A DNA stretch of 64,000 bases from Eledone cirrhosa (GCA_964016885.1 OZ024741.1:239816001-239880000), one strand, 5' to 3'; counted from the first letter of the stretch, positions 1 through 64,000 are shown. Notes: generated by a model from the sequence alone, not told the origin. Made by a program: numbers and translations.

Positions 1-636
1 ACTTTGATTACCTGTACAGGCAATAGTTATTAGAATGCTGTTGAAGTGTGTATATATTTTTGGGGGACATCCTGTATATACACACATTATATATAATACA
101 ATAAACAGATAAATACACACATATATATATGAGCTTATTTAATTATAAATATTGTGAATTTTTAACTCAGTTCAATTATATATATAAATGGCTTCTACAG
201 GACTAGAACTGTTTCATTCGAAAGAAATCATCATAATATTGAGAGGGGGGACTAGATAAAATATTTCAAATCAAATGTGTATAAGTTATAAGTTAAAATG
301 TATAAATAGAGACGATAGTGGAGGTATATCTGTTTAGTGGAACAGTAGACGATAGAATTAAATACAGACGATAATCTCCCTTTAATGAAACAGCAGACGA
401 TAGAATTAAGGCAATTTAAATTTTAAGCATTTGCATTTTTGCCTTTCATCGTTACGGGGTCGATAAAATAAAGTACCAGTAATACACTGTCACTAGACGA
501 CTTTCAAATTGAATTGTTGGTTCCATTTCTTTAGTATTTTCAATTGTAGTTATCTACTTAAAAAGCGTTACACGGTTAGAGACATAATTCGTAAGTTATA
601 TCTTCCCTATTAAACCATTGCATTATTTCGCCTACA

Positions 637-822
637 GGGCGGTGAATTGGCAGTATCGGTAGAGGGTTGGACGCCATGCTTTCTAGCATAGTTACGTCCC
701 TTTACAGTCTGAGTTCAAATCCCGCCGAGGTTAACTTTGCCTTTCATCCTTACGGGGTCGATAAAATAAAGTACCAGTAATGTACTGGGTAATTTGCTGG
801 CCTTGTGCCTAAAGTAGAAACA
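637..822 (+). mobile_element. tRNA-derived SINE family A, full length with 15-bp TSD
   Basis: A box tggcagtatcgg, B box gttcaaatccc, core gcctttcatccttacggggtcgataaaataaagtacc (resembles the Meta-SINE core, from memory). TSD attatttcgcctaca at 622-636/823-837; empty site at 3974-3988. Confidence 0.9.
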
Positions 823-1046
823 ATTATTTCGCCTACAATAGAACAAAAATGAAATGTTCTTTAAAGAAACAGGAATATAACTTTATAAAAAAAAAAGTTG
901 CATCCGCTTCTTTTATCATTGATAATTTTTTCGTTTTAATATTAATTGTTTTTTGTAGTTGTTTATATTAAAAATCTTACTGTAATATTTACTTAAACGA
1001 AGGCAAACATCTAAACTTATAGATTAATCTTGAGCGAAGGACTAGA

Positions 1047-1143
<97 letters not shown>

Positions 1144-1536
1144 GAAGAATGATAAAATTTCAAGCAAAGAGTTTAATTAGGTATATTTTGTAATATTATT
1201 AACTAATTATTATAATTAACGCGCATATTTTGCTATCCTCAAACACGTTTACACATGGCATGAAATATAACTAATCCGAGATGGCTAGGTTTCATCTTCT
1301 AACTGGATAAACGAAATCCATTATGTCTTGACAACAACATGAGGTAACATTATGTTATTCACAGACACACTTTGTACACTGTTCCATATCAGAATGTATT
1401 TCCTTCGTCACATTCACAAACAGTATTGAAAATATGTTCTTCGGCAAATAAAAATGTTTTGTTCATAATATTTCAACTAGCGATTGCTCTACTTCACGCA
1501 CGACCACCATAAATTAATGACCAGCTCAACACAAGT

Positions 1537-1705
1537 ATTGGTAGAGCGTCAGACACCATGCTTTGCAGTATTGTTATGGTCCTTTGCATTCTAAGTTCAA
1601 ATCCTGCCGAGGTTAACTTCGACTTTCATACTTACTAATTCGATAAAATAAAGTACCAGTAATGGACTGCCGTAATGGATTTGTGCCGAAAAATAGAAAC
1701 ACTAT
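1537..1705 (+). mobile_element. SINE family A, diverged (duplicate at about 7083-7250)
   Basis: B box gttcaaatcctgccgagg, ataaaataaagtaccag core, tagaaac end. Confidence 0.75.
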
Positions 1706-2257
1706 TAATGTGCAATAAGAGCAAAATATAACGACATTGCTCAATTATTTTATCTAATGTTGTAATAACACAAGGAAATGTTGTTTGTGTATTTTTTTTT
1801 ATATTTGCTCATAGGCTTTTACAATTTCGCTCAGCCAACAACTATTAAAAAGTGAGTTGCTTAAGATAACAATTTAATCACAAATTGTTGCTATCTTTTA
1901 ATACACTCCAACAAGTCATCAAATTATGTACAATAAAAACAAATCTTATTAATTTGCTCAGGGAATATAAAGAAAATGTATATACACTGATAATTGCAAA
2001 TGTATGTAAATATTTTGTTTTTGTATTGTATATTTTATGTTTTCTATTATGTATAATATATTGATTTAATATTGATTGTTTTTTGTAGTTGTTTATATTA
2101 AAAGTCTGAAAATATTTTTATACATCTTACACTAATATTTATAAGATAATTTATAATAACAATTACATAATCTAATTACATTACAACGATAATTTATTAT
2201 TAATATATATCCTGTTTAACTAGAGTTATTACAAGCGTTGCCTTAAAAAAATATTAA

Positions 2258-3214
2258 ACTAGACATGAAAAATGCGCAAGCTCAAAAGTGCCACAGAATG
2301 TTATAATAAACCTTCAAAAGTGTGGGACTAGAGTTGTTGCTAAAAAATATTGTAATCATTATATATCGTACATTCTGTGGTATCCTTTATAAAAATAGCT
2401 TAAACCAACGAAGCCTTTATTTTTACGCTATTTCACTTAGTTAATTCTTAGAGTGTAACATATAAAAATAAATACATCTATGTTTAATGTAATAACAGCT
2501 ATAAATAATTACGTAATATTATTATCATATACTCATAGTAACAAAATAATTGTGTTGAAACTTAATATGATGCTTATATGAACGATCAAATCTATAATGA
2601 TAATTTCTTAAATATACTAATAGTAAAATAATTTAGTTATCTATTGTTACATTTTCATAGAACTATAATATTAACAATCGTATTGCATTATCAAATTTTT
2701 ATCACTACAAACTTTCATATTGGAATTACCTTAAGCCACTTATTATTACTTCGCTTTCGTACTTTTACAGCTGTAGATATTGCGCTGTATCTTATATCTA
2801 ATATCAATATCTCGTGGTAATTTGCATGAAGTGTAAAATAGGTTTATTAATAACTTTAATATGAAATGTATTATACAGGGCTGCGGAGTCGGTCAAAAAT
2901 TGACTGGCTCCAACTCAGGATCCGATACTCCATTATTTCCTAAATTTCAGCTCCGCAGCTCTGTTATTATATTAATTAATTTATTTTATAGTTGTAAATC
3001 ATATTTTTATATGTTACACTCTAAGAATTAACTAAGTGAAATAGCGTAAAAATAAAGGCTTCGTTGGTTTAAGCTATTTTTATAAAGGATACCACAGAAT
3101 GTACGATATATAATGATTACAATATTTTTTAGCAACAACTCTAGTCCCACACTTTTGAAGGTTTATTATAACATTCTGTGGCACCTTTGAGCTTGCGCAT
3201 TTTTCATGTCTAGT
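2258..3214. repeat. Long inverted repeat / fold-back element, 213-bp arms (2258-2470, 3002-3214)
   Basis: actagacatgaaaaatgcgcaag...tataaaaata is the reverse complement of tatttttata...catgtctagt; one mismatch seen, at 3185. Confidence 0.92.
2876..2963. mobile_element. hAT-like MITE (second copy 8421-8508)
   Basis: TIRs cagggctgcggag...ctccgcagctctg; near-perfect 8-bp TSD gtattata/ttattata. Confidence 0.65.
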
Positions 3215-4226
3215 ATATATATACATATATATTGTATATACACATTCATGTATGTGTATACACACTCATGTATGTATATAGACTGGTTTTATGTGTGTAT
3301 TGTAAATTTGTACTGTTAAAACACGAAACTAACATTCGATTGACACTTTGATTACCTGTACAGGCAATAGTTATTAGAATGCTGTTGAAGTGTGTATATA
3401 TTTTTGGGGGACATCCTCTATATACACACATTATATATAATACAATAAACAGATAAATACACACATATATATATGAGCTTATTTAATTATAAATATTGTG
3501 AATTTTTAACTCAGTTCAATTATATATATATAAATGGCTTCTACAGGACTAGAACTGTTTCATTCGAAAGAAATCATCATAATATTGAGAGGGGCGACTA
3601 GATAGAATATTTCAAATCAAATGTGTATAAGTTATAAGTTAAAATGTATAAATAGAGACGATAGTGGAGGTATATCTGTTTAGTGGAACAGTAGACGATA
3701 GAATTAAATACAGACGAGAATCTCCCTTTAATGAAACAGCAGACGATAGAATTAAGGCAATTTAAATTTTAAACATTTGCATTTTTGCCTTTCATCGTTA
3801 CGGGGTCGATAAAATAAAGTACCAGTAATACACTGTCACTATAAGTAGACGACTTTCAAATTGAATTGTTGGTTCCATTTCTTTAGTATTTTCAATTGTA
3901 GTTATCTACTTAAAAAGCGTTACACGGTTAGAGACATAATTGGTAAGTTATATCTTCCCTATTAAACCATTGCATTATTTCGCCTACAATAGAACAAAAA
4001 TGAAATGTTCTTTAAAGAAACAGGAATATAACTTTATAAAAAAAAAAAGTTGCATCCGCTTCTTTTATCATTGATAATTTTTTCGTTTTAATATTAATTG
4101 TTTTTTGTAGTTGTTTATATTAAAAATCTTACTGTAATATTTACTTAAACGAAGGCAGACATCTAAACTTATAGATTAATCTTGAGCGAAGGACTAGATA
4201 AATCTCTCTCTCTCTCTCTCTCTCTG

Positions 4227-4420
4227 AACGAAGAATGATAACATTTCAAGCAAAGAGTTTAATTAGGTAATGACTTACAAATTTGTTTCAGTATATCTTT
4301 AATATAATATTATTAACTAATTATTATAATTAGCGCTTCAGGCTTTGTCTATATACTGAAACAAATTTGTAAGTCATTACCTAATTAAACTCTTTGCTTG
4401 AAATTTTATCACTCTTCGTT
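4227..4420. mobile_element. Fold-back MITE-like element with 70-bp arms (4227-4296, 4351-4420)
   Basis: aacgaagaatgata...cagtatat versus atatactg...ctcttcgtt, 2 mismatches. Confidence 0.75.
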
Positions 4421-4487
4421 TTGAATTTCTCCTAAGTATTCAATACTCTGTTGAGAAATACATTTTACATAAACAGTCTTTGTACCA

Positions 4488-4696
4488 TTTATACGGTATT
4501 AATTACTTATATTTATATATATATATATATATATAGCGTATGATTAGAACTGTGTTTATTATTAATATTTGGTGAATTGGCAGTATCGGTAGAGGGTTGG
4601 ACGCCATGCTTTGACGCATAGAGTTACGGCCCTTGCCATTCTGAGTTCAAATCCCGCCGAGGTTAACTTTGCCTTTTATACGGTATTAATTACTTA

Positions 4697-4735
<39 letters not shown>

Positions 4736-4952
4736 CGTATGATTAGAACTGTGTTTATTATTAATATTTGGTGAATTGGCAGTATCGGTAGAGGGTTGGA
4801 CGCCATGCTTTGACGCATAGAGTTACGGCCCTTGCCATTCTGAGTTCAAATCCCGCCGAGGTTAACTTTGCCTTTCATCCTTATGGGGTCGATAAAATAA
4901 AGTACCAGTAATGTACTGGATAATTGCTGGCCTTGTGCCAAAAGTAGAAACA
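4488..4952 (+). mobile_element. SINE family A (4770-4952, TSD attattaatattt) preceded by a local tandem duplication of its 5' half and flank (about 4488-4676)
   Basis: TSD at 4757-4769/4953-4965; the block atacggtatt...gccttt occurs twice. Confidence 0.85.
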
Positions 4953-4999
4953 ATTATTAATATTTTAATGGATTTAATGAAAAATTTTAGGTGTTCATA

Positions 5000-5069
5000 T
5001 ATATATTCTAAAAATGCGCGAAATCGTGAATCCGCGATAGTTGAACCGCCAAGTAGCGAGGTATCACTG
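5000..5069. mobile_element. pogo/Tigger-like DNA transposon end
   Basis: ...gaaccgccaagtagcgaggtatcactg followed by TA; resembles CAGT-starting Tigger-type TIRs. Confidence 0.4.
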
Positions 5070-5097
5070 TATATATGTTTAAATATATAGTGTAGCT

Positions 5098-5562
5098 GTG
5101 ATGTATCTCGCGAGTGAATCGAGACCTGTCACTGATTTTGGTGTCCCCACTGCCGATGTGAATGAGCAACGCTGCACTTGTGAATTGGGTCTTGATGTTG
5201 CAGGCAGTTCATATACTTACAATGATGCGGTCCCACAAGCTTGTTCACATTCCTGTGCTAATAATCTAGATGGGCGTATTAAATTGGATGTGAAAGCAGC
5301 TTACCGGATGCGGAATCGGGAGAAGTTGAGACAAAAACAGGCCGATTATAGAGCTGTGAATTTTGCTAAATTAACACAAAAACAGGCCAAGTATAGATGT
5401 TCAAAACGGTATGAGTTGGCAAACAAGCAGGCCAAGTATAGATCTGCAAATTCAGCTATTATATCTCAAAAGCAAGCCGAGCGTAGAGCTTCTAAACGTA
5501 CCGAGTTGGCTAAAGAGCAGACCAAGTACAGATCTGCAAATATCTTATTGCACAAACAATAA
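5098..5562 (+). other. ORF fragment with 15-aa (45-nt) basic repeats KQAxYRxxN, possibly a Helitron Rep-helicase N-terminal remnant
   Basis: KQADYR, KQAKYR, KQAKYR, KQAERR, EQTKYR at a regular 15-aa period. Confidence 0.4.
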
Positions 5563-5588
5563 TTCTGCACAAATGTTGCTCCATTATT

Positions 5589-5768
5589 TTGGCAGTATTG
5601 GTAGAGGGTCGGATGCCATGCTTTCCAGCATAGTTACGTCCCTTTACGATCTGAGTTCAAATCCTGCCGAGGTTGACTTTGCCTTTCATCCTTACGGGGT
5701 AGATAAAATAAAGTACCAGTAATGCACTGGGTAATTGCTGGCCTTGTGCCTAAAGTAGAAACAATTAT
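5589..5768 (+). mobile_element. SINE family A
   Basis: A box, B box, core and agtagaaacaattatt tail as in 637-822. Confidence 0.85.
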
Positions 5769-5899
5769 TAGATCTAATGTTGCAACGATACAGTTAAATG
5801 TTGTCTGTGTATTTTAAAAAAGATTTGCTTATAATCTTTTCAAATTTCATTACGCCAATGATTCAAGCTCAAATTGACATTATCTAAAAAATTGTACAA

Positions 5900-6608
5900 A
5901 CAGCGGTGGATTAGCAGTAGTGAACAGATAAATCAGTCAATTTATTAAGATTGACTTGGCCTCAATCAGCAAGACCTTCATTAGCTGCTCTCCAGCCATC
6001 TATTTAAAGCTGTATACATCTATGGTACGAATACACTTGGAGTTCGCGTCATCAGTCTGGAACCCCTATCTTGCTCAGAACATTGACCTCCTGGAAACTG
6101 TTCAGAGACATGCAACCAAGCGCATACCCTCCATCAGACACCTACCATACCCTGAATATTTTGCTTCCGTCTGGCAATGGACTTGGTAAACACCCACAAA
6201 GTTATTAACCATCCGACCAACAACAACCCCGAACACCTTTTTGATCTCCATGTGTTTAACACGTGGACATGCCTACAAAGTCAGAAAACAACACAGCTCC
6301 CATGACTTTAGGAAATATTTCTTCATGCTCAGAGTTGCTGAAGGATGGAACAAACTTCCTGCATCAGTTGTTAGCTGATGACACACTGCATCCTTTAAAA
6401 CCATCATACATTCCGAAATACACCAAAACTACACCTGATGTCCCCCTTCCATACACATGCACATATGTGTATATCATGACTCATGCACTGTTCTTTTTTC
6501 CTGACGTTTTTATATTACCCTATGTATTATATATGCACTTTTGATGAGTTGTAGTGCACCTCAGCATTGTACACAATATTTTCATTATTATTATCATTAT
6601 TATTATTA
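5900..6608 (+). mobile_element. 5'-truncated CR1-like LINE 3' end with (ATT)n tail
   Basis: LYTSMVRIHLEFASSVWNPY...LETVQRHATKRIP; same family as 25430-26880. Confidence 0.85.
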
Positions 6609-7802
6609 CACTCATTCATTGATCCATTTTGCACTAACTCTGCATCAAGCACCCTCACCTAAATATTAACCAATCAAGGATCCAATACAGCTATCTGTTG
6701 GATGAGTATTGTATAGTGCCAAAAACGAAACCAATCAGTTTAGCAGAAAGTTTCCAGACAAGAAACACGCATATTTTGCTATCCTCAAACACGTTTACAC
6801 ATGGCATGAAATATAACTAATCCGAGATGGCTAGGTTTCATCTTCTAATTGGATATACGAAATCCATTATGTCTTGACAACAACATGAGGTAACATTATG
6901 TTATTCACAGACACACTTTGTACACTGTTCCATATCAGAATGTATTTCCTTCGTCACATTCACAAACAGTATTGAAAATATGTTCTTCGGCAAATAAAAA
7001 TGTTTTGTTCATAATATTTCAACTAGCGATTGCTCTACTTCACGCACGACCACCATAAATTAATGACCAGCTCAACACAAGTATTGGTAGAGCGTCAGAC
7101 ACCATGCTTTGCAGTATTGTTATGGTCCTTTGCATTCTAAGTTCAAATCCTGCCGAGGTTAACTTCGACTTTCATACTTACTAATTCGATAAAATAAAGT
7201 ACCAGTAATGGACTGCCGTAATGGATTTGTGCCGAAAAATAGAAACACTATTAATGTGCAATAAGAGCAAAATATAACGACATTGCTCAATTATTTTATC
7301 TAATGTTGTAATAACACAAGGAAATGTTGTTTGTGTATTTTTTTTATATTTGCTCATAGGCTTTTACAATTTCGCTCAGCCAACAAATATTAAAAAGTGA
7401 GTTGCTTAAGATAACAATTTAATCACAAATTGTTGCTATCTTTTAATACACTCCAACAAGTCATCAAATTATGTACAATAAAAACAAATCTTATTAATTT
7501 GCTCAGGGAATATAAAGAAAATGTATATACACTGATAATTGCAATTGTATGTAAATATTTTGTTTTTGTATTGTTTATTTTATGTTTTCTATTATGTATA
7601 ATATATTGATTTAATATTGATTGTTTTTTGTAGTTGTTTATATTAAAAGTCTGAAAATATTTTTATACATCTTACACTAATATTTATAAGATAATTTATA
7701 ATAACAATTACATAATCTAATTACATTACAACGATAATTTATTATTAATATATATCCTGTTTAACTAGAGTTATTACAAGCGTTGCCTTAAAAAAATATT
7801 AA

Positions 7803-8759
7803 ACTAGACATGAAAAATGCGCAAGCTCAAAAGTGCCACAGAATGTTATAATAAACCTTCAAAAGTGTGGGACTAGAGTTGTTGCTAAAAAATATTGTAA
7901 TCATTATATATCGTACATTCTGTGGCATCCTTTATAAAAATAGCTTAAACCAACGAAGCCTTTATTTTTACGCTATTTCACTTAGTTAATTCTTAGAGTG
8001 TAACATATAAAAATAAATACATCTATGTTTAATGTAATAACAGCTATAAATAATTACGTAATATTATTATCATATACTCATAGTAACAAAATAATTGTGT
8101 TGAAAATTAATATGATGCTTATATGAACGATCAAATCTATAATGATAATTTCTTAAATATACTAATAGTAAAATAATTTAGTTATCTATTGTTACATTTT
8201 CATAGAACTATAATATTAACAATCGTATTGCATTATCAAATTTTTATCACTACAAACTTTCATATTGGAATTACCTTAAGCCACTTATTATTACTTCGCT
8301 TTCGTACTTTTACAGCTGTAGATATTGCGCTGTATCTTATATCTAATATCAATATCTCATGGTAATTTGCATGCAGTGTAAAATAGGTTTATTAATAACT
8401 TTAATATGAAATGTATTATACAGGGCTGCGGAGTCGGCCAAAAATTGACTGGCTCCAACTCAGGATCCGATACTCCATTATTTCCTAAATTTCAGCTCCG
8501 CAGCTCTGTTATTATATTAATTAATTTATTTTATAGTTGTAAATCATATTTTTATATGTTACACTCTAAGAATTAACTAAGTGAAATAGCGTAAAAATAA
8601 AGGCTTCGTTGGTTTAAGCTATTTTTATAAAGGATGCCACAGAATGTACGATATATAATGATTACAATATTTTTTAGCAACAACTCTAGTCCCACACTTT
8701 TGAAGGTTTATTATAACATTCTGTGGCACTTTTGAGCTTGCGCATTTTTCATGTCTAGT
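7803..8759. repeat. Second copy of the 213-bp-arm inverted repeat
   Basis: Same arms as 2258-3214 shifted by 5545; no arm mismatch seen. Confidence 0.92.
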
Positions 8760-8914
8760 ATATATATGTATGTATATATATATGTATATATATATGTATA
8801 TATATGTATATATATATGTATGTATATATATGTATATATAATGTATGTATATATATGTATATATATATGTATGTATATATATGTATATATAATGTATGTA
8901 TATATATGTATATG

Positions 8915-9506
8915 CTAGCAGTGGTACCCGGCGTTGTACGGGATAAGGTATTGTGAAATATATAACCGCCTTAGCTAAGCTTAGTATTGCCACAACCACG
9001 GCTGGCAAAGAAGTAAGGGTCTGGTGGTACGTAAGTAAGCAACACTGTGTGGCTTAAAACGTGAGGAAGAAGTTGTATACACTTACCAACTGTTTGGGGA
9101 ATGAGTGTGAGATTTATCTTGAGCAAGGGTGGAAGAATAACCGGAGGCAGCAGACAGCCAGACGTACAGACAGATATTATAAGGGTGTGTTCTGGACACC
9201 GAGTGAATTGTAGAAAGTGACGTAATGCAGACAGCTAAACATACAGAGATATTATAAGGGCACGTCGTTATATGTATGTATCTATCTAAAAAGAGAAAGA
9301 CTAAGAATTATAGAGAGAGATCGCTAAATCGCCTAATGCTGTCTCTAGGGCTTTGAAAATTTGAAATTTTCTTTGCTCAGAACACTCCCTGAAACATAAG
9401 TATTACATGTGTAAAGTTTGAAAACAGTCGGTTGGGTGCTTCTCTAGGTTTAGGGGTTCAAACTCACACACACACAGACAGACATCCTCAGTTTTATATA
9501 TATAGA
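8915..9506 (-). mobile_element. Non-autonomous Helitron
   Basis: Minus strand begins TCTATATATATAAAAC and ends with hairpin cccgtacaacgccggg followed by taccactgCTAG; sits in (TA)-rich microsatellite. Confidence 0.8.
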
Positions 9507-9532
9507 TATATGTATGTATGTATATGTATATA

Positions 9533-10783
9533 GAATAAAGTTCTAATATGTAGGAAGGAAAATAGGGCACTGGTCCCATCTTGGAAATGGCCATGCTCAG
9601 TGTGTAGGAAAGGAGTAGGCAGAAACTCCATTTTATGTCCCAAATGCAAAGTATGGGTGCATAAAAGATGTAGTGGCATCACAGGTAAGCTAACTAAGAA
9701 TATGGATTTTATATGTGGCCGGTGCTCAGGTGCAATAAGTAGCAGCAAGTGCCCACAGAATACTAGCTCATTCCATTGCCCAGATGGTTCTATAGAAATA
9801 GTGGACACCTTCCGTTACCTGGGTGACAAAATCAGCAGTGGTGGAGGGTGCTCTGAAAGTACAGTAGCTAGAGTCAGAACGGGATCGAAAAAGTTCAGAG
9901 AGCTTATACCACTATTGGCCACTAAGGTTTCTGTCTAAAAATGAAAGGCAGATTGTATGATCTGTGCATATGAACAACAGTGTTACATGGCAGTGAGACA
10001 TGGGCATTGTGTGCAGAGGATATATGCAAACTGGAGAGGAACGAAGCATGTATGTTCCATTGGATGTGTAATAGTAATATATGTGAATGGCAAAGCATAA
10101 ATGAACTAAGGGAGAAATTAGGAATAAGAGGGATCAGATGCTGTTTTCTTGAGAGAAGATTACATTGGTATGGTCATGTGATGCGCATGAAAGACGACAG
10201 CTGTATAAAAAGAGTGCAGGGCAATCAAAATTGATGGAAGTTATGGAGTAGGTAGACCCAGAAAAACCTGGGATGACTTGATAAATTCTGACCTTACACA
10301 CTTATACCTCTCTAAGACAATGTCACTGGACCAAGATCTTTGGCGCTACGCAGTAATACAGAACACCCGCCTTGCCTATGTACATAGCGAAACCTACAGT
10401 CAGTAGGCACTTCTTAACCAAATATACACCCCCATCCCACTACCCCTACTCCACCCCCACTCCCACCAACACCACCCTCTCTCTGTAAAGTTATGTTGGT
10501 ACCACAACATCTAGTCCAAAATAAATGAGGTTGTGTAGGTGTCACGACAAAAAAGCACACAGTCCATGCTGTAATATGGCTGTGTAGGTAACACGGTAAA
10601 AAATTCCCAGTCCACACTGACAACGTGGTTGGTGTTAAGAAGGGCATCCCACCGTAGAAAACCTGCCAGACAGTTCTATACGAGCGAGACACGGTCCCCC
10701 GACCAATCTTGCCTCAAGTGGGACAATTCCCCTCTAAACCCATGCTAGTGTGGAAGATAGACGTTAAACGATGATGATGATGA
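9533..10783 (+). mobile_element. RTE-clade LINE 3' fragment (PHD-finger family) with (GAT)n tail
   Basis: CSVC..CPKC..HKRC..CGRC, FRYLGD, HGSETW, RRLHWYGHVMRM; frameshifted; tail gacgttaaacgatgatgatga. Confidence 0.9.
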
Positions 10784-11009
10784 TATATATATGTGTATGT
10801 ATGTATGTGTATAGATCCAGAAATATCTTGTTCAATGAATATATGATCAATGTTAATCTAAGAGGGAGACACATATTTTATCACATAACTGAGCTTATTG
10901 ACCTAAAACTCCAAACAGAAATTTAATGAAAACTGTTCTATCTAGCAAAAATTATAATCTCAGCATTTAATATAATATAAAAAATGGCTTCAATGAAGCT
11001 CATTAAATT

Positions 11010-13412
11010 TCAATGTCGTGTATTCATAAATTCATTAATATTTACCTGTGCTGATTTAAGAAGATTTCTTGTTATAATTGGTGCTTTGTATTTGTTTTGA
11101 GGTAAGTTTTCAGGATAGAGTTGGTGTTTTGTTCGTTTTGGAAGAACATTTCTGCTGATTATATTTTCAGAGTTCATTAATCCAATTGGATTGTTTGTTT
11201 GAATAAGGAGTTGTCTCATTTCAGAGTTATATGGAGGTTTCTTCCCTGTTCTCACAGTAGTACTTCCATGTTTAACACACCTAACAATACACAGCGTAAT
11301 AGAAACAACAATAACAACAAATACTATTACAGCTGCTGCAACAATGATAATCAACAGTGTAACATCAATCAAACTATCTGATTGCAATTGAACTGCTGTC
11401 AACATTGGAGATGTCTTATTGCTAACAGTTAGTGTCAGGGAAACTGTAGTTGTTGCTGACTGAATTGGTGAACCACTGTCTTTGACAAGAAATACCAAGT
11501 CATATGTTCCTGCATCATCTAGGTAGACTTTACGAGAAAAAAACACCACACCAGAATGAGGTTTTATTGCAAACAAGTTTTTGTCATTACCTTTAAAAAA
11601 TCCATATGTTAGGAAAGCATTGTTTCCACTGTCTCTGTCAGAAGCTCTTAGAACAGTGATATCTTTTTTACTTTGTGGATAGTAATGAATATCTAGATTG
11701 TAAGGATCAACACTAGGAAAGGTGAAATACGGAGCATTATCATTTTGATCTAAAATCTCAACAACAACATTAGCTGTGTCATTCAGAGATGGACTTCCAT
11801 TATCTTTGACAAAAACCTCAAACTTATACACATCTTGTTTTTCTCGGTCCAATGACATGGTGGTTGAAATAAAGCCATAACTGGTGATTGTAAAAGGAAG
11901 TGAAGGTTTATTCTTATTTGATAAAAAATAAGTCAATTGACCACCTTGTCCTAAATCAAGGTCAGTGGCATTGACAAAACCAATTGGAAAGTCTTTATCT
12001 TTGTTTTCATAAGTAAGAAACTGGAAGGTATCCTTGGTAAATTTTGGCTGTACATCATTAATGTCAATCACTTGGATGGATAAATTTTCTGTTGATATAA
12101 GAGGGGGTAAGCCTTTATCCTGACAGGAGAGAGTGATTTTATAATGGTCTTGTGTCTCCCTGTCAACTGATTTTTCAAGAACTATGTTGTATTCCTTAGA
12201 TCCCATTGACCGTAGTTTAAATTTGTCATGTTTAATATCACAACTGACCTGCCCGTTAAGTCCAACATCATTGTCAGTGACCATCACATAAGCAATGAAA
12301 CTACCAACTTTGATATCTTCAGAAATGGTTGCTGTATTGTCATTTTGAGAAGAAATAAAGTTGACATCAATAGTTGGAGGGTTATTGTGTTGGTTGATAA
12401 TATTCACCATAACAGTTGCTATGGAACTGAGAGGTGGATTGCCTCCATCTCTAGCTTCAACAAATAACTCTGAAAGTGTTATTCCATCCAACTGAGAATT
12501 ATAAACCATAAATATCTCTCCAGTCTCTTTATTTAATTGAAAGTATTTTTTTGAAATTTCAGGTGTTTTGGGACTGAAATAGTAAGAAATTTTGCCATTT
12601 TCACCTAAATCTAAATCAGTTGCAGATAATACAACAACTGGTTTTGTTTTTTCATAAGTTGATTTTAGAGAAATGTTGTATAGGGGTTTAGAAAACACAG
12701 GCTGATTATCATTCTCATCTTCAACAGAAATGACAACATTTAATACACTCTGTTTTGGCGGTGTTCCACCGTCTTTTGCAATAACATTAAGTGTAAATGA
12801 ATCTTGGATTTCTCTGTTTAGTGGTTTCTCTAGAATAATCCGTAAAGAAGATATACCATCTGCTCTTTTGAAAACAGATAATGAAAAAGGTTCGTCTTCT
12901 TTCTTCTTCAGTTTATATTCAATAAGTGAGTTTTGAAAACCAAGATCTCTGTCTATAGCATTTGGAAGAGATTTTACAGTCCCTTGAATATCTGTTTCTG
13001 AAAATTTAATATTGACTTGTTTAAGAGGAAATTTAGGCTGGTGATCATTGATATCTTCTATTATAACTTTGATCTTTAAAATTTTTGTGAAACTTTTTGT
13101 TTTTCGAACTGCAACTTTGACTATCCTAAAACATTCCTTGTTATATGTACACAATGACTCAGCATCAAGTGTTTGAGCTGTGTAAAGCTTTCCTGGTTTT
13201 GTAACATTGAAAAGTTGTGTTAGCTTTTCTTTCAACTGACTGAATGTTATCAGATTTTGTTCTGATGATTTGATAGTGTCCAAAAAGGTTGAGTCAGCAG
13301 CAATATCTGCAATATATGTTCCTGGAATTTTCTCTTCCTCCACTCGGTAGGTGAGATCTATAGTTAGACAGCCATGAACGAGTGACAGTACTATACATAT
13401 TGATGGTAACAT
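11010..13412 (-). CDS. Protocadherin (coleoid cephalopod type), large exon encoding ectodomain, TM and proximal cytoplasmic tail; probably spliced at 11046 to downstream exon(s)
   Basis: 800-aa ORF: signal peptide (MLPSICIVLSLVHGCLT); six cadherin repeats with linkers DINDHQP, DENDNQP, NQHNNPP, DINDVQP, DQNDNAP; motifs LNRE/VDRE/LDRE, AxDxD, DGGxPP; EC1 CxxxxxC (LCTYNKEC); TM helix LLIIIVAAAVIVFVVIVVSITLCIV; short basic tail. Confidence 0.95.
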   Translation of the reverse strand: MLPSICIVLSLVHGCLTIDLTYRVEEEKIPGTYIADIAADSTFLDTIKSSEQNLITFSQLKEKLTQLFNVTKPGKLYTAQTLDAESLCTYNKECFRIVKVAVRKTKSFTKILKIKVIIEDINDHQPKFPLKQVNIKFSETDIQGTVKSLPNAIDRDLGFQNSLIEYKLKKKEDEPFSLSVFKRADGISSLRIILEKPLNREIQDSFTLNVIAKDGGTPPKQSVLNVVISVEDENDNQPVFSKPLYNISLKSTYEKTKPVVVLSATDLDLGENGKISYYFSPKTPEISKKYFQLNKETGEIFMVYNSQLDGITLSELFVEARDGGNPPLSSIATVMVNIINQHNNPPTIDVNFISSQNDNTATISEDIKVGSFIAYVMVTDNDVGLNGQVSCDIKHDKFKLRSMGSKEYNIVLEKSVDRETQDHYKITLSCQDKGLPPLISTENLSIQVIDINDVQPKFTKDTFQFLTYENKDKDFPIGFVNATDLDLGQGGQLTYFLSNKNKPSLPFTITSYGFISTTMSLDREKQDVYKFEVFVKDNGSPSLNDTANVVVEILDQNDNAPYFTFPSVDPYNLDIHYYPQSKKDITVLRASDRDSGNNAFLTYGFFKGNDKNLFAIKPHSGVVFFSRKVYLDDAGTYDLVFLVKDSGSPIQSATTTVSLTLTVSNKTSPMLTAVQLQSDSLIDVTLLIIIVAAAVIVFVVIVVSITLCIVRCVKHGSTTVRTGKKPPYNSEMRQLLIQTNNPIGLMNSENIISRNVLPKRTKHQLYPENLPQNKYKAPIITRNLLKSAQVNINEFMNTRH
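11040..11048 (-). promoter_or_regulatory. Splice donor in the protocadherin cytoplasmic region
   Basis: Minus strand CAG|GTAAAT after ...LLKSAQ (phase 0). The ORF then runs only 11 codons of AT-rich sequence to a stop. Confidence 0.65.
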
Positions 13413-13468
13413 ATTTCTGCTTAGTACTGCCGTTGGTTAAAGATATTAGGTTTGGGCTGAAATAATTT

Positions 13469-13495
13469 CTACAACAGAAAGCAAAGAGCAACAAT
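13469..13495 (-). promoter_or_regulatory. Splice acceptor (polypyrimidine tract + AG) 56 nt upstream of the protocadherin ATG
   Basis: Minus strand reads ttgctctttgctttctgttgtAG|aaatt, with AG at 13470-13469. Confidence 0.65.
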
Positions 13496-13799
13496 ATCAA
13501 AATATATTTAAGTCAATTTTGATTGTAATTTATATTTAATAACATTGATAAACTCCTTCGATAAATTACTTAAAATTATAAAAAAGTAGTTGATATTTTC
13601 ATCAGTAATTTTTTTTGTATGATAAAGATAATTAGTGTATTTTTTAAAAAATCAGCTCAGCTTTATAGTGCAAGAATTACAGGAGCTAGTACAGTAGTGT
13701 GCCAGCTTTAGCATTTGTTAATCAAAAGAAGGGAGGTAGGTGAAAAAGCTAAACTCACTATCTCAATTCAGTATTCATGCCAATTCATGAATATTTGGT

Positions 13800-14235
13800 A
13801 ATGATCGAAAGAATATGATTGCGAATACAAGTGACCAAAAATGGGGTTCCTCCAAAGGGTTTTTGGAGTGATGTTACTCAATAGAATTCATAGCTCAGAG
13901 AGTCATTCCAGGTAGAGCCATTACTTCTCTGAATTGAGAAATCACAGCTCTGATACTATGGGCATGTGGTTAGAATGTCTCAGGAAAGAATCATTGGACA
14001 GATTTTATGGGCAAATCCTATCAGCAGGAGACCCAGGAAGAGGACTCCAAGCAAACCTATGAATTTGACTGGTCTTGCTTGAGGATCCAGCCAGATTGGT
14101 TGGGTCGGTTGATTCTGACAGGACCTGTTGGAAGGAGTGTTTGAGGACTCTGCCCATAATCCTTTCAGGAATAAGTGAGCAAAGAAGAAGAAGGAGGAGG
14201 AGGAGGAGGAGGAGAAGAAGAAGAAAAAGAAGAAG
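13800..14235 (+). mobile_element. Degraded RTE-like LINE 3' remnant of a different family
   Basis: YYGHVVRMSQERI motif at about 13955-13992; purine triplet tail. Confidence 0.55.
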
Positions 14236-15245
14236 CTACTGCTGCTGCTGCTTTATGGTCTATTATTAATATTTTATGGATGAGATAGCAAACTTTGTAG
14301 AGAGAGAAATACATTTTTGGCATACGGAAATTGTGATAATTCCCAGTTCAAATATCCTGTATACTAATGTAAAGACGCACACTCATATTATATATAACAT
14401 TTACGATATACCAAATATTTTGAATTGAGGTTTTGTAGGTCTGGTATATAAGTCACATGATGTTTTTCATGTCATATTTTCTTGGAAAAAGATGCAACTT
14501 AAACACAAGTAAATTCACTTCCCTAATGCTTTTCTAGAAGTTTAATTGCTATAATTCATTTATCTCTTTTTCTTTTGCTCAGTCATAAAGTAACTAATAT
14601 ATACACAAGTGAAAAGTGAAATTACATTATCATTCTAAACAAATTTAATTTTCTATTATAATTAAAAAATATTTATAAGTTTCCCTCATAACTACTTCTA
14701 AAGAGATAGACATTTATCCTGATTGAAACGTTAACAGGTAAAAAGTTCACTTGTAAAGGTAGATTTAGATTATTAAAGCACATGTTGCAAACCTCATTGG
14801 CAAATTAATAGCCAATAATATGGCAGTAACAGTATATCTAAAGTTTAAAGTCTGACAATAGGAAATAATCAACATAAAAGATTTAAACTTTTTAAATGTT
14901 TTTTCCGCTTTAAGAAGATATGAAGTGACAAAGGTAGAATATATTTCATTAAAAAAATTCACATATTTTTCAAAATATAAATACAGTATTCATAATTATT
15001 GTTATTTTTACAACACAAAATGTCTTGGAAACTATAAATTGTCATATTTTTAGTAATTAGTATAATTCATTAAACTAAGGACAATATCTTTAATGCACAA
15101 GGCCATAAAATTTGGAAGAGAGTCAGTAGTGATGCTGGTGGGGAATGATGTAGCAATCTTCTCTGAGTGACACTTTTGCTCTACTGCATTAACTTTTTTG
15201 TGAGTGGGTGGGGTTCAAACTTGAGGACCGCTCAAGGTGGTATAA

Positions 15246-15500
15246 ATAATTGTTTCTACATTTGGCACAAGGCCAGCAATTACCCAGTATATTACTGGTA
15301 CTTTATTTTATCAACCCCGTAAGGATGAAAGGCAAAGTTAACCTCGGCGGGATTTGAACTCAGAATGTAAAGGGACGTAACTATGCTAGAAAACATGGCG
15401 AATGAAAAGTAAAGTTAAGCCTGGTGGGATTTGAACTCAGAGCAAAAAAGAACATAACTAAACATTGTATGGTATTTTGCCTAATTCTCTATCAACTCCA
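15246..15500 (-). mobile_element. SINE family A plus an adjacent fragment
   Basis: Reverse complement of the core: ggatgaaaggcaaagttaacctcggcgggatttgaactcag. Confidence 0.8.
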
Positions 15501-16809
15501 CTGTATACTTAAATTAGTGATAGAAATAATCTTTTTTTAATAAAACATGTTTTGTTTCATTGGGAAACCTTGCAATGTTGAAAATACTTGTTTTTTTTGA
15601 AAACCATTTTTGATAGGAAGAACATCAAGATGTAAATGCTAAATTACAATCTCATAAATACAGCATCATTGATTAATATCCATGAAAGGATTCTTATAAC
15701 TTAGACTCTTCATTTAAGTTATGCTTGAATTGTAAAATGTATGTTATTATTTCTGCCAAATTCTCCAGCAAGTTATTTCATGGGAAAATCTAATTTTCAA
15801 GGTCTGTTTAAATTTTATGAAAGCATTTATTATTTATAGGAATTTTTAAACATTAATATCTTCTCATAATCTTAATGTTTGATTGTCTGTACTATACCTA
15901 TTTATTATTTTATCAGCAGAGCAACTAAAGAAAAGAATTATTCAGAGGATGGCGAAAAAACATTAAATATTCACCTATCAAACAAAACACATTTTAATCT
16001 TATGCAACTGAAGGATATTTTTCTTTCTAGTAATTTGTTAAATTTAAGAATTTTCATTCATTTAAATAGTGGACCTGAGAGCTGATATGGAAAAGCAGCA
16101 GGTTCTAAATTTGACAAAGAAGACACTTTTATCAGGGCTAATATTATAATAAAAAGACCTGCCATGCCTGTTAGTGATAGGAAGTTAATTTAAATATGAA
16201 AATATTCTGTATTCAGGACTCATTCAACAAGAAAGCAGATATTTAATTGATGACTTTCAAAAATCAGAATATATCATTGATCTTTTAATTTCTGATTTAC
16301 TTCTGCAAGAAATCATGAAAAACATTTTTATTTCTCTGATTAATGATGACTGGATCTAAGTTTGTATATTTAACTCAGATGTAACTTCAGCAACTATACT
16401 GGTTTTAGGCTTACATGCTGACCAAATTCAGGCTGGTGAGGGTGCAGAATTTGTACATTATTTGAATTGAAATCATACCAAGGTAAATTTTGCAGTCCAT
16501 TCATTTGGTAGGTTGGGGCAGAGATAATAAAATAAATATATGAGATCCTTTTATTGACAGTGCTCCCACCAAATTTGTGCCTTTGATAAAAATCATTACT
16601 GATTTTTAAATTTAATTATTATTAGATGTTCATTTATGTCAGAAGCTTAGATCCTGTTGGGGCCATTTTGCTTTTCATTATTTCAGATTCAATAAAGCAA
16701 TTAACAGTTATGTACTTAGGTTTATATAATTATCTATTCCCCAAAAATGTATGGCCTTAAACCTGTGAGAAATTATTATCAAAATAAAATTCATCAAATA
16801 AAGAAATCA

Positions 16810-16980
16810 TGGTATTTGTTCCAGTTCTTTACATTCTGAGTTCAAATCCTGTCAAGGTTGACTTTGAATTTCATCCTTTTGAGGTCAGTAAAATAAAGTA
16901 CCAGTCAAGTAATGAGATAGATATTATCAACTGTTCCTTTCTTTCAAAACCTATGTCCTTGCATCTAAATTAGAAACTGT
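16810..16980 (+). mobile_element. SINE family A, diverged
   Basis: ctgagttcaaatcctg...tttcatcctttt...aaataaagtaccag. Confidence 0.7.
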
Positions 16981-18299
16981 TACTATTATTATTATCAATG
17001 TTTTCATTGGTGTTACTTTTCCTGTCCATGCAAGTCATGAATTATTTTTCTCCATAAATTGAAGAAAAAGTTGTTGATAATTTGCCCTTCTTCACACACA
17101 CACACACACACACAAAAAAAAACATAAACATGTAATGGAGAGAATGAAATATGATGAAAGAAGCAGGGTAGGGGTTGGCACAGAGCTTCCCCATTGCTAT
17201 TTTCTCTGACAAAGGCTTCCTCTTTTGACAGTCATCAACCCAAATATCACCATTACCACCACTACAATGAACCCTTGTTGAGGAGGAAAGGAAAGTTGTA
17301 AGCAACAATATCAAGAACAACAACAAAAACAAAAACATTAAGGGTGAGGAGAACATTATCAACTAAAAGAAAAACAGCAATTGTGAAGCAGCTAGCAACA
17401 ATGACAGCTGCAACAATAATAATGGTGACAACACCACCTCCACTATCACTAATATTTCAAGCAAGGTAATAAAAACAGTAGATTGCTGTGATCATGGTGA
17501 CTAGCAATGCCTTTTTTCTTAGTAATATCAGTTTGTCCACCAGTAACACTTCCATAAAAACCATCACCACCACCACTACCACCACCACCACCACTATCAC
17601 AACTACCTTCACCAATAAAAGGAACACTTCTTCCACTGCCTCTGCCTGCTACTACCACCACCACTACCACAACCACATTCATTCTGGCTGCTGGGACCAC
17701 CAACATCATTACCAGCAGCAGTATAAACAACAGCTATAGCAGGAGCACAGGGAAGAGATGCAAAAATAACCAAACCGGTTTCTCTGGAGGAGAAATGTAG
17801 AAACCCAAGTGAGGTGCAAAAGCTTGTCTAGAAAGACAAAAGAAAGGTAGCATTGGCTGTGCTTCCAGAGTTCTTATAATAAATGACTTAGGGAATGGTT
17901 GTTAAGGGTTGGCAAGTGGAATAAATCACACATGCCCAGGTAGGGAGGTGGCTGACAGGTATATGAAGCAATGTCAGCTTTATTGCTTGTGCTAGGTGCT
18001 ATGCAGGAGTGATGAATTGACCCTAAATCCTACATATATAGATAGGTGAGTGGTGAAGTGAAACATGTTAGACATGCTGCCAGAATTGATCATCTAAGGG
18101 CTTAGAAAGAGAGAGAGAGGGAACATAACCCTAAGTATAAAGAAACATTGCCAGAAAAACTAATCTGGGTTTGGAGAAGTCTTAAGCCAATTACAGCTCC
18201 CAAATATGGACAAGATTCTGAACCATACAGACCTCCCAAACAGCAATCAACTGCAGGTCATGGTGGAAGGTAGAAAGTCCAGGGGTCTCTGATATGGAG

Positions 18300-20500
18300 C
18301 ACTAAAATAGGTCACTTCAAGCTAAAATCTGCATGGTTCCACAGGGTGGCTGAAAGCCCATTGGTCAGTCAAGCCCTCTTACTCTATGAGCTCAGATCAC
18401 TAGATATAAATAGAGTAGCCACTAGCAAGACCAGACATTCCAAGACATATTTCTTTGTGTCCATCTTCAACAACCATGGAGACCACATATTTTGTGGTCA
18501 GTGTGGATCAGGTGACAAGGTAGCAGTTTTATTTAGGAAATATCTGGATCTCATATATATGGACAATCTTCTTGGATTCCAATGGTTAGTTGGTAGTGTT
18601 GGATGTGAGCACTAATAAAGTGTTATCAGACTAGCAGCCAGTATAGAGTGTTTGGATTTTGTCAGGCATCTGGACTGGAATGGCATTTTAGATGTTATTG
18701 AGTGGAGCCAGTCGATAGGAGAGTGCAGTGTAAAAGCCTTGTAAACCTATTTGAATAGTTTCAACTATCTGATAGGTACAGAGTGGATTTTTAAGTGTAA
18801 ACATGCAAATTATATCTAAATAGAGCATTTGTTAAACCAGCAGATAGAGATAGGGAAGGGTGCCCACAATTTAAACTGCTTTATCCCACTGACCCCAAAT
18901 TTGTGATCTGTACTCATGGAATGCATAGACAAGGCCCTGCTTTCTAGAAGTTGTTCCCATCACGCAAAACTTCCAGTACTTAGACTAGTATTAGTAGGCA
19001 GTCGTTGATGGGGGCTTTTGTCAACAAATGATAAGTATTCTGAAGAGTGCCATTAAAGTATAATTAATAGGATTTAGCAAAGAAGTAGCTAAAGAGAAAA
19101 ACAATATAGAGAGCTAGTGAGAAACTGAGAAGAGGCAATTAGAAACATTATTACTGACATGCTAGCAATAAGAATGACCATCAACCATTTCTTCAATTTG
19201 AAACCCAAAGGTTGTGTTGTCAAAACTATGGGGCTCTATGATGTCAAAGAATGAAAGCCATTTGATGGGCCTAGGTGGCTGAGGTATGACATGGGAACAA
19301 AGCCATAATTCAGTCTTGGGATGTTACTTGATTCAAAGCAGGTGCATGTGAATTTCCAGCAATAATTTGTTCAACTGTTTGGAGAAAGTGGTAGACCATA
19401 GAGAACTCTAGTGACTACCTTGACAGTCTACTTCAGTTGCTGGCAGAGGATATGGGGTACTGCAAAGAACTGATAACAGTAGATAGGATACTATTGGTGT
19501 AAGTAGTTAGGTGGGGAACAAATAATCTTTTTTGGATGAGCTGACCTATTAGCTTTATGTATACATGCCAGACTTGTTTGCCAATGTAATGGCAGATGTC
19601 TACTGGAATTGATAGCAAAATGGAAAGTATCTTAGTTCTATGAGCCAGTTAGTGGCAGCACTGCTTAATTGTCATATGGAGAGTAGTTGAGAAAACACTG
19701 GTCTTTGTGATTCCAAAAAGATACATTGTCGAAAGGGGGGATAAATTATCTGGGTTTGATAGAGCTCTGAAAATTTTCAATAAATTGAAAGCTTTTAATG
19801 GGTCAATCATCAATACTTCATGCAAAGCAGACAGCTTTGGTCTCATTTTCAGACAGTCTTGCTTCCATGTTCAGCATCATCTACTCAGGGCGCCATCTAG
19901 TTTGACTACTATCAGGACTATTTCCTATTACAAGAGTCATTTCTCCTATCTGTGTTGATTCTCAAGACTCTACTATGTTGGCACAATTGTAAAGGAATAT
20001 ATGATGGTGACAAGCAAAGATTAATCTAGATTAGTTAATAGGCTTGCAACTCAGCACCTAGAGAAGCAAGTCTATACCACCAGTAAGTGTTGTGGGGTGC
20101 TTGACTGTTATATTGCTTGGGCTCTGGTTTGGTCTGGAACCTTTGGTGGATAGGAATAGAATGATGTTACGAAGAGATTGACCAGTCGCATGCAGAAAAT
20201 GCAGAGAAGTAGCTAGCCTTTAAAAGTTGAACATGTGTGTTCCCTTACCTGACTAGATCGGAATGCCTACATTTTTGTTTCTTGTGGAACAAATACATTC
20301 TACTGGTTAGATGGTCTGACTGCTGCTAATGCTCTCTACGTAGAGGGTTCAGTATGCTGTTGCTGAGAATGAGCAGAAGGAGTGTCAGCTGCAAAGATCC
20401 TTGGATAATGGGTATGTGTAATTGCTCTTTGACAGACATATCTTTCTACAAATTTTCTCTTTGACAGAACTGCAGATGGGTCAAACAAAGTCCAAAAATG
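18300..20500 (+). mobile_element. Heavily degraded Tx1/L1-clade LINE ORF2, related to 32058-37504
   Basis: LRSLDINRVAT..VAVLFRKYLDL parallels LRSHSMDVVAI..VTVLLRKHLGL; RYIVERGDKLSGFDRAL..KAF parallels RYIIERVGCKPGFGGAL..KAF; GLWFG motif near 20120. Confidence 0.7.
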
Positions 20501-20844
20501 GGAACATGGTATATGAAATGGTTTTTAAGCATTCGTGTTCTACCAATGAGGCAATAGGGTCAGTGGAATTATGGATTCTGTAGTGAGATACAGCAATGAT
20601 GTTCTCAAAGATACCATGGTTGTTGATAAATCAACACTAGGACTAATACCCAAATCATCAGACCTGCACCTTAGCATCCTGTCCTGGAAGATCAGCAAAT
20701 ATGAGCTACAGAAGATCAAGCTATTCTCAGATGAGTTCTCTCTCTACAATGAAAACCTCTATTGCCCTAGGTTGAAGGCCTGAACCTGGCAATAGAGACA
20801 CAGAACAGATCTAAACGAAATATAATAATAATAATGATAATAGT

Positions 20845-21273
20845 AGATTCACAGAATCATTAGTGCTCTAGATGAAATGCATTGCAATATTTTGTTATGA
20901 TCCTCTACATTCTGGTTTCAAATCTCGCCGAGGTCAACCTTGTCTTTTATCCTTATGTGGTCAATAAAATAAAGCACCGTTATTGCACTAGGGTCAATTT
21001 AATCAACTTTCCCCTTCCCTTCAAATTGCTGGCCTTGTACCAAATGTAGAAACAATTATATTACACCTATACTAGGGCAGTAGATTGGCAGTATCGGCAA
21101 AGTGGTAGACAACATGTTAAGCAGCATATAGTTACAGCCCATTACGTTTTGAATTCAAGTCCTGCTGAGGATGGCTTTGCCTTTCATCAGTATGGGGGTC
21201 AGTAAAATAAAGTACCAGTAATCGACTTTCCCTTTCCCTCTAACTTGCTAGTCTTGTGCCAAATGTAGAAACT
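20845..21273 (+). mobile_element. Two head-to-tail SINE family A copies; the second has a 19-bp TSD
   Basis: TSD attatattaca(c/g)ctatact at 21055-21073/21274-21292. Confidence 0.8.
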
Positions 21274-22798
21274 ATTATATTACAGCTATACTGAATTCTC
21301 ATGTTAAACTAATCATTATTTTCACTTTGGATCTGGCCGATGGAAAAAAAAATACTGGAAGTAACATTGAAATCCCCCACCCTGACAAATGATTAACCTC
21401 CAGCAGAACTTCATGTTATTGTTATGTAAATTACATTTAAACAAAACATTGATATTGATATAAAGAGTTTATGAAAGAGGGTACAGATGTGAGCACCTAA
21501 TGAAATTGAACCCACGTCTTAATTTATCCATATTATTACCATTATACTATATACTGCGTATAAATGAAATTATGTATTCGCTGTTCAATCTGAAGTTAAC
21601 TATCAATGAATTGAATTTATTTATTCTTATTTTATTTGAAAATGTTACACACACACACACACATGCACATTCACACACAAATGCATGCATAAATACATAT
21701 GGACATACATACATTCACAAATATGTACATACAGACACACATACATACATACATGTATACATATACAAGCACACACATACACAAACATTTCTTGATGCAT
21801 AGTATACCAAATTTCTTTTTAACTATCACGTATCACTTGGTTTGAAATCTGTAGTTGTAAACTAATCAAGCAGCACTAATATATAACCTACTACTCCAAT
21901 ATTATGCAACTATTCTTATTATTATTTAATACTTTGAGAAAAATATGTAAAGATTCTAAGAAAAATTCAGAAATTTGAAGAATTAACAGTGACCAAATGT
22001 TGAACCCCACTGTTGTCTGCCATATTCTTCACAAAGGGTTTACTAAGTTATAATCTAATTATTATTCTTTTTCTTTTTTTTAAATGTTAGTTCTTAACAG
22101 CAAATAAGATAACCAAATATCTATGCACAATATCAATTTAAACAACTTGTTACATGGTAATTCTGTAAACATATTTTTGGAGATGCAATTCTATAGGCAT
22201 TCCACTCCTTTGCAATCTGTAGTTCTTTATTCCTTAGAATTTATCATAAAAACTAGCTGTATCTATATATTCCAAAACAATTGCATTGAAAATTGCCACA
22301 ACATAATATCTTATAGAATGGTTTCCAGTAGTAGTAATAGTATTACTCATAAGTATAAGATTTAATAGAGTTTATGAATTTTATATAAACCAAATTTCAC
22401 TTTTTTCAACTACAATATCAAATTGAATGAATTATATTGTAAAAAATGAATATGCCAATGAATATTTGAAACATATTGGTTGACCAATTGCATTAAGACA
22501 AATGAGATAATATGATAGAGAAAAAATGCACAAGAAATGTTAGAAATAAAGAAAAGCAATAAATACCGCTATTATTATTATATCCATTGTTGATTCAATT
22601 GTAACTGTAGGAATGTTGTATCATGATAAAAGAGATCCAGTGTAACTGCTGCTGCTGTAGTAGTGTGACAATGAATTTATGTTGATGGACTGGGAAATAC
22701 AAGTTAAGCAGCCAACCTGCTGCTATGTTAATGTTTCAGCTACCACTCACTTTCTTTAGACTTCTTCCCCTCATTCTGTTTTGATTTTCTTTTAGCTA

Positions 22799-22842
<44 letters not shown>

Positions 22843-22846
22843 TCTC

Positions 22847-22879
<33 letters not shown>

Positions 22880-23954
22880 GTGAGACATTAATAATGCAGT
22901 TATGTTATAGGGTATTTATAATTATAGTCGTTGTAATGTTTGTGTAGCGATATATATAATATATATATATATGAATTAGATTTACTATGCATAAGCACTT
23001 ACTATTATATCATCCCCCTACCTCTACTTACTTAATTAACACTCTTAGAAAAACTCACAAGCACGTGAAATCAAATGTCATACATCTGGGTCTTTAGATA
23101 TGTTTGCTTCATTAATTTTTATTGAAATGACTCATTTAAACCCCATTGTTAAACATTTTTTAGAATAATATGTAATATCAACCAATTAATTGATTAATTA
23201 AATGCAATTATCTAAATATTCTATGTCCATATATAATCAAAATATTATTTTTCATCTTGGCCCCTTGAGAAATTGCTTTCATATAATTATCCCAGAAATT
23301 ACCATTTCTCTCCTAAAACTGCCATCTGGAACAGTTAGCTCTCATATGTGCTTCCTCCATTTTATGATAGGTTGCGTTTTAAGCAACAGTCTCAAAGCTT
23401 GCATCTACCACTTAGCTCCTTAGTTCACATATCAACATTATGTAGTGTATTCTTTATGGAGCCACTATACATAAAAGTACAATGCTAATCAAGTAAAAGT
23501 TTTTCGTAATTCATGATTTTCCAAATTATAATTTTCATTACTTTGTAATGGGAAAATTTTGTGTCTTTCTTATTTATTCACTTGTTAATTTCACCATCAA
23601 TTATTTTTCATTTTCAATTTGAATTTTAGTTTTGATGAGATTATTAAACATGTTAGCAATATTGTGGTACATATTTCATTAGCAGAAGATAGAATTTGCT
23701 CTTGATGCAAACAATAGTGAGCAAGACTGGTTGTTTTATGGTCTCTATTTTACTTTCCAACTCCCTCATATGTTTAAACTCTGTAAACTTCATCTTTAAT
23801 GGTATGGTAACTCCTGAGGGAGTGACATATGGCATTTCTTGATCATTTTAAGCCTGGCTAAGCCCATCACTCTCCAGGTCTGAACATAGCAGATTTCTTC
23901 CAGAGAAGAATAAAAAGTGAGAGAGAGGAAGTAAGAAAGAGATATAGAGGAAGA

Positions 23955-24105
23955 ATTGACCCCAGAACTAGACTGGTACTTTTTTTTTTTTATTCATCTC
24001 GAAAGGAAGAAAAGTAAAGTTGACCTCAGTGGGATTTGAACTCAGAACTGGAATGAATACTGCAAGGTATTCTATCTGACAATTCTAATGCCAATTCGCC
24101 ACCCT
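23955..24105 (-). mobile_element. SINE family A, diverged
   Basis: gggatttgaactcagaa...gccaattcgccaccc. Confidence 0.7.
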
Positions 24106-25225
24106 AATCAATCTTAATGGTTTTAATTAAATAAAAATCAGTAGGAGTAAGGTTTTGCTTTGTGAAAAGAAAAACTATTTAGTAGTTACATTTTGGAGTA
24201 GGGTGGGGGTTGGCAAGGCTTATTTATTAATAATCAAGGATTATTTGTTCAAACAGATATAGCATCATACTTTGGGTGTTTTGACCACCAGGAATGCAAT
24301 TGCTATTATATAAATTTCTTTATTCCTTTTAAACAGTTATTAATTCATTATATCATTCAATTAATTATGGCAGTATGTTTAATGACATTTTAAAACACTG
24401 GACTTTATATTCAAGAGAAAATGCTAATAGTTAAGTTTTACCAAAGAATTGCTTTGAAAGGAATTTCTTAATTATCAAGTATACTCTTGTACCCTTTATA
24501 TGGATCTTACCAAATACATATGATAGCTGCAAGTGTAGTCATTGTTGAGACAGCTCTGTTCAGATGTAGTGTATGGAGATAGCTGACTAACGGGTTGGAG
24601 CAAGCGGGTTGATTCAGAACTCTGGTTATATCATGACTCACTATTGTCTTGGATTATGTTTCACACTCTGCCATGCAGTGTCATTGTTTGTGTGTAGCCC
24701 TGATAAAATAGACCTAATCATGTAATGTTTAGCCACATGGCTGGCATTGTGCATTGTGAGTTTCACTATATTCAACTCAGTTTGCTGTCATGAGATTTTG
24801 GTTGTGCATGGTAGAGTTGATTGCTTGGGTTTAATTAGTGTCATAAACAGTTGTTGAATCTTTGAAAAATTATGTTCATTTGCTCAATTATATTATGATG
24901 TATCACTATCAAGGATGAAATAATTCAAGATCATTCAATTTGTGAATTGAAGCTGAGTGTAGATTTGAGCATGCTTCGCAGTGAGCAAAGGAACTGCTTT
25001 TATGTCTGGTTTATTTTATTATACTGTGTCATATCTGAATATGATACAGTCCAATATGTGTTTTTAATCCCTCATTAGTTAACTAGTTGATTTGTACTTG
25101 TTTTTAAGGAATAGAATCTCAGAGCCATGTTTGAATAAGCACATGTGAAGTAATTGAGAACAAGGTAGCATATTTATAGTCTAGAGATTGTAGCCATCAG
25201 TATTGTTTCACATTATTAATAATAA

Positions 25226-25412
25226 GGGTGGTGAATTGGCAGTATCGGTAGAGGGTCGGACGCCATGCTTTGACGCATAGAGTTACGGCCCTTGCCATTC
25301 TGAGTTCAAATCCTGCCGAGGTTAACTTTGACTTTCATCCTTACGGGGTCGATAAAATAAAGTACCAGTAATCTACTGGATAATTGCTGGCCTTGTGCCA
25401 AAAGTAGAAACA
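25226..25412 (+). mobile_element. SINE family A inserted at the (ATT)n tail of the CR1-like LINE
   Basis: Full length; TSD attattaataataa at 25212-25225/25413-25426. Confidence 0.9.
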
Positions 25413-25429
25413 ATTATTAATAATAATAA

Positions 25430-26880
25430 TAAAAATTATTGTGTACAGTGCTCAGGTGCACTACAACTCATTAAAGGTGTATGTATAGTACATAGAATAA
25501 TTTACAAAAGTCATGAAAGTGAACAGTGTATGAGTCATGATATACACAAAGACACACACACACATGAGAGTGTGTATGGAAGGGGAATATCAGGTCTAGT
25601 GTTGGTGAATTTCGGAAAGCATGGAAGTTTTGAAGGATGCAGTGTTCCAACAGCTAACAACTGATGCAGGTAGTTTGTTCCATGTTTCAGCAACTCCGAG
25701 TATGAAAAAATGTTTCTAAAAGTCATGAGAGCTGTACTGTTTTCTGATTTTGTAAGCATGTCCACGGGTGTTAGACATATGGAATTCAAAGAGGTGCTCA
25801 GGTTGTTGTTGGAAAGATGATTAATAATCTTGTGGATGTCTACCAAGTCAGTTGCCAGACGTCAAAGCTTTAATTTATCCATGTCCAGGGAAGCAAAGTG
25901 TTCAGAATATGGAGGATATCTGATTGAAGGTATTCGTTTGGTTGCACATCTCAGAACAATTTCCAGGAGATCAATACTCTGAGCAAGATAGGAGTTCCAG
26001 ACTGGTGATGCAAATTCTAAGGGTGGATTCACAATAGCTATATATAGCTTTAAATAGATAACCGAAGAGTAACTGTCAAAGGTCTTACTGAGTGATGCTA
26101 AGACACCCCCAGCCGTCTTGACAATTTTAGAGATCTGCTTTGTGCAACACAAATCACTGCTGACAATAATGCCTTCTTGAGATTGGTGTTGTGGAGGGAG
26201 TATGTGAAAGCTGGGTTTTTCCTCCCAAAAGCTTAAGTTGCCAGTCTGTAATCCATTGCTGCATTGTGTCCATGTCTGATTGCAAGAAAGATCTATAGCA
26301 TACAGGCTCTGTCCTTTTTACCTCATGGTACAGCTTGATGTCATCTGCATATTTTAGCTCTGTGGCATTTTTCAAGTTGGCATCTATGTCATCAATATTT
26401 GCAACAAACAAAAGGGGACCAAGAACAGATCCCTGTGGTACACCAGATGTCATCTCATAGGCTGAAGAATGCTGTCCTAGAACCATGGCTACCTCTTTTA
26501 AACTGAAAATGAAGGACTTCAACCAGTTATAAAGATCATCTCTCACATCCACTGCAGAGAGTTATGTCATAAGTCTATTGTGTAGCACAGAATTCAAAGC
26601 TTTAAATAACATCCACCCATGAACTGCCATCAGCGATTCGAGTAATGAATCTCTTCAAGAAACTCAAGGAGTTGACCACAGCAGCTGGCATTAGGGGTAA
26701 ATCCAAATTGCGTGTGCCAGATAAGGCTGTGAGAGTTCCAGGAGTTCCAGAGTGTTTCTCTGACATAGGACTCCATCAGTTTGGCAATGCAGCTAATAAG
26801 AATGACTGGATGATAGTTGACAGGTGACATGTGATCACCCTTTTTGAACAGAGGAAAGACTGGCATTAATGATACAGTTA
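25430..26880 (-). mobile_element. CR1-like LINE, RT region to 3' end, degraded
   Basis: PLFKKGD..NYHPVILISCIAKLMES, QFGF, SGVPQGSVLGPLLF, KYADDIKLY, LEFASPVWNSY. Confidence 0.9.
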
Positions 26881-26959
26881 ATGTAGTATTCCCCAAATGT
26901 ACTACAAACTTTCCTGATATATACTCTCTTGCTCAATTCATTCTGCTACAAGTTTCTTA

Positions 26960-27147
26960 GAAGGAACCTCTATGTGGTCGATTGACCTGCTAGAAACAGC
27001 AGCCAAAAATAAGACAGTAACATACCAGTTAATGTAGTCTTATATAACCTTAAAAAGACGGGATGCTCATAACTGGAATACCTTTGATGATAGATGTGCT
27101 TGATCAGAGTTGACTTGAAGCTAAACAACAACAACATCAACAACAGC
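26960..27147 (+). repeat. Short interspersed repeat with (AAC)n tail; related fragments at about 53020-53075 (-), 54183-54240 and 56050-56150
   Basis: Shared motif tggtc..t.a.c.tgctagaaa.agcagccaa. Confidence 0.5.
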
Positions 27148-27859
27148 ATTTTTCACAAACAGGTTTTCCTAGGAAATATGCATCACCAGATATCCAGAGA
27201 AACCCTTCCTCATGTCATCATCATCATCATTTTATATTGGCCTTCCATGCTGGCATTAGGTGCATAATCTGCTGTTCATATATGTTTGGTTAAGTCAATT
27301 AGACATGTCTACCATATGTATCCTATGATACCCTCTGTGTTATATCAGGGCATATGTATGAGACAACAAATGTAAACATTTTATTATGACTGCTCCATTG
27401 CATGTGAAACCACTGATATTTTCTGTCCCATGATAATTATAAAAATAATACTTTATTTTGATTTTTTTTCAACTTTATTTGAACAATAAAGTAATAGTTT
27501 GAAATAAAAAACGAAATTCTCCTGAGATTTTGTTAGAGAACTTTAAAAGTTTTAAGGTAGTCTTTTCTTTGAATATTTTAGAAACATTAATTCCTTTCGA
27601 TAATAAAAACCTAAGCGTGCAATTGTGAAATATTTTAAAGTTAATTCTCATAGATAAAATGAAACAGGCTGAACGATGGCATAACATTTTCCTTTCTTTA
27701 GTCAGAAAAAACTTCTCCAAGTTACTATACTACTTAAACTTTAGTCTATCACTAGCTCTGTCTTCAGATCTACTTATATCACCTAGATATCTGAATCTAT
27801 CTAATTCCAAATTCAATTGTTTCAGTTCATAGCAACTCATATTATTATTACTCCAGTAG

Positions 27860-28405
27860 GGCAGAATCTTTAGCACATTGGATGAAATGCTTTGCAGTAA
27901 ATCATTATGATCCTCTATATTCTGAGTTCAAATCCTGCCAAGGTCAACTATACCTTTCATCTTTTCTGGGTCAATGAAATAAAATACCAATTAAGTACTG
28001 GGGCTGGTATAATTGACTTTCCTCTTCAGCCAAATCATACCCTTGTGCCTATGTAAGAAAGAATTCTTAGCAAGATATTTTTGGGAAAGACTAGCAGTCA
28101 CCCATACATGTAAGCCTCCCCTTTCCATACCCCAACATTGTCCAAGAGAAAGACAAGTGCCAATATAATTTGGCACCAGTGATGTTGGAAATGAATTCAG
28201 AATGCAAAAGGCCTAAAGAGACATTGAAAGACATCACATTAGACAATAACAATTCTGCTAATCCACCACTTTTGACTGGTAATTTATTTATCTACCTTCA
28301 AAGGATGAAAACCAAAAACAACCTTGGCAGGATTTGAAATTTCAGTGTGGAGAGCTGGAACAAAGACAGTGAAGCATTTAATCAATTGCTCTACCACTCT
28401 GCCAA
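27860..28405. mobile_element. Two diverged SINE family A copies (27860-28065 +, 28275-28405 -)
   Basis: B box and core visible in each orientation. Confidence 0.65.
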
Positions 28406-28949
28406 CTTATTACCTGAATATATTATGCAAAATGATATTTGTAACATTGAGCATCTTAGGTATAATTCAGTTTATTCAGATGTTAGAAACATTACAAGTG
28501 TATACTTTGGAGAGTAGGGTAACACATCTTACACAAGCTTGGCTAATGAACAAATACTTAAATGCAAAGCTAAATGATGATTACGATGCAGTAAGATAAA
28601 AAAAAAATCTGCGATTTTTCAAATAGTTATTGCAACTTTTCTCTGTATTTCCTCTCTATCTATTTTCAGCTCTCTTTCTCCTTTTATGTGAGTATAGACC
28701 TTCTTGCACCCCCTTCCTTGTTTCAATGGCACCTCATAATCAAGAAAATTATCAAAGCATTTCCTGCTATTGTGTAGCCTAGAAAATGAATAGTTCTCTT
28801 TTTCTCTGTTATTATTTAAAATCAATTATTATCTGTAGTCAAATTGGTCTGGTCAGATTGCATTTCATTAGAAAATGATAGGATGTGTTATTGGAAAGTG
28901 ACATACTAGCAAAACAATGTGGTACTGTAAGATGTTTTATTAGCCAAAA

Positions 28950-29260
28950 GATGTGGTATTGACAGATGTCTTAGTAACCATATAATAGGTTATTGAGAGA
29001 TATTTTAGTAGACATATAATGGGTTATTGAGAGATGTTTTAGTAGCCATATAATGTGATATTGAGAAATGCCTTTGTAGACATATAATGAGGTATTGGTA
29101 GATGTCATTATAGCCATTTGATGTGATATTGGAAGCTGTCTTAGTAGCTATATGATATGATATTGGAAAATATCATTGAAGACATATGATGTTGTCTTAG
29201 GAAAGGTAAAGGTACTGGGAAATATCTTAGTTGTCTAATGATGTGGTATTGGAATATGAC
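28950..29260. repeat. Degenerate minisatellite, about 33-bp unit
   Basis: Unit approximately tattgagagatgtcttagtagccatataatgtgg, several copies. Confidence 0.75.
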
Positions 29261-30097
29261 CTGGTTGTCAAATGATGTGGTTAGGAGATAAATGTATAAA
29301 GTGAAGATGGCTGAATCTATAAAATACTGAGCCACCTATTCATGGTTCATGGAATTCTTTTATTTTTGAGAAGACTACATCATTGTGAATTGATTCAGAT
29401 CATCTAGCTGTTAGGAATATACACTGCTGTTTATTCTCAGTCTTGTCCTGTCTTATTTGATCTGGGCTCTGGTTTTAGTTATTAGTTACTTATTTTGGCT
29501 GGTGTGAGGAGTCTAACTAAACATCTTTTATCAAGAAGGATTTCCAGAACTCACACGTGCACACACACACGTGCGTGTTCATATATAAATATTTATGTAC
29601 ATTCTTTTAACTGCAATCTTCCCAGAGCACCTCAGTGCCCCCCCCCCCCCCAGGCAGCAAGACTAAGTATACTGAGTACTCTAGTGCTGAAATGAAGTAG
29701 TGCTGGTTCCACAACAAAAGGAACTGGTCCATCCTATGAGGTGGTAGTGCTGAAGTCATGATAAAATGCTTTCAGTACATGCTGTAAAGTGGTTGGTATT
29801 AGGAGGGGCATCTGGTCATAGAAACCAAGCCAAAACAAAGCATACAAGCAAGACTTTGTAACCTGACTGGTCTGGCCCTAGCATGCACCAATCCCATGCA
29901 AATATGGAAAATAGCCGTTAAATGGTAATGATGATGATTAGTGAATTCAAATCAAAGTCAAATTCTTCATAGTTATGTATAAGCCACATTGTAAAGGAAA
30001 AATAAACTTCTCTGGTGACAGGCTTTATTCTCATTGTGGAGTCCTGTTTTGAGGTAATGTTTTATGCCAAATCTCTTCCTGGTGCCAACTCTTTTAA

Positions 30098-30317
30098 CCC
30101 TTTGGCATTTATATTACTCTATATTTACTATTGTATTTTTGTGGTAAAGGCTTTATCTTCCATAATTATCTCACTTAATATCAAATCTACGAGATTTTGA
30201 TATTATTTATTTTGAGAGTAATACATTAATGTAGGTATGAGGGGCCAGTTACAGCTGGTTTGAAAGAAAGAGCTGAGAGAATTCTGGCCGGATACGGCCG
30301 ATTTAAATGCTAAAGGG
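30098..30317. mobile_element. piggyBac-type MITE (inverted relative at about 53340-53550)
   Basis: TTAA TSDs at 30094-30097/30318-30321; TIRs ccctttggcattta...taaatgctaaaggg. Confidence 0.85.
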
Positions 30318-30465
30318 TTAATGTCCTCCAATGGCACACTGTGCATATCCAGTTTAGAACACACACAGTATATCCTTGCATGCTGTAGAAGGTAACAGAA
30401 TATATATATATATTTATATATCTGCAACTACTTCGCATTTTCTTATTCTATATATATATATATAT

Positions 30466-31347
30466 TACCACTGCTAGCTGCAAAAGGCTTTTTCCTCAAA
30501 ATGATGGGCAGACTGTATGATGCATGCATACGAACAGCAATGTTACATGGTAGTGAGATCTGGGCGTCGTCTGTAGCAGACTTGCGTAGATTAGAAAGAA
30601 ACGAAGCCTGCATGCTCCAATGGATGTGTAATAGTAATATACCTGAACGGCAAAGCATAAACAAATTGAGAGAGAGACTGAGCATAAGAAGAATCAAACA
30701 CTGTGTGCAGGAGAGGAGGTTGCGTTGGTATGGACATGTGATGCGTATGAAGGATGACAGCTGCATAAAAAGGTGCAGTGCACTCAAAGTTGATGGAAGC
30801 CCTGAAGTGGGGAGACTTGGGATGAGGTGATAAACACCCACCACCAGTTGCATAAAAAGGTTCAGAGCACTAAAAGTCGATGGAAGCATTGGAGTGGGGA
30901 GACCCAAGAAGATGCGGGATGAGGTAATAAAAGCTGACCTTGCCCAATTGCACCTCTCAAAAGCGATGACACGGGACCAAGACCTCTGGCGTCACGCAGT
31001 AATACAGAAGACTCGACTTCCCATGGGTACAAGCCAAAGCTGAAGCATATAGACAATATTCCCTCACCCCCTCCACTGCAAAGTGGTCGTGGAGGTGTCA
31101 CACAAAAAAAAGCACCCAGTCCACACTATAAAGTAGTCGTGTAGGCGCCATGGTAAAAAAGCGCCCAGTACTCACCGTAAATGAGATTGCTGTTAGGAAG
31201 AGCATCCAGCTGTAGAAATGAAGCCAAAATCAGTTCCCGTATTAGCAAGACATGGTCACCTAACCTGGCATTACCCACAACAGGACAACCTGTCTAACCC
31301 ATGCTAGCACGGAAGAATGGATGTAAAACAGTGATGATGATGATGAT
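30466..31347 (+). mobile_element. Rearranged RTE 3' fragment (chimera, see findings)
   Basis: GRLYDACIRTAMLHGSE..RRLRWYGHVMRM; internal partial duplication; (GAT)n tail; (TA)n flanks. Confidence 0.88.
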
Positions 31348-31599
31348 ATATATATGTATATATCAGAATGGAGGCGGTAAAAACCAGTTAGACCATTACT
31401 CACCAGAGTACTCCATACTTGGGGTAGTAGAGTAGGTAATATGAAAAAATTGGGACCCTGATTTAGATTTTATTGAGGTATCAGAACATTTTATTATATA
31501 TAAATAAGAATTCATAATACTCTAAATTCCTAGCAAACTAATGATAGCTGGAGAACTAAAATAACAAACACTATGATTTATCTTAATAGTAGATTTATT

Positions 31600-32054
31600 G
31601 CATTTTAAATAAGCAATTGGAAACTAAAAGATTTCTTAGTTCATCAAGATTTTCCCTCCACAAAATAAAACACTCATCTAGGTATCTTTTCCAGTTTTCT
31701 GAAGGTACTCCCATAAATTTTTGAAGCTTTTTCGTAGATTTTTAGTTCATGGTATCCCATGACTAAGTTGGCATATACTGGTCTTTGATACAGATGGCTG
31801 TTCCTGATTTCTGTTGGCAGGGTGCTTCGGTGAATAGGAAGTGGTTGTTTTTTTTAATGAATTCAAGACTTTCTATGATGAAATTTCTGTTAATACGGTC
31901 TGGTAGCTCATGGGGTAATGTGTTTAGCCAGTATCGGATAGTTTCAATTTTATAGTTGTGAGAAATGTTACTATATAAGTTCACAACATCAAATGAAAGC
32001 ATCTAGATATTTTGGTTTACTTTATTTGGTAGATTGTTGAGGAAATCTAGGTCA
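31600..32054 (-). mobile_element. Penelope-like element RT, downstream part (pseudogenised)
   Basis: DDLDFLNNLP..LSFDVVNLYSNI..FIKKNNHFLF..QQKSGTAI. Confidence 0.85.
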
Positions 32055-32152
32055 TCTGTGGTGGAGAGGCGGTAAGAGTGTTAAGCTCGCAGTCACCTCC
32101 TCTCACCACCTCATTGAAAGACATCGAAAATGTCGTTAGTTTTGAAAACACG

Positions 32153-33810
32153 ATGTCAGACGTTGATTGTAACATCAACACTAACACAAACACCAATAAC
32201 ATACAAAATATAAACAACACCAACCAGAACAACAACAACAACAACAACAATAATGACAACAAGAACAACAACAACAACAATGATAACAACAACACCACCA
32301 ACAACAACAGCAACACGAACAAGGAAAAGATTTCTTTTGCTCAAACCGTCCAAAAGACGGAACTGTTCACATACCTTGACATTTTCAATGATAGGGAAAT
32401 GTTAAGTGATGCAAAACAGTATGTAACTTTTGGTGAGAGTGGTACTTTCAGCATCACTTCTCCTCAACAGTTACGCAGAGAAACTGTTCTAAAAACAGTA
32501 ATTTTTAGGACGGGTTCAAATGTGTCAAAAAAACCAGTTCAATTATTCCAAAACGACATTGAACTGGTTCTGAAGAATTCCATGAAGGATATTGTCTTCA
32601 TCCAAAAAGGGAAACTTTTTAGAAGCATTTCGGTATTGTTGAAAGACCAATTGACAGCACAAAAATATTCTGTATCGCCGATTGTGTCCCTCTTTACACC
32701 TTTTCCCCCACATATATGGGGAAAACAAAAGATAAAAATTTCGAACATTGCACTAAATGTAAACGTCTGGTGGATTTTAATTGGCTTCATCGATTTCGAC
32801 GAAGACACCATCATTTCGGTGGGAAAGTCCTCCAGAGGCACATTCAATGGTACAAGCATGGAAGTTCTGGTCCAAATGAGGCCAGAACCGATAGCTAAAA
32901 TACCCCAACGCGTGCCTCTGGATGGAATTTCACACATAAACATTTCTGTTGAGGGTAGGCGGCCTTCATGTTACCACTGTTTAAGCAGTGGTCACCTGAA
33001 GGCTTACTGTCCTCAGTTAACTACAAAAAAAAAGAGGCACTACTGCCAACACCCAAAACAACAACACCACCACCACCACCACCACAACAACAACAACAAC
33101 ATGCAAACATAACCAAAACAAGAACAACAAACCAACCTGCAAGCACAGTCCCACCCAACCCCACTAAAACCACTGCAAAAACACCCACAAACACAACAGC
33201 TCCCCAAAACATACCCCCTTTCAAATAACACAGACACCACAACGGACGAGGCCCCCACATCATCACCAAGTGACGGTGAGGGAGAGCCTCTCCATTCGAA
33301 AAGAAAGAAGAAAAGACACAAGAACAAAAAAACAACAAACATCACTACAAACATACAACCACCAACACAAACATTACAAATAACCCCCCCCCCCGTCCCG
33401 AAAACAAAACCACGACATCACTCCTACAAACACCTACAACAAAACGAAAGCTCCCACAAGAACAACAGACAAAAACCACTGCAACACAACAAGAACATTA
33501 CACATACATAAACAGTAAAAACAAAACTTTAATGGAGGTCATCTCCAATGACCCTTCGGTGAAAACCGAAGGGAAAACTTTTTCGAACTGTGTAGACAAA
33601 CCTAATTTAAAGATGATTAGGGTCCCTACGGACACCTATAAGTCTTTAAAGGAAAACTTTCCTAAGGACGTGGGTAATCCTTGTGTTAAACCCATTAACC
33701 GCGTCCTTTTAAAAAGTTTTCCCACCCTCACCCCAGACACACCCACCCCACCAAACATCTCCGTCCCCCACCCTGCCGGAAACCACCACCCACCCAGACA
33801 ACCCCTCTAA
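32153..33810 (+). pseudogene. Tx1-like ORF1 (poly-Asn N-terminus, CCHC zinc knuckle, Thr/Pro-rich tail), frameshifted
   Basis: ATG at 32153; CYHCLSSGHLKAYC; frame shifts at the A-run near 33025. Confidence 0.8.
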
Positions 33811-33899
33811 CACCCCCATGGAAATCGTGCGGCCTGGTCCCCGGGAGACGAAGAGGTGAGTGTTTTCTTCTCCTCTTCTTTTAACTTTTCAGAACCAAC

Positions 33900-36800
33900 A
33901 TGGCCAATATAAGAGTTGGATGTGTGAATGTACGCGGCCTGGGGATGCCCTGGAAACAGGGAAAACTCTTAAGCGACCTCAGGTCGCACAGTATGGATGT
34001 AGTAGCCATTTGCGAGTCCAGGATCCACAGCGAACGACAGCTGCCCCCCATCTTCGATGACTTTGAGATCTACGCATCTCTCTATCAGCCAGGGGGTGGG
34101 GGCGGGGTTACCGTTTTGCTGCGGAAACACCTGGGCCTCGTAACACAGATGGTACATCTGGACCTAGAGGGTTGACTGGTGTTCCTAGACGTTGACGGTA
34201 GTGAAGGTGGAGCCTTCAGACTGGTGGCCGCATATGCCCCATCCGGGACACCGCGGCCAGACTTCTTCAAACGTCTAGAGACTTTTCTGGGAACGTCCCG
34301 CTCCTTGCTTTTAGTGGGGGACTAGAATGGAATCCTAGATGCACGTTGGGACTATATGGGAGCATGTCCCGATAAAAGGGGTTTAAAATCCTCAAACAGT
34401 TAATCGACCGATTTGACCTGGCCGATAGATATCGACTAGATTTTCCGACTGTGTCACTGTGAACGTGGACTAATCGTAGCGGAACATCTAGATCGTACCT
34501 AGATAGGGTTCTAGTTAGAAACAAGAATAGGGACATTTTAAGCTGTCCACAAATGTTCATGGTTGCCTATTCAGATCACAAACTAGTGACCTGCATGGTC
34601 AACCTTGATAGAACCCATAGACAAAGACCCGGCTACTGGAAGCTGAACTTGTTGTTACCAACATGCAAAGCCTACAGTAGACGGATTAACACTTTAGTTA
34701 AACAGCACTTGACAGGGGCCATTGTCAACAACAGATGGTGGTACTCTCTCAAGAGGGCAGTTAGATTAGACTCGTTAGTTTTTAGTAAAGAATTAGCGTT
34801 AGATAGAAATAGGACCGAGAAGGAACTGGTAGATAAAGTAGAAGAGGCAATTAGAAGTGGAAACATAGCCAGCGTGCTAGCAACGAGAACGGCCTTGGAC
34901 CAGTTCTTCGACGCAAAGCACGAGGGCTGCGTTGTCAGAAGCAAAATACGTGCTCTGGGAAACAAGGGAGCCAAAGCTGTTAGGTGTGCCCCGAGTGACG
35001 GAGGCAAAAAGTGGCAACAAGTCCTTGATTTGGTCTTTGAAGGACCAAGATGGATGCGTGATACTTTGCGGCAGCACTTTGCTCAACTGCGGCACTTTGC
35101 TCAACTGTTCGGGCAGGGCGGCGTGCCGGGAGGGGCTATGGATTTCGGTCCATACCTCGACGGCCTACCGCGACTCTTGAACAGCGAGGCGAAGTTCTGC
35201 GAAAAGCCAATTTCAGCCGCTGAGATAGGGGACGCGCTGAGCCAATGCAGCAAACGCAAATCTCCAGGTCTCGATGGTCTACCCTACGAATTTTACGTAG
35301 CAATGCCGGACTTGTTCTCCAGTCTCCTGGAAGCGGTCTACTGCAACTGGCAGCAGAACGGAAGAATTTCCAGTTCTGTGACCAGGGGCGTAGTCACACT
35401 AGTCAGGAAGGACGAGAATAAGGGGGATAACATAGGCAACTTCCAGCCCATAACTCTGCTAAACACAGAGTTACAGATTTTGGCCAAGGTGTTGGCAAAG
35501 AGGCTGGCGCTTGTCATCGAAAACCTGGTGGGAGAAGCGCAGACATGCGCAATCCCGACCAGGTCCATACACAACAACCTTCACCTCATGCGATACATCA
35601 TAGAGAGGGTAGGGTGTAAACCCGGATTCGGTGGGGCCCTGATCAACTTGGATGAGTATAAGGCTTTCGATAGGGTTGACCATCGTTACCTGGATGCGGT
35701 GCTCGAGGCGGCAGGCTTCGGACCCGTGTTCAGGGGCTGGATTGCTGCAATGCACAACAGCAACATCTGCTCAAGGGTCAAGGTGAATGGCTACCTCTCG
35801 GAGCCGTTCCATATCACGCGATCCATCCGACAGGGATGCCCTCTCTCCTCCCTTCTGTACGTACTGACCCTCGAGCCACTACTGCAGAAGTTGGTGCTAT
35901 TGCAGGGCATCCCTCTAGAAACGGGACTGCGAAAAGCGGCGTTGGCCTACGCCGACGACGTGACAGTAATGGTCTCGAACACCTCGCAAATCGAGGAAGT
36001 CGGCATCTTACTGAAGGAATACGAAAGGTTAACAGGAGCAAAGTTGAACCGGGACAAGTCCGTCGGTTTGCAACTCGGATCGTGGAGAGGCAAACCGATG
36101 CCTTCCGATGGTGTCGTCGGACGCTGGACGGAAGGACCGGTAAAGCTCCTCGGGGTCTGGTTTGGTCCGGACCTCCAGGTGGAGAAAAACTGGAACGAGG
36201 TGACGGCCAAGGTATTTGCACTCACCCAGAAGTGAGCCGAGTGCAAATTATCCTTGAAAGGTTGAGCGGAGGTGGCGACACTTTTATAGCGTCCGTCATC
36301 TACTACCGCTTAACTGTCGGGCTCACCAAAATGGAGCGCACGCTCTTCCAATTCCTTTGGTAGAAGCGGGCTCCTTTGGTGAGAAGATCCATCTGCTGGC
36401 AACACCCTTCCAACGGAGGGCTGGGAATGCCGTGGCTGACGATGCGCAAACAGGCTGCGGCACCTCTACGTATTCCTTACCGGACCCCGTTTGTGAGGCG
36501 AGCCTTCCCACGACTCGTCTCGCTGACCTAGCTGCAGTCCTGAGTCAAGCAAAGACCGAGGAAAATGGGCGACTGGCACATCGAATGTGCTCAGGCACTC
36601 ACAGCCCTCTGGCAGGCAGACCCGGCAATCAGTGGAGACTCCACTTCGTCATTCTATAGAGGGTTGATCCGCAGCAAGTGCGACAACGCACTCGGAGAAA
36701 CTCTAGGCGTAGAGGAAGACGAACTGGCCAGTCCGTTCGGTAGGACCTTCCACCCGGGACCAATGCACAACTTCCAAAAGTCCCTGGCCTGGCAGTGCTA

Positions 36801-37267
36801 CTGAGGAGCTCCACCAGTTCGAGACAAGCTCTACAGACATGGGCGCTCGGGCAGGAACCCTTCGAAAAAGATCTGTCCGAGATGCGTGCGAGACGAAGAA
36901 ACCGTTGCGCACGCATTCATAGACTGCCCGGGCATTACCGACCTGTGGGGCTATGTAGAACGACTATTGTCGCGGGTGGGACCAATACGGTTGACCACCG
37001 AGTCCATTGTCATGATCAAACCGCCACCCTCCTTCAAAAATGAAGGAGAGGCGGTTTTCCTTTGTGTGATAGCTATAGCGAAAGAGGTTGTATGGTGGAC
37101 GAGGTTAAAAGGGCTGAGGTCAGAAACCTTTCTCTACGGCCAACAACTTTGGAAGAAGAATCAGGATGGAGAGAGAGGTGCTGTACCCCAGCAAGTTTTA
37201 TGAAAGGTGGGTGAAAGTGGCGAGAATGGCCCGAGTGAATGGGCCTTCTCTCTATATCAGCCTGTAG
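33900..37267 (+). pseudogene. Tx1-like ORF2 (APE endonuclease, RT, C-terminal Cys/His domain) with stops and frameshifts
   Basis: CVNVRGL, DVVAICES, YSDHKLV, SPGLDGLPYEFY, PITLLN, KAFDRVDH, QGCPLS, LAYADDV, CPRC..EETVAHAFIDC. Confidence 0.92.
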
Positions 37268-37506
37268 GTTGAGGAAAAAGAGGAAGAGAGGAAGGGGGTA
37301 CAAACTCTTCGTACTCCTGGAAATGAGGGTTGCACATTTTTTCGGGAGTATGTGTTACCCATATGAAATGTCTCCCCCTATTGGGGAAAATCGATTAATT
37401 TTTAAATTACATTTGTGATAGCATTTTACACGTTTTTATTGTATGTAAACTTCCCCCTTTGTATTTGTCCCCTTCTTTTGTGACCCTGTGGCTAATAAAG
37501 AAACAT

Positions 37507-39369
37507 ATCTATCTATCTATCTATTACTAAAACTCTGTGATTGCTTGCTTGCTTGTTTGTAATGTAATACAGCCAAAAGGGCACATAATGGGGAAATACT
37601 TTGCAAGGAAGTTGACTTTGAAATGGGAATACAAATGGAATAAAACAAGTTTTGCGTAAATCGGAGGACGGGTACCTTCATAAACAGAGAGAGAGAAGGA
37701 TAGAGAGAAAGAGATAGTGGTTGTGAGAGAGTAGATTGAAAGATAGACTTAGAGAGAGGGACAGGGGGCAGAGAAGGAGAATGGAAGAGAGAAAGAGAGA
37801 GAGAGCTGTTGGTGTTGTTGTGTGTATATATATATATATACCTGTGCAGACTGGAAAGGAACGAAGCATGCATGCTCCATTGGATGTGTAATAGTAATAT
37901 ACATGAACGGCAAAGCATAAGTGAACTAAGTGAGAAATTAGGAATAAGAGGGATCAGATGCTGTTTACTTGAGAGAAGACTACGTTGGTATGGTCACGTG
38001 ATGCGCATGAAAAACGACAGCTGTATAAAAAAGTGCAGGGCGATCAAAATTGATGGTAGTTACGGAGTAGGTAGACCCAGAAAAACCTGGGACGATCTGA
38101 TAAATTCCGACCTTACACACTTGCACCTCTCTAAGACAATGTCACTGGACCAAGAGCTTTGGCGCTACACAGTAATACAGAAGACCTGCTTTGCCTATGT
38201 ACAAAGCGAAACCTACAGTCAGTAGGCACCTCTTAACCAAATATACACCCCAATCCATTACCCCTATGCTATCCCACTCCCACCAACACCACCCTCTCTC
38301 TATAAAGTTGGTACCACAACATCCAGTCCAAATAAATGAGATAATGAGATCGAGATCGTGTAGGTGTCACGACAAAAAAAAAAACTCACAGTCCACGCTG
38401 TAATGTGGACGTGTAGGTAACACGGTAAAAAGTTCCCAGTTCCACACTGTAAATGTGGTTGGTGTTAGGAAGGGCATCCAGCCATAGAAAACATGCCAGA
38501 TAGTCCTATACGAGCTAGACATGGTCACCCAACCAACCTTGCCTCAAGTGGCACAACTCCCGTCTAACCCATGCTAGCGTGGAAGATGGACGTTAAACAA
38601 TGATGATGATGATGATGATTAATGTGTGTGTATGTATATATGTGTGTGTGTGTCTATGACCAGTGTATATAGATCACAGACACCCACATATATATACACA
38701 CACACATACATATATATATATGAATAAAGTGGTCCTTCATCAGTGATCTTCCAACCATCATCGGTATTTCTTCGCTTTAAAGACCATATACCTCCGGTTG
38801 GTGCGAGCAACGGCTAAAGAAAGTCGTTGGGACATGTAAATAAAGGGAACAGCGAGAGTGTAAACAAACAAAGATGGTGAAGCAACGAAAAGTGAGGAAG
38901 AGCGAGTCAAGTCCAAAAATTTCCATGAATATAAGTTCGGTGAAATCGTGAACGAGAGAGAATAAAGACCATCAAACCTGGTTGAAATGTGAGCAAGGAA
39001 GGAATTTCGCACAGGTCTAACGGGAGGAAGAAGGGATCTAGTCTGTGAATTCGGTAAACATAAGTTCTGTGAAATCGTAGACGAGAGAGAGAGAAAAAAT
39101 GCCGACCGGCCTGGCCAAGTGTGCGAAAGAAAAGAATTACGCACAGGTCAAACGGGAACACACACATTTATATATATTCACATACACACACATATATACA
39201 TGGGCCTTCCAGTTTCATTTCATATTATATACATGTCTGTGAATATTTTAATTATTTAAAAATTATTTTTAAGTGAACATTATTTTTAGAAAAATATCTT
39301 TAAGTGAACATTATTTTTAGAAAAATATTTTTAAGTGAACATGACCCAACTGGTCATAGGGGGGTCTAG
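37507..39369 (+). mobile_element. Non-autonomous Helitron unit 1, carrying nested insertions
   Basis: 5' tctattactaaaactctgtga; 3' atgacccaactggtcat hairpin then gggggtCTAG. Confidence 0.7.
37841..38619 (+). mobile_element. RTE 3' fragment nested in the Helitron (TA)n tract
   Basis: LERNEACMLHWMC..RRLRWYGHVMRM..GRPRKTW; (GAT)n tail. Confidence 0.9.
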
Positions 39370-39766
39370 TATATTACTAAAATTCTGTGATTGCTTGCTT
39401 GCTTGTCTGTAATGTAATACAGCCAAAAGGAGGCATAATAGGAAAATACTTTGTAAGGAAGTTGACTCTGAAATGGGAATACAAATAGAATAAAACAAGT
39501 TTCGCGTAAATCGGACCACGGGTTCCTGAGATATGGGGTTTTTCCGGGTACCTTCATAAACAGAGAGAGAGAGAGAGGGAGAGAAGGATAGAGAGAAAGA
39601 TAGTGGTTGTGAGAGACTAGATTGAAAGAAGGACATAGAGAGAGGGAGAGGAGACAGAGAAGGAGAGTGGAAGAGATAGAGAGCTGGTGTATACATGTCT
39701 GTATATTTTAATTATTTACAAATTATTTTTAATGGAACATGACCCAAAGGATCACGGGTGGTCGAG
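39370..39766 (+). mobile_element. Non-autonomous Helitron unit 2, head-to-tail with unit 1
   Basis: Same 5' body as 37517; ends gacccaaaggatcacgggtggtcgag. Confidence 0.7.
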
Positions 39767-39888
39767 TATATATATATATACATACACACATATATATATA
39801 TGTATATATATACATACATACACACTCACACACACATATATATATAAATAAATATATATATACATACATACACACTCACATATATATA

Positions 39889-39963
39889 CAGGGTGTCCTA
39901 AAAATGTATACACACTTTCACAGCATTCTAATCAGTGTGTATACATTTCTTTGGGACACCCTG
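39889..39963. mobile_element. Tc1/mariner-type mini-MITE
   Basis: TA|cagggtgtcc...ggacaccctg|TA; related single ends at about 30-73 and 3375-3418. Confidence 0.85.
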
Positions 39964-40067
39964 TATATATAGAAACACACACAAGCATACACATATAGAA
40001 ACACACACAAGCATACACATATATAAACACACACACAGGCATGTATATATAAACACACACATATATA

Positions 40068-40380
40068 TGGAGTCACTCCGTTGGTTACAACTACAAGTGT
40101 TCCAGTTGATACTATCAACGGAACAGCCTATTCGTGAAATTAACGAGCAAGTGGCTGAGCATTCCACTGACACGCATACCTTCTAAGTAGTTCTAAGGGA
40201 GATTCAGTGTGACACTGTGTGTGACAAGGATGGTCCTTCGAATTACAGCTACAACTCATTTTTGCAAGCTGAGTAAACCAGAGCAATGTGAAGTAAAGTA
40301 TCTTGCTCAAGGACACGATACGTCGGGGGGAATCGAACTCACAACCTTACGATTGTGAGCCGAATACCCTAACCACGCAC
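40068..40380 (-). mobile_element. tRNA-derived SINE family B (tRNA-Val(CAC)-like head)
   Basis: Minus strand gcgtggttagggtattcggctcacaatcgtaaggttgtgagttcgattccc, then gtgtccttgagcaag core. Confidence 0.8.
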
Positions 40381-40384
40381 TTTC

Positions 40385-40425
40385 ACACATAAATACACAT
40401 ACAAACACGCACACATTCACCCACA

Positions 40426-40511
<86 letters not shown>

Positions 40512-40845
40512 CACAAACACATACACATGCTCACACACACATATACAAGCACACAGGCACACATACATATATAAACACACACACACGAACATATAAACAC
40601 ACACACATATATAAATAAACATGCACACACACACACACACACACATAAACACACACATACATATATATATAAACACACATAGATACAAACACACGCACAC
40701 ATATATATATAGAGACATACAAACACGTACACATATTTATACACACACACACAAATATATATAAACACACACATATATTACACGCACACACACACATACA
40801 CACATATATATATACACACACATATACATATAAACACACTCATAT
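40385..40845. repeat. Compound (CA)n/(TA)n microsatellite
   Basis: Direct reading. Confidence 0.95.
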
Positions 40846-40924
40846 ATAGTCACTTTACTGTGAAACCCAATATTAAAACATTTTTCTACCCCCTACAATT
40901 CTTTTGTCACTTTTTCTCAAAATA

Positions 40925-42290
40925 TTACCCCTCTCTCACTGAAACATAACACCATTCTCACCCTCTCACAATTCTCCCTCTCTCTATATACCATTACATA
41001 CCTCACTCCTCTCACTTCTTTAATTTCCACTCTCTCATTAAACCACCAAATTCTCCCCCCCCTGTCTCTATCCTACTACATACCTCACTCTCTCTCAAAA
41101 TTCCCCCTCTCTCACTAGACCACAAAATTCACTTATCTTCTCTATATCTCACTACATACCTCAATCTCTCTTACAATTTCCCCTCTTGCACTAAAGCAAC
41201 AAACGCTCTCCCCCTCTCTATGTTCCACTACATATCTCACTCTCTCTCTCAATTCCCCCTCTCTCACCAGGCCAATAAACTCTCTCCCCCCTCTCTGTAA
41301 CCCAATACATACCTCACTCTCGCTCACAATTCCGCCTCTCTCACTAGATGACCAAATTCTCCCCCCTCTCTATATTTCACTACATACCTCACTCTCTTTC
41401 ACTCTCACAATACCCTCTCACTAAACCAACAAATTCTCTCCCACTTTCTATAACCCACTACATACCTCACTTTCTCTCTCACTAAACCAACAAATTTTCT
41501 CCCGCTCTCTATATTCCCTACATACCTCACTCACTCTGACAATTTCCCCTCTCTCACTAGACCACTAAATTCTCTCCCACTTTCTATAACCCACTACATA
41601 CCTCACTTTCTCTCTCACTAAACCAACAAATTTTCTCCCGCTCTCTATATTCCACTACATACCTCACTCACTCTGACAATTTCCCCTCTCTCACTAGACC
41701 ACTAAATTCTCTCCCCATCTCTATATCTCACTTTCTCCCTCAATCCCCCTCTCTCACTAAACCAACAAACTCTGCCCCCTCACTCTGTGCCACTACATAC
41801 CTCACTTTCTTACAATTTCCCCTCTCACACTAGACCACCAATCATTATCTCTCTCTATATATCCTATTACATACCTCACTCTCCCACAATTCTCCTTATC
41901 TCACTAGACCACCAAATTCTCTACCCCTCTCTATATACCACAACATACATCACTCTCTCTCTCTCACTTTTATAATTTCCTCTCTCTCATTAAACCAACA
42001 AACTCTCTCCCTCTCTCTCTCTTTCTATTCTACTACATATCTCACTTCTCTCACAATTCCCTCTCTATATATCTCACTACATACCTCACTCTCTCACTAA
42101 AACACCAAACTCTCTCCCCCTCACTCTATACCACTACATACCTCACTCTCTCTCTCAATTCCCTCTCTCTCACTAGACTACCAAATTCTCTCCTCTCTCT
42201 CTATATTTCACTACTTAATCCACTCTCTTTATTCCCTCACTCACACTAAACCAAAAAAGTATCGCCTGCTCTCTATATCCCACTACAATA
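40925..42290. repeat. Pyrimidine-rich minisatellite, about 60-80-bp units
   Basis: Recurrent ctacatacctcact...ctctcactagaccaccaaattctc; near-exact higher-order repeat 41430-41570 / 41570-41710. Confidence 0.9.
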
Positions 42291-42566
42291 TATTTTTTAC
42301 TTTGAAACAACAAATGTTTTCATCTTCTGTAAAGAATGACAAAGTTCTCCATCCCCTCACCTTTTGAACCCCTGGGGTGTGAGGGAGATCTTTATTTTTT
42401 GGTGGTGTGCTTTTGCTGAAGTATTTGACAGGAGTTCAAAATATGTGATGCTGAAGGGTGGTGGTGTGTTGGTGTTGAGAGTAGCATGGTGATGATGATA
42501 GTGGTGGTGTAGAGGATGGTGGTGGTGGTGGTAGTGTTTGTTTATTTTGAATATATCTATTTATTT

Positions 42567-43047
42567 ATCTATTTACTACTAAAACTCTGTGATTGTGTGC
42601 TTGTCTGTAATGAAATACAGCCAAAATGGTGCATAATGGGAAAATACTTTGAAAGGAAGTTTCCTTTAAAATGGGAATACAAATGGAATAAAACAAGTTT
42701 CGCGTAAATCGGAGCACAGGTTCCCGAGATATGGGTTTTTTCCGGGTACCTTCCTAAATAGAGAGAGAGAAAGAGATAGTGGCTGTGTGTGTGTGAGAGA
42801 GAGAGAGAGAAGGAAAATGGAAGATATGGAGAGAGAGAGCTGGTGGTGTTGTTGAATGAAATTATAACCGGTGACTTCAAAGGATCGAATACAGCATTAC
42901 TGTATCCTGCTAAATAGGAAAGGTTTCTAAGTGTGTGTGTGTGTATATGTATATATATATATTCATTGATAAAAGATCAGAGGCCATATTCAGTTGACTC
43001 AGGTTTATTTAAAACTCCGTTATACATATTTTACTGAGGTGGTCTAG
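42567..43047 (+). mobile_element. Non-autonomous Helitron unit 3 (5' body plus terminal ggtggtCTAG)
   Basis: Same 5' body as 37517 and 39370; the 3' terminus abuts the Penelope sequence; subterminal hairpin not clear. Confidence 0.55.
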
Positions 43048-43454
43048 TCTCATATAAAACTCCGGATGTGTTTGATGAGAGGTTTTAATAAGATTTCAAG
43101 GAAATTACTAAGTCGATGTTTCTTACAAATTGGGCCTGCTATTATGGATCTTGTTTTTAAATCGATTGGTGTGGGTATATTTACACAGTTTGTTTTCATC
43201 GTGCTGTATGTTTCATTAATTAGTTTATGTTTGTGCTCTTTAGACAGGTCATACAGATTGCTTTACTTCTAAAATTCGTGAGATAGTCAAATTCCTTGTC
43301 TGTTAGGCAGGTTTGGTATGGGTGTAGTAAATCAGTGAGTTGTTTCATCACCTTATGATGTTTGTACACCTTGGCTTCTTCATAGTATGCATTGTCTCAT
43401 AGCATGTTCTGTATAGTGTTTTTGTAATGGTTTGTGTCCATAATGACAACTGAG
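43048..43454 (-). mobile_element. Penelope-like element RT, upstream part
   Basis: Manual translation: SVVIMDTNHY..LTDKEFDYLTNF..LKTRSIIAGP..HRLSNFLEILLKPLIKHIRSFI. Confidence 0.8.
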
Positions 43455-43455
43455 A

Positions 43456-44658
43456 ATCTGAGCTCTATTTTCCTTTCTACATACTAGGACTTTAGTCTTA
43501 AACAAGTTTACTTTAGGACCTTTTGATTCTAGGCCAAGCTTCCAGGTTTGGAATTTCTTCTCTGAATCTGCATTAGTTTCAACTATGAGGGTTAGATCAT
43601 CTGCATACAAAAGTTTCCATGGGCAGCCAGTCTTAAACTCTTCTGTTATAGCCTGCAGAGCAATAATAAACAGGAGAGGGCTAAGGACAGAGCCCTGATG
43701 CACACCTACCTGTATGCTAAATTCTTCACTATAGTCATTGTTAATTCTAACCTTGCTGACTGTTCCACTATACATGGATTGTATAGCTTTCACAAGCCAC
43801 TCATCTACTCTTGGAATGTGGGACTCTGTCAAAGGCTTTCTCCAAGTCAAAAGCTAAGTAGATGGGTTTACTTTGAGCTAGGTACTTCTCTTGCAGTTGC
43901 CTTATGAGGAAGAGAGCAACTGTGGTATTTTTACTTGGCACAAATCTAAACTACATTTCATCAAGTTTAATTTTATCCATAATCAGCTGTGACCTTCATG
44001 ACCTGGTCAACTAACTTAGTGCCTCAATAGTTTTCTCTGCCTAGAGCATCTCCTTTGCCCTTGCAGCAGTTGACGATGCTGTTGCTACACCAGTATGACA
44101 CCATTTTGTATTACTTGGTTTACTATAAGGGTGACTATGGTGTGACTGTTCCAGTCGCTTTCAGCATCTCAGCAACTATCTCCAAAGGACCAGCTGCCTT
44201 GCCTGTCTTCATATCTTTGCTTACTATAGTACTACTAACTTGCACAGTCAGTTGCTCTGTTGGGTCAACTTGTGGCAGATTGTCTTCATCCCATTCATTC
44301 TCCTCATTTAGTAGTCTTTCATAGTGGCACTTCCATGCTACCTTCTTTTCAGCATCAGTGAGGGCAAGTACTTCGTTAACATCATGAACACACTTCTCAA
44401 CAATATCATAATTTTCCTTGACACATTGTCTTGCAATCCTGAACACCTCACACCTCAAACCTTTGGTCTTTGCATTGCAAAACATGATTAAATTTTTTAT
44501 CTTCTGCTTCCACTCTTGCAAAGTACACTTGTCGTCTAGCTTCTCTTATAGCTACCTGGTAGTGTTCTCTACTTCCTCCATCCCTCCATTCTTTCCTCGC
44601 CCATTTTAGCCTTGTCGCCTCCACCCTACTGTTTCACCACCAAGTCACTCCCCTTCTG
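43456..44658 (-). mobile_element. Degraded RTE LINE RT region, same family as 46577-49508
   Basis: VGVHQGSVLSPLLF, LLYADDL, MKTGKAAGP. Confidence 0.88.
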
Positions 44659-44664
44659 CCTAGA

Positions 44665-45240
44665 AGCTTGGTCCAGTCACAAATTTCCTTAAGGTTGTCC
44701 TTAAGGGCGAATCTACCAGGCCGTCGTTCACACTGCCCTCTTCTATGGCTGTGAAACATGGCCTATGAGGGTAGTCGATCAACAAGGGCTGGAGGTCTTC
44801 GACAATGACTGACTCCACCACATTCTTTGCTGTCGACGCGTTGATCGGGTACCTACTGCCAGTCTTCGTCTTCGCCTGAATCTTCAACTCCTTCCTTCAG
44901 TGCTTCTGCAACGGCGCTTGAGATGGTTTGGTCACGCAGCCCGGTGCCCTGAGGGTGAGCTGATCTGCGATGTTCTCCTCCCACCTCCACTCTCTAACTA
45001 GCACAAACACGTTGCGAGCAGCTGAAGACCTGGTCAACGACGATCAAGGAGGACCTCTCCGAACTCTCAGGTCCGCAGGTGGATGGCCTGTGCCGATTGA
45101 ACCATGACTGGCTCGCTATCTTCTGTGACCTAGCCCGGGACCATCGTGTGTGGGCTGCCATGGTTTGGGATGCCGTCAGGACAAGGGAAGAAGCCGGCTC
45201 AACCCGTCCAGGGTGAATGTCGACACAAGTACAAGTAAGT
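44665..45240 (+). mobile_element. 3' end of a distinct RTE-like LINE with (CAAGTA) tail
   Basis: Manual translation: GRIYQAVVHTALFYGCETWPM..LEVFDN, LRWFGHAAR; tail acaagtacaagtaagt. Confidence 0.8.
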
Positions 45241-46303
45241 ACTATACTATATATTTTCAACAGTAATACTATATTTTCAACAGTAATACTATATTTTCAA
45301 CAGTAATACTATATTTTCAACAGTAATACTATACTTTCAACAGTAATACTATACTATACTATATATTTTCAACAGTAATACTGTATTATATATTTTCAAC
45401 AGTAATACTATATTTTCAACAGTAATACTGTACTATATATTTTCAACAGTAATACTATACTTTCAACAGTAATACTATACTATATATTTTCAACAGTAAT
45501 ACTGTACTATATATTTTCGACAGTAATACTGTACTATATATTTTCAACAGTAATACTGTACTATATATTTTCAACAGTAATACTATATTTTCAACAGTAA
45601 TACTATACTATACTATATATTTTCAACAGTAATACTATATTTTCAACAGTAATACTATATTTTCAACAGTAATACTATACTATACTATATATTTTCAACA
45701 GTAATACTGTACTATATATTTTCAACAGTAATACTATACTAAATATTTTCAACAGTAATACTGTACTATATATTTTCAACAGTAATACTATACTTTCAAC
45801 AGTAATACTATACTATACTATATATTTTCAGCAGTAATACTGTACTACACTATATATTTTCAACAGTGATACTATACTATATATTTTTAACAGTAATACT
45901 GTACTATATATTTTCAACAGTGATACTATACTATATATTTTTAACAGTAATACTGTACTATATATTTTCAACAGTAATACTATACTATATATTTTCAACA
46001 GTAATACTATACTATATATTTTTAACAGTAATACTGTACTATATATTTTCAACAGTAATACTGTACTATATATTTTCAACAGTAATACCCTATTTTCAAC
46101 AGTAATACTGTACTATATGTTTTCAACAGTAATACTATATATTTTCAACAGTAATACTATATGTTTTCAAGAGTAATACTGTACTATATATTTTCAACAG
46201 TAATACTATACTATACTATATGTTTTCAACAGTAATACTATACTATATATTTTCAGCAGTAATACTGTACTATACTATATATTTTCAACAGTAATACTAT
46301 ACT
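45240..46303. repeat. Minisatellite with variable 20-32-bp units around tattttcaacagtaatact
   Basis: Roughly 40 tandem copies differing in the number of atact/gtact pentamers. Confidence 0.95.
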
Positions 46304-46576
46304 AGACAGACAGCTTATCGTCTGTTTATCCAAGCGAAGCTAGGTACGTCAGCTATATATATATATGGATGCCGTAGAACACGTCAATGGTAGCCAGGCG
46401 CCAGCCGGACGGGCCAGATAGTACTTTATAAATAACAATCAAAGAGTGTTTAGAACATTTAATCACTTACGATCATATAAAGTATTTCAGCTCTGTAACA
46501 TACTTGTTATTTTACATTGAGCTATTCTCATACTTGTAATTGGATAATATTTAATATTACCCACATTATATATATA

Positions 46577-49508
46577 TCATCATCATCGTTTAACGTCCAT
46601 GTTCCACGCTTGCATGGGTTTGGACGGGAATTTTCCCACTTGAGGCAAGAGTGGTTGACTTGCTCGCATAGGACTGTCTGGCCGGTTTTCTACAGCTGGA
46701 TGCCCTTCCTAACACCAACCACATTTACAGTGTGGGGCTGGGAGGTTTTTACCGTGTTGCCTACACGGCTACATTACAGCGTGGACTGTGTTTTTTTTTG
46801 TCGTGACACCTACACGATCTCATTTGTTTCGGCCTGGATGTTGTGGCACCAACATAACTTTACATTGAAGGGGCGGTGTGGATGTGGTGGGGGTGGTGGG
46901 ACGGGGGTGTATTTTGTTAGAGATGCCTACTGACTGTAGTAGGTTTTACTTTGTATTTAGGTAAGGCGGGTCTTCTCTATTACTGAGTACCGCCAAAGGT
47001 CTCGGTCCAGTGACATTGTCTTGGAGAGGTGTAAGTGTGTGAGGTCGGAATTTATCAGCTCGTCCCAGGTTTTTCTGGGTCTGCCTACTCCGTGGCTACC
47101 GTCTATCTTTATTGCCCTGCACTTTGTTATACAGCTGTCGTCTTTCATGCGCATCACGTGACCATACCAACGTAGCCTTCTCTCGAGTAAACAGCATCTG
47201 ATCACTCTTATTTCTAATTTTTTCCTTAGTTCGTTTATGCTTTGCCGTTCACGTATATTACTATTACACATCCAGCGGAGCATGCAAGCTTCGTTCCTCT
47301 CTAGTCTGCGTATATCCTCTGCACACAATGCCCAGGTCTCAATGCCATGCAACATTGCTGTTCGTATGCAGGCATCATACAACCTGCCTTTCATTTTTAG
47401 GGAGAACCCTTTAGCGGCTAATAGTGGTATAAGCTCTCTGAACTTTTTCTATCCAGTTCTGACTCTAGCTACTGTACTTTCAGAGCACCCTCCCCCACTG
47501 CTGATTTTGTCACCCAGGTAACGGAAGCTGTCCACTATTTCTATAGAACCCTCTGCACAATTGAAAGAGCTAGTATTTTGTGGGCACTTGCTGCTACTTA
47601 TTGCACCAGAGCACCGGCCACATGTAAAATCTATGTTCTTAGTTAGCTTACCTGTGATCCCACTACATCTTTTATGCACCCATACTTTGCATTTGGGACA
47701 TAAAATGGAGTTTCTACCTACACCTTTCCTACACACTGAGCATGGCCACTTCCCAGAAGGGACCGCTGCCTTATTTTCTTTCTTACAAACTAGAACTTTA
47801 GTCTTAGCCAGGTTAATTTTAAGGCCTTTTGCTTCCATGTTTGGAATCTCTTCTCTAGCTCGGCCATTGATTCAGCTATGAGCATTAGATCATCTGCATA
47901 TAGGAGTTCCCATGGGCAGCCGGTCTTGAACTCCTCTGTTATAGCCTGAAGGGCAATAATAAATAGTAGGGGCTAAGAACAGAGCCCTGATGGACACCAA
48001 CTTTTACGCTAAACTCTTCACTATATTCATTGTTAATTCTAACCTTGCTGACTGTTTCTTTATACATGGCTTGTATAGCTCTCACAAGCCATTCGTCAAC
48101 ACCTAGTTTTCTAAGAGCCCACCAGATAATGGAACGGGGGACTCTGTCGAAGGCTTTCTCCAAGTCGACAAAAGCTAAGTATAGGGGTTTACTTTTAGCT
48201 AGGTACTTCTCCTGTAGTTGTCGTACAATGAAAAGAGCATCTGTGGTACTTTTGCCTGACACAAACCCGAACTGCATTTCATCTAGATCAATTCTCTCTC
48301 TGATTAGTTGCGCTATTACTTTTTCCGTGACCTTCATGACCTGGTCGATTAATTTAATGCCTCGATAGTTACTCCTATCTAGGGCATCTCCTTTACCCTT
48401 ATAACAGTTAATGATGATGCTGCTACGCCAGTCCTTCGGAACAACCCCATTCTGTATGACTTGGTTTACTATCCGGGTGACCATGGTGTGTCCCACCGTT
48501 CCAGATGCCTTCAGCATCTCAGCAACTATTTCCGAAGGCCCAGCCGCCTTACCCGTCTTCATATCTTTGATTGCCTTACTTATTATACTACCCTCGACTA
48601 ACACTGCTGGTCCCTCTATTGGGTCGATGTGGGGGAAACTGTCTTTCTCCCATTTATTCTCCTCATTTAGTAGCCTTTCGTAGTGACACTTCCAAGCTAC
48701 CTTCTTATTAGCGGCAAGCACGCCATCATCATTAAGTACGCACTTCTCCCCGACAATATCACGGTTTTCCTTGACACATTGCCTAGCAATCCTGAACACC
48801 TCACGTTTTTGGTCCTCGCGTTGTAGAACATGCTTGAACTTTCTTTCCTCTGCTTCCCTTCTTGTGAAGTACACTTGTCTCCTAGCTTCCCTCCTGGCCA
48901 CTTGATAGTCTTCTCTACTTCCCCCATCCTGCCATACTTTCCAAGCCTGCTTTTTGGCCTTAATTGACCCCTCCACCTTACTGTTCCACCACCATGTTAC
49001 TCTCCTCCTACCTACAGGCCTGCTCCAGCCACAGACTTCATCTGCCGCCATCAGCAGGTTTGCTTTCAGGAATTCCCACTGTTCCTCTATATTGTACGAC
49101 TCTAATTGCTCTTCCTTACTGTCGAAAGCATCAAGTAGTATGCTTTTAAATTTATTTCTGGCTGTGGGGTCCTTTAGCTTCCATATTTTTCTCCTGAGGA
49201 TAGTCCTCTTCTGTTGTCTAGTACGTCTCGTCCTGACTATTAGGTCGCTAATTATCAGTCTATGTTGGGAGGTGCATTCTTCATGGGGGAGGGATTTAGT
49301 GTTTACAACAGACACTCTGTCACGTCTTCTGGTAAGGATATAATCTACCTGGCTTGTGTGTTCCCCCGATCTATAGGTGATCAGGTGATTGTCTCGTTTT
49401 TTGAAGTTAGTGTTACAGATAGTTAGGTTATTTGCGTCACAGAATTCCAGGATTCTGGAGCCTTCCTCATTTCTAGTACCAAACCCATAGCCTCCATGGA
49501 TTCCGTCG
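46577..49508 (-). mobile_element. RTE-clade LINE, 5'-truncated, about 2.9 kb (APE C-half, RT, PHD-type finger), few lesions
   Basis: GFGTRNEEG..LEFC, SQVDYIL, SQHRLI, NYRGIKL, QFGF, AFVDLEKAFDRVPR, GVHQGSVLSP, LLYADD, GRPRKTW; (GAT)n tail; (TA)n flanks. Confidence 0.95.
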
Positions 49509-49521
49509 TATATATATATAA

Positions 49522-49553
<32 letters not shown>

Positions 49554-49582
49554 AAATACACATATATATGTATATATATATA

Positions 49583-50804
49583 TATCATCTTCATCATCAT
49601 CATTTAATGTCTATCTTCCACGCTAGCATGGGTTAGACGTGTTTGTCCTATTTAGAGGTAAGTTGGGTCAGGTGACCATGTCTCCCTCATATAGGACTGT
49701 TTCTGGCTGGTTTTCTACACCTGGATACCCTTCCTAGCACCAACCACATTTACTGTGTGTGCTGGGTCATTTTTGCCGTGTCTTCTACATGACCACTCTA
49801 CAGTGTGGACTGGATGTTTTGTGGTACCAACATAACATTCACACACACATACATATATATATGTGTGTGTATATACATATATCATCATCACCTCTGTTTT
49901 ACATCTATTTTCCATGTTAGCATGGGGTAGACAGGCAATGCTAGATCAGGTGATCATGTCTTGCTCATGCAGGACTGATTCTGGCTTGGTTTCTACAGCT
50001 GGATGCCCTTCCTAACACCAACCTCATTTCCAGTGAGTACTTAGTGCTTTTTGTTATGACACCTACACGAGCCTTTACAGTGTGGGCTGGGGAATTTTTG
50101 TTCTGACACCTACACGACCACGTTAACAGTGTGGGCTGGGCACTTTTTGCCGTGTCACCATCACGACCGCTTTACAATGTGGGCTGTGGTCTTCACTGGA
50201 TGCATTTACTTTGGCCTGTCCTCATGGAGGTGTATGGTAGTGTGAGTTGGGACATACTGTATATATATATGCTTCGGCTTGTGCTCATGGCAAGTTGGGT
50301 CTTCTGTATTACTGCGTATCGCCAGGGATCTTGGACATGTGTCATCGCCTTTGAGAGGTTCAATTGGGCAAGGTCGGCTTTTATCACCTCGTCCCAAGTC
50401 TCCCCACTTCAAGGCTTCCATCAACTTTGAGTGCACTGCACTTTTTTATGCAGCTGTCATCCTTCATACGCATCACATGTCCATATCAATGCAACCTCCT
50501 CTCCTGCACACAGCATTTGATTCCTCTTATGCTCAGTCTCTCTCTCAATTTGTTTATGCTTTGCCGTTCACGTATATTACTATTACACATCCATTGGAGC
50601 ATGCAAGCTTCCTTTCTTTCTAATCTATACAAGTCTTCTGCACACAACGCCGATGTCTCAGTACCATGTAACATTGCTGTTCGTATGCACGCATCATACA
50701 GTCTGCCTTTCATTTTGAGGGAAAAGCCTTTTGCAGCTAGCAGTGGTAGTAGCTCCCTGAACTTCTTCCATCCTGGTTACTGTACTTTCACAACACCCAC
50801 CACC
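49583..50804 (-). mobile_element. RTE 3' fragment with a second, tandem 3'UTR and tail
   Basis: MKGRLYDACIRTAMLHG; two (GAT)n tails near 49885 and 49590. Confidence 0.85.
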
Positions 50805-51298
50805 AGTTGCATAAAAAGGTTCAGAGCACTAAAAGTCGATGGAAGCCTTGGAGTGGAGAGACCCAAGAAGACCTGGGATGAGGTGATAAAAGCTAACCTT
50901 GCCCAATTGCACCTCTTAAAGGCAATGACACAGGACTGAGACCTCAGGTGTTACGCAGTAAATACAGCAGGTACAAGCCAAAGCTGAAGCATATAGACAA
51001 TATGCCCCCATCCCCTCCCACTGCAAAGTGGTCATGGTGTCATCACGACAAAAAAGCACCCAGTCCACACTGTAAGGTGGTTGTGTAGGCGCCACGGTAA
51101 AAAGTCACCCAGTACTCACTGTAAATGAGGTTGGTGTTAGGAAGGGCATCCAGCTGTAGAAATGAAACCAAAATAAGTTTCCGTATGAGCAAGACATGGT
51201 CACGTAACCTGACATTGCCCACAACAGGACAACCCATCTAACCCATGCTAACGTGGAAGAATGGACGTAAAACGGTGAAGATGATGATGATGATGATG
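50805..51298 (+). mobile_element. RTE 3' fragment fused head-to-head with the preceding copy
   Basis: SCIKRFRALKVDGSLGVERPKKTWDE; (GAT)n tail. Confidence 0.85.
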
Positions 51299-51878
51299 TT
51301 ATATACATTATATTATACGGAGTTCAAATTCCTCCGAGGTTAACTTTGCCTTAAAATAATGCACCAATAATACACTGGGATAATTGCTGGTCTTGTGCCA
51401 AAAGTAGAAACAATTATATATATGTTATATATATATATTATATATATATGTGTGTGTGATCTGTTTTTTATTCTGTGAAATGTAAATAGTAGCAAGGAAT
51501 AGAATATTGCATCTTTTTCTAAGATATCTCCAATGACAGTGAAGAATCCTACAATTGGTGTAAATGGTGTAAATGGTGAGAGAAGGAGAAAGGACGGAGA
51601 GTGTGTTAGAAATCGAAGCAAATTTCATGCCTTTCCGAGCCTAGATCAAGTTCAGCTAACAGTCTACTACCACTATTTATATTCATCACTAGACAGCTGA
51701 AAACCTCATATATATATATATATATCAATTGAGTAGGTAAGGAGGATATACTTGCTTAGTGGTCTATTAACAGTGTGTGCATATGTGTTGGAGAGCGAGT
51801 GAGAGAAAGACACCTACTATAGAAGTAAATGTATGAATCAGTTGACTAGACAAGAAGGGGATATACTAAGTGATTTGT

Positions 51879-51902
51879 ATGTGCGTGTGTGTGTGTGTGT
51901 AT

Positions 51903-51961
<59 letters not shown>
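51879..51961. repeat. (GT)n and (GA)n microsatellite; similar (CT)n tracts at 1051-1106 and 22802-22878
   Basis: Direct reading. Confidence 0.95.
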
Positions 51962-51965
<4 letters not shown>

Positions 51966-52754
51966 AGACTATCAAAGTATATCCTCCACCACTATCATCA
52001 TTACTCTGAACTGCTGCAGTTCAGTGCCGGCTACTAAGGTAGTCAGCTACAACAAAGTGTAATAATGATTTTCAAGGACAGGCGAGTATGTTCATTGATG
52101 CAGTGTGGCAGTGAAAAGTCACGAGTCGTTGCAGTTTACATTCATTGAGAACAGCAACATGATGGCAGCTTTACACTTGGCCAATATTAGACTTTAAATC
52201 TAATGTATTCTTTATACATCTCTATTTTATATACAACATTCTTTGCTCAGTATTTGTATGCATTGAGGTTTTGTAAGTTTAATAGATAAATCAAATGCTA
52301 ATTTTCATGTATTTACATGGAAAAAGGTGCATCTTATAGTTGGATATATATATACACAATAATAATCATCATATACACCAATATTTTTCATTTATCATCA
52401 TCATCATTAAGAGCAACAGCGTCATTATTTTTGTCTTTGTAGAACGAATGATTATGGAGTAAAATCTCCTCCCACCACCAATGCAATAATTATCATTTGC
52501 AGCAGTTTCAGAGATTTCCACTAAGGTAGTTGCTACAACAGAATGTATTTTCAAAGCCATCCAACTTATAACAGCATTGGAAAAGACAGACATTAAAATA
52601 GTGATGATGATTATGATGATGATGATTTAATACAGTAGTAGTTATAGTAATATTGTAGTAGGAGAAGATCACTTTTATTTTTAACAAAGCTATTACACAG
52701 GAACAACTGCGCATTTATATATCAAAACTTAAATGTGTCTTTGTGTAATATTGA

Positions 52755-52960
52755 TTTCTAACACAGGCACAAGGTCTCAAATTTAAGGGATATTAATAAT
52801 CGATTAGATTGACCCTAGTACTCAATTGGTACTTGTATTATCAAGTATCAAAGGATGAAAGGCAAAGCTGGTTTTGACAGGATTTGAAACCAGTACATGA
52901 AGGTATGTGTCTAAATACCACAAGGCATTTAGTCTGTCATTTTACTGATTCTGCCAATCC
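52755..52960 (-). mobile_element. SINE family A, diverged
   Basis: ggatgaaaggcaaag...ggatttgaaac...ctgccaatcc. Confidence 0.7.
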
Positions 52961-53608
52961 ATAATATTGACCTACCTTTTATGGTACTGAAAATGGCATA
53001 TAGAGTCTGATTAGATGATCATTGCTGTTGTTTAGCTTTATATTAGTCCCAGTCTAACAGACCCATGATCACCCTGTATCATTCACCCCCTACTGACAGT
53101 ATATCTAGAATACATTACTCAATGTGCCCATTCATTTTTTAATGACAGCAGTTTAGCAATCATTTTAAATTGTCTTCTCAGATCACCTGACTGGTATTTG
53201 TGAAGCAGCATATTTTCTTTATTCAAAATCTTCCAAGGTTGACTTTCCTTATAATTTTGAGCTGATAGAAGTAATAAATTTTCTTGGGGATAATTCAATT
53301 GCATTTGTTTTTAGAAAAAATGCTTTGTAATAGCCTTAGCCCTTTAGCATTTAAACCGGCCATAATACTCTCACCTCTTTCTGTTCAAACCGGCTGTAAC
53401 TGGCCGCTCATACTGATGTTAAGGCATTATTCTCAAAATAAATAACATCAAAATGTCATAGATTTGATGTTATGTGAGATAATTATGTGAGGTGAAGCCT
53501 TTACTGTGAAAATGTAATAGTAAATATAGAGTAATGTAAATGCTAAAGTATTAAAATATTTAATAATAATATTGTTCTACTTTAGAAAGGTGATGCTGCC
53601 AATAAAAA

Positions 53609-53892
53609 ACACACACACTGGTTGTATTTCACTTCAGTTTCATTAATCAATCAATTAAATAATTAATTAATTTATCAGTTGATTAATTGGAACAGGTAAA
53701 ATGAATTTCATCATTAGGTACTGGGAGATGAAGATAGACAGCGTGAAATGAGTTGTGATTAGGAGATGAATTAGGGGCCATAGGCATTAATAAGGTTAGA
53801 CTATAACGAAAGAACTTTTCCAAACCAATTAATCAATCGATTAATTAACTGATTCATAAAACTGAAGTGAATTACAACCAGTGTGTGTGTGT
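53609..53892. mobile_element. Fold-back / MITE-like inverted repeat
   Basis: acacacactggttgtatttcacttcagtttt...aaaactgaagtgaattacaaccagtgtgtgt. Confidence 0.75.
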
Positions 53893-54304
53893 TCCAACAC
53901 AATTTCACACCTAGAATCTTTCAAAACAAATACAAAAACAAAATGATTAACTTGTCCTTTTAAATTTGATTGACATGTGTGTGAATTCATACGTGTAATT
54001 TAGATTCTACTTAGTTACTTAAATTCTATATTGAAAATCATTTAAAATGTTCCTCATACCAAACAATCTATTAATATAGTAGAAACCATGGACTAAATGT
54101 ACTACATAAGTTGACATGAAACTCAGTAAATATTTTTTCACTGTAAATAATGTCTCACCAAATCAACTTACAATAAAACAGAGAGTCCCTACATGGTCAC
54201 TCAGCCTGCTAGAGATAGTAGCTAAGTCCTTCAAATCATTAAGAACGGAATATATTGGAAAGAAAAAGAATAATGATTTCTTTTATAAGGTTTCTAAGAA
54301 TAAT

Positions 54305-54980
54305 AATTCTTTCTAACATTGGTACAAGGTCAGCAATTTTGGGGGAAGGGAAAGTCAATTTAATCAATCCCAGTACTTGACTGGTACTTCATTTTATCGA
54401 TCCTGGAAGAATGAAATGTAAAGTTGACTTCAGTGGGATTTAAACTCAGAATGTAAAGGACCAAAACAAATGTCACAAAGCATTTAAAAAAAACAAACTA
54501 ATGATTCTATAAATCCACTGCCTTATTTCTAATAGTAATAATGGTTTCTTATATAGGCACAAGGCCAGCAATTTTGGGGGAGGGGAAAATCGATTAAATC
54601 GACCCAGTACGTTATTGGTGCTTTATTTTATTGACCCCCGTAAAGATGAAAGGCAAAGTTAACCTCGGCAGGATTTGAAATCAGAATGGCAAGGGCCGTA
54701 ACTATATGCATCAAAGCATGGCGTCCAACCCTCTACCAATACCACCAATCCAGAAATAATGGTTTCTTATATAGGCACAAGGCCAGTAATTTGGGGGGAG
54801 GGGAAAGTCGATAAAATCGACCCCAGTGCGTGACTGGTACTTTATTTTATCGACCCCATAAGGATGAAAGGCAAAGTTAACCTCGGCGGGATTTGAGCTC
54901 AGATCATAAAGTGCCGTAACTCTATGCTGCAAAGCATGGCGTCCGACCCTCTGCTGATACTGCCAATTCACTGCCCTCTG
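54305..54980 (-). mobile_element. Three head-to-tail SINE family A copies; the last has a 16-bp TSD
   Basis: TSD ccaatccagaaataat at 54745-54760/54981-54996. Confidence 0.88.
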
Positions 54981-55182
54981 CCAATCCAGAAATAATGATA
55001 ACTTTGATTGGCTAAACATTTAAAACCAAAATAATAATAATAGCTAAATTTAACATTTCGTCTTTTTCATTTATTTGTTTACATAAATCTAGACATGTAT
55101 TAGATATTTGTGATATATTAGATTTTCAAGAAACATTACTTAGCTTTCTTAAAACTTTCTAAAAAATAGACATTTTCATCAG

Positions 55183-55535
55183 GTATAGCTATGTGGTTAA
55201 CAGATTCTTTTTGCAACCACATGGTATTTGGTTCCAGTCAACTGTGAAGAATCTCGGGCAAGTATCTACTGTAGTCATAGGCTAGCCAATACCTTTTGAA
55301 TGGAATTTGATAGATAAAAACTGTGTGGAAGCTCATTATATACCTATCTATTATATATATTTGTGTGTATGTATTTGTACTTATGTTTACTGGTGTAAAC
55401 CAGTGTGTTAAGTTGTTTCCCTTTATGTCAAATACATAGCTTAATGGATTTGATGAATAGACCAATAAAATAAGTTCTAGAGTTGCTATAATTGACTTGA
55501 AATCTTAAGGGTAGTGCACCAGCATGTTGCAGTTC
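55183..55535 (+). mobile_element. Degraded tRNA-derived SINE of another family
   Basis: tagctatgtggttaa (A-box-like), ggttccagtc (B-box-like), ctcgggcaagt core. Confidence 0.45.
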
Positions 55536-56237
55536 AATGATTGAAGAAAAGAAAAAAATCAATATTATCTATAATTCAACTACATTTTAGTATTCAAATT
55601 GTGGCTTTCCACTCAAAAGTTAAAATCCATAGTCAATTAAATAAGTACCTGTCATGAGCCTTGTAGTTAGACACAAAATATTTTAATGTCTACCAACTGA
55701 AATGGGTATTAAATTAAATATTGTGAAATTTCATGAATAATCTATATAAAATATTATTAGATTGTTCAAACGAGTGACTTTACTGGTTTAAAGTTTCATT
55801 CAATAGAATCAGATTATGCTATTTAATCTTACAAGCAGACATCTGCTAGGGTGTGGTTCATTTTATATGGAAATTCATGATGAAAAAAAAATCAATAAAA
55901 TGAGAGATTTCTAGAATGCTGTCAGTTTTATTTTCCATAACAAACTTGACATATTATATTTTTTTGTTTTAATATTTCTTAAAGTTAAGTATGACATTTT
56001 TTGTCAAAATTAAAAATCATACTTGAATAAAATATAAGATTGAGCTAATAAAGGAGTATCTGTGGTCACTCATCATGCAAGAAATAGCAGCCAATTCCCC
56101 CTCATACTACACCTTACCATTAAACAAATATGAAGCATACATTGGATACTTTTCTGGTGGTTTCAAATGAATGAAGCAGTTCTAGTCATGTAGAAGTAAT
56201 TTCTAATTGAAATAATTATATACATATATATATATAT

Positions 56238-56717
56238 TGGGCAATTGCACCTCTCAAAGACAATGGCACAGGATCGAGATATCTGGTGTTATGCAGTAAT
56301 ACAGAAGACACACCTTCCCACATGGACGGACTCAAACATACATCTAGTAGTCACCTTTTAACCACTATACCCTCATCCACCTACTTCTGTCCACACCCCC
56401 CTTACACTGTAAAGTGGTCGTATGGGTGTCACAACAAAAAGCACCCAGCCCACACAATAAAATGGTCGTGTAGGTATCAAAAGGCACCCAGTTCACACTG
56501 TAGGGTGGTTGAGTAGGTGTCACAACAAAAAACACGCAGCCCCACACTGTAAAGTGGTCATGTAGGAGTTATGACAAAAAGTACCCAGCATACACTGTAA
56601 ATGTGGTTGGCATTAGGAAGGGCATCCAGCCATAGAAACCTAGTCAGAAACAGTTCTATATGAGCACCTGACCCAACTTGCCTCTAATGGGACAACCCGT
56701 TAAACGATGATGATGAT
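56238..56717 (+). mobile_element. RTE 3'UTR fragment within (TA)n
   Basis: Matches the 3' ends of the other copies; gttaaacgatgatgatga tail. Confidence 0.85.
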
Positions 56718-56829
56718 ATATATATATATATATATATAATATCCAACACATTAATACTCTTTTCCTACTATATTAAGTGTAATACTAATAATATTCATTG
56801 TACTGTGTCGTTTGCCTTTTACATACACA

Positions 56830-57478
56830 TCTATATATATAAAGTTGTAGTTCCTGTTTGTTTGTTCACAAACTCCTATGGTTTTGGAGATAGACCCCAT
56901 AACCATATATATTCTGAAACTACATAGCCCAGGGTTCTTGGATAAGTATATTTCATTTTAATCAAAGGGTTCTCCAGGGGCACAAACCCTTGCTGAAAAT
57001 CTTTTCCCTTCGATTTATATGAAATTTAAACTATAGGTAAATGACAAGATATGATGCCTATTCACAAAATTTCAGCAAATTTCAATAATATTAAGACACC
57101 CTAATGTGGGTCAGACACCCTAATTAGGGTTCCCAGGGGTCACAAACCCTTGCTAAAAAAATTTTCCCTTCGATTTATATGAAATTTAAACCATAGGTAA
57201 ATGACAAGATATGATGCCTATTCACAAAAGTTTTGAATTGATATTTTGAAAAAAATTATTTACAAGAAACAAAATAAGAATAAGATTTAATAATGTAATT
57301 TTGATTTGATATATTACAAAAAATAATGTTTTCCAATGTTTCATGCATTACATTTTACATTGAGTAATATTGAAATGCAGAGTTTTTCTCCATAAATTAT
57401 ATCACTGATTTAAAATCAATCATCATTTTCTTACAAAAAAATGTGTGAAACACAACAAGGTGTGGGTTATTCGGCTAG
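56830..57478 (+). mobile_element. Non-autonomous Helitron with an internal direct repeat of about 105 bp
   Basis: A|TCtatatatataaag...cacaacaaggtgtg..ggCTAG|T; no TSD; repeat at about 56966-57069 and 57126-57229. Confidence 0.8.
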
Positions 57479-57839
57479 TATATATATATAGCATGGACAA
57501 TGGATGTTAAACGATGAGGATATATAAATAACCTCACACATTAATATTCGACTCAATAATGATAGGAATTATACCCACCTCTATTAGGGCTTGATGTAGT
57601 GTTGATATGAATATCCCATCAAAGCAATAATGTATGCAATAAAATAAATCTCATAAAATATTTTGATTGTTATTTCATTGTCTTGATCGGTGATTGTAAT
57701 AAAGCTTTTTTTTTTTTTTTTTTTTTATTTCATAAACTTCATTGCAAATAATCTTTACAACTTATTGATTTAGTTTTCTTCCTTGTCTCTCACTAAAAAT
57801 ACACATCTCCTTTACATAATCTATATGTTGATTGTTACT

Positions 57840-58710
57840 TCTTGTCAGAAGAGTGCCATCCCTTCACTGAGCATTGTATGATCCTGTGCACGCAGGTGAA
57901 TTTTCAAACCCGTTTATGTTTTGCAGGCATGTTCACAGATGTAATACTTGAACTGTCTGGGATGTGTCTTCCTGCATTCTACCATGTCTGATCATTCCAC
58001 CAGCTGACTTGCAAATCAAGCTACACTCATTGCAAATGTACCGTACAGGGCATGGCATTAGAACCATCTCAAAAGTAGCCCAATTTCTCCCTGGGCTTTC
58101 TCTAACTTCAGATGGTTGACAAATCCAGCTCTTGAAGTTGGTCACATACATTGCACCTCAATTCATGCTGGATTTTTGCAGGCTCTGCACTTGGATCCCA
58201 TACATTGCACCTCAATTCATGCTGGATTTTTGTAGAGTCTGCACTTGGGTCCCACTAATGGAGTGAACGCTTCAAAGCAACATGCTCCACTTGTTTCTTT
58301 CTCAGACATCATATCCATACTAGATGGTTATTCTCCATGACGCACAGCCTTCAGCTAATGTCTTCCAATTCTCCATATCAATCTTCAGAGTTTTAAGATT
58401 GTCTTTTATGACATCCCTAAACTGCTTCTTTGGTTTATGCTATCACCTTTTTCCTCTAGTCAGCACCCCATAAAATAACTGTTTAGGCAGCCTTCCATCT
58501 TCCATCCTGACCACATGACCAGCCCAAAACATCTGGTTCATAATAATCCTCTTCTTAATACTGGTGTTGGCCACTTTCTCAAGTACAGTAGCATCAAGTA
58601 TGTATAAGGGTCACTTGATGTTCAGGATGTTTTGGATACAATACTAATGAAATCTTTTCAGCTGCCTGTAAGTTGTCCACATTTACATCAGTATAGCAGG
58701 GCTGTAGGAG
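57840..58710 (-). mobile_element. Degraded RTE/BovB-like LINE 3' end with a C2H2-like finger
   Basis: Manual translation: WAGHVVRMEDGRLPKQLFYG..KPKKQFRDVIKDNLK; CNECSLICKSAGGMIRH. Confidence 0.8.
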
Positions 58711-58865
58711 CTATAAACTACCTATACACACACATATATATATATATATAAATTTGTGTATATAACAGGGAATATGAATAAACAAAGTTAATTTTAAAAT
58801 GTAGGCTTCACATGTAGCAGTTGCACCGGAACAGTAAGCAGGAAACAAGCGGTACTAAATTCTGG

Positions 58866-60142
58866 GAGGGCTCTGTAGAAACAGTAGACAGTGTCTGCTA
58901 CTTAGGTGACCGAATTAGTAGTGGTGGTAGGTGTTCTGAAAGTAGCCAGAGTAAGAAAGGGATGGAAGAAGTTCAGGGGGCTACTACCACTGCTGGCTAC
59001 AAAAGGGTTTTCCCCCATAATGAAAGGCAGACTGTATGATGTGTGCATACAGACAGCTATGTTGCATGGTAGTGAGACTTGGGCGCTGTGTGCAGAAGAC
59101 TTGCATAGATTGGAAAGAAATGAAGCTTGCATGATCTGATGGATGTGTAATAGTAATATACGAGAAACTAGGCATAAGAAAAATCAAATGCTGTGTGCAG
59201 GAGAGGTCATTACATTGGTATGGAAATGTGATGTGTATGAAGGATGATAGCTGCATAAAAAGGTGCAGAGCGCTCAAAGTCAATGGAAGCCTTGGAGTGG
59301 AGAGACCCAGAAAGACTTAGGATAAGGTGATAAAAGCTGACCTTGCCCAATTGAACCTCTCAAAGGTGATGACACAGGACCGAGATCTCTAGCGATACAC
59401 AGTAATACAGAAGACCCGACTTCCCACGGGCACAAGCTGAAGCATATATATACAGTATGCCCCAACTCACCCTCCCATACACCCCCATGAGGATAGGTTG
59501 AAGCAAATGCATTCAGTGAAGCCCCCAGAAAGTGGTCGTGGTGGTGATATGGCAAAAAGTGCCCAGCTTACACTGTAAAGTGGTCGTGTAGGTGTCAGTA
59601 CAAAAAGCACCCAGTACTCACTGTAAATGAGATTGGCATTAGGAAGGGCATCCAGCTGTAGAAACCAAGCCAGAATCAGTCCTGTATGAGCAAGACATGG
59701 TCACTGGACCTAGCATTACCACAATAGTACAACTCATCTAACCCATGTTAGTGTGGAAAATAGATGTAAAATGGTAGTGATGATGACGATATATGTATGT
59801 ACAAACAAATATATATATATATATACATCACTATCATATGTGTATATATATATGTTATGTTGGTACCACAAAACATCCAGCCCACACTGTAAAGTGGTTG
59901 TGTAGGTGTCACAACAAAAAGCACTCAGCCCACACTGTAAAGTCATCGTATAAAAGACATGGCAAAAAGCACCCAACACACACTATAAATGTGGCTGGCG
60001 CTAGGAAGGGCATCCAGCTGTAGAAAACCTGCCAGAAACAGTCCTATGTGAGCGAAACACGGTCACCCGACCCAACTTGCCTCTAAATGGGACAAACCCA
60101 TCTCACTCATGCTAGCGTGGAAGATAGACGTTAAATGATGAT
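58866..60142 (+). mobile_element. RTE 3' fragment with a tandem second 3'UTR and tail (inverted counterpart of 49583-50804)
   Basis: ARVRKGWKKFRGLLPLL..GRLYD..HGSETW; tails near 59785 and 60140. Confidence 0.85.
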
Positions 60143-60484
60143 ATATATACACACACACATTCCTAGATAGGTTGTAGTTTTTACTAAAAAAATCAGGTGC
60201 AAAAAGCAGCATGTAACATATCTACCAAACCTTGTTCTGGCCTTGAAATATTAAATAATGAAGCAAAAATATTAAAAACACAAAGAAGTATGACATATAG
60301 TACATATATTTCAAGGAAGATATACAACTGATACCTATGTTCAATTTCCCAAAAAGGTTTCCTACCTTAGCATTATACAACCATGATTAAACAGAATCTG
60401 GGTTTGTTTCTCATTATTTAAATACAATATTTAAAGTTGATAGTTTTAATTGCAATAGCATATAATAACTATTAATTAAAGATT

Positions 60485-60678
60485 GGTGGAATTGTTAGAA
60501 CATTTGACAACATGTTTTGTCGGATTTAGTTATGGTCCATTGCATTCTGAATTCAAATCCCACCATGGTCAACTTTACCTTTCATTCTTCCAGAGTCAAT
60601 AAAATAAAGTATTGGGGTCAAGTTAACTGACTTTCCTCTCACCCAAATTGCTACCATTGGGACTATATTAGAAATAAG
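60485..60678 (+). mobile_element. SINE family A, diverged
   Basis: ttcaaatcccacc..ctttcattcttcc..aaaataaagt. Confidence 0.7.
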
Positions 60679-61149
60679 TTACAGTTACTAATTTGTTTTA
60701 ATTTACATAACTAAGAACATTTTTTTATTTATTAATGTTGCTTTGTGTTTCAGTATACTAAGCAAAAATATAAAGAATATGATTTTTTAAAGAATTTCAC
60801 ATGTACCATTGATCCTGTACTTACTGTTGGAATTAATATCTCTGATTATTTAGAAGTAACATTATTCATTAGAATAGTTTATCTGCTAATGATTGAACTC
60901 TTGAAATATACTTTCATTCTGGATACATTTAAAAGCAGTACTTTTGCTAAATTTCAATGTTTTTTTACAGTTCATATTTTATTTAAATGACTTCAAATAT
61001 GTCCTCATACAACTGTTAATTTCACGTGTATAATATACTTTTATACAGGAGGAATAAACATATCGAGGTCATTGCAAGTTTTTCCATCTCTTTGTCTTAG
61101 ATTACTTTCCTTTATAACAGTCAATGATCAACACTATCTCTCTTTCTCT

Positions 61150-62362
61150 TGCGTTGGTGACACAAAAAATGCACCCAATACACCCTATAATGTGGTTGGA
61201 GTCAGGAAAGACAGTCAACCATAGAAAACTTGCCAAAGACAGGGTTCAGAGGACTCTTCAGTCTTGTTAAAGTTCATGACAACCTCTCTAATGTTAATGC
61301 CATGATAAAATGCACCCAGTAAACTCTGCAAAGTGGTTGGTGTTCGGAAGGGTATCCAGCCATATAAAAAGTCAAAAGGACTCTTCAGTTATGTCAAGGA
61401 CATGATAACTTTTCTAGTGCTGGTACCACAATAAAATGCACCCAGTAGACTGTAAAGTGTGGTAATGAATGTAAGCAAGATGAGAGCCCTGGCTCATCTG
61501 GGAGATCAGTAGCTCTGATTACATATGGTCTTGATCTATGACAACCCTTGTTAGAAGGGAAAACAGATATTAAATATTAATGATGATGATGATGATGATG
61601 ATATTAACTAAAATTCAATATCTCAGTTAATAAAACAACACAATTTTTCTAAATATTCTCCTACCACTTTACCCCATAAGATATTTAGCTAAAACATTTG
61701 CTTCTCTCTTATGTTATTGATCATAAAATGTAAATTTGCAAACATGATTTTATCACAGTTATTACTGATTTTCCATGATGGTATTTGTAGAGTTAATGTC
61801 CAGAACATCATTTCACCTCTTTATTTTGTGCCACTTCATATGTATGTCATAACATCTTCAGCTTCTTTTTTTGACATAAGTATCCTCCATTGTCAGCACA
61901 CTGCACTTATTTTTTATGTATTATCTGTTTACAACCACACGCTCATATTTATACAGCTGCTACAGTGTCTTAGTTTACTTGTTTGCTATCTTTAACTGTT
62001 AAGGGAGATATTTATTTAAATAGTTAAACTATAACAATATGTAGATTTTCTTAGCAGAAATACTAGGTACACTTTGGGAAATAGATTGCAATTATTAAAC
62101 AGAGTTAATATATGGGAGGAAGAGGACTCTCCAGTTTGGACAAGCTTACAATGACCTTTCATGTGCTGGTGCCACAATAAAATACACCCAGTACACTCTG
62201 TAAAGTGGGTGGCATTAAGAAGAGCATCCAGTCATAGAAACCATGCCAATGGAATGTATGAGGAAGATGAGGCCTCTTCAACCTGTCTTATCTTTGACCA
62301 TAACAACATATTCAGCTGCTGTCAGCATGAAAAGTGGATGTAAAATGGTGATGATGATGATA
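61150..62362 (+). repeat. Short repeats sharing the RTE 3'UTR motif and (GAT)n tails (61150-61603, 62120-62362; also 29700-29938)
   Basis: cacccagtacactctgtaaagtggttgg..ggaagggcatccagc motif; three tandem copies in 61150-61460. Confidence 0.65.
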
Positions 62363-64000
62363 ATCTGTTTTGGATCAAAATTTCATTAGGGAAGGATGGA
62401 GGAAAAAGAATAAACACAGATAATTTTGATTTGTATTTTATTAAAAAAAAATTAAATAGGAAAGACACCACAGGTAATATTTCGTTTTCATATAAGGACA
62501 CATAAAAACTTGGCTAAAACAATTATGTGTTTCTCTGTATGTAACACCACTATAATTCAACAGAACATTTACAGACTACATCCAGTGCAATATATTTACA
62601 GTGTCTGAGTACCAATTAAGTAAATTTGATATGAAAATATTTAAATATAAATGAATGGTAGTAACTTAAGAATAATTTGAGGTAATCTCAAATTTGAGGC
62701 AAGAGATCATTTGAAATAAGGAAAATAAATCATAAATCTGTAGAAGATAAGGTTTAAAAAATGTTAATATACCAACTGGGTTTAAATCAATACATTTACC
62801 TTATTATTTTGAATTTGTATGCCAGAGAAAAAAAAATCAAAAACAAAAAACAAACATCCAGTGTCGGCTAAATATGATTAGCTCTAAGTAGAATACATTT
62901 TCTATTAAAGTATACATATCAAGAACAATTTAGAATGTTTTATGTAAAATATGTATATTGTTTAGAAATCAAAACAAAAGAAAAACAGCAACAAAAGTAA
63001 TTAAAAGAATGTCAGTAAATGTAATTCATGAATCATCTAAAATTATTCTGGTCGCAGTTTCTTTTCATACTTAATGACCAATGAGATTTTCTCTGAAATG
63101 AAAAGGATTTGTACACAAAATCCCCAGGTTATTTTGAAGATTAATCTGGGGTTTTTTTTAAAACATGAAGCAACACACACACACACATACACACACACAC
63201 ACACACACAAATAAAACTAGGATGCCACATAGCTTCTTCGTTTAGTGTCTGTTATTGAAAAAAAATTAAGCGTTCTATCTATTAAGCTGATAACTCAAAG
63301 CTTTAAATTTATCAGGAATGGCATATTCCAAATTTAAATTTTACATAGTGGAACAAATAATCTAAAAGATTATATTTCATTGGATGAATTTATAAGCAAC
63401 CACCCCAATAAAAAAAAAACACTGCAAGGAAGAAGTTTTATAGCAGAATAGACTAACCATAAGATGGTTCTTATCGCAAATACGATCATGTAACACATGA
63501 ATCATTGCTGGAGGAAAGTATAGTCTATCAATCAATCATTCTAGTATCATCTGCGTCAAAGGTCAGCTTGAGATGACATATCACTTCTTTTTGTTGTTCA
63601 CATAACTATGTTGCCTTTTATTGGCATTTTGACAAAATTCTTATTAGTCTTCCACATATATATTTGTATTCTCTTTGTCCTCTGCCTCTTTCCTTTTGAA
63701 ATGGTTTTCATCTTAGTGTTGTCTCTTTTGGTATATTCAAAGATTTATATTTTCTTAGGTGTAACATAAAAAAAAAAAAAAATTTTTTTTCCATCCATTT
63801 TATACAATCTGATTATCCAAATACCGATAATCCAAATGATTCCATGTCTTTCCATTTCTTTATTAGATAAAAAGTTTTTTTAACTCTTTACAAAACTTTA
63901 TTTAGTGAAAAATATCAAGAATATTTTTCTCCACTAACAATTCTCAATCATGTATAGATCATGATATTTAAATTTTATTCTTTGGTCTATGATATTCAAA

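What the first reader, a model, noticed from the sequence alone, without database searches (positions are those of the whole stretch)
32055..43047. 11-kb nested insertion splits a Penelope RT precisely in frame
Joining ...ggaaatctaggtca (ends 32054) to tctcatataaaac... (starts 43048) restores a continuous minus-strand Penelope frame, KHIRSFI*DDLDFLNNLP...SFDVVNLY. The insert begins TC, ends CTAG and sits between A and T, matching the Helitron rule. Inside are a Tx1 LINE, three related Helitron units, an RTE, a SINE, a MITE and a minisatellite. This gives an order of invasion (Penelope, then Helitron, then Tx1/RTE/SINE) and suggests either in-place growth or Helitron carriage of retroelement cargo. 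Caveat: TCT on both sides could instead be a 3-bp TSD.
Basis: partly seen in the sequence, partly recalled or inferred. Interest (0 to 1): 0.75.

Follow-up and report, generated by a model that had tools for sequence, protein, structure and literature searches.

The report
Cargo-carrying Helitron splits dead Penelope
An 11-kb stack of jumping genes sits inside a dead Penelope retroelement: about 4 kb of it is one copy of a multi-copy rolling-circle transposon that likely arrived already carrying a SINE, a MITE and a minisatellite, and four other elements likely landed in it afterwards, which is an ordinary and known kind of nesting.

Summary
The split is real. In 13 of 29 paralogous loci both Penelope halves could be placed, and they abut with no gap (11 exact, 2 off by one). 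"In frame" carries no meaning, because the host is a stop-ridden RT fragment. The insert's ends are those of a non-autonomous Helitron family with RepHel-coding relatives in the genome, so the 3-bp TSD reading is unlikely. MITE, SINE, minisatellite and the last unit recur together at many other loci, and the SINE carries an 8-nt head deletion seen in 28 of 28 composite-type copies and in none of 36 free ones: these parts are inherited cargo, likely captured once by terminator read-through. Likely order: SINE and Penelope, then the compound Helitron, then LINEs. Compound Helitrons with SINE cargo are in print (bats, Anolis). The scan noted related Helitron nests elsewhere in this genome, not this family. 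New member of a known kind.

The parts
31628..32054 (-). Penelope-like element, downstream part of the RT fragment (residues 197-344 of a 680-aa relative), with stops and frameshifts
32055..32057 (+). TCT: likely the stranded 5' tip of Helitron unit 1; not part of the LINE
   Evidence: all 39 other matches to the junction query begin at or after 32058; family starts with (TCTA)n; assignment inferred
32058..37507 (+). Tx1-like LINE, nearly full length, missing part of its 5' UTR, decayed ORF1 and ORF2; family sits in (TATC)n
   Evidence: 2-3% from its family majority
37508..39369 (+). Non-autonomous Helitron unit 1 (interrupted twice), ends in hairpin plus CTAG
37840..38616 (+).
   Evidence: 39 of 39 other matches cover only the LINE side, at 92-99% identity, none spans the junction
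38722..39158 (.).
   Evidence: 0.3% from majority
39370..39766 (+). Helitron unit 2, internally deleted, joined head to tail to unit 1; terminus degenerate (GGTCGAG, weak hairpin)
39884..39966 (.). MITE with terminal inverted repeats in a TA run; inherited cargo
   Evidence: within 600 nt upstream of the SINE in 13 of 28 composites
40068..40385 (-). SINE with an 8-nt deletion in its head; inherited cargo
40835..42555 (+). Unique left arm, about 76-nt minisatellite, unique right arm; inherited cargo
   Evidence: right arm followed by a Helitron 5' part in 23 of 29 other loci
42556..42962 (+). Helitron unit 3, 5' and middle parts
42963..43039 (.).
   Evidence: the deletion is inferred
43040..43047 (+). 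Last 8 nt of the Helitron terminus (TGGTCTAG; 10 nt with the shared GG)
   Evidence: family terminus
43048..43452 (-). Penelope-like element, upstream part (residues 59-197 of the relative), cut at 43452 by another LINE fragment

Best explanation
A compound non-autonomous Helitron, present at many other loci with the same MITE, SINE and minisatellite inside, sits between an A and a T of a decayed Penelope fragment, where it likely inserted as one piece without a target duplication, and a Tx1-like LINE, a second LINE and two small elements likely landed in its microsatellites afterwards. The compound likely arose once, elsewhere, when a RepHel transposase started at the 5' end of one unit, missed that unit's terminator, copied the flanking DNA (which held the MITE, the SINE and the minisatellite) and stopped at the terminator of the next unit; it was then amplified in trans. 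Shown: the empty site, the family ends, the RepHel relatives, the shared cargo junctions, the unshared LINE junctions, the divergences. Inferred: the read-through origin, arrival in one step, the order of the later insertions, and the deletion at the right end.
For: Empty site: 11 of 13 scorable paralogues exact, 2 off by one. Ends: 53 of 53 family termini found in the fetched loci are followed by T; 15 of 16 recognisable (TCTA)n starts follow an A, while 19 further starts were unclassifiable and 13 were tandem. Partner: of 20 RepHel loci fetched, L384 has both ends of the unit, L389 has its 3' end and a 1127-aa Helitron_like_N + PIF1 frame, L390 and L395 have related ends. Cargo: 24 of 29 best SINE matches share the window's flanks; the 8-nt head deletion is in 28 copies, 26 with the composite flank and 2 with a (CA)-type flank, against 36 full heads none of which has that flank, 2 unclear; of 28 composites, 20 have a minisatellite arm, 13 the MITE, 18 a Helitron part within range (two of 30 rows, L190 and L233, dropped as a locus-edge hit and a non-composite hit). 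L247, a whole composite, splits another LINE's RT at a site whose paralogue L223 is uninterrupted. Of 15 composites with an upstream Helitron part, 14 show no terminator before the cargo and 1 a degenerate one; the window's is degenerate too. Local arrivals: no second locus spans the Penelope/LINE, RTE/unit or right-end junctions among 39 other candidates scored in each search; non-CpG distance to family majority is 7-9% for Penelope, 6.9% SINE, 4-5% Helitron units and right arm, 2-3% over five larger Tx1-like segments, 0.3% young element.
Against: No other locus reproduces the whole window architecture; L249 comes closest (unit, unit, SINE, right arm, unit, end) but lacks the MITE. 10 of 28 composites show no Helitron part within range. 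Only one composite (L247) was tested for an empty site, and it has lost a few bases at its 5' tip. The SINE tree is a star and does not group cargo copies. None of 23 tandem junctions keeps the TC start, so unit 1 may have inserted into unit 2's head rather than being a rolling-circle concatemer, here or before arrival. L213 has an RTE and a relative of the young element in the same two internal runs, which shows these runs are reused; its copies are about 80% and 86% identical to the window's, much less than free copies, so I read them as independent. Searches score only 40 candidates each. Divergence errors for the short units are 1.5-2 points, and the RTE (about 6%) and the 75-nt piece (4%) are not shown younger; the RTE is shown young only.
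Confidence: 0.78

Rival explanations
1. The Tx1-like LINE entered the Penelope first with a short ATCT or TCT duplication, and the compound Helitron later inserted at an A|T in the LINE's tail.
For: It gives exactly the same letters at both borders. LINE 3' ends of a related subfamily lie directly before a Helitron start in 2 of 29 unit loci (L097, L100). Duplications of a few bases around other copies are plausible (L356, L358).
Against: The LINE is 2.1-3.2% from its majority over five segments of 340-900 sites, the Helitron units 4.0-4.8% and the cargo 4.6-6.9%. The family sits in (TATC)n runs (23 of 29 3' ends; four truncated 5' ends), which the Helitron head offers and the Penelope site, with one ATCT, does not.
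Confidence: 0.09
2. The Helitron part was assembled in two or more Helitron steps at this site: the cargo-bearing composite came first, and unit 1 (or units 1 and 2) then inserted into its 5' end.
For: All 23 tandem junctions lack the TC start, as expected if one unit inserts at an A|T inside another's TCTA run. Most composites have one upstream unit, not two.
Against: The same dimer junction is very common elsewhere and L249 has dimer plus cargo, so it can be inherited; the three units do not differ in divergence.
Confidence: 0.1
3. Everything grew in place: the SINE, MITE and minisatellite recur inside this Helitron family because its TA/CA runs are insertion hotspots hit independently many times.
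For: The internal runs are reused (L213; L207).
Against: Independent insertions would not all carry the same 8-nt head deletion, the same flanks and the same order of three parts. The deletion removes most of what looks like the A box (motif recalled), so such a SINE is unlikely to have moved by itself.
Confidence: 0.03

Closest known systems
Compound Helitron HelibatN539 of vesper bats (Thomas et al. 2014, PMC4224331; read: abstract passage, search passages, section 15)
   Same: [quoted passage not shown]
   Different: Cargo there is a host gene region with a known parental locus; here it is repeats only and no parental locus was identified.
Anolis Helitron-2N3 and non-autonomous hobo_AC families (PMC3014272; read: passages)
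   Same: A non-autonomous Helitron family that carries SINE and Poseidon fragments; shared deletions in embedded retroelements used as lineage markers, as done here.
   Different: Described there as rare for Helitrons; here it comes with flanking units and a minisatellite and in many structural variants.
Helraiser read-through (Grabundzija et al. 2016, PMC4778049; read: passages)
   Same: TC/CTRR ends, AT target, 3' hairpin as terminator; flank capture 11.7% with and at least 36% without the hairpin.
   Different: Experimental; here read-through is inferred from structure.
Microsatellite- and transposon-targeting Tx1 elements: Kibi, Koshi, Tx1L (Kojima 2015, PMC4494074; read: passages)
   Same: L1/Tx1-type LINE that sits in a short repeat and so ends up inside other transposons.
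   Different: Target here is (TATC)n; clade membership was not tested with a tree.
Oversized non-autonomous Helitrons inflated by nested TEs (PMC12001565; read: passages)
   Same: Large Helitron-bounded inserts explained mainly by later nesting.
   Different: Here part of the bulk is inherited cargo.

Membership tests
Canonical Helitron (non-autonomous) | 5' TC | tested here: met
   Family starts (TCTA)n; window insert starts TCT, separated from the rest of unit 1 by the LINE (assignment inferred)
Canonical Helitron (non-autonomous) | 3' CTRR | tested here: met
   48 of 53 termini CTAG, 4 CTAA, 1 CGAG; the search pattern allowed only these endings; window ends CTAG
Canonical Helitron (non-autonomous) | Subterminal hairpin | tested here: met
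   Folds in L389 and unit 1, weak in unit 2, absent at the window's outer end; met for the family, lost in this copy
Canonical Helitron (non-autonomous) | Insertion between A and T without TSD | tested here: met
   the TCT ambiguity remains at this one site
Canonical Helitron (non-autonomous) | RepHel-coding partner with the same ends | tested here: met
   L384, L389
Compound (end-bypass) Helitron | Same cargo between Helitron ends at several loci with different flanks | tested here: met
Compound (end-bypass) Helitron | Parental locus with the uncaptured flank | tested here: inconclusive
   None recognised among the loci; searches score 40 candidates each
Penelope-like element | RT and GIY-YIG in one frame | tested here: met
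   In the relative L411, 40-50% identical to the window halves; the window holds only the RT part
Penelope-like element | Terminal repeats with hammerhead ribozymes | not tested
   The window copy has lost both ends; feature recalled
Tx1 clade LINE | ORF2 with AP endonuclease, RT and C-terminal zinc finger | tested here: met
   RVT_1 over cut-off and zf-RVT below cut-off in the window; nearest proteins mostly carry PF03372, PF00078, PF13966; nearest solved relative is L1 ORF2
Tx1 clade LINE | Target preference | tested here: met
   23 of 29 3' ends followed by TATC-type repeat; truncated 5' ends preceded by it
Tx1 clade LINE | Placement in the Tx1 clade by RT tree | not tested
   No named Tx1 reference was returned
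tRNA-derived SINE | tRNA-like head with A and B boxes | tested here: inconclusive
   No tRNA family hit in Rfam; box-like motifs read by eye from recall in the full heads
MITE | Short, non-coding, terminal inverted repeats, TA flanks, dispersed copies | tested here: met
Spliceosomal intron (would restore the RT) | GT...AG on the Penelope strand in an open frame | tested here: not met
   None of the four possible cut registers starts with GT; stop next to the junction

The most novel reading that the evidence does not exclude
This compound family is a natural, genome-wide record of terminator loss driving Helitron growth: variants that lost the inner terminator were copied preferentially, and so spread a promoter-damaged SINE, a MITE and a minisatellite as passengers to many sites, each a fresh landing pad for (TATC)- and TA-seeking elements.
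Probability: 0.35. Interest if true: 0.4.

Novelty: new member of a known kind. Interest (0 to 1): 0.22.

Why it matters
Little for biology of the host: no host gene is involved and every part is dead. For repeat annotation it is a useful case. A SINE count or age curve in this genome will include many copies that were amplified by a DNA transposon and not by retrotransposition, and nesting order read from one locus (SINE inside Helitron, so SINE later) is wrong here. The family also offers a natural series for testing whether loss of the inner terminator predicts which compound variants spread.

Tried and rejected
Intron or splice-out reading: no GT start in any register, host frame broken. 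TCT as part of the LINE: other copies have different letters there. LINE or RTE as cargo: no shared junction among scored candidates. SINE tree: star-like, 2 of 36 inner branches supported, and one free copy (L293) was mislabelled by my pattern; uninformative. Rfam over 39800-43100: 14 matches, all microRNA families below their thresholds, on TA runs and the MITE hairpin; treated as chance. PDB search with the Penelope relative: no match. Sequencing runs: contigs of one sample, which may be the source of the assembly, span 43010-43337 without differences, so the right junction is not a scaffolding artefact in that sample; no listed piece bridged the left junction, no empty allele or orthologue was listed, and the listings were cut, so order could not be tested. 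The young element had almost no cover in a second organism's contigs, but contigs do not show absence. 16 of the 20 RepHel loci fetched have other ends. A look-up of earlier notes by the right-arm/unit junction found nothing. Literature: seven searches ran; none of the listed titles or abstract starts describes this family, but Repbase-type libraries and supplements (for example the repeat library of PMC13282606, of which I read part 1 of 3 and no supplement) were not seen and may hold it. The host looks like an octopus from its repeats (recalled impression, not tested).

Full report
Setting. The window lies at G000:C2:239816001-239880000 of a 3.0-Gb animal genome and is dense in repeats. No host gene is involved in the finding.

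The split. The two halves, 31628-32054 and 43048-43452, match the same paralogous loci. Of 29 other loci, 13 could be scored at the junction: 11 have no gap and 2 are off by one through a nearby indel; L006, for example, reads AAATCTAGGTCA|TCTCGTAGGAAA. A 680-aa relative has RT and GIY-YIG in one frame, and the halves cover its residues 59-197 and 197-344. So it is one Penelope-like copy. It holds less than half of the frame, with stops and frameshifts, one stop lying next to the junction. Any insertion without loss or duplication leaves the halves in frame; nothing suggests splicing.

The ends. The repeated unit is a family that starts with (TCTA)n TATACTACTAAAAC and ends with a GACCC..GGGTC hairpin and GGTGGTCTAG. 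All 53 termini found are followed by T, and 15 of 16 clear starts follow an A. RepHel-coding Helitrons number at least 150 matches over the cut-off; of 20 fetched, L384 has both ends of the unit, L389 its 3' end plus a 1127-aa Helitron_like_N/PIF1 frame, and L390 and L395 related ends. The unit is thus an internal-deletion derivative of a canonical Helitron. The window's right border is the last 8-10 nt of this terminus; the hairpin was lost together with most of a second element whose first 75-77 nt remain. The left TCT is not LINE sequence and fits the unit's start, the rest of which follows the LINE at 37508.

What was carried. The minisatellite's right arm is followed by a unit start in 23 of 29 other loci. 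MITE, SINE and left arm recur in the window's order. Of the 29 best SINE matches, 24 have the window's flanks and 5 are free copies. One ancestral insertion, then amplification as a passenger, is the simple reading. Of 28 composites (30 rows less two false ones), 20 have a minisatellite arm, 13 the MITE, 18 a Helitron part and 3 none of these in range. One whole composite, L247, splits another LINE's RT at a site that is empty in L223, so the event seen in the window is not unique in kind. A tree of the SINE copies was a star and adds nothing.

How the composite likely arose. Its plan is unit, cargo, unit. Of 15 composites with an upstream unit, 14 lack a terminator before the cargo and one has a degenerate one; the window's ends GGTCGAG with a weak hairpin. 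This fits read-through to the next unit's end, shown experimentally for Helraiser (PMC4778049, passages) and described for HelibatN539 (PMC4224331, section 15). It is inferred: I found no parental locus, and later decay could also remove terminators. The unit1-unit2 junction is common, but none of 23 such junctions keeps the TC start, so it may come from one unit inserting into another's head, as another note of this scan proposes for other Helitrons. Whether unit 1 arrived with the rest is open.

What came later. The Tx1-like LINE (32058-37507) is 2-3% from its family majority; its family sits in (TATC)n, which the Helitron head provides. No other scored locus shares its truncated 5' junction, and none of 29 other 3' ends is followed by a unit start, so it is neither cargo nor Helitron-specific. 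The second LINE matches free copies at 92-99% over its 5' 161 nt, none crossing the junction. The piece at 38722-39158 is 0.3% from its majority. L213 has older relatives of both in the same runs, which I read as independent hits on reused sites. These four later pieces make 6,741 of 10,993 nt.

Order. Penelope 7-9% and SINE 6.9%, Helitron parts 4-5%, Tx1-like 2-3%, young element 0.3% (errors of 1.3-2.3 points on the short parts). LINE-first with a short duplication gives the same letters and is disfavoured only by these ages and by target preference. Public runs gave no orthologue to settle it.

Comparison. Helitrons with retroelement cargo are described in bats and Anolis, where Helitron-2N3 carries SINE and Poseidon fragments (PMC3014272, passages); oversized Helitrons from nesting in PMC12001565 (passages); Tx1 elements in microsatellites and transposons in PMC4494074 (passages). 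PMC6544945 (passages) gave only background on capture models. PMC13282606 (part 1 of 3) dates Penelope-like, Helitron and LINE/SINE expansions in that order in Octopus vulgaris, which may or may not be relevant, since the host was not identified. Seven searches listed no description of this family; repeat libraries and supplements were not seen.

Verdict. Observation confirmed, interpretation partly supported, new member of a known kind, interest 0.22.

Noticed in passing
window:40950-42260: Minisatellite monomers hold the reverse complement of the Helitron terminus (11-nt match in 2 monomers, 10-nt in 5); 1 of 5000 shuffles reached 11 nt, but the monomer was picked after seeing the match. In L326 the minisatellite is fused to the terminal hairpin at this motif.
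   Followed up: partly
L234, L237, L243, L325, L335: A sister subfamily of the Tx1-like LINE (about 75% to the window's 3' end) sits in the composite's minisatellite at TATATC-like sites in five loci, with differing downstream letters.
   Followed up: partly
L390:1-930 and L395:175-930 (reverse strand): RepHel-coding relatives carry a tandem array of a MITE related to the cargo MITE near their 5' end.
   Followed up: partly
window:1-3280 and 3345-8828: Local duplication at 98-99% identity in three blocks, the second copy carrying extra inserts.
   Followed up: no
window:45234-46304: 27-nt satellite, about 42 copies.
   Followed up: no
G000:C20:3.5-5.2 Mb and C27:13.0-15.5 Mb: Near-identical Helitron Rep matches recur at roughly 100-200 kb spacing, mostly on one strand, as if inside a very large tandem unit.
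   Followed up: no
G000:C17:10292940-10344386: Four LINE matches spaced about 17 kb apart, suggesting a tandem array.
   Followed up: no
L328 and L329: Two nearly identical composites about 1 Mb apart on C1, probably a segmental duplication; they count as one event.
   Followed up: partly
L182:1500-2580: The young family has long inverted arms and internal duplications of its own end, in TA runs.
   Followed up: partly
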